DNA from: Podarcis tiliguerta
Lineage: Eukaryota
Direction: 5' to 3' (one strand)
Length of the DNA stretch: 64,000 bases
NCBI GenBank assembly: GCA_965153285.1
Contig: OZ229113.1
Shown here: piece by piece, positions 1 through 64,000 of the stretch
Layout of the letters: each line of letters opens with the position of its first letter
Numbering within the stretch: the stretch's first letter is position 1
The notes under the pieces: generated by a model
Seen by the model: the letters and a program-made list of their open reading frames with translations, nothing else
Database searches by the model: none
Told to the model about the DNA's origin: nothing
Translations under genes and position numbers: made by a program

Positions 1-875
1 CATATTACTGGAAGGAGCTGGCAGACCTATTTTCACTGCCTCTAGAAATTAAAAAGCATGGAACAAATGCAAACCCCACCACATTCACCTTTCCCAGCTG
101 CTGTCCTGCATCGAGCCTTGGACAATTCAGATTGTCTGATGTCATCATTGATCCCAACGCATTGGCAGTATCTTTCTGTCTGCCCATGAACTGTTCTCCT
201 GGGTCGCATGGATTTTCTAAAGCTTGCTGCCTCTTTGGAAATGGAGTCTTTAAACCTCTACTTCCACGTAGGAGGCTATTCCCATGGTTACATTACCTCA
301 TTACAGTTCATGCAAATTAATAATTACCTGCTGTAAAAGCTACATTTGACGGTTGCCAGAAGGGCAAATCTAGTTCAAACACAGAAGTTCCTACAATTGG
401 AGGGTTCTTATTCCTGCTTGTTTTCATTGCTGTGACCAATATGCTTCATGCTAATTTGCTACTTGGAATGTTTGTTTAAATGCAGTGTGGGCTTCTGCAT
501 TGGCCAGATAAGCTGCTTGGACAGTAAGTGCCTTGTTCTGTATCAATAACTATTTGTGAGGTGCAGGACTGAGGTAGCAGAGGAGATGGCGTGATTCACA
601 GATCTGTTGCAGAAGGAAGGCATTCGGTCGCTTTGCATGATATGTTGCTTTTCAGGAGGATGTGTTCAAAGGGGAGCTTCCTCTGTGGTGGGTGCTGGGC
701 TGCTAAATCAGAAATGAGGTGGGAAGCATAAGGAAGAAGAACTGGCTAGATAAGGGGTAGGGGGGAAAGGGCTTTCTTCCCTTACATAACCAGTAACCAT
801 CACCTTTCAGCACTTGAACTCCGGACAGCTCCAAAGAGCCAACAACAGTATAGCAGTACAGTACAGTATAAAATA

Positions 876-1196
876 GGGGCGCGGGTGGCGCTGTGGGTAA
901 AAACCACAGAGCCTAGGATTTGCCAATCAGAATGCCAGTGTTTCCCCACGACGGGGTGAGCTCCCGTTGTTCGGTCCCTGCTCCTGCCAACCTAGCAGTT
1001 CGAAAGCATGTCAAAGTGCAAGTAGATAAATAGGTACCGCTCCAGCGGGAAGGTAAATGGCATTTCTGTGTGCTGCTCTGGTTTGCCAGAAGTGGCTTAG
1101 TCATGTTGGCCACATGACCCGGAAGCTGTACGCCAGCTACTCCAGAGTTGGCCACAACTGGACCTAATGGTCAGGGGTACCTTTACCTTTACTTTT
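876..1196 (+). mobile_element. Sauria SINE
   Basis: Head GGGGCGCGGGTGGCGCTGTGG; (ACCTTT)n tail; TSD CAGTATAAAAT at 864-874 and 1197-1207. Confidence 0.9.
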
Positions 1197-2587
1197 CAGT
1201 ATAAAATTGTCTTTTTTTTAGTTAGTTAGAGCTTGCACAATACCCACAACCAGCACAGAATGAACAGCCAGGGAAACCTTGTAGTTGAGGCATTTCTCCC
1301 CTTCCTCTATAGACTACCCTGTGAGGCGGGGAAGCTGTCCTGCCTTCAGTTGCCCACTATGCCACAAGTTACTGTGTTCCAGCCCAATGACAACAGGGAG
1401 CTGCTGCCTTAACAGTCCTTTTTTTTTTTTTTTTGGCTGCAGGTTCTTCTTGCAGCTGATCCAAGAAATGCTGCTCAGAAAGCCTTTTGTTGCTGCTGTG
1501 CTGTTTCCAGCTGAGCCCATTCCTCCCCACCCATAGATTAAGCTAGGAGCAAGCCACAGGAAGTTCTATTTATGGGAGAATTGCCATTGATCTTAAGACA
1601 GCAGCTATTGCTTTGGGCTGCTGTTTGGACCATTGTGCTTTAATAGAAATTCCGAAATGCCTGTCAGGTAGGTTTAGAAATGATCGGCTTCTTCTAAATA
1701 TGTTGTTGCAGAGAGAAGTTTGAAACCTATCCCATTAAGTGAGGCAGGCAGAGTACTGCTATCTGCAAGCAGGCACACCACTCGCTGCTCCCACCAAAAA
1801 ACCTATGTCCCCACTGTGTAAGGACGTGTGGATCCAGAATTGGCCTCCATAGTCACTTACAGACACACCATTAAGACTGTGTTCATGGAAGACAATCTTA
1901 CTTGGCCACGACTGATCACCAAAGAAGAAGACCACTCGCTACTTGATTGCTCAGTGCTCCATCACTGTGTCTGAACATGCAACTTCCTTCACTGGAGTAT
2001 TAAAATTATGATGATGATGATTACTCTAATTATTATCGAATTGCCATTTACGTGTGTCTGAAAGGGATTAACAAACATACTGTGAAAAGTGTTTTAAGCA
2101 GCTTTTAAAAAATAGAACAAAAAAGATAGGTTTAAAGACAATGAACACCCAAGGCAGAGACCTTTTCAGCCATCTGGAAAAGGTTGTCAAAACAGAAATG
2201 TCTTCAGTTGTTTATGAAAGGAAAAGATAGTGAGTGCCTGTTGTATCTCAGAAGAAAGGCTGTTCCACAGAACAGGGCAGCCCCACTGAAAGCCCTGCTC
2301 TGAGTTACTATGGACTCCTGATATTTGGGGGACTTGAAGGAGGATCTCTGCTGCATAGAGGTCTTAATATTTTTAGAACCAAAACTTGTCCAGGTAGCAA
2401 ATTGGCAATTGGTGCAAATCCCACAAGCAAGGTGTTCTCTGCTGGTGGTAGTTTGCCACCACAAGTAACCTAGCCACTGCATTCTTTGCTAGATGGCACC
2501 TAATCTCCTAGTGGCTGCTCCCAATAGCCACTCCCAATGTTAATCTGGTGCTCTAATAGCACCTTAGCGACCCATGGGCCCAAGGAG

Positions 2588-2905
2588 CAGTGGTGTAGCA
2601 TGGGTTGCCAGTGCCCGGGGCCGTATGGAAGGGTGGGAGGAAAACAGATGGAGTACTCATACACATTCAATATGCCTAATGGAGTCCACATCACCCAGGA
2701 GATTGCAGCCACAGAGATAAGAAAAGAAGAATAATTCCATAGTCTGGAGAGGTCGCTTCCTGGTTTGCATGGGGAAACCATTTTCAATGGAGCCTAGCAA
2801 CAGAAGCACACAACTGTCTTGAGGCAGCACCAGGTGTTGAAATTTTGCACCCCTAACAATTTTGTGCCTGTGGCAACTGCCCCTATGCCCCCCCCCCACG
2901 CTCTG
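2588..2905. mobile_element. hAT-type MITE related to the element at 10235
   Basis: Left TIR CAGTGGTGTAGCATGGG; decayed right TIR CCCACGCTCTG; near-TSD CCAAGGAG / CCAGGGAG. Confidence 0.65.
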
Positions 2906-3507
2906 CCAGGGAGTAAAACATAACCAAAGATAAGGGCCACAGACTCCAGATTGTTACTGAAACAAATTGAAACACAATTCAGTAATCCAATTTTCATATA
3001 GAAAATAACATTGGGTTGCTCAACAGAACTTCCTCTCCTCTTCTCAAATGCCCCCTTGCTTGCTTTTTCCTAGCCTTACTGAAGGTTTGGCCTCCTTGCA
3101 GCTTCCTCAGTTCCCCTGCTCTGTTCCCCTAGTTTTCAAAAAGAATATCTGAGTTTCCAAGCATGACCTTTCATCTACCTTTCCTGACATTTTGGAATAA
3201 AGTTCGTAGTTACCCAGCCAGTGCCGTAGGTTAGGATTGTGTTCTTTTCAGATAGGTGAGAGCATTTGAAAGAGAGTTGCATAGGAAGAATTGAGGGGGG
3301 TGGGAGAGAGTATCTGAGCATCTTTTATATTGATCAGCAACTTGGTGGTACCACAGCCATCAGTTTTCCATCTTGCACCTACCTGGGAAAAAGAGGAAAA
3401 AGAGAGAGAGATGTCTTTATGTCAGTATGCACAACAAACCAAAAGAATACCCATTGAAGGAAACAGCAGTAATTTATAGTTTACCTCAGAAAGCGATTGA
3501 GCTAGTA

Positions 3508-3765
3508 CAGTGGTGCCTTGGGTTAAGTACTTAATTCGTTCTGGAGGTCCATTCTTAACCTGAAACTGTTCTTAACCTGAAGCACCACTTTAGCTAATGG
3601 GGCCTCCTGCTGCCACCGCACCACCGGAGCCCGATTTCTGTTCTTATCCTGAAGCAAAGTTCTTAACCTGAAGGACTATTTCTGGGTTAGCAGAGTGTGT
3701 AACCTGAAGCGTATGTAACCTGAAGCGTATGTAACCTAAAGCGTATGTAACCCGTGGTACCACTG
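3508..3765. mobile_element. Tc1/mariner (pogo/Tigger-like) MITE
   Basis: Terminal inverted repeats (TIRs) CAGTGGTGCCTTGGGTTA / TAACCCGTGGTACCACTG; TA on both sides; internal AACCTGAAG repeats. Confidence 0.88.
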
Positions 3766-4635
3766 TATTGTGGCTCCTCTCAAACAATGCAGATATTTTT
3801 TTCCAGCTTGCTCAACAGGGAGTTGTTAAGGGCATTGGAAAGTGAAAAGAGATGTTTGATTTTACTGGATACAACATTTTAACCTCTGTGATGCCAGTAG
3901 GCACCCCAACCATGTAGGCATACATTGATGGCATAGTGATCCTATTGGAAATTGCAGTCAGATATAACTAGCAAGCCTAAGGCTAGTTAATGCATGATGG
4001 GGTTAAGACCACAGATCTGTATTCCTAGACTCAGCTAGACTCCTCAGCTGGAAGGAGGAAAGTTAAGATTCCTCCTTTGTTTGTTCTTCTTTCACCCCAT
4101 GAACTCACTGAGATAGGATGTGCCTGAGCTTGCTTGCTACAAGCTCAGACTGCGTAATTATATTCGCCTATTTTGCTATGTTTTATGTCCCAGGAATTCT
4201 TCTTGTGTTTACTTGCTGTTACATGGATAAATGCATGAATCTGACCTTTGGAAGTTTTGTAAGTAAAGTTGTTTTAAACTTATAAAACTGTATGAACTTT
4301 TCACTGTGATATGGGTAGAAACGGGGAAGCTCTGATAGCAACTAGAATGAGCTATTTTAAAAGTCTAACAACCTATTATTCTCTGGCTACACTACTTTTG
4401 TGACTTTAAAGCTCTGCAGGGGCTTCCCTCTTACTTAGCCCCATGTTTGAATGTAGGCATTCATCAAATTCTGTTTTTATTTAACCAAATATCGACAGAT
4501 TCTTGATTCTCCATTGTGTAGCCCAAGAGGCAGCCGCCCACTCTAGTTAGATACAGATTTGCCAACAAGTACTTTAGAGGATTAACATTTTTTAATCTAT
4601 TAGAACAAACAACCAAAAAGACTTTATACAAATTA

Positions 4636-4848
4636 CAGTGATACCTCTAGTTACGAACTTAATTCGTTCTGGAGGTCAATTCTTAACCTGAAACTGTTCT
4701 TAACTAGAGGCGTTCCTTCACTAATGGGGCCTCTTGCTGCTGTTGCGCCACCGGCACACAATTTCCGTTCTCATCCTGGGGCAAAGTTCTCAGCTCGAGG
4801 TAACTCTTCCAGGTTAGTGGAGTCTGTAACCTGAAGCGTTTGTAACTG
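4636..4848. mobile_element. Tc1/mariner MITE (same family, right TIR partly deleted)
   Basis: Left TIR CAGTGATACCTC follows TA; body matches the copy at 3508. Confidence 0.8.
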
Positions 4849-5449
4849 TAATGACAATTTAGTGGAAAACAAAGTTGCAAAAAAGTGTGATTTGAATAGT
4901 TCAAGAAACCTAGGATTTGCAAAATGGTTCACTAGGGCGAATTTCTGAAACCAATTCCTAAGAACAACCACAACAGAGAAGATCTTCAGTTCAAGTCACA
5001 TTTCATTTCAATACCAAAGCTAATTGCAGGTGCGGAAATGAAAAGCCAAAACTTACAGGCCATTGATGTGGAAAGTCACAGAGAACTCATGAGTCGTTTC
5101 TTTCCCTGCTTGCTTTGTTGAAGATGGTAACATTAATGATGGTAAAGTGATATGCTGAGGAACTTTCCCCTTCATCTCTGACCTTTCAATATAACTGGAG
5201 TAAGAAGACAGCACTAACTTGAGAGCAGAACACAAGACAACACATAAGTAGCAGTAACAGATGGAGATCCTTATAAGCAAACCTTTGAAAAGAATAATCA
5301 TCCTTTGAGCATTTCTGTTTATTCAGTAATCTTCCTTAGGATATGTATGGGAACATATGGATTTTAATTATTTTTGTCAACAGATCACCTGACTCAGTTA
5401 TCAGATCATTCCTGAGCAGGAACAAGAAACTCTTTCCCACCCCCTCCAT

Positions 5450-6870
5450 AGATTTTATTGGAATATAGAAAAAGGTATACAGAAATTATTATAAAATATC
5501 TTTTTTGTCAAAGAAAAAAGTTAATCTAGATAAAAGCACAAACCACAACAAAAGCAAAAGAAAGAAAGAACTTCTTGTTCCTCGTCTATCAGCTATTTGT
5601 AAATGTTATTCAACTCATCCATTCCAGTATTACACCTAATAAAACCACTTTCTATAAACCAACATTATCTTCAGTCTTCAAACCCAAATGTCATTAGTTC
5701 ATTTTCTTTTTCACACACAGAGTCTATAAGAGATTCCCAATCTTTAGTCAATGTTTCCCTGATTAAACATGTAAATTTCACCATCTCAGCTACGTCCAAT
5801 AATTTTAACAACCGTTCTTCCATTGTTAGGAAACATGAGTTTTTCCATCTTTTTGTGTATAAAAGTCTCACCACTGGAATCATGTCTTGGAATAAAATGT
5901 CATAGTCCTTTTTCTAATTGTTTGTCCATAAGTTCCAGCAGGAAGAGTTCTGGTTTCAGTTGGAAGTTAACCTTCAAAATTCTCCGTATCATTGTTTGAA
6001 TTTGTATCCATTTTTTAATAGCTTTTTTACATTCCCACCCCCCCCCCAAGCATGATAGAATGTTCCTTCATGTTCTTTAAAGGTAAAGGTAAAAGACCCC
6101 TGACAGTTAAGTCCAGTTGCGAACGACTCTGGGGTTGCAGTGCTCATCTCGCTTTCAGGTCAAGGGAGCCGGCGTTTGTCTGCTCTGCAGACAGTTTTTC
6201 TGGGTCATGTGGCCAGCATGACTAAGCAGCTTCTGGCGCAATGGAACACTGAAACCAGAGCAGCACATGGAAACGGCATTTACCTTCCCGCTGGAGCGGT
6301 ACCTATTAATCTACTTGCACTTTTTGGCATGCTTTCGAACTGCTAGGTTGGCAGGAGCAGGAGCTGGGACCGAGCAACCGGAGCTCACCCCATCATGGGG
6401 ATTCGAACCGCCAACCTTTTGATCTGCAAGCCCAAGGCTCAGTGGTTTAGACCACAGTGCCACCCTTTAAACCTCCATCTTTAAACTTCCAGCAAGTATT
6501 TAGAATATTTTTATACATTCTAAATAACATCTGAGCGGTTAAATACCAACGGTACACCATTTTATTAAAATTGTCCTTTCAATCATAACGCAATGTGTAT
6601 TTTAACCCTATAATCCCATATGCTCCCATTGTTCCATCTGTATATTATACCCAAAGTTATTTTTCCAATTTAATTAAACATTATTTAACTTGTTCTTTTT
6701 TGTATTTCAAATTTAAAGAGTAATTTGTACATTTTCACAATGACATGTTCATCATCTGTACACAACTATATTTCAAAGTCTATCTTTTTTTGTTCTGATA
6801 CTGAAAGTCTTTTTATCTAACTTAAATCTCTCTGTAAGCTGTAAATAGCAAAAACTTTGGAGAATGTGAC
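5450..6870 (-). mobile_element. Decayed L1-clade LINE 3' portion, interrupted by a Sauria SINE
   Basis: ORF 5671-5883 (RLLYTKRWKN...MEERLLKLLDVAEMVKFTCLIRE...GFED) resembles squamate L1 ORF2 C-termini. The minus strand is A-rich, with a T-rich 3' UTR and AATAAA near 5455. Confidence 0.7.
6079..6464 (-). mobile_element. Sauria SINE inserted in an L1 fragment
   Basis: (AAAGGT)n tail on the plus strand; body matches the other copies; short TSD CTTTAAA. Confidence 0.88.
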
Positions 6871-8262
6871 CTTCCCTTGCTAAGTACCGGTAAGTGCACA
6901 AGAAAATTCTTCTGTCAGCAGTCAATAATTAGCTAGAAACTAAGTGGGAATTTTGATTATCTGTATTAAACAACTACCGTAGAGCTATAAAAGGTAGTTG
7001 TTAAACCATCTAGCTTTTATGGACTCCTCCTGTGGTATTTCAAGCAAATTATTGCATTTAGCAGTAAAATGACACAAAGTGCCATAAAGTTAACTGCAAT
7101 TTCATCAGATTCTATTATGATTTACTGATTTAAAAAATAAAAACCAAAATAAAATAAAATAAGAAAGACTTGTAGAAAACGTCACTGAAATTTATTCACA
7201 TTCTCCCTGTTGCTTTTCATTTATCTTAGATCAAGCCTGCAAATACAGACACAGAAAGAACTATGAAAATGCCATTACAAACAAAAGCAAACCATCTAGT
7301 GGATGACTGTAGCTAAAGCAGGGATTAGTCAATGTCACGGCAAATGCAAACAGTGCACCTTTCTTGAACAAAGTAAGAAATCTGGCAAAGCAATGTGGAC
7401 ATCACAGACTGTGCACAATCCATTGATAGAAAACAAGGTCCAGATGACCTGGGAAGCATAACATCCTGCAATATATACTTCACTGGTTATTATTATTATT
7501 GTGCAGAGAGTAAATCATGAGTCACAGTCAAAACAAATGCAAGGTACGTCAGGGTTTGTACCAGTGACCAGGCTTGACTGAAATGATAGGACAAGCTATT
7601 TGAAATCCAGGTTCCAATTGAGAGACACAGTCTAAGGACAAAGAGTGGACTTAGACAGAAACATAAGAGGCTGCAGAAAAAGTGTGGGAATCCATGCAGC
7701 ATGGATGGAGATAGGACCACAAGTATTGCTCAGTAGGATGTTGGAGAGATCTCAACAGGGACCAGAGAAAAGGCATTTGTTACAACTCATGGGCCAAACC
7801 ATTCAACTTGGTTGCACAGCCAGGAAGCCAAAGGTCTTAAAGCAGTCAGTTTTTGGAACATATGCGAGAGGTTGGTTTCTCATGCAATGCATTGGACAGA
7901 ACTCCAGAAGAACACATGCTGAAAAGCAACTGTCATTATTGCATAGATCAGATGCCCATTTCACTTCCCAGGAATATGTCTTTCTGAAAGTGCATTTCTA
8001 TTTTATAGACAGTAAAGAGATCATTTTACAGCAGTGGGAAAACACAGATCCATATACCAAATTTGGACCATCAGGCCTCCCCACTTGACCCATGAAGTCA
8101 TTTTGACCAAGCCATGGGAATAGAGGTATTGCGTTAAAGGGATCCATGAGGAGGTGCTTCTGTCTGGATGCCCAGGCTAGGGCCATACCACTCATTGAGA
8201 TGGCACTCCACTGAGAGGTGGTGCCTATTTGATGTATGCCGTACATCAATTAATGCCGACCT

Positions 8263-8509
8263 TGTTGTTGTTGTTGTTGTTGTTGTTTAGTCGTTTAGTC
8301 GTGTCTGACTCTTCATGACCCCATGGACCAGAGCATGCCAGGCACTTCTGTCTTCCACTGCCTCCCGCAGTTTGGTCAAACTCATGCTGGTAGCTTTGAG
8401 AACACTATCCAACCATCTCGTCCTCTGTCGTCCCCTTCTCCTTGTGCCCTCCATCTTTCCCAACATCAGGGTCTTTTCCAGGGAGTCTTCTCTTCTCACG
8501 AGGCGGCCA
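8263..8509 (-). mobile_element. BovB-type RTE LINE 3' fragment
   Basis: Closely matches the 3' end of the copy at 35432 (RREDSLEKTLMLGKMEG...TRLND) and has the (AAC)n tail. Confidence 0.92.
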
Positions 8510-9699
8510 TGAGGAGGAAAACAAGGGGAAAAAATATTCTGAATCTCAGAAGCCAGAACAACAAGGGGGATCGCTGTGCAGTGAAAGCAGCAATCCCTCT
8601 TGCTGTTCTGGCTTCTGTGATAGCTGTGCAGCCTGCATTCGCTCCATAAGACGCACACGTTTCCCCTTACTTTTTAGGAGGGAAAAAGTGAGTCTTATAG
8701 AGCAAAAATTACGGTACATTCCATCTGAACAAATGCACTAGAGGAGACTCCTAGTTCTGATGGCTGACACTCAAGAGAGATCTCTACATAACCCCCAGCC
8801 ATCAGTCAGTCACTGGGTTATTCAGAAGAGATACACCTAACAAAGGAAGGTTCCCTGACCATCTTAAGGTCACTCTTAAGTTTTGGACGGAAGGGCCAAA
8901 GCAGAATGAAGCCTGCAGCTACAGCAATTCCTTGCAACAGTTGCCTTAAAAGGTGTTTGAAGGTAAATGGTCCTTCTAAGATACAGTTACACTGCAGGAA
9001 GCTTAGGGAGAATTGTTCTGTTCTTGTGTGAATTAATATTCTCTCAGTGTCTGTTGCTCTCTGCCTCTGGACACTGTAAATATGAGTGTCCCTGAGAAGG
9101 AGCCTAACTGCTTCAGCCCCTAGGTAGTTTCTCTTCACAGAATAAGTACTATGTCCCTGGGGTTTGCCAGCTGAGTCCTTCTGTTTCCTTTGCCAACTCC
9201 CATTTTCCCAAGTAGGTTATGATGAATGATGCCCTGAGGTATGCCATACGTTTGAGGGAGCCTTTAGAAGCAGATTTTCTGTTCAAGGATGGAGCAATAA
9301 ACTGCAATGATTCTGGCACCTTGCACCTAGTGCATGCCAATTCAGATGCACAACTGACCCCACTAGAAAATACTCCCAAGTAGCTATGTATATAGCACCT
9401 AGGCTGTGACCCAAAACACACATACAGGAGAGCGTGTCCTATTGAAGAAAGAGGGATTTGCTCTTGAATAAATATGTATAAGAATAAGGTGCTCTAAAGT
9501 CTCTCTACATTTGCTTAAGAATGAGCCCCAATTGTACATAGTGAGGTCTACTACAGAGTAAATGTGAGCCAGAAAGCAGACTTCATGTCAGCTTGCAGTG
9601 GCCCTGCAGCAACTAACCATCACCTTTCCCCAAGAATGTTGTACAGGAAAATTAGGAAGTTCCATAGCAAAAGTGTGATCAGTGATTCCAACCAATCAA

Positions 9700-10155
9700 T
9701 AATACACCACCCATCTGGGGAACCTTCAATAAAATATAAAAAAACCAATATAACATCAAACATTAAAAATTTCCTGATAAAGGACTGGCTTCAGATGTCT
9801 TTTAGAAGTTGCGTAGTTCTTATCACCTCAACATCTGATGGGAGGGTGTTCCACAGGGTGGGCGCCACTACTGAGAAGACCCTCTGCCTGGTTCCTTGTA
9901 ATCTCACTTCTCGCAGTGAGGGAACTGCCAGAAGGCCATCGGATCTGGACCTCAGTGTCCGGGTAGAACAATGGGGGTGGAGACGCTCCTTCAGATACAA
10001 GGACCGAGGCTGCTTAGAGCTTTAAAGGTCAGCATCAACACTTTGAATTGTGCTCAGAAATGTACTGGGAACCAATGTAGATCCTTTAGGACTGGTGTTA
10101 TATGGTTCCAGCAGCTGCACCCAGCCATCAGTCTAGGTGCTGCATTCTTGATTAA
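9700..10155 (-). mobile_element. L2-clade LINE 3' fragment
   Basis: Encodes YLKERLHPH...RTLRS...LLAVPSLREVRLQGTRQRVFSVVAPTLWNTLP, a typical L2 ORF2 C-terminus. Confidence 0.8.
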
Positions 10156-10234
10156 TTAGTTACATCCTCACACATCCAAGAAGCATAGCAATTGCAATCA
10201 CACACATACACACACAAACATACTGTACCAAGAT

Positions 10235-10371
10235 CAGTGGCGTAGCGTGGGGGGGGCGGCTGCACCGGGCGCAACATCTGGGGGTTAGGGTTAGGGGGCG
10301 CAAATCCACGAGTTAGGGGGCGCAAATTACTTGCCTTGCCCCGGGTGCTGACAACCCACGCTACGCCACTG
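10235..10371. mobile_element. hAT-type MITE containing TTAGGG repeats
   Basis: Perfect 17-bp TIR CAGTGGCGTAGCGTGGG; perfect 8-bp TSD ACCAAGAT. Confidence 0.9.
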
Positions 10372-13300
10372 ACCAAGATACCCTGCCTCCCCTCAATGGT
10401 TAATAAGTTTGATGCACAGATCCCTTCCCCCACTCCTTCCTTTTCGAATGCTGTTCCCATCATCTGCTCTCCAATATCCATAAGAATGCAAGTACTGTTA
10501 TTGATGGTGCATTGTGCCATGTTTGTGTACGGCAGCATTATGCTCCAGTACAATACATTTTCTTGGCTTAAACCTGAAATAGAAACCATTAATTGTGTCC
10601 GTGGTATTCTGCTGCATGCAACAACTTTTGTAAGGAAGCAAACGCTTTCATAGAAAACCTAAATTCCTCCTGTAGGGCACAAAATGAGATAGAAGGTAAT
10701 AGGAAATGGACCATTATGGCAATATTTTAGCAACACCATCGAGAGAGGAAGGAAGGGAAGGAGAAAAGCAGCACTGGAAACTCAGTTTTACAATGTTGCC
10801 CTTTTGATGGCGGAAGGGACAAGCTAAACTGAATCAGAACTGTGGAGAGGTGTTTGCAGCAAGGAAGTTTGGGTCTGAAATGTCTTAGGATGCTCTCTGC
10901 ACAGTTACTCTTCAATGGCACAAACCTTGACAGCAATTTCTTATTTCACCAGATTATTTTTTTTAATGGAAGATATTGATGATTAGTAGTTGTGATTTAT
11001 GGAACAACCCCCAAGTGTTGAGTGGAAATCAGAATTCACAGGCACAGGAGGGCAGGGCCTTTTTGGTACTGGCCCCATGCTTGTTGAATTCTCTCCCTTG
11101 GGAAATTATAGAGAACTGGCTTTCAAGTAGACCCTGAAAACGTTTTACACTCGCAATTTCTTAATATGTAGCACCCTTGCATTGTTTTACTGCTGCTGTT
11201 TTAATGTGGGACTTATTCCCAATAAGAGGGTTTAAAATTGCAGCCACACAAAACCCCAAACTCTCATTAGATATGGTGGAATGGCTATCATGTCTAATAG
11301 TTGCCCAATCTGGGATGTTGGTTACCAGAGCATAGACAACAGAAGTTAGGCTATCCCTGTCCAGACAGCGGCACAGCTGGGCCACCAGCCAAACTGGTGG
11401 AAGACACTCTACATCATCGAGGCCACCTGAGCCTCAAGTGAGAGTGAAGGACCCTAAAGTACCCCTAAGCAACATACCTGCTCCTTCAGAGGGAGTGTAA
11501 CTCCACCAAGAGTAAGCCACCTCTCATCCACCCAGTCTAGGTAACCAACCCTCCCTAACACTCCCTTAGTCTTATTGGGACTGAGTGTCACTTTATTTAG
11601 TCACATCTAGTCCATTACCAAGGCAAGACATCAGCCCAAGACATCACCACCACACCTGCAGATATCAATGAGAAGAGTCGTAAAACGAGGGCTAGCAGCT
11701 GGGACTTCCAAGAGGCTGGGGGACTCTCTTGCTGTTCTTAAGTCTCCCCTGGATGAAAGAGGGAGGCAGGAGAGGAAATGTTGTTTGTTAATATCCTTCC
11801 TAACTTGCGCTAGCAGGTTCCTTTACTTAGCAGAGTATACATTCCCCTTTTGACGCACAGCAGATAGCTGGTTGCAGGCTTGTGTAAGCCTCTCACTGTC
11901 ATACAATTCAGTGTTGAATTGTATGTTCCTAGTAAGTTCCCTTTTATCCCTCTTAAAAGAATAAAGACACAACAAACACATTTAAAGTCAAAAAAAGAAG
12001 TTTACTTACATTCAGTTCACAGTTGGATTCCTGAAGGCATAGTTACAAATATGTACATTTAGATCTACCCCATATGGGGGAATAATCCCAGCGGTTCTGC
12101 TAGTGGGAAGCTAGCAGAACATTTCTAGCTTAGAAGCTGGTCCGACGAAGAAGGAAGCGAAAAAGAGAGTGTGGCAGCATGCCTTGTTCTTTTGTTACCT
12201 GGACAGGTAAGGTCACACCCACCTCTAGTCACATGCAAAAGGAAGGATGTTCCAGCCGAATAGGAAACAGGAAGTTTCGACTAGCTGGACCAAACATCCC
12301 CTTGCATGTCCACTCTAGGAAAACAAGGAATGTTGGGTTTGACTGCTCTCGGTGGATTACATCCCACACAGGGGCTCCTTGGTGTGCAGTAAGGCCAACA
12401 GCAGCAGCTGGGACTTAATTGTCTGTTAGCTTTTTCTCCTTTTTGCTCTGTACTTATGACTAAGTCTAGATTATTTCTTTTGCAATATTGAATTTATTTC
12501 ATTTGCTAAGTTGTTGACCTTTTCCCTTATCTCACTTCGTTGACATGCTTTGCAAACACTTTTCCTCTCCTCTTCCTCCACACACGCCTCTCAATGTTTT
12601 GTGGATGGGTGTTGTAAGCTGCTTTGGTGTCCAGCTCACAGTGGAAATGGAACATACAAAGAAACTCAACCAATTAATCAACACGTTTGGCTGTTCCAGC
12701 TGTGTGGGGGCAGTGGGAGTGGAATTTCAATGACGTCTCTTTCTTGCCAGTGGTGCATCTCATCTCCTGGGCTCCTGCCAAATCCTGTAGCTCCTCAGCA
12801 AGTGGCAGTGATAGAGTGGGAAAGTTCTCAGTGCTCTGTTTCTGTGCAGAACATTTTCCATTTCATATGCCCCTTGGTAACAATGAGTGCATGCCAAGTG
12901 CGAAATCAATTATTAGGCAACCTTGGCAGTTTTCAAGCTTTGTTTACTAAATACAAGTAAATTAAAGATGATAAATTAGATCACTCTCTGGGACATTAAA
13001 AAAAATATCCAGTGCAAATGGAACTTTCACCTTACTTTGCATAAGATTTTTTTTTTGGGGGGGGAGGGGAATCCAACTGACATTTTTGCTCTAGAAAACT
13101 CACATCTAAATGTCAAAATGAGGGTGAACTGAGACTGTATGCCAGGGACCCTAGAGGAGCTGAAGCAGTATACCAGGAATAGGGAACCTGTGGTCCACTA
13201 GATATTGGTGGACTCCAACTTCCACCAGTCATGTTTTAGACATTGCTCTCTTTAGACAGGAACCTGTGAATATATTGGCATCAAGTTGGGAGAACAAAGG

Positions 13301-13975
13301 CCTTCAATTAAGTTGCTCACACGCAAGCTTGGTCTGCAACCCACAGCTGTGAATGGAATTCCACTGAGCCATGGTGAGTCACAATTGGTAGACTTCTGAC
13401 CACTCTAATGGTCAGATGGAATTAATATGTAAAGGATGGGGAAACTAGCTCTCTACAAGAACACAGGAGTAGCCTGCTGGATCAAGCCAATGGCCCATTT
13501 AGTCCAGCCTGCTGTTCTCACACTGGCCAACCAGATGCCTGTGGAAAACCAGCAAGCAGGATTTGATCACAAGTGCACTCTCCTGTGGTTTCCAGCAACT
13601 GGTATTCAGAAGCATTGGTGAATCTGTTGTTGGACTACGAATCCCATCATCCCTATTGGCCATGCTGCCTGGGGCTAATGGGAATTCGACTCCATGAACA
13701 TCAGGAGGGCCATACTTTCTCCCGCTTTGAATAAGGTAAACAGAAGCCCCAAGAAATGTAGTGTTTTTACAATTAGAATGCCTTTCTGAGGATGCTGTGA
13801 CCCTACAGTCATGAAAGTTTGTACCAAGGGCATGATCAGTCACCCTTTTTATCCTTCCCAACCACTGCTGTCAGCATTGTGTATTTGTGAGTTTCACTGG
13901 TAGTAGCGGTCATGGAACACAAAGCTGAGCTCTGAGGAGTCATGAACGTTGAATGGCACAGGTAGGTGGCCAACT

Positions 13976-14330
13976 GGTAAAAGGTAAAGGGACCCCTGAC
14001 CATTAGGTCCAGTTGTGGCTGACTCTGGAGTTGCTGCGCTCATCTTGCTTTATTGGCCAAGGGAGCCAGCGTACAGCTTCCGGGTCATGTGGCCAGCATG
14101 ACGAAGCCACTTCTGGCGAACCAGAGCAGCGCACAGAAACACCATTTACCTTCCCGCCAGAGTGTTACCTATTTATCTACTTGCAGTTTGATGTGCTTTC
14201 GAACTGCTAGGTTGGCAGGAGCAGGGACCGAGCGATGGGAACTCACCCCGTCGTGGGGATTCAAACCGCCGACCTTCTGATCGGCAAGCCGTAGGCTCTG
14301 TGGTTTAACCCACAGCACCACCTGTGTCCT
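13976..14330 (-). mobile_element. Sauria SINE
   Basis: Same body and tail; flanked by GGTGGCCAA repeats. Confidence 0.88.
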
Positions 14331-15775
14331 GGTGGCCAAGCCTCAAATACACATCAGGAAATGGAGCCTTATTTCCTTGGCAAATTAAATTCCACCAACC
14401 TGTATGTTTCTAGCATCTGTTCCTACTGGTGGCAATCACAATTCAAGCTTTCGGCTGATTTTTTTTAAAAAAACCAAAAACTGGAACATTAATTCTCTCT
14501 ATTAACAATCAGTTTGGAAAAGATGACATTTTGCAACTGACTATCAAATGTATTCTTTTATTTAAACATTAAGATAAAATTACAAAAGCTACTGAAGCAA
14601 TGGATCTATGCAGGGAAAAGAAAGTAAAAATAACTCAAATTACTCATGCAATCCTGAGCCTAGGCATGGTAATACAGGAGTAGGTCCTGTTTAAATTCAA
14701 TGGCGCCTACTCCCAAGGAAGTGTGCAAAGGACTGCAGCCTGATGGTGTAAATCCTAGACATGTCTACTCGGAAGGAAGCCCCATGGACTTCAGTGGGAC
14801 TTTCTCCCAGATCAATGTGTACAGGATTGCAGCCTTGATCATTCACCAATGAAGCAAAACATACTGGAAGCAATAAAAGTTTCTGAAGGGCATGATCCCC
14901 AACAAAATACTGATATAGCTATTGGAAACAGCTGGCTTTTTAAAAAAAACAAACATAATTTCTCTCTCCCTCTCTGTCTTTTATTTACCAGAACATGACA
15001 TCATTATACAATGCATTCTTTTTTCTCTCGAGAAGACATTCTAAATATGTTCGTATCACCCTAATGGAAATGAATACTAAGCGAATGAACAGTACGTTAT
15101 ATCTGGCGTAGTTGGTTCTATTCTACTTTTAAAAATAAAAAAAGTAATCTCATGCAATACATGTTTCGATTCTTCAACAATGATAATTAAGTGGTGGGGG
15201 TGGGAGAAATGTAGCTTGAATTCGAACAAAAGTATTTACTTCCCTGAAAGGCAAAATTCCTGTCACTTCTAATGAGCACGTAGGTAGTGGCTTTATTGTT
15301 CAAGTAATCAGTGAACCAGACTCTCAGCAAGCGCATATTAAAACTGGTCCGTGGGTTTCAAAATTCCTATGCGAATCTGGGTCAGTGGCATCATCTGTGC
15401 AGTGAGAGATCTTCCACCAGGATCTTGCTCCTGCATAGGTACCACTGGAATGGGATAATGGGAATGGCTCTTGCACAACTCCTGTTTGTCAAGTTGCAGG
15501 TCCATGTGAAAAAGTCCCTGGAGTGACCAGTGTGAGTATATATGGCAAAATCATTGCTCAATGCCCGATTTGTTGTCAACATGCTACTAGACTGGAAAAC
15601 GGGTGGAATTTTGGGGGCTCAGCATTTCTGTCTACCTATAGGGTGTATGCTTTTGTGTGTGTGCATGATAAAAGCCAGGGTTCATCTATAATTTTAAATA
15701 GCCTTTAGGAAGCTGGAATATTGGTAAACCATACTTTTTTTCTGCCCCAAAGCCTTAAGACTAAGTACAAACATG

Positions 15776-16022
15776 GGCTGGATCTACACTGACCAGTATA
15801 ACGTTATTAGAACGATATTAGATATATTGTTCTAAAATGTCACAGGGCATATTTGTAAAATGAAGCACTTCTTACCTGTTTTTTGTTTTGCCAAAATGCT
15901 GCCCCTCCACTGCTGGTTGCTCTCTTGTCACGTTGTAATAACGCATTTTGAATGTTAAAAGTTGGACACCATGTGTCCATATGGTTATCTTAACATTAAA
16001 AAATGTGAGTGTAAATCCGCCC
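15776..16022. mobile_element. MITE, possibly Harbinger-like
   Basis: Inverted termini GGGCTGGATCTACACT / AGTGTAAATCCGCCC. Confidence 0.5.
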
Positions 16023-17281
16023 AGGGTCTTGAGTTTCATTCAGTTGCTGACTATAGTTACATCTGTTCTTATGTTCTGTGCTACTATAACGGTCTTTAAA
16101 TATAATACCAGTTTCAAAGTTGTTGAACTGGTTATGGATTGTGGGTTGTTGTGGGGAGGCATTTCAGTTTGAGCATTTGCAAGGAAGGGGAGGAGAAAAC
16201 AAATTTATAAACAGTACAAATAAATAGCACAATAAATACATAGTGGTCCCCAATAGTGCTGGGATCAAGATATACATTAAGGTAGCTAGCTAATTGAATT
16301 AGATTAGGGTTTACTTCCCTGATAAGGGCACTGCTTGATCTTGTTGTAGAATCTGGAATTTCTTGGAATGGTGGCAGGACAGTTCTGGACACACTGTAGG
16401 AGTGAAAAAAGGTGAATCTTGCAAGTGGGGGAACCACATTAGAAACTAGACCAGAGATGGGAAACCAATGTTTCTCCAGGGCTTGTTGGATTTCAACTCC
16501 CAGCATGGCCTGTGGTCATGGACTAGACATTTGGAAAAGGTAATAACCATAACTCAAAGTTCTTTCTGCCAGGTAGTGATAGGTGAATCTGTCAGTTCCA
16601 GTTTTTCGGTTTCTTGCTTCCCCCCAGATTGGCTCCTTAAGTTCCATTCTCCCCCATTTTCACGACAGTTTGAATCAAAATCACCAGCGTTTCAGTGCTT
16701 ATTTTTCTTAATATACACGTTTTTGAATGCAATTTTGGCTAACATATACATCCTTTGCAAAGCAATTTTCCTAATACAATAATAATAGTAGTAATACTTT
16801 TTTTATATACCCCACCTGGGTATAAACATGATTAATTTAGGTCCCTTAATTTCACCACGCCTACTCTGAGCAGAACAACCCTCATTTTCACTAATATGTG
16901 CAGTTATATGCACATTTTACTGTTGTATATGCATTTTGGTACACTTTACTTGATTGGAGAATTTAGAGAAGTGTGGATTTGAAAGCTGGCTGTGTTCTTA
17001 TTGTGTTTCTGAAAGTGTGACTTAGGTAAATTTGCCTTTAAATATGAACTGAATCAAATTCTTCCCCATCCCTCCTGCAGGCGCCTGTTTACCATGAAAG
17101 TGATGGGAAGCCATCTGCTTTAGGTGACACATTCCTGATGGGCACAACTTTCCTGCTTTCAATGAAGAATTAGGTGGTGGCCTTATTTTCAGTGAAAAAG
17201 TGTATTAAGGCTGCCAAGTCTTCTAAGTCCCAGCCTTTGAAGCTGCCTAAGTCTTCTGAAGCTAGGAGGCAGCCGCTGGAT

Positions 17282-17532
17282 CATGGGTAGGCAAGCTAAG
17301 GCCCGGGGGCTGGATCTGGCCCAATCGCCTTCTAAATCTGGCCCACAGACGGTCCAGGAATCCGTGTGTTTTTATATGAGTAGAATATGTGCTTTTATTT
17401 AAAATGCATCTCTGGGTTATTTGTGGGGCATAGGAATTCATTCATTCCCTCCCCTCAAAATATAGTCCAGCCCCCCACAAGGTCTGAGGGACAGTGGACC
17501 GACCCCCTGCTGAAAAAGTTTGCTGACCTCTG
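17282..17532. mobile_element. hAT (Charlie-like) MITE
   Basis: TIRs CATGGGTAGGCAAGCT / AGTTTGCTGACCTCTG; degenerate 8-bp TSD. Confidence 0.7.
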
Positions 17533-17731
17533 TACTAGATATTTAGTTTGGTTTCATTCTTCCAGATAAATAGTTTGAAGTCATGGTCATAGGCTATAAT
17601 CAAGAGGCTATTACCTATGTATGAAAAGAATCTAGACCTGGGTCTCTAAAACCTGCACAGCTCCACTATGTGAGAAAAACGAAGGCCGATCCAAGATGCA
17701 TTCACTCTTCTCAATAACTAATCATTTCATA

Positions 17732-17867
17732 CAGTGTTTCTCAAACTTGAGTCTCCAGCTGTTGCTGGACTACAACTCCCATAATCCCTGACCGCTTTTT
17801 CTGCTACCTAGTCATGATGGGAGTTGTAGTCCAATGACAACTGGAGACCCAAGTATGAGAAACACTG
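17732..17867. mobile_element. Palindromic hAT-type MITE
   Basis: Long inverted arms CAGTGTTTCTCA...GGACTACAACTCCCAT / ATGGGAGTTGTAGTCC...TGAGAAACACTG; TSD matches at 6 of 8 bases. Decayed relatives at about 13175, 17985, 20765, 27320 and 27990. Confidence 0.8.
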
Positions 17868-18599
17868 ATTTAATGACATAATCTAGAAATGGGCTATGGA
17901 TTGTGCTCACTGCAGGGATCAATATTCCCATAGTTAGTTTTCCAGAAGCACCAATAATATTTGGCACTGCTAACCATGAGGTCCAGGCATGGGGAACCTG
18001 TGGTTCCTCAGATGTTATTGGTGGACACCAACTCCCATCAACTTGACCACTGGTCATGCTGGCTGGGGCTGATGGGAGTTGGAGGACGACAACATCTGCT
18101 CTGCTGTTGTACCCCATCCCTGAGGTAGGTAGAGCAATCATGTCGTGAGCTTCGCTCAAAAAGTACTGTGCTGTATGTCAGGAGTGTTACCTATTATGGC
18201 TGGGGTGAGGAGAAGCTTGCCACTGGGATGCCAGTTGCCGCAGCACTCATAATCAAATGCTCGGCCCATTTCTCTGGTTTGCAGCTGAACGTGTGAACTG
18301 CTTTTGCTGAAAAGGTCTGCCTTACCATGAAGCGATGTGAGGCAAGATGAAGCCTGTGGTCTCTGATCTGTGATAGGTGTCCCACTCAACCATGCGCACG
18401 CAACCCAAGTGTACATATGTGGATCGCCACTAATCCAAAAACCTGCCAGGAGGAGCACAACACAAGAGATGGTGAACATCCACTTACATGTGCACAGCCA
18501 AGCTATGGGCCTTGCAGGGTTCTGGATCCTAGTCAGAATACTCCAGAACTGACAAACTCCGAAATAACTTGTATGAACTTTTCTGCAACGGCAGAATCC

Positions 18600-18991
18600 A
18601 CAGTTGCCACCGATATTTACATTCAAAGTATAAAAAACTGCAGGTATGCAATATGCCCAAACAGTTTAAAAAATATACCCTATTTCATTTGTAAACTATC
18701 AATGCAAGTTACTCAGCAGCGTAGAAGCCATGTCTCATGTCTTCTGTTGTCCTAGAAAGATTTGTGTCTGCTGCCGTTAATGTAATTGCCGGAAATATCT
18801 GAGGTTACATGTAGAAACAATCGAGGCAATAATATTTTTTCTTTTTTCTTTTTGTACATATTGTTAAACATGCAAAAACTTCCTGAAGAATATTGCCCAA
18901 AGGTAGAAAGTCTTTTGGAACCTCGAATTCTCCTTGGTAGAGTTTGTTTTTGCAAGTATGGCTAACACTTGAATCGAAAAGGTCCTTCCAT
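18600..18991 (-). other. GABRA5: Proximal 3' UTR of GABRA5 (3' end not defined)
   Basis: Repeat-free AU-rich sequence directly after the stop codon. Contains UGUAAAUA (Pumilio-type element) at 18621-18614. The cleavage site cannot be identified from sequence. Confidence 0.6.
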
Positions 18992-19288
18992 TTATTTTGA
19001 AGAAGCATCTTTGATCACAGGCTCCCTGTTCAAATACGTAGCCCAATAGACTAAGTTAAAAGTTCCAAACAGGACCGGAAATACTATCCGGGACATCTTG
19101 TCAATCTTACTGATGCTGTTGTAGGTCTTTTTGTTTTCGGCTGGTTTTTCGGCGGGCTTGACTGGAATGGGAGCAGCGTTGGAGATTACTGCAGGGGCAG
19201 AGTCCTTTGGTAAATTTAAGGTGGGGGTCATCCGTCCGGCAGGGTAAGTGTTCATGCCTCTGCTTGCCAACAATTCACGCTCTTTTTT
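18992..19288 (-). CDS. GABRA5: GABA-A receptor alpha-5, last coding exon (intracellular loop, M4, stop)
   Basis: Encodes KKERELLAS...[46 protein letters not shown]-stop; [18 protein letters not shown] is characteristic of alpha-5. Acceptor gttgttttgcag; TAA at 18994-18992. Confidence 0.96.
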
Positions 19289-20324
19289 CTGCAAAACAAC
19301 AGAAAACCAGAACACTGGTGAAAAAAACAGAAATGTACACTTGGGACATGAAGAAAGATGAGGGCTGTATGCAGAGATTATTTATGCCTTAACACTGATA
19401 AAAGCAATTGAAGTGATTTAAAGAGGACTAAACAGGTTTCTGTTTTGCATTCTTCTGGTGGATTCTTATCCTCGCTAAAACTGCAAGGGCACTTCAGATT
19501 CATAAACCAAGCAAAATAAACCCAGATTCTAAGAATGCTTTCACAAATACACATTTGAAAACATGTGGGGGGTAGTGTTTCACCACATCAGTCTGATTGT
19601 ATGGCAAACCCAACCGATTAATCTTAATTCAGTTTGAGAATGCATCCTCTGGTTGGGTGTGTGCAGAATTTATCTTAGCAAGAGGATGCAGAGAAAATAA
19701 AATAGGGTTTTCTCCTTTACTACCCCTTAGGCTTGGAACTGGTGCTCTCTCTTTTGCTCTCTTTTTTTAAGAGAGAGAGAAAGAGAGAGAGAGACCGACC
19801 CTACCCTGATATTTTGGTCCAGGCCAAAAAAAGTATAGCAAAAAGCAGTTTTGATCTCAGATATTTAGGACCTGAGGTAGAGCAGCAAAACTCTCCCCCA
19901 CCCGCAATCCACTTGGCCATCTCATGCCTGTATAAGCATGCAACGAAGGTCATGCTATTTTGGTAGAAATTCCCATGAGTGCCTTTCCCTCTCTAGCTGT
20001 AACATATAATAACAGTAAATTACACCAGTAGCCGTTTGCTGCCCTTTACTGATGCTCAGAATCAGCTGGTTGGGGCAGTTAGCTTACTCTATCAAATGGT
20101 AGAACTGGCCCCATGACATCCATTGTCTCACTGAAGACAAAGGGATAGTTCCTTTGCTTAAGTATCATTGTGAAATGTTAGGAGGGCGATCCAGTGGAAT
20201 GGCACTGTGGAAGATCACAGCAACAAGGACACGTCCTATAGATTATGTTCACTCGATTTTTAACCAAGTCAGAGAGCTCCCACCTTCCTATTCAGGGTAG
20301 CTATTCTATCTCTTCAGAGAGATG

Positions 20325-20833
<509 letters not shown>

Positions 20834-22602
20834 TCAGAAACAATGGGAGCTGCAATCAGGGGTGGACCTTGGTAATATGGCGCCCTGTGCAAGGCCAAAA
20901 TTTGATGCCCTCTCCAGCCCTCACCCCACTTTCCCAAAGCTGGGTAAAAGGCACTGAGTTTGGGGAAGGAGGCAGAAGGGCTCTGGCAGGGTCCTAGAGC
21001 CCTCCTTCCTCCTCCTCAAAGCCCGGAAAGTGCTTGCCCCACTTTGGGAAGGTAGCAGGAGGACTCTGGGACTTGGCCCCTCGCCCCCCCCCCCAATGGC
21101 ACTCCTACTCAAGGGAGTCAGGTTGAGGAAGGTCCGATTAGATGAACAGTGCTGGTTTTGACCTATAGACCCTGGGACCCTGATAGCAAGGAGGAACAGC
21201 ATTTCCCAAACATGCCTTCAGATCATCTTGGCAGGTCCTTCTCCAAGTGTCCTCTCATCATGAAGTAGGGAGAGTGGGTCCAAGGGAAAGGACCTTCTCA
21301 TCAGTAGCTTCCCATCTGTGGAATGCTCTCTGTAAAGAGGTTTGCCTGGTACCTACACTTTAGACTTTCCATCTTCTCCCAAACCTTTCAACATCTTAAA
21401 TACTGAACATCTTTTAGCATCTACCAACCTCACCGGCATTTCATATAAACACTACATTGGTTTTAGTTGCTGTGGGTTGATGGCAATTGATGAGTTTTTG
21501 CCTTGGAGGGGTGTTCTGCTGAAAAGCAAATTGTTGAATTGCAGGAATTGCAGTTTGATTTTGTTTTATCTTCCTTTGTATGCCCAATCCAATAAATATT
21601 TATTGCTTGTAGCCGCAGGCAATGGCAAATGCAGTAAAATGCCTATTAGCACAGGCCTAAAAACATGGATAAATGTACACCCTGACTTTGTGTGTCACCT
21701 AGAGCCACATTTGCAATTAGGGGGCGAAGAAATAAAATGAATAATTAATACTTCTAAAGATGGCGCTTGCTATTAAGCATTGATCGGCTCCTTGGAAATT
21801 GCAAAGCCTGATGCAGTGCGAGCGCCCCAATATATCAAATCTAGAAACGTGCAATACTGAGGGAGGAAAATAGAAGTCATAATGTGGAATGAAGACCTAA
21901 AACTGGATACTAACAGCATGTGGATCAGCGGCAGACATATGCCTGCAGAGACCTTCCAGGGTATCCCCAGGGTGCCCTCCCCATGCTGAAAGCAGGATTG
22001 AAGGAAGCATTCAATTGCAGCCTGTAGAACAGGTTGTGATGTGTGCTTGGCAGCAGGGTGGGTGGGTGGGTGGGTGTGGTGTTAACAAGAGTTTCTCCAT
22101 TTTGCATATATGCCTACAAGTCCAAAGCCATTGGTGATCATTGGCCTACATGATCTGGGTGGTTCTGGCAGTGAGGTTCGCCTGGCATGGTCAAAATCCA
22201 TACAAAGTGAGTGGCCACTACTTCAATCAAGCTGGCTGCTATGATAAATGGGACACATGGTCTTTGGCTTCAGGAATAACTGTGCCCTCTGTCCAAATCA
22301 GGCTGCAAGCTGGCTGAGATGTAGGAATGCAGCTTCCTGTCTGATGGCGGACTCTAATGTTACATTTCCTTGCTTCTGTGATTGAAGCTGCATGTAGGGC
22401 TGTGGCTCCCGCTTCCCTCAGACCCTGCTGGTGGGGCTGAGGGGGTGGAGAGAAAAGGCAAGGAACTGCCTGAGACAGGGGCATGCACAGGGGGAAACTG
22501 GTTGGCAAGGGAAGAGTTAAGCATTGCCTCCTACCCAATGATGGTTAGGTCACCAGGATACCTGGTTAGGGTTCTCCGTCCTCCGCCTTAGAGTAAAGGT
22601 CA

Positions 22603-22833
<231 letters not shown>

Positions 22834-24569
22834 TTATCAACAAAAGCCAGAGCACCGGTTTGTAAACAGCTGTCTTCTGTCTAACAGTTCTTCCATATGA
22901 CAATATTGGATGGTTCAAACAAAAGAAATGAACTGAGGACTTTTTTTTGTACTCATAAGCCACTGGCTGGGAACAAAAGCATACACACCATGCTTTTAAA
23001 ATGCTCCACTCCAAAGAATCCTCAGAAATGTTTACCCCCAGGAGAGTTACAATCCCCAGCACCCTTAACTACAGTTCCCAGGTCTTGGGGGGGGGGGGAG
23101 GCAGGCTGTGCTATAAAATAAGGTGAGGACAGAGTTAGAGCCAAGCAAGACCCATCCGCTTGAAGCTTATTTCTAAGCTGAGATGCTCTCTGGTATCCAA
23201 GCTTCGTAGACTTTGTTCATGATGTTTCAAGTTGTGCTAGTACCCTGCCTACCTACCCAGTTGTTGGTGAAGAAGAGTGACCTTCCATGGTCCAGCTCAA
23301 TCCATGTTGTGGCCCCACGTGGATGCTGCTGGAAAATGCTTCCCCATAAGAGTTTATTTATGGAGCACCTATTATGTGGAGCATTTATTCTGGAGCACTG
23401 CACAACTTATGGGGGAATCCTCATGTCTCTGCCACACATTTTCAGTGACAATTAGCACTGACAAGGATTCTCTCCCATTGTTGTGGAGGAGCAATTAGTC
23501 TTTGCCCATCTAGTGCCCTCAAGAAGTTTTGGATTACAATGCCCATTGAAGGTGCCAATCACAATATTTGTGATTTGAATGGCAAATTGTGGGGTGGGGT
23601 GGGCTCGACCCCCTCAAATATTTTATTGGGGCTGCTGAAGGGACCTAGGAGTTGGCTCCTATGATTGCGATCCGAAACATCTGGAGGGCACGAGGTTGGC
23701 AAAGGCTACAGTATAGTTATTGTCACATGGAATCATTTCTGTGGCTTCCACTGGAGGACCTGGTCTCAAGGTCTGTATCATTTCCATGGAGAGGTCCTAC
23801 CCCAATAGCATGGGGATCTGCAGACTGCAGGCAATTACTGTGTCCTGAATTACTGTCTCCTTGTAGCTTTAGTGACGACATCACCAGGGCTGAACTCTAT
23901 GCAAATTTACTTTATGCAATCCACTACACACCTTAACACAGAATTTTCCTTTGATTCTAAAAATCCATAAATATGTGGATCTATGTGCACCAGTAGAAAG
24001 GAGATGAGTTTGCATAAAGGACTAATATACTACCAATTTTTGCACCTGCTGAATAGATGAAGAGTTGTTCAACTCTACCAAGCACACTTAAGGAGCTCCA
24101 GACTGTAGAGAGATTATATGTGGTATGGATCTTGCAACAGAATTTACTCGAGGCGAGATGTATATTTTTGCTGTGAGGAAAAACCTAGGTTAAAAGCTGA
24201 ATATGCTGGCTGTAGTCTGGTTTAAAATAAATAAATCAAGTCACTCACTAAAACTTAGGGTCTCATTTAGGGGTAAGCAGGCACCAAATGAGAGCAAGAA
24301 ATATATATGAAAGCGTCATTCTTTTCCTCAAAGAACAACATCTGGCTTCCCAAAACTGGCAAGGCCTTAAAGTTCTGCATCCTTTGAGTCCAGGTCTTTC
24401 CATCTGAGATCTACTAGGGAATCTCTTCTTGAGATTGGTGCTTCCTAGCAAAGACCTGCAGTGGCTGTCCCAAAAGCTGGTTCCATGGAGCCTGGCACCC
24501 TATCCCAAGTAAGGTGACCAACATGCAGAAGCAGTCCTCTGCATCATGCTCACCCTACTGAAAGCAACA

Positions 24570-24790
24570 CATTATTTCTTTATTGTCTTTCCTCCAAGGA
24601 GGCCAAGTTGGCATGCATAGCTCTCCCCACTCCCATTTTATCCTCACAACCACCCTGCAATGTAGGTTAAACGGAGAGTGAGCAATCGGCTTAAGATCAC
24701 CCAACGAACTTCACGGCTATGCGGGGATTCGAATTCCCGTCTCCCAGGTCTTAATCCAACACTCTGACCACCACACCACACTGGCTCCTT
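24570..24790 (-). mobile_element. CORE/MIR-like tRNA-derived SINE (relatives at about 28225-28410 and 40615-40745, plus strand)
   Basis: tRNA-like head gagccagtgtggtgtggtggtcagagtgttggatt...ttcgaatcccc and the core motif gggtggttgtgaggataaaatggg. Confidence 0.65.
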
Positions 24791-25657
24791 TGATTTCCAA
24801 CAAGCATATTGCAGGCAGTATCCATGCATGATGTGGTTTTGGATTTTGGACCAATTTGATTTCAGTCCCCAGTGAAGAGCAGAAGCAGCCCTCGCTGTGA
24901 GCTTCACATCATCCCGAACCTTCCACCTTCTCACCAGTTGTTGCATGGTTTAAAATAAAAATGGCATATTATTTATAGGTTGTGTGGTGCTGTGTGTGGG
25001 GGGGGGTGTTGTTTTTTTCTTTTTAAGAAGTAATTGCAAAGGGGGGGACGAGGCAGGAGCAAAATATGCAAACTGTGAAATTCTTCACGGGTCTATGCTT
25101 GTTATTTTCAGATCCCACAGCTCTGCGGAAGGACAGAACATCTTGGAAATCCGTTCACAAGTAACCCCGATTACAGGCCTCCTGCGAGCTTGATGAAGCC
25201 CAGAAAATCCATAGCTGACTGATGCTTCCCCTGTGTAAAATCGGATTTTTGTATTTTGCTAATCCCTGGTTACAATCTGTGTCCTGCTCTTTGTGATCCA
25301 CCCTGCAATCACAACCCAGCCCGCACAGATGTAACCTGGGACGTTAGCAAGGGGGGAAAGAAAGCAGAAGACGGGGAGGGGGAGAAAGAAAGGGGAAAAA
25401 GCAAACCTATTGATGTTGCAAACCAACATTTTATTTGCTTAAACCTTTGCAAACCTTAAGGGAGGCGGTGCCCCCGGGCACTAACATTTTGATTTCTGCT
25501 ACGAATCTTGCTGCTTCCTTGAGGCTGAAGCTGTTTGCCCCCCTTCGCAAGTGCCCTGCAGAGTAGTGGCCGAGTTGAGTCCCCTGGCACCCTGGAGCGC
25601 CCACCGCTCGCTTGGGATTGTGGTTTTGCTCCGAGGAGCCGCGCACGACCCTAGGAG

Positions 25658-25758
25658 ATGCCTCGGCACGCGCTCTGGATCTTCCTCCTGGCGATTCTGA
25701 AGGCGAGAGGGGAGCTGCCTTTCATCGCAGAGAACAATGCCGCGATGATGGTGAACTG
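25658..25758 (+). CDS. GABRB3: Putative first coding exon encoding a signal peptide, antisense-nested in GABRA5; probably a distal alternative first exon of GABRB3
   Basis: ATG at 25658 has G at -3 and an in-frame TAG two codons upstream. Encodes MPRHALWIFLLAILKARG-ELPFIAENNAAMMVN and ends at the donor CTG|gtaaga (phase 2). The GABRB3 assignment is inference from cluster synteny, strand and phase, not from a search. Confidence 0.55.
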
Positions 25759-26924
25759 GTAAGAAACTCGGCCGCCTGCTGCTGCTGCTACCTGCCCGCC
25801 CTGGTTTCATCGTGCAGGTGCTCCTCTAACTTCCACCATCCCTCCTCCCCTGCCCCAAACAAAACGAAAGCTTTTTGACTTGTGGATCGGTGCGCGCTTG
25901 TTTTGCGGAGCCGTGGATGTGAGGTTTGGGGGGAATCGGTGCGATCTTAGCTTTGATCAGACAATTGCCAGGTTTGTGGCGCTCCGCGCGAAGTTCCGTT
26001 CCGCCGCCGCCCCTTCCTCCTCGCCCACCCACCCCTTACTGTCGCCCTTTGGATTTCAAAAGCAGCCCGCTGGGCTCTCGACGGGTCGCCGCTTGGGAAG
26101 AGCTGCGGGCGCCTTTGCTGATGCGAACGAGGCAGCTTGGAGCTGTGCCATCGCTTCTCCTTCCCATTAGCCCCGTGTCTGCCTTTGTCTCCGTGAAGGG
26201 ATCCCTTAAAAATAGCCCTTCCCCTGATCGAACAGGCAGCTCCTCCGCCCCACCCCGGATCAGCCCCGGGGGACCCTGCTGGTTTTCCTCCGGAGGTCTG
26301 CGCCACCACCCCGGGGACAAAGGAGCCCCGCGTTTCCTTCGGCGGCGTCTCCCCCGATGGGCGCAGCGTGCGGCCCCCTCGCTCCCTCCGCCCCGGGCGA
26401 GGTGCTTAGTTTCTAATTACCGCACAACGCCGTTCCCAGCAGCGAAGGCGAGGCCGTTATGTAACCTGTTGCAGCCCCTCTGTCTGCCGCCCCCATGTGA
26501 CTCCCGGACCTCGGTCCGGGGCCGCGGCCCTCCCTCCTCCGCCCCCTCCGAACGCGCCGCAGCCAATCGCCGGCCAGGATTGCCCTGACATAGAACCCCG
26601 AGCCAGGCCGGGAGCGGGGGAGGGGGGGTCTCACGTGGGTGGCTGGGCGCGGGATTAAAGCTTCTTTAGTTCCCTAATGCTGCCACATCTGGCGCCTCCA
26701 CTTCCAGTTAGGGAGGAAATGGGAGAATCCTTCGGGTTAGCGCCTCCTTTGCAGCCACGTGGTCCTTCGGACACGCTGCAAAGCCAGGCAACAGCTGCCA
26801 CTTCCTCCCCCCCCCTCTCTACCCCGCCCGCCTCCAAATGCGTTTCATCAAACAAATCATTTTAAAGCTCGAGAGAGAGAGAGGGAGAGATCAAAACGCG
26901 TAGGCGGTTGTTCGCCTCCTGCAG

Positions 26925-27118
26925 GAGGGGAATAAGCCGGCACGAGCGAAAGCAGCCTCTGCAAAACGCGGGGGAAGCTGCGGGCGCCTCGTCCCCGGTT
27001 CCCCTCGAGGGCCTTCCTTTCCTTAGCGCCCAAGTGTCGGACTATGCTGCTGCTGCTGCTGTTGCCGCAGAAGATTTGGCCTTGGTGGAGCAGCTGCACG
27101 AAGGCAGCCATCCAACAG
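26925..27118 (+). CDS. Putative second exon of the nested antisense transcript
   Basis: Acceptor ttcgcctcctgcag| (alternative ccttcctttccttag| at 27027) is in frame with the 25658 exon. Encodes (W)RGISRHERKQPLQNAGEAAGASSPVPLEGLPFLSAQVSDYAAAAAVAAEDLALVEQLHEGSHPT. Candidate donor CAG|gtgcag; otherwise the frame stops at 27141. Confidence 0.4.
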
Positions 27119-29231
27119 GTGCAGCTTTCCCCTGGTTGTAGAGATGTGCCTCTTGGATTTGTGCTCATGCAGCTGTTAGAGACAGGGTGGAAAATATGGC
27201 AAGTTCAAGAGGTATTCGAGGATTGATCTATGCTGCTTGCTAGGTGTGTCCTGTATTCAGGACATGGACAAAGAATAGCATTTCCTTTGGATTGCTAGGT
27301 TGCTGTCACTTTTAGAGCAGGAGTGGGGAACTGTGGGGCCCTTTGGATGTTGCTGAACCTCAACTCTCATCAGCTTCAGCTGATAGGGCCCGTGGGAACT
27401 GTAGTTCAACAGTATCTGGCAGGCCAAAGGTTCCCTATCTCTGTGTTTCCCCCCACTGAACATAGTCCCATAGACTAAGCTCCTTTATCACCACAATACC
27501 TATAGCTGCCTTTGCGTACAGACCCAAGCTTTTCATACCTTTTCACTCTGTATTAATGAAATGAGAATCACTACGGTCTCATGCACATGGGTAGCCAGGC
27601 ACGGACGGTAGATTGGAATCCTCCTCCACACACCTAAAAGAGTGTGTGGTGTAGGCTAAGCGGCACATTCATCCCTAGATGTGTGATGGCCCAAATCGAA
27701 CACAAGAAAAAAGCATGCAAAATCAGGGAGTCTTTGCATGACACACTTGTGTCACACCTATATGGTAGAGAAAGGCTGAAAATGCATGTGGCATTTTGGA
27801 TCCTGGACACTGTCCGAGCATGAATTGGGCATACCACAACCTGACTGCATGCTCACAGTCATTAAAGCCACTGAATTGGTGGCGCACACATGCAGTGTTC
27901 TCACTTGAGCACTGCAGTATCCAGTGGTGACTTGCATGGGGGAACGAGGCACCACAGGTCAAGCGTTTCTGTATCAGCTTCTCCTCCTGCAGGGATGGGG
28001 AGCATGTAGTTCTCTCTAGAGGCTGTTGAACTCTTGACTCTCATCAGCCCCAGACAACATGGGGCTGGGAGTCTGGGATGATGGAAGCTGTTGTCCACCA
28101 AAATGGGAAGAGCTGCAGTTCCCTATTCCTGTCACTAGGCTTCTCAGTGGGTTCTGCTCAAGCAAATGGTATATATGCATGCTTGAGCAAGTATTGCCTC
28201 CTTTTCCAACCCACACCCGAACAAGGCAGCAGTGTGCAGTGGTTAGAATGCTGGGTTCTAATGCCCAGTTAGCCATGAAGCTTGCTGAGTGACCTTGGGG
28301 GCCCATCACATCCTCTCAGCCTAACCCACCTCCCAGGGTTGTTGTGAAAAATTAATGGCGAGGGGGAGAATGCTTGAGCTCCTTGGAGCAACGCTGGAAT
28401 ACAGATGCAATGATACATAAATATCATGGGCAAGGGAGCACCAATTATTTAATCCACACTCACTGTGAGAACAAAAGAGGGACCTTAAAAATGTGCCTGA
28501 AATTTCCAGAAGTAAGCTTCTCATTTTCCACATTGACTAAAACATCGGAGGTCCAGGTGGCTTCAGTGCTAGGAGTGCTTTCTACCAGCTTGGGCTGAGG
28601 TGCCACCCACAGCCATTCATATAATTTAGGTACAGTGGTTCATGCCTTGGTATCCACAATACTTGATTATTTCAATGCACTTCAGTCTGCCCTTGGAGTT
28701 GATCCTGAAGCTGCAGCTGGTGCTGAATGCAGCTGCTAGATTGCTATGTGGAAAAGACTACTATTATCATGTAACACCTTTGTTCAGGGAATTGCAGTGG
28801 CTGCCAATATGCTACCAGGCCAAGCTCAATGTTTTATTTTTGGTACATGCAGTAACATCCTCTGCATCTCAAGACCAGGTAACCTGAGAGACCAGCTCTC
28901 ACTCCACACCACTGTTAGACCACAACAGTCCACAACTGCTGACAGTATCCCATGGCTATGTGGGTCAGTTGGCTTTCAGTGTCGTTGCACCGTGTGTTTT
29001 TTTAATGGTGCAATACCAAGATAGGAAAAAAACCTGATTTTTTTTCTAGCTTGGTATTGTTTTTGAATTTGTCCACAACCAGCATTTTGAATCTGCCTGA
29101 CTCTTGTTTCATTCTGATATTCTAATGCTTCTGTGATGTGTTACTTAGATGTTTTGATGTTCAGGAATCTAAACCATTTGCAAAAATAAACACATGAGTT
29201 GCCAAAAACAGCATCCCTTCTCCCTCCTCAC

Positions 29232-29375
29232 CTGTACTGGTACTGATGTTCTCAGAATCGACAGTTTGCCCTATCAAGTGATACTGGTTGAGCCTTGAAC
29301 CGTCTTCTGCTACTACCACGGATGCAGCTGGGCTGTGAGTCCACACATAGATCACTTCGGAATTGGGATAAGCAT
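29232..29375 (-). CDS. GABRA5: GABA-A receptor alpha-5, internal coding exon (144 bp, loops F/C region)
   Basis: Encodes (Y)[47 protein letters not shown]; YPNSEV and ENISTST are alpha-5 type. Acceptor ttttgccag; donor CAG|gtgagg; phase 1/1 fits both neighbours. Confidence 0.96.
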
Positions 29376-31236
29376 CTGGCAAAAAGAGCATGTGAGAAAT
29401 TGAGTCTGGAGATTAATATTCATAGACTTGAAATCTTACTCGATAAGCAGGGCTTAATTCCAAAGCTCAGCTCCAGAATCTCTTGCTAGTGTCAGGATTC
29501 AGTCCTGCACACATTTTATTCTAACATCAATGGAGACTGAGAGCTTGGTTCCCCCCCCCCTCCCCACCTAGTCCTCACACATTCTAGATCTGTTGCATAT
29601 TTTTGCTCTGAAAAAACACTTTTTGAGCAACTGGTTTCTTTCTGAAAATAAAAGCTCATTATAGGTTTATTCTAGACAGTCCCATAGTGTGTCCATTCGA
29701 AAACGGGTGAAAACAGATGTAGGCAGTCTCAGCAATGGGGGCAGTATCCGCACCTGCCCAGTGACACTGTGGGTGGATATATACCCAGATTGCAAGTACC
29801 ACCATTCACCTGAAACATGTGCAGGGAGGAAAATGTGTGGATATCCTAATTGGGGAGGGTTTCTAAATGCATACCAAGTAACTGCCCCCACCTTTGCGGA
29901 CAGCAGAATTTAGAGTCAATCAAATGAAAGCAGCTTATTAAAGACAAACATGGAAGATTCCAGGCTGAGGAAAACTACATATTTGTGCTACAAATGGGTT
30001 AGTGTGATACATCCAAAGACTGAGGATATGCAAGGTGACCAAAAGGGGATCTTGTACAGTGGCAGATAGAGAGAGAAGGTTTTCGGGCAGAGTGTTTAGA
30101 CACAAATCTCTCTCTTTATGGAAATTCAGCACCAGTTTTCAACTGTAATGGAAAATGCTCTTGCAAATGTATACCCTTTCTTATTCCTAGGCCTCGGGAA
30201 CTATCATAATGTTTCCATATTTCATTACTCATTTAGCCTGCAAGGTAGTGACTACTATATCTTATAGATGGGAAGCGGAGACTGGGAAACAGTCAATTTC
30301 ACAGAGCCATTCATCAGCGAATGGCTGTGATGAGCCTCCAAGCATTTCAAAATTCCTGCGCAGAAGGCAATTTCATTAACATTCAAATGGTGAGCAGATC
30401 AGCACATGTCTTCTCCAAATTGCACAACAGGCTGCGACTTCTGAGCTTGTGTGCACCCTATTTATATGACAAAACAGCGGTGCATGCGGTTGTCATGTGA
30501 GGTTGCCTATATGAGACTTGCACGCCTGTTACAAAATTGATTGTAATTTTTCTTTTGCTCTGAAACAGTCAATCAGTATAAGGATTCACTAAACAGGAGT
30601 GGGGGTTTCTAAAATCCGTGTAGCTTTCAATATAGCATAGGGAAATATATATGTCAAGCCTCCATGGATTGTAACCAGAGCTGGCTCCGTTTTTTGTAGG
30701 TCCCAGGCAGTAGCTCAGCCATAGAGTATTTGCTTTGAATGCAGAAGGTCTCAGGCCTCTCCAGGTAGGACTAGGAGAGACTCCTGTCTACAATCTTGGG
30801 AAGCTGCTGAGAAGGAGTAGGCACTGTTATCCCTGACCATTGACCAGGATGGTTCTCCTGAGGGTTGGAGTCCAACAATATCTGCAGGGCCACAAGTTTG
30901 GATTCTACTGTACACAATACTGACCTTGATGGACCAATGGTTTGACTCAGTATCAGGTAGCTCAATGAGTTCTATCTCCTGTAGGTTCCTACTCTGCCAT
31001 ATAATAACACAAGCATATTAGCAGGGTGGCCTCTGAAGAAAGGGACCAGGTGCCTGGGATATCATGTTCGCCCTGCCCGCTGTATGCTATTGACATGCTA
31101 ACTTGAGATCAGCAGCAGATGAGCTGCAACTAGCTTTCTGTGGGGGGAGAGCAGCTGTGGAGGGCAGGACTTCGAGCCTGGTGCTGATGGGTGGCTACTG
31201 TTGCTTCAGATCCAGCCAGGTTGGTTGGCCTGGGGA

Positions 31237-31325
31237 TTCTTCTTCTTTCTTCTTCTTCTTCATCTTCGTCTTCTTCTTCATTTTCTCCTCTTCCTCCCCC
31301 CCCTCCTCCTCCTCCTCTTCCTTCC
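31237..31325. repeat. (CTT)n/(CCT)n compound microsatellite
   Basis: Directly visible; explains the spurious poly-E/S/P/F ORFs. Confidence 0.9.
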
Positions 31326-31976
31326 ATCACTCTGGTCATGGCACCACTGCTGTGCCCACCTGAGAGTGACTGCATGACTTTCATAGCTTTATTTGAGCCT
31401 GTGCACAAGAAAGACCAAAGATGGCAAGTAGTTCCCTACAAGCAATGGTGGCCTTATTGTGCCAACCTCACTGGTGATAAGATGCCAGGCTAGCTGCTGC
31501 TACCCACCAGTCATATTCAGTAGTCCACCCACAGCCGGTACGCCTCTTGGGTTTTCTGTCTGCCTGGGGTTGCGAAGGCATAGGCATTGTCAGAATATAT
31601 GGCTGGGGGCTATATTTGGCTTAGGACAGGGTGGGAGCAAACATTGTACAGGCCTGATTTAAATGCTGGAAGGAGGATATATATCAAGAAGAGCCTTATT
31701 GAGCAAATTAGGAGAATTAATTGCTACAAGAGCTGTATAAAACTTCAAGCTGTAGGAAGGTAATTGCATCACTCCTAAATAAGCACCGCAGAATCTCTAA
31801 GGGGGAAAAATGGTGCTGCTTTCAGCCTAGGAGTTAGTGTTTCATTATGTGATTTTGAAGTATTTTAACAATGCAGCCTGTGTTATCTTGCACAATGTAA
31901 GGAAAAGAGAGGATGTTCAAACTTCATCATACTCTCTTAGCTTCCTTATGATTTTACATCCATATAACTAATAATA

Positions 31977-32332
31977 AAGGTTAAGGTAAAGGTACCCCTG
32001 CCCGTACGGGCCAGTCTTGACAGACTCTAGGGTTGTGCGCCCATCTCACTCAAGAGGCCGGGGGCCAGCGCTGTCCGAAAACACTTCCGGGTCACGTGGC
32101 CAGCGTGACATCGCTGCTCTGGCGAGCCAGAGCCGCACACGGAACGCCGTTTACCTTCCCGCTAGTAAGCGGTCCCTATTTATCTACTTGCACCCGGGGG
32201 TGCTTTCGAACTGCTTGGTTGGCAGGCGCTGGGACCGAGCAACGGGAGCGCACCCCACCGCGGGGATTCGAACCGCCGACCTTTCGATCGGCAAGCCCTA
32301 TGGCTTTTACCCACAGCGCCACCCGCGTCCCC
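31977..32332 (-). mobile_element. Sauria SINE (young, CpG-rich subfamily)
   Basis: Full length with intact CpGs; 13-bp TSD ATAACTAATAATA at 31964-31976 and 32333-32345. Confidence 0.92.
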
Positions 32333-33443
32333 ATAACTAATAATAGTATGACTGTAATTCAGGAAAACAAGTTTTTGGTACTAATTTGATATTTCTCGAA
32401 AGAGTTATTCGTACCAGCTGCAATTTTTATTTTATTTTAAAGGATATTCAAGGGACATAAAGAGGGGGTGCAATATGTAATAGCCACAATATATAACAGC
32501 CAGATCCCTTGGTTTTTGCATTCATGGTATTCTTCCCCTCCCCCACCCCACAATAATAAATAAGTGAAGTGAGCACCTTAAGGTGAAAGGATTATGGCTA
32601 TGAGGCAAAACAAGGCTATAACAATGTTCCCAAATGTCTAATTTATTAACAAATTAATGATTCCTGTTTTAAACCATTACAGTATAGGGAAACAAACATT
32701 GGGGAAGAAGAATACATAATTCCTACTCTTGTAACATGGAACACTTATTGGATGGATATGAAGTTGCCTGCAGGGAGTGGGGGAATAAGCATTTCAAATG
32801 GCAATAACATTGCCAAATTGGAACAGTATTCCAATTTGACATATTTTGGCCTGAGTACCACTACTGGTGCGATTCGCACATCCAATGTGACTTTTACAAT
32901 GCAGACTTGGCTTGCAAGAGTAGCCCCCCTCCTCAGTTTCCCTGGATCCCCAGTACTTTCTGTCCCCCTTCCTTCCTTCCTCTTGCTCATTGATGTTAAT
33001 ATTTATAGTGGAATATTTATTTTTGGATGCAACATTTGATCTGGAATGAATCTGAAAATTGATTCTGAACTGCGCGTTGACAGTGGCTGCATAATTATCT
33101 CTCTAGGGGAAGCAGCCAGAATCGGTTATTTCGGCTGCTATTGTTTTTTCCTTTGTGCGCTCTCCTGCTACGCTTGCCGACTTATTGTCACTATAAATCT
33201 CGCTTTTTAAAAGGGCCCTAATGGCTGAGCATTGAAAGAGGATGATTTTGAAGCCACATCTTTAGAAACTGAAACTATACAGGGCAGTTTTAAATAGACT
33301 GGAGCTCTTGTAAGCATGACAACAGAGCAGTGACTTCCAAAGAACAATAAAGTATGGGAGTTCAATTGGGTAGAGTCCAGCATCCAAAATCATGTTACTT
33401 TGTTGCAGGTTTAACCACAAGTGTTGGTTCTAAATAAGGTTGC

Positions 33444-33701
33444 TGTTAACTTGTGGGTGAACATATCAGACGACACAGCGATTCTTCAGTCAGCTCTTGT
33501 TTATTCACAGGCCAGAACAGAACTGAACTGAAGGGTTCAGCCAGCCTGCTTATATAGAGCTCAACTACAAAGCAACAGTAACAACTTTCTGTTACTATCC
33601 AATCACTGAACGTCACTTTCAATTCCTTATTTGCATATGTGGACCTGAGTGAAAACTATCTACAGTATCTATCTACAGGGTGAGAACTTCAGTACACAGC
33701 A
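33444..33701 (-). mobile_element. Solo LTR
   Basis: TG...CA termini; perfect 5-bp TSD GTTGC at 33439-33443 and 33702-33706. In minus-strand order: octamer 33629-33636, CCAAT 33599-33603, TATATAA 33556-33550, AATAAA 33505-33500. Confidence 0.85.
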
Positions 33702-35185
33702 GTTGCCACCTTTGGTCAGGCAAAATATGGGACAGGTCAGGGGTAGGAATTGGGGGGCCCACCAAATCCTGCCCCCTTTGTAGAGACGAGTTTCCCAAAT
33801 TTGGCTCCCAACTCCCTCACCACCCTGGCCCCACTCTTCCCCTTAACTCACATAGACAGGCAGGGGCCAAGTCCCATGGGAGACTTGAGCTACACCTCTA
33901 GCCTCTTGCCCATGCTGGTGTCAGAGGCTCGAGTATGAAGGAGGGAAGAGGAGAGGTCAGATCAGAGTGGCAGAGGGAGTCAAGTGAGAGCGGACTTGCA
34001 CAGTGTTAAATCAGTAGCTGGCAGCTGAGGAGGTCTCTCCTTTTCCCTGTTTTCTATTGTCGCTCACGCCAGGCTGGGCTCCTTGTCAGCTGCACCAACA
34101 GTGATGCAACCACCATTTTTGGCTGGCCGAACTCAAATACGGGGGGGGGGGGGAGGCGTCCTGTCTGAAGTCCAAAGGGGACAGGAGACATTTTTGTCTC
34201 AAAACAGGGCAATCCCGTTTCTTAGGGGCTGGTGTCAACCCTCATTCTTAAAAAAGCTGTAAATCAGGGCTGGGGAGGGAGGGAACTAAAGTTTGCATAC
34301 ACTTTCTACCAAATATGTAAATCTAAGTATCAAATTAAAATATAAGAGATTTATAAAAATAAATGTTATCAGGTTATTTTGTATAGTACTATGCATAATG
34401 GCTGCCCCTGTTTTTGTGGAACAGCATCCATGTTGAAATATGACAGGCACGCACTATTAATCCTAATCATAGCTGGAGTTTCCAGCGGTGATAGTAAACC
34501 CCCGTAAACCAGTGTGGCACAGTCAGTGACTGGTGATGAACAAGAGAAAGCATAGCATAGCAGACAGCTTCTGATAGTTCAGATGCATGACCAAGCTCCA
34601 GCTTCTAGAAGAAGAAGGCAAAATAAGCAAATCAATCTTATGATCTCCAGCCAAATGCTGGCTGAAGGAAAATGGTGTCGTTACACAATTATTGTATGCA
34701 GTCGGAGCCGTGAAATCAAAGCCATCTCCAAACATTGCCAGTAGTGCATTTCATTTGTGTTATGTAGGGGATAGCCACCCCACCAGCCATTCTGATGTAG
34801 ATCAATGTTTTTCACTCCCCCCCCCCCTTGTGTGCCTTAGGAGGTTTTACATTCAAAGGCACAATATAATTCTCAAATAAATAAATAAATAAGAAACGAA
34901 GATTGCTCTCACATGTGCTTACGATGGTGGCATCGTATGGTAAAAGAACGTCTATAGTCCTTGACTGTTTTCTTTGTTTACAAATTATTGGTTTGCTAGT
35001 CACCTATGAAGGGGTTCAGTTTCCCTTTCTAGAAGACAATATCTTCTGCTAGGGACAAAGTGGTGTTTGGAAAACAAATGATTGATTAGTGGATGCTGAT
35101 TCAGTTGAGTTTAGTGGGGCAGCAATCTACTTGCCCTTTCTGCCCTCAGCTAACTCTCTCTTGGCTGCCTTCTTTCTTACAGCTA

Positions 35186-35427
35186 CAGTGGTACCTCAGG
35201 TTATATACACTTCAGGTTACATACTCTTCAGGTTACAGACTCCACTAAGCCAGAAATAGTGCTTCAGGTTAAGAACTTTGCTTCAGGATGAGAACAGAAA
35301 TCGTGCTCTGGTGGCGCAGCAGCAGCAGGAAGCCCCATTAGCTAAAGTGGTGCTTCAGGTTAAGAACAGTTTCAGGTTAAGAACGGACCTCTGGAACGAA
35401 TTAAGTACTTAACCCAAGGTACCACTG
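35186..35427. mobile_element. Tc1/mariner MITE
   Basis: TIRs CAGTGGTACCT / AGGTACCACTG; TA TSD. Confidence 0.9.
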
Positions 35428-35431
35428 TACT

Positions 35432-36865
35432 TAAAATTTTAAAAGATGATGCTGTTAAGGTGCTACACTCAATATGCCAGCAAGTTTGGAAAACTCAGCA
35501 GTGGCCAGAGGATTGGAGAAGGTCAGTCTACATCCCAATCCCAAAGAAGGGCAGTGCTAAAGAATGCTCCAACTACCACACAATTGCACTCATTTCACAC
35601 GCTAGCAAGGTTATGCTTAAAATTCTTCAAGGAAGGCTCAAGCAGTATGTGGACCGAGAACTCCCAGAAGTGCAAACTGGATTTAGAAGAGGCAGAGGAA
35701 CCAGAGACCAAATTGCAAACATGCGCTGGATTATGGAGAAAGCTAGAGAGTTCCAGAAAGACATCTACTTCTGCTTCATTGATTATGCAAAAGCCTTTGA
35801 CTGTGTCGACCACAGCAAACTATGGTAAGTTCTTAAAGAAATGGGAGTGCCTGACCACCTCATCTGTCTCCTGAGAAATCTCTATGTGGGACAAGAAGCT
35901 ACAGTTAGAACTGGATATGGAACAACTGATTGGTTCAAAATTGGGAAAGGAGTACGACAAGGCTGTATTTTGTCTCCCTACTTATTTAACTTATATGCAG
36001 AATTCATCATGCGAAAGGCTGGGCTGGATGAATCCCTAGCCGGAATTAAGATTGCTGGAAGAAATATCAACAACCTCAGATATACAGATGACACAACCTT
36101 GATGGCAGAAAGTGAGGAGGAATTAAAAAACCTTTTATTGAGGGTGAAAGAGGAGAGCGCAAAATATGGTCTGAAGCTCAACATCATAAAAACGAAGATC
36201 ATGGCCACTGGTCCCATCACCTCCTGGCAAATAGAAGGGGAGGAAATGGAGGCAGTGAGAGATTTTACTTTCTTGGGCTCCATGATCACTGCAGATGGTG
36301 ACAGCAGCCACGAAATTAAGAGACGCCTGCTTCTTGGGAGGAAAGCAATGACAAACCTAGACAGCATTTTAAAAAGTAGAGACATCACCTTGCCAACAAA
36401 GGTCTGTATCGTTAAAGCTATGGTTTTCCCAGTAGTGATGTATGGAAGTGAGAGCTGGACCATAAAGAAGGCTGATCGCCAAAGAATTGACGCTTTTGAA
36501 TTATGGTGCTGGAGGAAACTCTTGAGAGTCCCATGGACTGCAAGAAGATCAAACACATCCATTCTTAAAGAAATCAGCCCTGAGTGCTCACTGGAAGGAC
36601 AGATCGTGAAGCTGAGGCTCCAATACTTTGGCCACCTCATGAGAAGAGAAGACTCCCTGGAAAAGACCCTGATGTTGGGAAAGATGGAGGGCACAAGGAG
36701 AAGGGGACGACAGAGGACAAGATGGTTAGACAGTGTTCTCGAAGCTACAAACATGAATCTGACCAAACTGTGGGTGGCAGTGGAAGACAGGAGTGCCTGG
36801 CGTGCTCTGGTCCATGGGGTCACGAAGAGTCAGACACGACTGAACGACTAAACAACAACAACAAC
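35432..36865 (+). mobile_element. BovB-type RTE LINE, 5'-truncated (reverse transcriptase domain to 3' tail)
   Basis: ORFs 35460-35828 and 35841-36851 are one frame broken by a single TAA. RT motifs FIDYAKAFD, GVRQGCILSP and LRYTDD; BovB C-terminus RRRGRQRTRWLD...TRLND; (AAC)n tail; 11-bp TSD ACCACTGTACT at 35421-35431 and 36866-36876. Confidence 0.95.
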
Positions 36866-38645
36866 ACCACTGTACTCGGGAGATGCTTCTGCCTATCATT
36901 GGCTCTGGCTCCACTTACTTTTTGTTTGTTTGTTTGTTTGTTATCCTAGCAGTCCCAATGGGCACATCTCCCCCTGTTTCTTTCAAGGGCAGCACAGTTT
37001 ATGCTACTGCAGCTTTCACACTGCTAGCGCAACAGTGTTCCTCATATCAAATACATCAAGTGTGAACAATGTACCTGCATCTTTGAACACCCATGTATGT
37101 GTACCCAGTTCAGGTCAAGTTCCCACTACACAGGTGTGTATGCAATGCATACTTTATATTGTTGTTGTTGTGGGAAACACTGGTTTACCTGCAGCGGTTG
37201 TACCTAAAAGCTGAGCTGAAACTGGGAGGGGAGAGACACATCATTATTTTTTCATCCAATGGAAAAAGTGCCTCCCCCTTTACCCAATCATTCAGGTCCC
37301 TCAACAGTGACTGAAAACATCTGCAAAGTGCATTTCTGTTGTCAAGGCCCATGCTCTCTGTCTTGCCAATGCAGCATAGCTCCCTTGGCATATGTGCGTT
37401 TCCTCCCCACACTGATTCATACCAGGGGCAAAGTGCCAGCTTCAATTGTCCATAGTGTTGTGAACACATAGCCAGATCTGAATGTTGTTATGATGCCATC
37501 ACATTCCCTGTGTGATCCCTGATTGTCTAGGATCACTCAGGGAAGAAGAGACCCCAGAGGAAAGGGGAAAGCACTAAGCAGAAACCAGAAATGGAAACCA
37601 ATGAATGCGCACCTCAGAAAAGCAGAGGGAAAAGGTACTGCTTGAGGGAAGCATTCTACAGACCCAATTGCCTCACATTCCCCATTGTATGTTTGTGGCC
37701 AAAAAATGGCACATCTCTTATCAACCATGCTAAAGATGTTCTGGGTAGAGTTGACAGCAGTTCTGTTGTTCTTGCAAGAGTGTTTGACTTCTGCCCCTAC
37801 TCCTGAAATTCCACAGCAGGATGCTCAACGTTGTGGGCTTTGGAAGTGGCAGATGCTGTGCCTTGTCACGCTAACACATCTTGAGAGCTTACTTAATTTG
37901 ATTTAAAAGCTTTATCTCTGCCCCAAGGCCGAGGGTCAGTAGCTTTCTTCTCTCTGACTATGGTCCTGCACAATACCAAAGAGGCACTAAGGCATTCAAG
38001 AAGACAAGGTTTTTAATGGCCTAAATTCTCGTCTGGGTGGAAGTAAAAGCTACTCATTATAGAATGTGGATGACTGCTAAGTAATCAGTAATGCAGCAGC
38101 AACAGCTTCTTAACATATACTGCAGTAGTAGAAGGAAATCGTTTCGAGTCTGCAGGCAAAATGCTGGGGTCACTGTTATCTCAGCATGGAGGACTTGGAA
38201 TGCATGATACTATAAAATGCTTTTCAGACAGAGGGTTAATGTAATGTTTGGAGTTTGCAAATTCCAAACACTTTGTCGTTAATAATGGAAATATTTTCAA
38301 TGTAACAAAATGATACTTTTTTAAGAGGAGTGAAAGATGGGAATTGGTATAAAACAATACAGTGTACTGTACTTTAAATTGAGAACAATATACATACGCA
38401 AAGTCAAATATTCAAGTTTTGATTTGCAGTTTTTCCCACTGTTAGTTATGTAATAATCACCGTCATTTTACTTCCTGCATCCCTCTGACCTCACTGTTAG
38501 CTGTCACTCCAAAGCCACACCTATCTCTTTAACTCAGAATTAACACTTCATGCATCTGATGATCGCAGACTTTTATGCCTTAATAACACAGATAGTTTTT
38601 AAGCTGACACAAGACACTTTTTGTCTTTGCTGCAACAGATCCACT

Positions 38646-38765
38646 AGGGCTGCCATACATCTGGAATTTTCCAGACATTGCTGGGATTCTACAAAAATAG
38701 CACCTGGGCGGAATTTTCAGAATTCAGTTTAAATGTCTGGGAAAAGTCGGGCATATGGCAGCCCA
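38646..38765. mobile_element. Short MITE with AGGGCTGCCATA termini
   Basis: Inverted termini GGGCTGCCATA / TATGGCAGCCC with internal inverted subrepeats. Superfamily not determined. Confidence 0.65.
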
Positions 38766-41472
38766 TTTTGGAAGTGTTGAATTTTTTGGCAAATTTTCTA
38801 TGAAAAGTTCAACAACTTTGGTAAAAAAAAAGCTTTATGACTTTTTGTCCAAATTTTCTCTTGTGAAATATGACGAATCTAGTTCTGATCTTGCAAATGA
38901 TTCGGTTCGAATAAGCTCTCTGCTAGATACATGTAAATAAGCTGAACAAGCCTTATTACAGCAACTACTGAACAATACCAACACTATGTATTCTTTAAAA
39001 AGAGTTTACCGTGGTCCTAAACACATCATTCTGCAAAGGATACAAATAATTTTTCCGTTAAAACAGCCCTCACCGTTTTCAGTTATTTCTTAGCATGCAA
39101 GCAAGACTACATGAGATACAAATCAGAGATATAGAATATAATCAAAGTGACATAGATGTGCACATTTTAACACCAAAGCATGCAAGCTACAGAACCTTGT
39201 TTTGATAGGGTAGTTTCCTAGGAGAGTTGCATATAAGACATTAAAGAAAAGAAGGCAAAAGGCTTGCTGAATGTTGTCGTTAACTTCTTTGGAGCTGCTT
39301 CAGATTCTTCCCACCCCCTGCCAGGCCCTCCTGGGCACGCAGAACTATGGCCAAACCAATGATTTGAATACATGTCCCATTACTATCCTTACGGCAGCAT
39401 CAACAATAAAGACTTGCATTTCAAATCCTAATTTCAGTGCATTTTTTATTTCACCCATGGAGATATTCACGTGGAATGAAATATCCATGAGGGTTTTGCG
39501 AGAAAGATTCATAAGCAGGAGACAAAACTCCTGTCCAAGGACGTTTCCCTCAAGGCCTATCATGTATTCTCGTGGAAACAAAGCTTTACAAGAGAGCTTT
39601 GTGACAGTTTCTTGCTTGGGTGGGCAAGACGTTTATGTGTTCCACATTTTGGGAGTGGATCATTATAGCGTGCTTTATGTAGGCCTGGCTTCCAGATGGA
39701 AGCTTTAGACCTGTCTCAGCACTTGTTTTCAGAAGCCTGACAACAGCTTACAGCTTTCTGTGCCCTGTATTGCTTCTTTTCTTCAGTAAGTGTAATTGCA
39801 AGTTTATACTAACAGCACATAAAGCCATGTCTTCTATTGTGTCTCCTACTAAAGCAAAGGCATACAGGTCTGTTTCTCGGAAATTTCTGTCATTGCTGTA
39901 ACTCTAATAGTCATCTCTCAACTAAGATGATGGGCTTTTGATTAAAGGGGAAGTCTGCCATCAATGTGAGCGCCTTCAAACTGGAACCCAATACAAACAT
40001 TTCTGTTGGCTTTTCATTGGCATGAGATTAAAGAAGTATATTTTTTGAATCTGCGGCTATTCAGTCAAGCAAACAAGCAGATGAGAGGAGCCACAGAGAC
40101 AGGATGGGAGATAATACGATAAAACAGATTCATTGTTTAGAATTTCAGAGAATACAGGTACAAGAACAAGCAGGTACCTGATATCCGCTAACAACACAAA
40201 CAGAAAAGTCCTCTTCAAGAGTTCAGTCTGAAGATGCAGAGGCAAAAATTGTAGAAGAAGGTCCTTGGACAGAGGCAGGCCTTGCCCCAACAGCTATGCC
40301 AGCTTCACATGATGGTTTGAAGGGAACTTCTAAGCACATTTGGCTGGATACACTCAGAAGTTTCCTCATGACTGGGAACCCAGCCACTATCAGGCTTCCT
40401 GATTCCAAGAAAGCTTTTACATATGTTCAGCTAAATATGCTCACAAGCCCTTTTCTGACCTTCCCTCTCAGTGCTGGAAGACTAAAGCAGGAGGGTGTAT
40501 GCTCAGTACATGTGGGGAGGTGGGGGGAAGTGCCCCTGCCCCAGTTTTTGTCCTCCACATATTTATGCCAAAAGAGGGCTCTTGTCATTTTGTTCTGAAT
40601 CTAACTGATGATATCATAGGGGAACCTTGGGCCAGTCACCATTTCTCAGCCTAATTTACCTCACAGAGTTGTTGCAAGGATCCAATAGGGAAGGGGAGAA
40701 CCATAGAAGCAACCTTGAGCTTTTTGGATAAAAGACAGGAAATAAATATAACAACAAGAAAAACAGTAATTGTTCCTTATGCCCTTTGAAAGTCCTTCCC
40801 GCTTCTTCCTTGCTGCATTTTATTTGTGGCTTTCAGCCCAGAAATATAACATTCCCTCTAACTAGTCTTAGGTCAAATCTACACATATATGAAAAACATT
40901 GTGAAAATGCTTAAGAAAAAACTTTTTGAAAAATACATTGAATTTGCAGTTCAGTCTGGAAAAGGGTTTCAAGTAAATTATAATGACCATTATTAGCTCT
41001 TCCTGTCAAGTTCTTCATATTTCCATTAAAAAAATTACTTTCTCTTCTGTCTGTTTTTTTTAGCTTTATATAGTAACTATAGGAAAGAATGGGAGAAATT
41101 CAATGTTGCACTAAGTTCTTCAGCAGTTTACCAGTTGTGTTGGTGGAGTGACTTGTGCAAGAAGCCAGCATGGTTCTCGTAGCTGGTTGCACAACAAATT
41201 GCTGTAGCACCAACACTTCCAGTTGCACAACCAGCTTCTTCTAGCACAACTTTTGCACTGGATTTTGTACTGCACAACCTTTATCTCACCCTTATGCCAG
41301 CACAACAGCCCCTTGCATTGGTGGACAGGGAATGCAGAATCCAGGCCAACAATCCTGTTTTCTTCTGGCTAGATAGTTGAACTCTACACACGCACACACA
41401 CAATTCTTGAAGCATTTTCAAAAAGTTATCAGGAAAAGTTCAAGCTTCTTCCAAAAGTTCTCTAAGAATAAA

Positions 41473-41857
41473 GGTAGAGGTAAAAAGGTAAAGGACCCCT
41501 GGATGGTTAAGTCCACTCAAAGGCGACTATGGGGTTGTGGCACTCATCTCGCTTTCAGGCCGAGGGAGCCAGCATTTGTCCACAGCTTCCCAGGTCATGT
41601 GGTTAGCATGACTAAACTGCTTCTGGTGCAACGGGACACCATGACGGAAACCAGAGCGCATGGAAACACCATTTAGCTTCCCGCTGCAGTGGTACCTATT
41701 TATCTACTTGCACTGGTGTGCTTTTGAACTGCTTGGTGGGCAGGAGCTGGGCCAGAGCAACAGGAGCTCACCCTGTCATGGGGATTTGAACCACCAACCT
41801 TCTGATTGGCAAGCCTAAGAGGCTCAGTGCTTTAGACCACAGCACTACCTGCACCCC
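41473..41857 (-). mobile_element. Sauria SINE
   Basis: Same body and tail; TSD TCTAAGAATAAA at 41461-41472 and 41861-41872. Confidence 0.9.
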
Positions 41858-44800
41858 TCTTCTAAGAATAAACATCTGCCTCCTTCCAAACACTTCCCTG
41901 CCAACACTTTTGTTCCCACTGTTCTTTACAGCTGGTTTCCCTCCATGTGAGGCTCAAACGATAGTTGGAGAAGGATACAAAATGGCAGCTGTCCCTTCTA
42001 AAATAGCAGCTTTAAAAGGGAGGAAAGAATGGATGGCATACCCAGGAGGAGTTTGAAGCACAACACATCTCCTTATAAGCCATGATCATGGAAACCTGGG
42101 GGGAAGGAATGGCAGCTCTGAAAGCAAAGGGAAGTGTAATAGCAGAAAAGCTGGATGGAGCCACTGAAACTGCTTCTGTAACCATGGATTTAGGTTTGCG
42201 GCCAGAACAAAAAAATAAAAGGCTGCTTCAGGAAAATAAAGGCATTAAGTCTAAGCCTGAGGAAGTTCAAAACATTTAACAAAATGTTAATTTACATGTG
42301 TGCAGGTTTAAAGAAGGGGCAGAATGAGATAATATTACAGAATTTCCCTGGAATTGTCCCCAGAAGATACGAAGAGAGTACACAGAGCACTGTCAGTTTA
42401 CCTATGTGAAGCAGGCCCCCCACAAACAATATTGTTATGTGCTTCCACAGTTTTAAAAAGAAAGACAAGATCTGTACAGTTTTGAGAAATGTTGAAGGAA
42501 TAATACACAGCAATAATCCAGTCATGATCCTGCAGGATTTATTCTCAGATACTTTGAAAAAACGAAGCACAGAGTTGCGCTCCACAACACTCGATAACTG
42601 CAAGATGCATGAATAAGATACTATTGGGCTTTTCGCTTTTGTTAGCCCCTAAATGAAACACCAAACTCTCAACCACCAACCACAAGGAAGCCACAGAGCT
42701 ATTAACAACGCTAGAACTGGACTCTCCCACTTGAGGTTATTGATTTGTTGCAGTAGCAGGATAGTGAACCAATTCGTAAAAATGACCTCGTTCAAGAGCC
42801 CGGGTGGGAGAGCTGCAGCAAAGCCAAAAAACCATCAAAGAGAAGACCGGGACAAGGAAGAGGTGGCACTGCACATATTTCAGAAAGGTTACAAATGTCT
42901 AGAAAATAAGGCAAAACTATTGCAAGGCAAAAATGCAGTTTCAATGAGGGGGAAACGTTTTTATAGAAGCAAAGCAATCAGATTGGAATGATCTGAAAAC
43001 ATAAACATCTTAAAAGTACCAGGGTGTTGGGACATGAGATTTAAAAGAAAATGCAGGCTTAAAACATCCTATCATTTACCTGATTAAAATGTTTGTTTTT
43101 TTATGCTTGTGGTTTATTCTATACCCTTAGTGGTACTTGAGAACGTTGGGAATTTTATGCAGCCAATGCTGCTAGTGTGATTCGTATAAATCACATGAGA
43201 TGTCTGAGAAGAGAACAAAAAAAGACTCAATGTGTTCATGGAGGATACCCAGGTTCCTATGAATTCCATAGGCGGATGGCAGAATGTTCTGACTGAATAC
43301 TGAAAGACAGTGGCCAAGATTCAAAGAGGCCCACACGCATGCAGAAGGCACTTCCGTGCATATATGGACAGCCAGTTCTCCTTTCTGGCTACAGCAGGCA
43401 TGGGTTCTTAGATGTAATATGTTGGAAATACTGCCCTTTATGTAAAACTGCACTTCTATATCCAAAACAAATGCTATGAAGGGATGTGCGAGAATTTCCA
43501 TGCTGACATGGCAGTGTTAATGTGCTCAACCTATCGTAAGCATACAGTCACATTTTGAATTCTTAGGCTGCTGTGGTTCAAAAACATTTCAGTACATAGT
43601 ATACAAGAGCTGATTCTCAAATTGGTTCTTGATACCTCAAAAACCCAACCCTATTCTTGCCTGCTGTCTGAGAAGAGAGTGGGAACGGAAGACTGTCTTA
43701 TCTCTTCCGTCTGAGCATGTTATTGTACTGTACTTTCACTTTTGCAGGACGCAACAGTTGTTCTGCCAGAGCTTGGAGAACAGAGACGTGATTATGGATT
43801 GTCTGTATAGAATGTAAATAAAATGTAGTTTAGATCTACGGATGTTTCTTTCTTCTTGCTGTATGATGCTAGAAGACTTGTGTACACTTTTTTGTATGAA
43901 AAGTGTTGCAGAAAGGCACTCTGGAGATGAAGGGACATGCCATTCCAGAGACATGCCCACCAGGAGACGCTCAGAGGTCCTGGGGGTCGCCGTCTCCCCA
44001 AGAGCGTTTTTCCAACAGAGAGCCCTCTAACATTGAAAGAGGACCCACACCATGCTCTATGTTTTAAAGGTTTTTAAGGTAATAATTCAAATGTTTTCTG
44101 AATATTTCTCAGGGCAACCATGTTGAACAGTTCAAAGACGAAAAGGAGTAAAAACTATGTTAGAAATAAAGAGAGAAAGATATAAGGGCGAATTTCATTC
44201 TTGAGCTGAACACCAACCCAAAGTTGGTGCACTAACTTAATTAAGACCTACTTAACCTTTCAAACTCTGATCTAATAGAGGACTTAGCACACACACCCTT
44301 GTCCTAAGCCTCCTGCCTGTAGGTAGGTCAATATCAACTGAAAAGTTAGGTTAATCACCTAGTATCACTACACTTAAGGCTGATTAGTGTACTAAGAAAG
44401 CAACAGATTTTTTAATTGATTCACAAAATACTGTTGTCCGATTTAGAAGGCCTTTATAAGCAATGGCAGATCTAACATTTATTTATTTGAAAGATTTCCA
44501 TATAGGAAAACGTCCTCTGGATGGCTTACAAACTTTTTTAAAGAAAACAATTTAAACCCAGATTTCAACACTACTTATTCCTTCTGGCTGATGTAGCAAC
44601 ATGTGTTTCTGCTTCAAAATTGTTTCTTCATCCAGAAAATTTATCCAGATTATGTACACTTTCGAATGAGAATTTTATAGCACAATATTTATTTAAAAAA
44701 TGCCCTACTAGAGATTTTCGGTACTCAATCAAGAGTATAGAAAACTGAAAAACTTTACAGTAACAACTTTACCACAGCAAGTGTAGAATTATCACACTGT

Positions 44801-45281
44801 CAAAAGAGCGGCACACATTAGCAAATTCATCTTTGAGTGAGGTGAATGCAATATCATTAACACTATGTGCAAAATGTGATTTAGGAGCTAAGTCAATTGT
44901 CTGGGCAGGGGGGCTCCTTTGTCTGGATTAGACATTTGCTCAGTAGACCAAAGAACTGCAGTGAAATTCTCATTCTGACATTGCTTTGCTGGCATGACCT
45001 TGAAGGAAAGTCAATTAACCTCTTTCTGCTCCAAATATCTTGTTTGTACAAAATCATAATCATATTTACCTGCTTCTATTGAGCTGCTGGAGAGCCTCAC
45101 TCAATAACTGCAGAATACCTATTGGGCCAGTGAAGGAGCTGAAGATTGCTACAGCAGACTGAAAGATAATCTTGTTGGAATTTCACCAGACTGGCAAAAA
45201 AGTATGGCCAAATATTATACGTAGAGGAGACCAGCCCAACTTCTGTTGGTGTATGGCAGGGATAGAAAACTAGATCCTTAT

Positions 45282-45518
45282 TAGGGCTGGGCAATATATT
45301 GCTAGATCGCCCAAAACCGGTTTGAAGTCCATGTTGTGATAATCAGTTTCATAATTTTTGACTTGGCAATCTATGCAAAAATCACAATGTGGGGGCAAAT
45401 GTGAAGCCAGCCTCTACGTAGCTCCATCCTTACTTCAGACATCCTGATACATCGGTGTATTGCAATGTTTAGCAGATGATTTATCACAATGTTGAAAACC
45501 AGATGTTGCCCAGCCCTA
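45282..45518. mobile_element. MITE with TAGGGCTGGGCAA termini
   Basis: 13-bp perfect TIR TAGGGCTGGGCAA / TTGCCCAGCCCTA; TSD not clear. Confidence 0.65.
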
Positions 45519-45951
45519 AATCTACCCCAACTCTTGTGGACAAAGTTAGACAGGTGTGCATGGCTGACCACTTGTCAGTCACTTGACATCACAATGACAT
45601 CAGACCACCAGTTTAGGCCCATGCTGCTGGTCCCACATTTGATGTCATATGTGACAGGATGTGTAGGGCAGGTGGGTATGGCTGGGCCAAAAGGGTCTTG
45701 CAGGCCAAATGGGGATGACTTATGGGCATAATTAGGCCCATGGTGCAGAGGTTCCCCACTTCTGCTGTAGTGAGTATACAAACTTGCAAGTTGCGTATAA
45801 TTCCTCATGGGGATGAATAGGAAGACAGCTAAATCTGGAATGAGTCTTCAAAATCTTTGGTAGGCAATGTGCAAAGATGATGAAGATGAACCATGAAGAG
45901 ATACCATCTTCTTTCTTTTTGCATTGCTTGCTTGCTAACATCAACTTAGTA

Positions 45952-46358
45952 AAAAAGAAAAGAGAAAGAAAAGTAAAGGTAAAGGACCCCTGGATGGTTA
46001 AGTCCAGTCAAAGGCAACTATGGAGTGTGGCGCTCATCTTGCTTCAGGCTGAGGGAGCCGGCGTTTGTCCACAGACAGCTTTCTGGGTCATGTGGCCAGC
46101 ATGACTAAACCGCTTCTGGCTCAACAGAACGGAAACAGTGACGGAAACCAGAGCACACGGAAATGCTGTTTACCTTCCCGCCACAGTGGTACCAATATAT
46201 CTCCTTGCACTGGCATGCTTTTGAACTGATAGGTGGGCAGAAGCTGGGATAGAGAAACAGGAGCTCACTTGGTCGCGGGGATTCAAACCACCGACTTCTA
46301 ATCAGCAAGCCCAAGAGGCTCAGTGGTTTAGACCACAGTGCCACCCGCATCCTGTTCT
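45952..46358 (-). mobile_element. Sauria SINE
   Basis: Same body with an extended tail; TSD TCAACTTAGTA at 45941-45951 and 46360-46370. Confidence 0.88.
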
Positions 46359-48204
46359 ATCAACTTAGTAGTATCTGCTTGTCCTTGTACTGCTTGTCTG
46401 CTATCTAGGACAGATGTGTGACTTCAGGGACAGGTATCCTCAAAAGAGGCGGGTGGTAGTGTTTGTTTCCCTATCCCTGCCCCAGACATTCTAATATGAA
46501 AGGCAACATTTGTGGCTATCAAGAGTACACTTTCTAAAGAATACTATGTTCATGGTGACCCACTGGTCTGATGCTGTACACCAATGTCTTCCTTACATAC
46601 TTTGGGTTATATGCAATGTTGTTCCTCTTCAGAGCAGACCCATTGAAACTGATGAATATAAATAATTTAGGGTTCTTAATTTCAATAGGTCTACTCCGAG
46701 TAAAATCGGGATAGATACAACCCATTACCTTGCATTGTCCTCCTGCTGTTTGCCTGCCAATGGACTTTCTAGACTCCATCTCCCCACAAACTACTCTGCT
46801 GTTTAACTGTAAACCTGACTTCTACAACATGTCCCTCTGGCGTGCACACACACATATGGTAAAAAGACTTTCACTAGGAAAGTCATTGTAAAGAAAATGA
46901 AGGTGGGGGAGAAAAAGGGCCCTGAAAGCCTCTGTTTTAGCAAGCTCAGATAAAATATTTTATATGAGAGCATGATACTCTTGAATTGGCTAATTAAATC
47001 CAAGTGTATCATGCTGTGGTTGTTTTTGTTTTCAAGCTGCCTGATTAACAAAGCAAAGGTTAAACATTTGCCGGTCCCTTCACGTTAGCATGCAGACATC
47101 CCATTTCTGCTGTTGCACTTTATATTTGATCAACCCAGAAATCTGCAAGGCAGTGGGAGTTTCTGTCACCTGCATTTTTAAGAGCCAAGGTCGCCCAAAG
47201 GAAAACAGTCCTACATACAAAGTTGCTCAGTCAGAGCCTAGACGTGTTGAATTTTTTGAATTTCTTTTTTGAAAGATGGCCTGCACTGGTTGAAAAGGAA
47301 ACAAATTATACAGCTAAGGCTGAATTCATCAGCAGCTCAGATTTGGAGGATCACTGAGCACATGAGTAATTTTATTGTCACCTTTGATTTTGTTTGACAA
47401 ACTGAAAGCTCCTTATGAGCTCTAACCCACACCATTTGATGCTTTCAAAACACCATCCTGCATCCGAATAGGTTCTAAGAAACAGCACTTAGAGTTTATA
47501 TTGGCTTTCTAAAACTCTTTACTGCAGGGCTATCCAAGGGCACCTCCAGACTGTTAGTGTTTTGTGGAAGGGATTCAAGTGCATGCTGGGAAATTTAGGT
47601 TTATGCAATTAAGGTGGCTCCAAGTGCTGTGTCTCCCTAGTGCAACAAACCCACTATGTATTAAAAAAAGAGGACTTGTGGGGGTTAAAGAAAGAGATGG
47701 TGAAACACACTGGAAAGTGTGGCATGAATGAATGACTAACGAAAGCTGTATAAACACTACACAAGCCAATCAGAATAGATGTCTGATGTAGGTCCACTAC
47801 TGTATAAGCTCTCTGAACATAAGTCAAAACAGATGCTCAATAAATGCTGGATATAATCAAACCTTCCTGTATGCTATGTCCAAATACATTAGGATGAAAG
47901 TTCAATAAATAGTACATCTGGAGGACCCCCAAGTATGAGATAGTCTACCAAAAGAATAAGGCTGCTGCACTGGAGTGGAGCCTCTGGCTTTCAAAAGCAT
48001 AGCCATACCCTGCAAGTGTCCCCATATTCCAGAGACATCCCCAGAATGATGAAAGCCATCCCAGCTTTTGTGTTGATCCCGGAATGTCCCTATTTCCCCA
48101 CTAGGGCCACTGCCACCGAGTTTGGGGAGGAGGATGAGTTGGCCTGCTTGCTGTGCTGTGTCCCACTGGTGAAGTGGGGAGAGGGGATGGGGGTTTCAGT
48201 TGGT

Positions 48205-48591
48205 AAAAAGGTAAAGGTAAAGGTACCCCTGCCCGTACGGGCCAGTCGTGTCCGACTCTAGGGTTGTGCGCCCATCTCACTTAAGAGGCCGGGGGCCAGC
48301 ACTGTCCGGAGACACTTCCGGGTCACGTGGTCAGCGTGACGAAGCTGCTCTGGTGAGCCAGACCAGCGCAGCACACGGAAATGCTGTTTACCTTCCCGCT
48401 ATAAAGCGGTACCTATTTATCTACTTGCTCTTAGAGGTGCTTTCGAACTGCTAGGTGGGCAGGAGCTGGGACCGAAAGACGGGAGCTCACCCCGCCATGG
48501 GGATTCGAACTGCTGACCATACGATCGGCAAGTCCTAGGCACTGAGGTTTTACCCACAGCGCCACCCACGTCCCTGCGCCACCCACGTCCC
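48205..48591 (-). mobile_element. Sauria SINE with duplicated 5' terminus
   Basis: TSD TTCAGTTGGT at 48195-48204 and 48592-48601; tandem GCGCCACCCACGTCCCT at the head end. Confidence 0.9.
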
Positions 48592-49074
48592 TTCAGTTGG
48601 TGGAAAGTCCTTTCAGTTAGTGGAAAGTGATAAATGTTCCTATTTTCCTCTGAGGAGTGTTGGAGTGTATGCACAGCTGCTCCACTGTTGTAAAAGTACA
48701 CGTTGAACTGTTCCTCTGATTTCTCTCTGTGGCAGCCAAGCTAGGAGCCGAGGCCCCTTCACCCCCAAAAAATAGATATTTGAGGGGGCATCCCTTCAAG
48801 TTGATGGGGATTGCCATTCAAATGATGTGCGTACGGCACACCTTGTGATTGATTATATGGGGCAGGGCTTACCAGCCCCCACAATATTTTATTCAAGTTT
48901 TCACCCCTGCAACCAAGACAGAGGGTTGCTGAAGAAGGGAGGCAATAGATCCCAAGTCTTGCTTTTTGAGCCCCAGGGCCCTCTAGAAGTATTTAGTGGC
49001 CTGCTGAAATCTAAACGTAAACAGGTGATATTTGTGCAGTGGACTTTTCTGTAGTTAGCTTTTAAAGGAAGGAG

Positions 49075-49461
49075 CCCTTGCCGCAGTTGCTACCTTGGAT
49101 CAAATCTATGCTTCCAGGTGCCATGAGAAAGCAGCAGAGATAGCACAGGATAGTACGCACCCCGGAAATGATCTCTTTCAGCTTCTGCCTTCTGGAAGAA
49201 GGTACAGGGTTATAAAGACTAGGACTAGCCGCCTGAGAAACAGTTTCTATCCAAATGCAATTTTGGTTTTAAACGCAGTGTAAGGAGTCTCTATGGGAGT
49301 ATATTGTATTTAAAAATGGGGTATCAGAGTTTTTAAGGGGCTAACCAGGTTGGGGTAGCTGGGATAGCAGGCTTGTTGGGTTTAGAATGTTTTATGTCGA
49401 TTTTTCGATTTCGTTGTTCTGTATGGGACAATGACAATAAAGATTATCCTATCGTATCGTA
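49075..49461 (+). mobile_element. Rex1/Babar-like LINE 3' end
   Basis: ORF 49095-49283 encodes DSTHPGNDLFQLLPSGRRYRVIKTRTSRLRNSFYPNAI, the Rex1-type C-terminal motif, followed by AATAAA and a (TATCG)n tail. Confidence 0.75.
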
Positions 49462-50765
49462 AAAGGGCTGTGATTGTGTTCACACTGCCACCTTTCTGCA
49501 TAAAGTACGCCAAGCAGACAGTGGCCGCTGTTGCCTCAAAGTACTTTGCCAAGTTGGCTGCCAATCTGAATGGGGGGCTGCCATTTGCAATTGATGAGAA
49601 GGACATGCCTTTATACTGCAATGTGGAAAGCATAATCAAAAGCAGCCCTTTGTGATGGCCAAAAATCAGTATGTGCTTGGGTAGTTTGCCAAATAATGAT
49701 CAGTTAAAAGCAGCCTTGTATTTTACCTGGTGGCAGTGAAGTTCTAAAGGGGAAGACCTGGGAAGCATCATGGCACAGGACCCAGGGAATATGGGGTGCT
49801 ATGGCATTAGTTTTTCCTGCTCTTATCCTTATCTGGCCATTTTGCTCTCTCTCACTGTTCTTTCTCCCTGCTTTAGCAAGCAAACCTCTCGTTTTACTGT
49901 TCAACTGGCAGGAAGTGAGGGTTGGTGTAAAGTCTAGCGGAGGAGCAGGTCAGGATAATCTTCAGATATGACACCTTCTATTGCTGCTATGGAATTGCTC
50001 AAGGGCTATGCATTTTCTTCCCATTGTCTCTCCTCTCTCTCTCTCTCTCTCTCTCATTTTATTTGTCTGTGGTATCATTCTGGATGCTGTCAAATGAGAA
50101 CGTATAGACCATATGCCCAAAATATTGTGCTCTGGAACATAATGCAGCTTAGATTCTCCTTAATCCCAGTCCTCTCTTTCTGGACCTGTGCATACCATAT
50201 TGGATGGAAAAGGCGCATTATGGTTCTCCGCAGAGATAATTCTTTGAATGTTTTGTGTCTCTGCTGGAAAAACTATACAGAGCATTCCATAATAGTGCAC
50301 ATGTAAATACTAACACAATTTGAGACTTAATGGAATGATCATTTCCACATAAATATAAAATCCCCAGGCACCTGCCGCACAGTGACTAGCTGCTCTGCTT
50401 GCTGCTCCTAATGAATAACTGTGCCACATGGCTGTTCTCTCATTTACGAAATAAAATGCATCCCAGGTCCCCTTTCTCACAGTCGTAACATGCAGTGAGT
50501 CGCAAGCCGAAGCACAGATATCGTGGCAATGTGTGGCACACTTACCAAAGGCAAGCATATTAACCTATTTTTATAGCACCTACAAAAATTTCCAAATGAT
50601 GGTGGCTATTTTTTAAATAATTATTTTTATTCACTTTTAGTGGCTATGACCCTCAGCCAACTTTGCTTGTGGCTCACAGCACAACTACTGTTGACTGTGA
50701 TCACTTTCGGTAAGATAAATTCGCCCCCCCCCCCCCCGATTGCAAATGCCAAAGTTATCACAGTA

Positions 50766-50991
50766 CAGTGGTGCCTTGGGTTACATACGCTTCAGGTTAC
50801 AGACTCCGCTAACCCAGAAATAGTGCTTCAGGTTAAGAACTTTGCTTCAGGATGAGAACAGAAATTAGGTTCCGGTGGCACAGCGGCAGCAGGAGGCCAC
50901 ATTAGCTAAAGAGGTGCTTCAGGTTAAGAACAGTTTCAGGTTAAGAACGGACTTCCGGAATGAATTAAGTACTTAACCCGAGGTACCACTG
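50766..50991. mobile_element. Tc1/mariner MITE
   Basis: Same TIRs and body as the copy at 35186. Confidence 0.88.
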
Positions 50992-51344
50992 TCTATAAAG
51001 CGAATGTGGTTTGCCATTGGAATGATTGCCTCTGGGGATTATCGGGAGTTAACTATGGTAGCTGGTCTGAGCCAGAAAAAAGTCCTTGCTAGTTCCAGTG
51101 CTTTTTTCCCCCTCGGGGTACTCAAGAGTACCATCACCTTTTTAAAAAAAGTGTTTAAAATGTGGAATAACTTCATGGTGAGTACTAGCCCCCTTTTTTC
51201 TTAAAAAAAAACCCCAGCACTGACTAGATCAAATGTACAATGGTAAAGAACAGATGTAGGAAACCAAAGACAATGGCAGATCCTTCACATTTAGCTAAGT
51301 TACCCTCATGGTGCACAAAAACCCCATTAAAATAGGCTCCCTTG

Positions 51345-51835
<491 letters not shown>

Positions 51836-52788
51836 TCATGCAGGAGGATCGCCAGGGCCATGTCACCCAACCTCACTCACTGCCATGTAGGCTGTCCCAC
51901 CCATCACTGCCATGCTCCTCCGATGTCCATTCGTTCATTTGTATGTGGGGAGACCTCCATCTGGTGACCGTTCCAATGTGCAGAAGTCAGGGGAGCATGA
52001 TGTGCTGGCATGGGGCAGCACTAGACCGCATGGCCCCTTGACTGCCTCCAATCATTCTTTCGACACATGGGTTGTATGAACCCCTTACAAATGTTGTGTG
52101 TGGTGAAAGCTGGTGAAAGCACAGCCATATTTTCCACACCTTCTCATGGGAATCAAATGATTTCTAAGTCACATACAGAAGCTTTCATAATGTATTGATG
52201 ATGCAATAATTGTTTCCTTACCACCTTAAATTTTAACCAGTTTCTTAAAAACTTGGGGAAATAAAGTGTGGATAGCTCATTCTCTCCCCCACCCCCCAAC
52301 ACTTTTGCTAAAGGCTTTTCTTTTGGCAAAGCAGCTGTTCTGCTAATCCGTAAGACTCCCTCCATATTTATAGTGGCTGCACCATTTCCAAGTACAGTAG
52401 AGGTAATGTTGATAATGACAACGTCAAATGAACACTTGAAGGTATGGAATTGTGAATGCCATTCAAATGCTGCTAAGAGACTTTCAAAATCATAGCTGGG
52501 AAGCTATCAGGTAATGGGACTCTGAGAGACAGCCATGCTAGTGGAAGTCCATGATAACTAGAGAAATATACCCTAAGGAGGATTTCCTAGTGCCGCGTGG
52601 GGTGTTGCAATAAAATTTCAAGCCGAATCAGTGTTGGTTGATCAGAAACTCTGGTGGTACTTTAACTAATGGGGAGCAAACCAAAAAAGCCAACAAGTTT
52701 AATGTCTCACTGTAACACTAAAACTATTCTCTCTGTTGTTCCCTGTGCTGGTCTAAACTGCACCATAATGACAGCATCTGAACTATAG

Positions 52789-53149
52789 GTAAAGGTAAAG
52801 GTACCCCTGCCCGTATGGGCCAGTCTTGGCAGACTCTAGGGTTGTGCGCTCATCTCACTCTAGAGGCCGGGAGCCAGCGCTGTCTGCAGACACTTCCGGG
52901 TCACGTGGCCAGCGTGACATCGCTGCTCTGGCGAGCCAGAGCCGCACATGGAAACGCCGTTTACCTTCCCACTATAAAGCGGTACCTATTTATCTACTTG
53001 CACTTAAGGGTGCTTTTGAACTGCTAGGTGGGCAGGAGCTGGGACCGAACGGCAGGAGCTCACCCCGCCGCGGGGATTCGAACCGCCGACCATGCGATCG
53101 GCAAGTCCTAGGCACTGAGGTTTTACCCACAGTGCCACCCACGTCCCTT
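52789..53149 (-). mobile_element. Sauria SINE
   Basis: TSD ATCTGAACTATAG at 52776-52788 and 53150-53162. Confidence 0.92.
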
Positions 53150-53348
53150 ATCTGAACTATAGTCTCGGGTTATTTCCCCCAAAATCTATTATTTGAAGAA
53201 TTGACTTTCTGATCCAGGCCTGGTTAACAGCTATCCACTACAATCAAAAGAACACATTCTTGTGGGGCCTATATTAATTAGGTCCCATCATCTCATGGTA
53301 GTTCCAAAACAATCAATCGGTTTTCAAGTTGACTGTGAGTCTGTAAAG

Positions 53349-53472
53349 CAGGCATAGGCAAACTCTGGCTGTCCAGATGTTTGGGACTACAATTCCCATC
53401 ATCCCTAGCTAACATGACCAGTGGCCAGGGATGATGGGAAACATCTGGAGGGCCGGAGTTTGCCTATGCCTG
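53349..53472. mobile_element. Palindromic hAT-type MITE
   Basis: TIR CAGGCATAGGCAAACTC; perfect 8-bp TSD CTGTAAAG. Confidence 0.9.
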
Positions 53473-54301
53473 CTGTAAAGGGTGGAAATAACATTTCTGA
53501 AGCCCACTTGCCATTCTACAACCATTTCCTTGCACCCTCTCCCCTCCCTCTTATTCAGTAGCCCATTCATCTATACAGTTGTCCTCATCTCTATTCCCTC
53601 CATCCATCTATTCGGAGACAGCCCAAGACATGTTGCTTCCTGAGGCATAGCAGCAAATCGCCCAGCCCTCAAGTCAACATACATAGCACCCAAGGCCACA
53701 CCCAAGCCCCTCTCCTCCTCCCTGGCAGTAAAAAATATACTGGTAATAGATTAGATAACTAGCCATTTGCTGCTCTTTCATGGAGCCCAAAATCAGCTTC
53801 CTAATGCATCCCCCTCACTCTGCATACTGGTACATTATCTATTCTAGGTGAACTGGTAGCTTTATCTCACAACTAATCAATATACCATTGGCAGAAATGC
53901 CTATTTCTGAAAAGTTATAAAAGCATAGCCTTGTAAAACAGCATTAATCTGCAGAAAGGAACAGTCGTCCCCTGAGCTTTCACACAAAACATTGTATGCG
54001 GCATGAAAACTGTTTGTTTTTTTTAAAAGAAAAAAGAATAAAAAATAAATCCATGGAAGAATTCTATATTCCCTAATCCAATCACTTTTCTGCAAATGTG
54101 TATAGTACTCTTAAAAAGATGCACGGCTGTAAAATATCTCTGTTAAAAAGAAACATAACCTAGAGAGTAACCAAGAATGTGTTAAAAAGGAGTTCAATGA
54201 TCATATTCCCAAAGCACTCAACTAACAAACCTGCATTCTTCTTTCCCCATCAACCCTAAATAGGAATTTAAAGAATACACAGGAGAGTAAAGTTTAGAGG
54301 A

Positions 54302-54475
54302 CATAGGAGCCAACTCCTGCAGGCCAGGGTCCCTTCGCCCCCCAATCAAATATTTGAGGGGGCCACCAGCCCCAAGTTGATGGACCTTGCCATTCAAATG
54401 TGCCGAGTCTTGTGATCAATTATGTTGGGTGGGGCTTACCTGCCCCCCAATATTTTATTCAAGTTGGCATCCCTG
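54302..54475. mobile_element. hAT-type MITE (relatives at about 23545-23662 and 48742-48908)
   Basis: TIRs CATAGGAGCCAACT / AGTTGGCATCCCTG; TSD TTAGAGGA / GTAGAGGA. Confidence 0.75.
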
Positions 54476-56654
54476 GTAGAGGAGCTGTATCTGGTGCCTT
54501 CACCTCTGACCTTCCTGTGGTGAGCTGTCAGATCTGAAGAAACCTCGATTGTGTGGTGATCTTGTAGAGTATTCTCAGCGTGTTCAGATGACCATGCAAA
54601 GAATCCATTGTTGGGTCTTTGACCTCATTGCACAAAGCTCAAGTAGGGGACAGGGGCAGCAGAAACAGGGACTTTGGGGACATGGAGTAGTGAATGCACT
54701 CCCTGCACACTTTATTCCCTCACCTGTTCTGTGAACACCTAAATAGGACTTCTGCCACCTTAACTTCATGTCACTCGGTCATTATCATGACTTAGTATCA
54801 AGGTGCAACCACTATACAAGGGAGCTTTCATCTGTGTATATGGTGATGGATGATATTTGTTTCTGCTTGATGTTTTCTAAATTGCTTGAGATGCATATGA
54901 ACCAGCCATGGAGAAGTGCCAGTCACATCCTTTTCACAGAGTCTCAGCTGATGTTACACACCCACAGCATGTGAGTGAATGAGGTGTTTCTAACCTTTGG
55001 GAGAATTTCATGACAAAGTTTAGTGGTACCTTTTTTTTGTAAGGGTATGTAGTAGGTTATACATTAAAGCCTCGTTCATCTATTTCCTATTCATTTATGC
55101 ACAATCTAGAGAAACTGTACAGTGGTACCTCTAGTTGTGGACACGATCTGTTCAGGGTGCCTTTTGCACCCTGAAAAGTCTGCAACTATAGCGGTGCTTC
55201 TGCACAAGCATGGAGCGTGATAGAGCACTTCTGCATATATGCAAAGCACGTTTAGTGAAACATGCATGTTACAACAAGCCTCTCATTTCCTCCTTCTGCA
55301 CAGCATAAAGAAATTGGGAAGCGTTCGTTTCTGTTTTTAGTCTACCATGGCTTCCCATGTCATCAAAACTGTGAACCATGGTTAACACAAACGACAGTTG
55401 ATTTCAACCCAGCTTCAGAAACCATGGTTTGATGTTATCTAAAGTTTGTTGGGCCAGGCAACATGTCTGTTGCTAAAGAGAAAGCAGAAGTTTCTGAACT
55501 CCTCTTCCCAACCAGGCAAGAAGTTTAGAGGGAGGAAGCAAGCGAGCCCAGGACTTAACACAGCTTGTGAAAGTTATGCAAACCATAGTGCCCCATACTG
55601 CAAGCAAGGGATTGTTGCATAATTTTTGCTGCCTTTCTGTAGGTCAGGGATTTTCATCACACCTTATCTATCTACGCAAAGGACAGCAAATGATTTAGTA
55701 CAACAAAGAAGTCTTAAGATGTGACTAAAGATTTGGCTGCCGTACAACTATGTCAAAGAGAAGAAAACCCAAAATTTGGCAATTAGCCAACAAAGTTGTA
55801 GACAATGAAGTTCAGAAACAAATGAGGCTGGGATATTTTAAAAACAACAACAGCAACATTTAACTTTTAAAAAATAAATAAAAATAAAGAGAAAACCATG
55901 CACTTTTTTTAAAAGGCAAACGAAAGATTGAACCATTAGTATATAGCTAAACTGATTGTCATTTATTTTTCTTTTTGTTCACTGTTCAGTTATTTTGGGT
56001 GTACCTGAAGTGATTCACTTTCTTCTAATCTTGTTTTTTAAAAAATCCCCCTGGCTTGATCTCTCTCAGTGTTAAGTCCTTCTTAAACCTTAGGGGACTT
56101 CAGCTGTGCAAACCTTGCAGAGGCCATCTATAAGGAAATGCCTGCCACCCACTGGACTATATTTATCCACCCACCCTGTCTGTCTTCTAGCTTTCTGTTT
56201 CTCATACTCTGCAGCTCTATCTATGCCTTCTGTTGGTGGGCAGACACAATTGCCACCCACCAGTGAATTTGTGATTCAGAAAGCCCCTGTTCATTTCCTA
56301 CTCGCGGTCACAATCTGTGCCAATTTCCATGCTTGGGGGGGGGGGGGGAACCCGATCGTTACTATTTTGCTGTTGCAGAGCGGTGATGAAGCTTAATTAC
56401 TATTTGTATGTTTTTTGTGTGAAGTGCTTTCAAAACTTCAAATGGCAAGGGCTGCGGAAGGGCACAAGTCTTGTCCTTATTATTGCTGGCAGGTGCCTTC
56501 TTCAGCACAGTGGGTAATTTAAGCCTTGGCGTTACAGAGAAACTTTATTACTGGCTTTACCTAATCAATGCAGAAGGGAAGCAGAGGCCCCTCCAGGCCT
56601 TATCTAAACAACAACAACAACAACAATTGAATGAAAGAAAAGAAATGTAGAGAT

Positions 56655-57265
56655 CATACTGGATCGCTCACTGTAGATGTCGACCCAGTGTGCAGCAGCT
56701 GTGAAAAATGTGAATTCCATGTTAGGGATCATTAGGAAAGGGGTTACAAATAAAATGGCCAATATCCAAATGCTGTTACAGTGGTACCTCGGGTTACAGA
56801 TGCTTCAGGTTACAGACACTTCAGGTTACAGACTCCGCTAACCCAGAAATAGTACCTTGGGTTAAGAACTTTGCTTCAGGATGAGAACAGAAATCGCATG
56901 GCGGCAGCGGCAGGCCCCATTAGCTAAAGTGGTACCTCTGGTTAAGAACAGTTTCAGGTTAAGAACGGACCTCCAGAACAAATTAAGTTCTTAACCAGAG
57001 GTACCACTGTATACAAATTCATGGTGAGACCACACTGGGAGACTATGTATACTTCTGGTCTGTTGAAAATAATATTGTTGATCTGGAAAAGGTTCAGAAA
57101 AGGATAACCAAAATTATTGGGCTTTGAGTGACTTCCTTATGAGGAAATATGGAGCTTTTTAGTTTGGGGAAAAGGCAAGTAAGAAGGAACATGATCAAAG
57201 TGTTTAAAATTATGCAGAGTTTGGAGAAAATGGATAGGGAGAAGCTTGTCTCCATTTCTCATAAC
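56655..57265 (+). mobile_element. CR1 LINE fragment, interrupted by a MITE
   Basis: CR1-type sequence cagtgtgcagcagctgtgaaaaa...atgttagggatcattaggaaaggg...atggtgagaccacac...ctggaaaaggttcagaaaagg...ccttatgaggaa. Confidence 0.8.
56779..57009. mobile_element. Tc1/mariner MITE nested in a CR1 fragment
   Basis: TIRs CAGTGGTACCTC / GAGGTACCACTG; TA TSD; CR1 sequence resumes on both sides. Confidence 0.9.
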
Positions 57266-57274
57266 AAGGCCAGG

Positions 57275-57795
57275 AATTGGTGCTGATAAACTGAAGATCA
57301 ATCTAGATAAGACTGAGGAACTGTTAGTGGGTGGTTTCCTAGACTGGATGGATGGGAGGGAGGTTGCCTGCTCTTGATGGGGTTACATGCCCTCTGAAGG
57401 AGCACGTACACAGCTTGGAGGTAACCTGGAGGTAACTTGGAGGTAACAGCTTGGATACATTGCTGTCACTTGAGGCTCAGGTGGCCCAGGTGGCATGGAG
57501 TGCCTTCCATCAGCTTTGACTGGGGGCCCAGCTGCACCCCATCTGGACAGGCATAGCCTAACTTCTGGTGTCTATGCTCTGGTAACCTCTAGGGTAGATT
57601 ACTGCAACACATATGTGGGGCTGCCTCTGAAGATGGTTCGGAAACTTCAGCTACAGAATTCAGTGGCCAGGTTGCTCACCGGGGCAAGACGGTTTGAGAA
57701 TATGACACCGATCCTGATCCAACTGCACTGGCTACCAGTTATTTTCCGGGCCCAATTCAAAGTGCTGGTTTTGACCTATAAAGCCTTAAATGGTT
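57275..57795 (+). mobile_element. L2-clade LINE ORF2 fragment (homologous pieces at about 2195-2365, 11310-11640, 21270-21375 and 28660-28900)
   Basis: Encodes ALVTSRVDYCN...GLPLK...LQLQNSVARLLTG...TPILIQLHWLPV..RAQFKVLVLTYKALNG, the canonical L2 post-RT motif. Confidence 0.85.
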
Positions 57796-58294
57796 CATAT
57801 ATCTTTAGGCACCGGACAATAACTTTCCTCTATACCCAGGCCTTTGGCCATCAACTGTCTATGGCCTTTTAGAAGTGGTTGGGATGTTTTTAATGTGTGT
57901 ATTTCCTCCTTCTCGCCCCCTTGGTTTTAATGTATCTATGTGGGGTGTTGTTGTTGTTTGCTTTTTTGTGTTTGGTTGCAAGTTGCTTTGGGTTGCTAGG
58001 GCAAGATAAAGGGATTGATTTTTCCCTTTACCACCTAATCAAATATAATTTGAAACCTGTTTTTCCCGCCACATCTTTTAGCTACTGTAAAAACCTTAGA
58101 AGCATCTATTATGTTGTGCATTTTGAGGTTTGTTTGTTTTTACTACCTAGAAGTCAATCATACATTTGACATATATTCAATCAAACAATTTAGGACCTTG
58201 GAAATTTAATGGAAAAGGCTGAGTGGGAAACATAATGTACCTCATTCCATACAGAAACAGTTGGCACTGGATCATTAGCCTGCATGCAAAATAC

Positions 58295-58360
58295 CCTTCC
58301 TTCCTTCCTTCCTTCCTTCCTTCCTTCCTTCCTTCCCTCCTTTCTCTCTCCCCCCCCCCC
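58295..58360. repeat. (CCTT)n microsatellite
   Basis: Directly visible. Confidence 0.9.
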
Positions 58361-60190
58361 ACACACTCATGATCTTAAATTCATGCTACCAGTTTTTAAA
58401 TCCTTATAAGAAATCAAGCTGATACACAAAACAAGTCACATTGGCTTGTTGTTTTGTTTATGTTTGTGTGTGTGTGACAGCAGAATAAAAAATACTGGCC
58501 GATTTTCACATAATCTCTTAATCCTTTGCTGCCACACAAAATATTAAGCAACACATGAGTCAAAAGTCATATTTTGGGGTGAGGGAGATTGGCAGATTCT
58601 ATCTAGCCCAGCTTTTAGTTCCTGATAGGCTCAAGACCATCTCCCTTACCTCGCGAGCCCTGAATATTGTCTCAGAGAGTGAGAGTTCAGTACCTAACAC
58701 GTTAATGGGACACCTCTTTATCTCACGCTAGGTTTTTACTGCCTCGCGGGCCTTCTCATGCTTGTGTTTATGCAATTACATCAGGTGTACCAAAAACACT
58801 AATAACAAAGACGAGAAAAAGAAAAGGCTAACTCACTCCCCATGCATTAAAATGAAAAAGCTTCTCTAGAAGCAGCTATTGATGGGAATAATGTCCGTAC
58901 TTATTGAAGGGCAGCTGGGGTAGCCGCTGTTATACCCTACAAGGGATTACACAGCCGGGCTGGGAAAACATCTGGCATGCTAGTTTGTCTCTGCAGAGAA
59001 CCAACCGATTTAAAAATTAAGGTAAGTTTTGTTTTTGTTTTTTTTAAAGGAAGGGGGAAAAATCAGTCGTGCTGCAGCAGCAGCAGCACTAAAAATAGCT
59101 CCTTAATTCCACACTAATTCGTTCTAATACCCAGTAAACATTACGGTGTCTATAAAGTTTCTGTTAAATGTATTTATGGGAGCCTAGAACCGAAGTGCAC
59201 CTGATTCTGAACATCATACGCACATACATGAATGATGCACATGACGCAAGCCTTGAAAATGTTCTTCTCCATTAATAAGCACAGCTACTGGGCCAGGACT
59301 TTGTGAGCAAAGATATGCCTGTGGTGCCATCAAGTGGCCATTATACATATTACACTCAGTTTCAGTTGTCCGCATTTTATTTTATTTTGGAATGTACAAT
59401 TAAGGCAGGTCGAATATTCCCATGTGCAAATGGCACCGACTGCTTGGTTATGGTTCATAAATTCAGCTTCCCTACAACCAAATTCAATGGCAAATAAATA
59501 ACCAGGTAGTTTTGTAAAATGAACATTTAAAGCTCATCAGATCATAGGTTTGCATCTTTGTTCTGCAATTCAACAAGCATAGTGGTTTTCTCTGAAAGAA
59601 AAGAATCCTGCTTATTTTCTCCCCACTTACATATCAATAGAAAGTCATGTTTGTATCGATATTCCCATGCCCCCCTCACTTTCCAGTTTCATTTCTGATA
59701 TGCTATGCAAATTAGCATTTTCAGACAGAAATATTAATAAAAATTCATTGCTGGTACTCTTCCTTTCTCTATGTGCAAACCTTTTGGATGCCACAAAAAC
59801 CAGAGCTGTTTCTGTTAGCATTTTGTATAGATTTTCCTCTTTGTGAAAGCCGCTTTTTCCAAATTTAGAAACGGACAATGCTCCCCTCTAGGGGCTGAAA
59901 AGAAAGATGCAATCTTAAATTCATGTTGCCAGTTTCCAAACACTTATTAGAAATCAAATTACTCCGCAAGTGACCATGCTGGTCACATTGTTTTACAATC
60001 AGCTTAGTATTTTTACTGTCCATTTGTCCAGCTAAATCAGATGTGTGTCTCAATTCTAAATATATTCACTTATTTCCCAGTAATTAAACTAATACTTAGT
60101 AAAATAAATTTTAAAAATGCAATCTATCTCTTGGTTCATAAATGCTGAAGTAATCGAATAATGGGCATCTTAAGCCCATTAAGAACATAT

Positions 60191-60467
60191 ATTTTTTTAA
60201 AAAATAATAATAATATTTATTAAAGGTTTAATAGTTACAGAAAAAAGAAAAAAGAAACAGTAAAAAAAATTAACAGACAATACATCAAAAGTAAAAAGAA
60301 AAACAAAAAACAATACAGCAAAACAACAAAAAAGAAAAGAAAAACAAAAACATTTAAAAACACATCTAATATTTCCATATCTTTACTTTTCATTTACTTA
60401 TTTCATCGACCTCCTCACACCTCCCTTTTTTGTATTCTAGTTCAATTAGCTATTTCAGCAAATCCTT
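60191..60467 (-). mobile_element. Severely 5'-truncated L1-type retroposon (3' UTR and polyA signal)
   Basis: Perfect 16-bp TSD CCCATTAAGAACATAT at 60175-60190 and 60468-60483; T-rich body followed by AATAAA and an A/T tail on the minus strand. Confidence 0.8.
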
Positions 60468-61796
60468 CCCATTAAGAACATATCTTAAGCAGTTGCTTGG
60501 GTGGATGAACCAGGCATCATCGCTCAAAGACAGGCAGGAAGAAAACCTCCAATGTACTAAAAGATGCTTGGGTTAATAACATCTGGAGCATTGCTCTATC
60601 AGAACGCCCCACATACCATCAGCAAATAATCAAAGGCATGTAAAAAAATACATTTAACACAATTTGGTCTCCTTTTTTTCTCTTTTATTGAAGAACAGGA
60701 TATTTTAATACCATAATCATCACAGAGGTATCTGTGGAGGGGATATATTGATTGTAAATGTCTAGTAAACCAGATCGGTAGTTGGGTTCCTACTGAGAGT
60801 ATTTGATGAACCAACATGACAAGGATGAGGGATTGAGGATAGGAGTGATCATTCTGTGGTATTATGGCAGTGGGCAAAGCTGAAGTGTAACTTTTTAATA
60901 AGTGTATTTTTAATAATAATAATAATAATAATAATAATAGGCAGAACTGTCCTAACCTCTCACCCAACATTTTCCCATGGAGCCAGCTATCATGGGCAAC
61001 TGTGTGTCTCTAAAGGCAGTGCAGCCCAGTCTGATGCTGAACTCGGGACGGGAAGGATTAGGAAACTTGATATCGATTCGGAGTTGGCACATGTCTTTTC
61101 CTGCCCTTTTGTCTGCTCAACACAGCAGGTCATCCCAAAGCAACCAAGATGTGTGCCTTTAGCTCTTGTGTGCATGTGTTTTGTTGTGTTTTAAAAAGTG
61201 GGGGCACCAGATTGGCACACAAACAGGGAGGTGTCCTGTCCTGTCTCAGCTCAATGGAAGCCTGCTGTACAGTCTTTGGGTACAGCCATGTTACATAAAG
61301 CAGAGTGGGGTCACAACAGGCGAGGCTGTTGTTGTCAGCACCTTGGACAGCACCCTGCTAGCTAGAGGATTCCCCCAGAGAGAAAATTCCTTGTCTCAGC
61401 AAGGCACAGAAGCCTTCTGAGGTGACCAGAAGGCTGGCCAGCCTGGTCCTGCTGCCAGCCTCCCAGCCCAGCCTGGGCCTTATTATGCAGCCACTAGCAA
61501 CTATGCTGTGGTGTTTGTATAGAAACATATGAAGCTGCCTTGTATCCAATCAGGCAGACCATTGGCCCATGTTCCTCAGTGCTGTCTTCACTGTCTGGTA
61601 GTGGATCGTTTTAAGACTAGGGACATTCCCAGTGCTACCTGAAGGTGCCAGGACTGAACCTGGAAGCTTCTGCATGGAAAGCAGATGTTTTATCACTGAG
61701 CTACAGCCTTTATTTTATTAGTTATTATTATTATTCATTCGATTTATATACAGTCCTTCATTGAAAGATCTCAGGGCAGTTCACAGGATAAAAATA

Positions 61797-62030
61797 AGGT
61801 AAAGGTAAAGGTACCCCTGCCCGTACGGGTCAGTCTTGACAGACTCTAGGGTTGTGCGCCCATCTCACTCAAAGAGGCCGGGGGCCAGCGCTGTCCGAAG
61901 ACACTTCCGGGTCACGTGGCCAGCGTGACATCGCTGCTCTGGCGAGCCAGAGCCGCACACGGAAACGCCGTTTACCTTCCCGCTAGTAAGCGGTCCCTAT
62001 TTATCTACTTGCCCCCGGGGGTGCTTTCGA
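61797..62030 (-). mobile_element. Sauria SINE, 5'-truncated
   Basis: Nearly identical to the 3' part of the copy at 31977; TSD AGGATAAAAATA at 61785-61796 and 62031-62042. Confidence 0.92.
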
Positions 62031-62771
62031 AGGATAAAAATACAAAAGCACAAATAAACCAGGAGCAACAAAACAATAACATCCCCCCCACAAGATACAT
62101 CTAAAAGGCTGCATAATATTAATCAGCTCAAGGCCTGGTTAAAGAGGAACATATTGGGAGGAATGTAGTACCTTGGTTCTCGAACCTAATCTGTTCCAGA
62201 GTCTGTTCGACTCCTGAAAGTGTTCAAAAACCAAGGCACAGCTTCCGATTGGCTGCAGGAGCTACCTGCACTCAAGCAAAAGCCACGTTGGATGTTTGAC
62301 TTCTGAAAAACGTTCAAAAACCAGAATGCTTACTTCTGGGTTTACAGCATTTGGGAGCCGATTTGTTCGTCAACTAAAGCATTCAAGAATGAAGGTACCA
62401 CTTCTGAGGTGCCACTCTTCTGAGTCCAAGGACTACAGCAGGCAATGTCTTCTGACCTGGAAGATCCCACAGAAGTGGATAGTGACTCATTGAGCAGCAC
62501 TTCCACCTCACCTGAATCATCCTCTGAGCTTGGGGATGGTTGAAGCCAGCCCAGGAGATCCACCACACACATTTAAAGCACATGACTTCAAAGGATCCTA
62601 GGAAGTATAGTTTCCTCCTATAATTCCCAGTACACTTAGCAAACCACAGTTCCCAGGATTCTTTTGGGGAAACCATTGCTCTAAATGTGCACTGGATGTG
62701 CTTAAAATGTATTCTGTAGCGATACCCTTTAAGCCTTTACCTCCACCATGGTCCTAATCCAGATACCCATA

Positions 62772-63014
62772 CAGTGGTACCTTGGTTGTCGAACTTAATC
62801 CATTCCGTTCGACTTCCGGAACCATTAGAAAACGAAGGTGTGGCTTCCGATTGGCTGCAGGAGCTTCCTGCCCTCAAGCGGAAGCTGTGGAAACTGCATC
62901 GGATGCCTGGCTTCTGAAAAATGTTCGCAGACCAGAACACTTACTTCCAGGTTTGCAGCATTCGGAAGCCGATTTGTTAGGGAGCCAAGCCATTCGACAA
63001 CCAAGGTACCACTG
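62772..63014. mobile_element. Tc1/mariner MITE, second subfamily (older copy at about 62163-62403, partial relative at about 55120-55260)
   Basis: TIRs CAGTGGTACCTTGGTTGTCGAA / TTCGACAACCAAGGTACCACTG; TA TSD. Confidence 0.88.
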
Positions 63015-63197
63015 TATTGATCTAGCCCCCCCACCCCGCATTCATTTTTTAAGAGATCAGACACACAATTAAGAGATCAGACACACTAATTTAGTGCTCA
63101 CATCCCCAGCGGAGGGGTATGTCCAGCTCAAATTCAATCAAGAAAGGTACCACACAAAACTGACAGTCTATGAAAACTCCAACTTTGTGGATGTGGC

Positions 63198-63209
63198 TTT
63201 CTTTTCTTT

Positions 63210-63277
<68 letters not shown>
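63198..63277. repeat. (TTTC)n(TC)n microsatellite
   Basis: Directly visible. Confidence 0.92.
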
Positions 63278-63280
<3 letters not shown>

Positions 63281-64000
63281 GTGACCATAATGGTTATGCA
63301 GAAAATTACAGCAATTGTGCATTATGGAATGGAAAATTTAAGTGCTGACCTTGTTACAAGTCTGCAATACTTGTATATGCTACTGAAATAGATGTTAGAA
63401 GAGGAGTGCTGAATTTAATTGAATGAACTCAGTTCAGTTCACTTACATCAAATCTAAATTTTCAGTTTCCTTACTGACTGGCGTCCAACATTATCTAGGC
63501 TTTAAAATTTATTGAATGATTTTAATACCCCCACTCATATATTTCTATATGCATTTTAATTTTTATGTACATTTTTAAATGAAAAGTATACGTACTTGCA
63601 TCCACAGAAGCTGGAATTTCAATTCTGAATCTCATAAAAATAACCTCCAGGGCTGCTAAACCATGTAGTTAGTCAAGCCCAAAACAGGTTTTGGGGGGGG
63701 GTCACACTAAGCTTTATTATTGAACAAAGTCAGCCTGAATTTAAAAACAATGGAACAATTCTCAAGCATAACAAGGGCTTCCTCAATTTGCACCATGGTT
63801 ACTAAATGTGAGGGAAAGCAGCTTGCTAATATACACAGAGAGAGAGACATCACACTTTGAAACCTGACATTTTACAGCTAGCAGCGATTTCTCTAAGGAC
63901 AAACCGGTGCATGTTATCATTACTTTTTCTGCCAGTGGAAAATATCACAGGAACACTCATGATGAAAGAAGTGATGTTCTAAATGCAGCCCAGCTCTGCA

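What the first reader, a model, noticed from the sequence alone, without database searches (positions are those of the whole stretch)
25658..25764. Hidden signal-peptide exon antisense inside GABRA5: candidate distal first exon of GABRB3
Seen: a 101-nt plus-strand coding segment, too short for the ORF track, sits in an intronic CpG island. It has an in-frame upstream stop, encodes MPRH-ALWIFLLAIL-KARG|ELPFIAENNAAMMVN (basic n-region, 10-residue hydrophobic core, A-x-G cleavage site) and ends at a strong donor CTG|gtaaga in phase 2. Known: in the GABRB3-GABRA5-GABRG3 cluster GABRB3 is head-to-head with GABRA5, so it should lie on the plus strand beyond base 64000. Its alternative signal-peptide exons join exon 2 (S|VNDPGNM) in phase 2. 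From memory, unverified: human annotation includes a long GABRB3 transcript starting inside GABRA5 with a similar N-terminus. Inference: this is a distal beta-3 promoter and leader buried in the alpha-5 gene. Everything from 25.6 kb to the window end would then be transcribed on both strands, coupling two subunits that co-assemble (alpha5-beta3) through overlap or transcriptional interference, and giving a beta-3 isoform with a different N-terminus.
Basis: partly seen in the sequence, partly recalled or inferred. Interest (0 to 1): 0.85.

Follow-up and report, generated by a model that had tools for sequence, protein, structure and literature searches.

The report
Unproven leader exon in GABRA5 CpG island
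A short signal-peptide-like reading frame followed by a splice donor does lie antisense in a CpG island inside the GABRA5 gene, but nothing I could run shows that it is spliced or joined to GABRB3, and the island looks more like a promoter centred about 1 kb further right.

Summary
There is an ATG at 25658, an in-frame TAG six bases upstream, 33 codons plus TG, and a CTG|GTAAGA donor at 25758/59. It lies at the left margin of a 1.5-kb CpG island in the 6.4-kb GABRA5 intron between exons 29375-29232 and 22796-22644 (minus strand).

The interpretation, a distal GABRB3 signal-peptide first exon, is neither shown nor excluded.

For it:
- It is the most leader-like of 32 ATG-ORF-plus-donor combinations in 128 kb.
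- Its donor is the only good plus-strand donor in 3.4 kb.
- No upstream ATG occurs in the 208 nt before it.
- Divergence from a sister species is locally low.
- A human cDNA (CR749803) documents a long GABRB3 transcript that crosses GABRA5.

Against it:
- Every contig that covers the site, from three studies and two species, runs unspliced through the donor at flat depth.
- No junction or loose end at 25758 was listed.
- The DNA just right of the exon has neutral GC skew (25759-26000), then is strongly C-rich on the plus strand (26001-26600). All seven GGGCGG boxes are on the minus strand.
- CCAAT and E-box motifs cluster at 26.56-26.76 kb.
- No protein database match was found, though the searches were badly limited.

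My odds:
- 0.35: promoter island centred near 26.6-26.9 kb, with the ORF fortuitous.
- 0.25: silent orphan island.
- 0.08: independent nested transcript.
- The rest is unassigned.

The parts
25658..25758 (+). Candidate segment: ATG, 33 codons plus TG. It has a basic n-region (MPRH), a 10-residue hydrophobic core (ALWIFLLAIL), and small residues at -3/-1 (A-R-G|E).
   Evidence: Sequence and translation. It has the highest hydrophobic score of 32 ORF+donor combinations. There is no ATG in the 208 nt upstream.
25652..25654 (+). In-frame TAG two codons upstream of the ATG.
   Evidence: context TAGGAGATGCC; G at -3, C at +4.
25759..25764 (+). GTAAGA, a putative 5' splice site. It is the only plus-strand donor scoring 4.5 bits or more between 24.8 and 28.2 kb.
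   Evidence: Contigs X1 rec6 (25617-25834), X3 rec20 (25690-25844) and X14 rec10 (25690-25978) run through it unspliced.
25501..27000 (.). CpG island in the GABRA5 intron. Its GC peak of 0.70-0.71 lies at 26.2-26.7 kb.
26001..26600 (-). Block that is C-rich on the plus strand and G-rich on the minus strand (G 159, C 244; skew -0.21; binomial p = 3e-5). All seven GGGCGG boxes of the island read on the minus strand.
   Evidence: profile.
26563..26761 (.). Core-promoter-like motif cluster: CCAAT at 26563, and CACGTG at 26632 and 26756. GC skew turns positive from about 26.9 kb.
   Evidence: These are motif matches only.
25430..25435 (-). AATAAA on the minus strand, followed by GU/U-rich sequence. 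It lies just beyond the left edge (25460) of the contig cover.
   Evidence: AATAAA occurs about once per 1.2 kb per strand, so this is weak evidence.
27044..27118 (+). Second leader-like ORF (MLLLLLLPQKIW...) on a CTG run. Its donor CAG|GTGCAG is weak and the phase is 0.
   Evidence: The exact ORF is not in the protein collection, and there is no Pfam hit.
22644..22796 (-). GABRA5 TM1 exon, the downstream boundary of the host intron.
29232..29375 (-). GABRA5 exon ([10 protein letters not shown]...STSTG), the upstream boundary of the host intron.

Best explanation
The 1.5-kb CpG island in the GABRA5 intron is a TATA-less promoter island with Sp1, CCAAT and E-box motifs. Its centre lies near 26.6-26.9 kb, about 1 kb to the right of the candidate segment.

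From there, a rightward plus-strand arm would run antisense through GABRA5 toward GABRB3. That arm would be the positional counterpart of the start of the long human GABRB3 cDNA. A leftward minus-strand arm would give a short unspliced RNA over 26.5-25.4 kb that ends at the AATAAA at 25435-25430.

In this reading the 101-nt ATG-to-GT segment lies antisense within the leftward arm and is a fortuitous ORF.

Shown: the island, its strand asymmetry, the motifs, and continuous unspliced contig cover over 25.46-26.4 kb.

Inferred: that the cover is RNA, the strands, the position of the start sites, and any link to GABRB3.
For: Strand asymmetry:
- Positions 26001-26600 have G 159 and C 244 (p = 3e-5).
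- All seven GGGCGG boxes read on the minus strand.
- Skew becomes positive from 26.9 to 27.4 kb.
- In human CGI promoters, G-skew is co-oriented with transcription downstream of the TSS (class I). 'Reverse' skew lies upstream of the TSS (class IV) (PMC3787257). Both patterns fit a plus-strand TSS near 26.6-26.9 kb. Neither fits one at 25.5 kb.

Motifs: CCAAT at 26563 and CACGTG at 26632 and 26756.

Contig cover:
- Contigs of X3 tile 25460-26281. Those of X1 tile 25617-25997.
- Those of X14 cover 25690-25978 and 26177-26388, plus 26829-26973, 27181-27325 and further right.
- Non-repeat intron to the left (23.99-24.58 and 25.17-25.36 kb) has no cover, so the island is enriched over its flanks.
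- Depth is flat or rising across the putative donor: 2.4-3 on the 'exon' against 6.2 and 4.5 downstream.

Splice and poly(A) signals: no minus-strand donor of 3 bits or more lies between 25.0 and 27.5 kb, and a minus-strand AATAAA sits at 25435. This is the arrangement expected of an unproductive upstream-antisense arm (U1/poly(A) logic, from general knowledge).

Precedent for a long GABRB3 transcript across GABRA5.
Against: - The runs are only guessed to be RNA, and contigs carry no strand. A GC-biased DNA library would give the same cover.
- GC-skew classes were defined in human. Skew is a tendency, not a rule: about a third of CGI promoters show none.
- The plus-strand donors to the right of the proposed centre are weak (27118 below 3 bits, 27243 at 3.9 bits).
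- The segment 25617-25834 differs from organism A at 1 of 218 positions, against 19 of 760 in the flanks (P about 0.03).
- No start site was mapped.
Confidence: 0.35

Rival explanations
1. A plus-strand promoter at about 25.45-25.65 kb drives a first exon ending at 25758. That exon encodes a cleavable signal peptide and splices, directly or through intermediate exons that keep the frame, to GABRB3 exon 2. The result would be a beta-3 subunit with a 16-residue N-terminal extension, and antisense transcription across most of GABRA5.
For: - It is the most leader-like of 32 ORF+donor combinations.
- G at -3 of the ATG, and no upstream ATG in 208 nt.
- It has the only good plus-strand donor in 3.4 kb.
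- The frame closes one codon past the donor.
- The phase equals that recalled for the GABRB3 exon 1/exon 2 junction (from memory, not tested).
- The contig cover begins at 25460-25617, where a start would be expected.
- Local divergence is low: 1/218 against 2.5%.
- GABRB3 is known to have two alternative signal-peptide first exons (PMC1934366) and a long human variant crossing GABRA5.
Against: - Three contigs from three studies cross the donor unspliced. No joint or loose end at 25758 is among those listed, and depth is not higher on the exon than on the 'intron'.
- GC skew is neutral over 25759-26000 and then strongly negative over 26001-26600, unlike any common CGI promoter class.
- phmmer of the peptide against 1.84 billion representatives found nothing. 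This is weak, because isoforms collapse into 50% clusters.
- The long human variant is described with two first introns, so no direct join to the core gene is documented.
Confidence: 0.2
2. The island is a silent or purely regulatory orphan CpG island, such as an enhancer, an insulator or a Polycomb target, inside the GABRA5 intron. The contigs over it are DNA from GC-favouring libraries, and the ORF and donor are chance.
For: - All 17 'RNA?' runs hold nearly the same small share of words (0.05-0.11) whatever the organism. That fits repeats or low-coverage DNA better than a brain-specific mRNA.
- Contig depths are 2-6 and the library type is not on record.
- Two alleles at 25814 appear at equal depth in X3.
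- No homolog or family was found for any ORF of the island.
Against: - Cover is concentrated on the island in X1, X3 and X14 and absent from neighbouring unique intron. Random low-coverage DNA would not do this.
- A CpG o/e of 0.8-0.85 over 1.5 kb means the DNA is kept unmethylated in the germ line, which usually goes with promoter activity.
- The position matches a documented human transcript start region only in outline.
Confidence: 0.25
3. The segment is the first exon of an independent nested transcript. This could be a small secreted protein or a lncRNA antisense to GABRA5, splicing to local exons such as 26925 or 27027 and not to GABRB3.
For: The frame stays open if 25758 is joined to 26925 (105 codons) or to 27027 (71 codons) (frame check in a script only). 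An acceptor-like cctcctgcag|G lies at 26924/25.
Against: - The 26866-27138 ORF has no homolog among 5.8 billion clusters and no Pfam family. It is alanine-rich, GC-driven sequence.
- No joint 25758>26925 or 25758>27027 was listed in four runs, although both sites lay inside the stretch.
- Open frames of this length are expected in 60-65% GC DNA.
Confidence: 0.08

Closest known systems
GABRB3 alternative first exons 1 and 1A (Kirkness and Fraser 1993, as summarised in PMC1934366)
   Same: These are short 5' exons. Each carries its own ATG and a dissimilar signal-peptide-like sequence, has its own promoter, and joins a common exon 2. The candidate has the same build: ATG, hydrophobic leader, donor.
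   Different: Exons 1 and 1A lie next to each other at the 5' end of GABRB3. The candidate would lie far upstream, inside the neighbouring GABRA5 gene on the opposite strand. It is 33 codons long against about 26 (recalled), and no junction to exon 2 has been seen.
Long human GABRB3 transcript, cDNA CR749803 (retina), described in bioRxiv 10.1101/409243
   Same: It is a GABRB3-sense transcript that starts beyond the intergenic region and runs across GABRA5 on the opposite strand. The island here has the right strand logic for such a start, and from my memory of gene coordinates a comparable distance from the GABRA5 3' end.
   Different: The evidence is a human cDNA only. The preprint describes two first introns, so there is an intermediate exon. 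From memory, unverified, its 5' exons are treated as untranslated in human RefSeq.
Divergent CpG-island promoters with an upstream-antisense RNA (PROMPT/uaRNA) and the GC-skew classes of Ginno et al. 2013 (PMC3787257)
   Same: The island is about 1.5 kb and TATA-less, with Sp1 boxes and CCAAT. Its strand skew changes sign near the motif cluster. One arm has a poly(A) signal and no splice donor.
   Different: No start sites or strands were measured here. The island is intragenic, in an intron of a neuron-specific gene, not at an annotated 5' end.

Membership tests
GABRB3 signal-peptide first exon (exon 1 / 1A type) | Spliced in frame to GABRB3 exon 2 | not testable with these tools
   GABRB3 lies outside the window. 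Phase compatibility rests on memory only.
GABRB3 signal-peptide first exon (exon 1 / 1A type) | Transcribed on the GABRB3 strand from a start site upstream of the ATG | tested here: inconclusive
   Contigs begin at 25460 (X3) and 25617 (X1), but they are unstranded and only guessed to be RNA. Downstream GC skew is neutral and then strongly negative.
GABRB3 signal-peptide first exon (exon 1 / 1A type) | The 5' splice site is used | tested here: not met
   X1 rec6, X3 rec20 and X14 rec10 run through 25758/59 unspliced, and depth is flat across it. Contigs drop rare forms, so this shows no support, not absence.
GABRB3 signal-peptide first exon (exon 1 / 1A type) | Encodes an n-h-c signal peptide with small residues at -3/-1 | tested here: met
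   MPRH / ALWIFLLAIL (mean Kyte-Doolittle 3.1 over 9 residues, the top of 32 candidates) / KARG|E. This is a heuristic only, because no SignalP was available.
GABRB3 signal-peptide first exon (exon 1 / 1A type) | ATG, frame and donor conserved in related species, or a protein with this N-terminus on record | tested here: inconclusive
   Organism A shows 1 difference in 218 nt over 25617-25834, against 2.5% in the flanks. Organism D shows at most 1 difference in 69 nt of the exon. phmmer found no hit, the exact ORF is not in the collection, and the peptide occurs in no paper.
CpG-island promoter | Length over 500 nt, GC over 0.5, CpG o/e over 0.6 | tested here: met
   25501-27000 has GC 0.59-0.66 and o/e 0.81-0.85.
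CpG-island promoter | Transcripts start within it | tested here: inconclusive
   Island-restricted contig cover appears in three studies. Neither the RNA nature nor the start sites are shown.
Long GABRB3 transcript crossing GABRA5 (CR749803 type) | Start inside GABRA5 on the opposite strand, with exons continuing into the GABRB3 core | not testable with these tools
   Position and strand logic fit. No spliced read, no neighbouring window and no permitted comparison with the human cDNA were available.

The most novel reading that the evidence does not exclude
The 101-nt segment is a genuine third signal-peptide first exon of GABRB3, 33 codons long. It would be driven by a promoter buried in a GABRA5 intron and used in this reptile lineage. 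It would yield a beta-3 subunit with a 16-residue N-terminal extension, and every such transcript would be read antisense through most of the gene for its assembly partner alpha-5.
Probability: 0.18. Interest if true: 0.55.

Novelty: new member of a known kind. Interest (0 to 1): 0.3.

Why it matters
If the island is the reptile counterpart of the start of the long GABRB3 transcript, then a distal beta-3 promoter inside alpha-5 would be old, shared by mammals and squamates. That would argue the antisense overlap of the two genes is maintained and not an accident of human annotation. It would also give a concrete handle on coordinated or mutually exclusive alpha-5/beta-3 expression in a locus tied to epilepsy, autism and Angelman/Dup15q phenotypes.

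If the leader ORF were also real, it would add a third beta-3 N-terminus.

As things stand, the sequence pattern is real but the biology is unproven. Alternative GABRB3 leaders and a GABRA5-crossing GABRB3 transcript are already on record for human.

Tried and rejected
- phmmer of the 33-aa peptide against 1.84 billion cluster representatives gave 0 hits. This is uninformative for isoforms, which hide inside 50% clusters.
I did not try to get round the limit.
- Exact look-up of the 34-aa ORF and of the 27044-27223 ORF: neither is in the collection.
No Pfam family was found for seven island ORFs.
- Paper searches found nothing for peptide words, nothing for 'within/overlapping GABRA5', and nothing relevant for transcript accession numbers.
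- The search of earlier findings held nothing on this locus.
- Sequencing runs: none is on record as RNA. The single read-laying run gave contigs only, so there is no strand, no start sites and no expression levels. 376 loose ends and 733 pieces were not shown.
- I left the GABRA5 exons out of the laid stretch on purpose, so there is no positive control for GABRA5 expression.
- The joined models (25758 to 26925 or 27027) were only checked for an open frame inside a script. A join to GABRB3 exon 2 was not built, because that exon is not in the window.
- I made no comparison with human sequence.
- I considered a scan of metagenome or bacterial genome contigs for the exon and dropped it as pointless for a vertebrate intron.

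Full report
**What is there.**
The plus strand reads TAG GAG ATG at 25652-25660. After the ATG come 33 sense codons (MPRHALWIFLLAILKARGELPFIAENNAAMMVN), then TG, then GTAAGA from 25759. The coding part is 101 nt, so an intron here would split a codon after its second base. If unspliced, the frame ends one codon later (..NW*).

**Setting.**
The window carries the 3' half of a GABA-A alpha subunit gene on the minus strand.
- The exons lie at about 51.6-51.7 kb, 29375-29232, 22796-22644 (with a GC donor) and 20682-20471. The last exon ends with TAA at 18994-18992.
- The 29.3-kb exon matches alpha-5 chains best among solved structures, 77.7 bits against 62 for alpha-1. The C-terminal exon carries the alpha-5-type ending.
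- The candidate therefore lies antisense in the 6.4-kb intron between the 29.3-kb and 22.7-kb exons, 6.7 kb from the GABRA5 stop codon.
- It sits at the left edge of the one clear CpG island in the window. The 500-nt windows from 25501 to 27000 have GC 0.59-0.66 and CpG o/e 0.81-0.85.
- A single 500-nt window at 32001-32500 also passes the thresholds and looks SINE-derived.
- No tandem repeat underlies the island. Read depth shows the segment is single-copy.

**Is it more than chance?**
I scanned both strands of the window for ATG-initiated frames of 18-80 codons that run into a donor-like GT.
- There are 32 such combinations. The candidate has the highest hydrophobic-core score, but a decoy at 18479-18326(-) is practically equal. 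The bare pattern therefore turns up about once per 64 kb.
- Lying in a CpG island, pointing toward GABRB3, and being in the one phase of three that is needed is unusual, a few per cent judged after the fact. A scan over very many windows will still meet such cases.
- Three small points favour the segment. G stands at -3 of the ATG. No ATG occurs in the 208 nt upstream. Its donor is the only plus-strand donor of 4.5 bits or more between 24.8 and 28.2 kb.

**Reads.**
No run holding this DNA is on record as RNA. Seventeen small runs guessed to be RNA hold 5-11% of the words, and six large runs hold 38-86% and are presumably genomic. I laid four of the small runs from four studies on 23000-28900.
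- Organism A differs from the window at about 2.5% of flanking positions, and organism D at about 6%.
- In organism A (X1, X3) and organism D (X14), contigs tile the island. X3 covers 25460-25624, 25690-26013 and 26052-26281. X1 covers 25617-25997. X14 covers 25690-25978, 26177-26388, 26829-26973, 27181-27325 and further right.
- Unique intron to the left (23.99-24.58 kb and 25.17-25.36 kb) is empty. The island is therefore enriched over its flanks in three studies, which random low-coverage DNA would not do.
- Three contigs (X1 rec6, X3 rec20, X14 rec10) run straight through 25758/59.
- Depth is 2.4-3 on the 'exon' and 6.2 and 4.5 further into the 'intron'.
- No joint or loose end at 25758 is among those listed. 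Neither 25758>26925 nor 25758>27027 appears, although both sites were inside the stretch.
- Limits: contigs carry no strand and drop rare forms, 376 loose ends were not shown, and contigs that resemble human DNA are removed silently. A contig spliced into the highly conserved GABRB3 exons could have been removed that way.
- The result is 'no support', not 'refuted'.
- One oddity: an 89-nt X3 contig (rec 21) ends exactly at 25759. It overlaps rec 20 and differs from it at a heterozygous site (25814), so I read it as an assembly bubble.

**Local conservation.**
Organism A differs from the window at 1 of 218 positions over 25617-25834, against 19 of 760 in the neighbouring contigs (Poisson P about 0.03). 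In organism D, at most one of eight substitutions falls in the 69 exon bases covered. This is a hint of constraint. It cannot tell a coding exon from a promoter element or from the other strand's transcript.

**The island itself.**
The compositional centre is not at the candidate.
- GC peaks at 0.70-0.71 between 26.2 and 26.7 kb.
- Positions 26001-26600 are strongly C-rich on the plus strand (G 159, C 244, p = 3e-5), and all seven GGGCGG boxes read on the minus strand.
- A CCAAT box (26563) and two CACGTG boxes (26632, 26756) cluster at the right end of that block. Skew turns positive from 26.9 to 27.4 kb.
- In human CpG-island promoters, G-skew is co-oriented with transcription downstream of the start (class I). 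'Reverse' skew, where present, lies upstream of the start (class IV) (PMC3787257). Either pattern places a plus-strand start near 26.6-26.9 kb, or a minus-strand start running left from about 26.6 kb.
- A plus-strand start at 25.5 kb would have neutral skew over 25759-26000 and then strongly reverse skew over 26001-26600, all downstream of the start. That fits no common class.
- On the minus strand there is no donor of 3 bits or more between 27.5 and 25.0 kb, and an AATAAA followed by GU/U-rich sequence sits at 25435-25430, just beyond the left edge of the contig cover. From general knowledge of promoter directionality, that is how an unproductive upstream-antisense arm looks.
- Counter-point: plus-strand donors to the right of the centre are weak (27118 below 3 bits, 27243 at 3.9 bits).
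- A second leader-like ORF (ATG 27044, MLLLLLLPQKIW..., phase 0) lies there on a CTG run.

**Databases.**
- The peptide found nothing among 1.84 billion cluster representatives. That library keeps one protein per 50% cluster, so an alternative N-terminus of a beta subunit would be hidden.
- The possible next exon (26866-27138) has no homolog. None of seven island ORFs has a Pfam family.
The only joining was a frame check inside a script.

**Literature.**
- PMC1934366 confirms that alpha and beta genes are head-to-head in each GABA-A cluster. It also confirms that human GABRB3 has two alternative first exons, 1 and 1A, encoding dissimilar signal-peptide-like sequences.
[quoted passage not shown] PMC1637111 lists CR749803 as GABRB3.
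As described, however, the distal exon does not join the GABRB3 core directly, and nothing I could read says it encodes a leader.
- From my own memory, unverified: the human and mouse GABRB3 gene ranges in public annotation start about 10-12 kb from the GABRA5 3' end, a position comparable to this island. I also recall that human RefSeq treats the distal exons as untranslated.
- I did not look at human sequence.

**Verdict.**
The interpretation cannot be decided with these tools, and I put it at about 0.2.

My best single reading (0.35) is a promoter island centred about 1 kb to the right. Its rightward arm may be the reptile counterpart of the long GABRB3 start. Its leftward arm produces the unspliced cover over the candidate, and the ORF is fortuitous.

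The other readings are:
- a silent orphan island covered by DNA contigs: 0.25;
- an independent nested transcript: 0.08;
- the remainder is unassigned.

**Known or new.**
Either way this belongs to known kinds: alternative GABRB3 5' exons, a GABRA5-crossing GABRB3 transcript, and intragenic CpG-island promoters. Interest is modest unless stranded RNA data show the junction.

Noticed in passing
window 20570-20623 (-): There is a full-length Rfam hit (RF01803, 'editing element of GABA-3 exon 9', 72.9 bits against a gathering score of 57) inside the GABRA5 TM2-TM3 exon. The ATA isoleucine codon of DWFIAV is present. The A-to-I editing hairpin known from GABRA3 therefore seems to be kept in this alpha-5 exon.
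   Followed up: no
window 22642-22644 (-): The GABRA5 TM1 exon (22796-22644) ends at a GC donor, G|GCAAGT. This is a GC-AG intron, judged from the reading frame into the next exon (20682).
   Followed up: partly
window 27044-27118 (+): A second ATG-leader-like ORF (MLLLLLLPQKIWPWWSSCTKAAIQQ) lies on a (CTG)6 run near the right edge of the island. It ends at a weak donor, CAG|GTGCAG, in phase 0. It is not in the protein collection and has no Pfam hit.
   Followed up: partly
window 25690 and 25759: Contig ends coincide. X3 rec20 and X14 rec10, from different species and studies, both end at 25690. X3 rec21 ends exactly at 25759, the first base of the putative intron. These are probably coverage drops and a heterozygosity bubble (SNP at 25814, CTG-run length difference), but this is not explained.
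   Followed up: no
window 20411-20469 (-), 61640-61710 (-): There are two tRNA-like Rfam hits (31.5 and 35 bits). Together with the high-depth pile-ups at 23.6, 24.6-24.8, 27.4 and 28.1-28.5 kb in all four runs, they point to tRNA-derived SINE copies scattered through the GABRA5 introns.
   Followed up: no
window 8290-8673 and 35981-36829 (-): There are long open frames (128 and 283 aa) with the look of LINE 3' ends. Related frames occur on both strands at 8.3-8.7 kb. I recall such sequence from BovB-type retrotransposons, but this was not tested.
   Followed up: no
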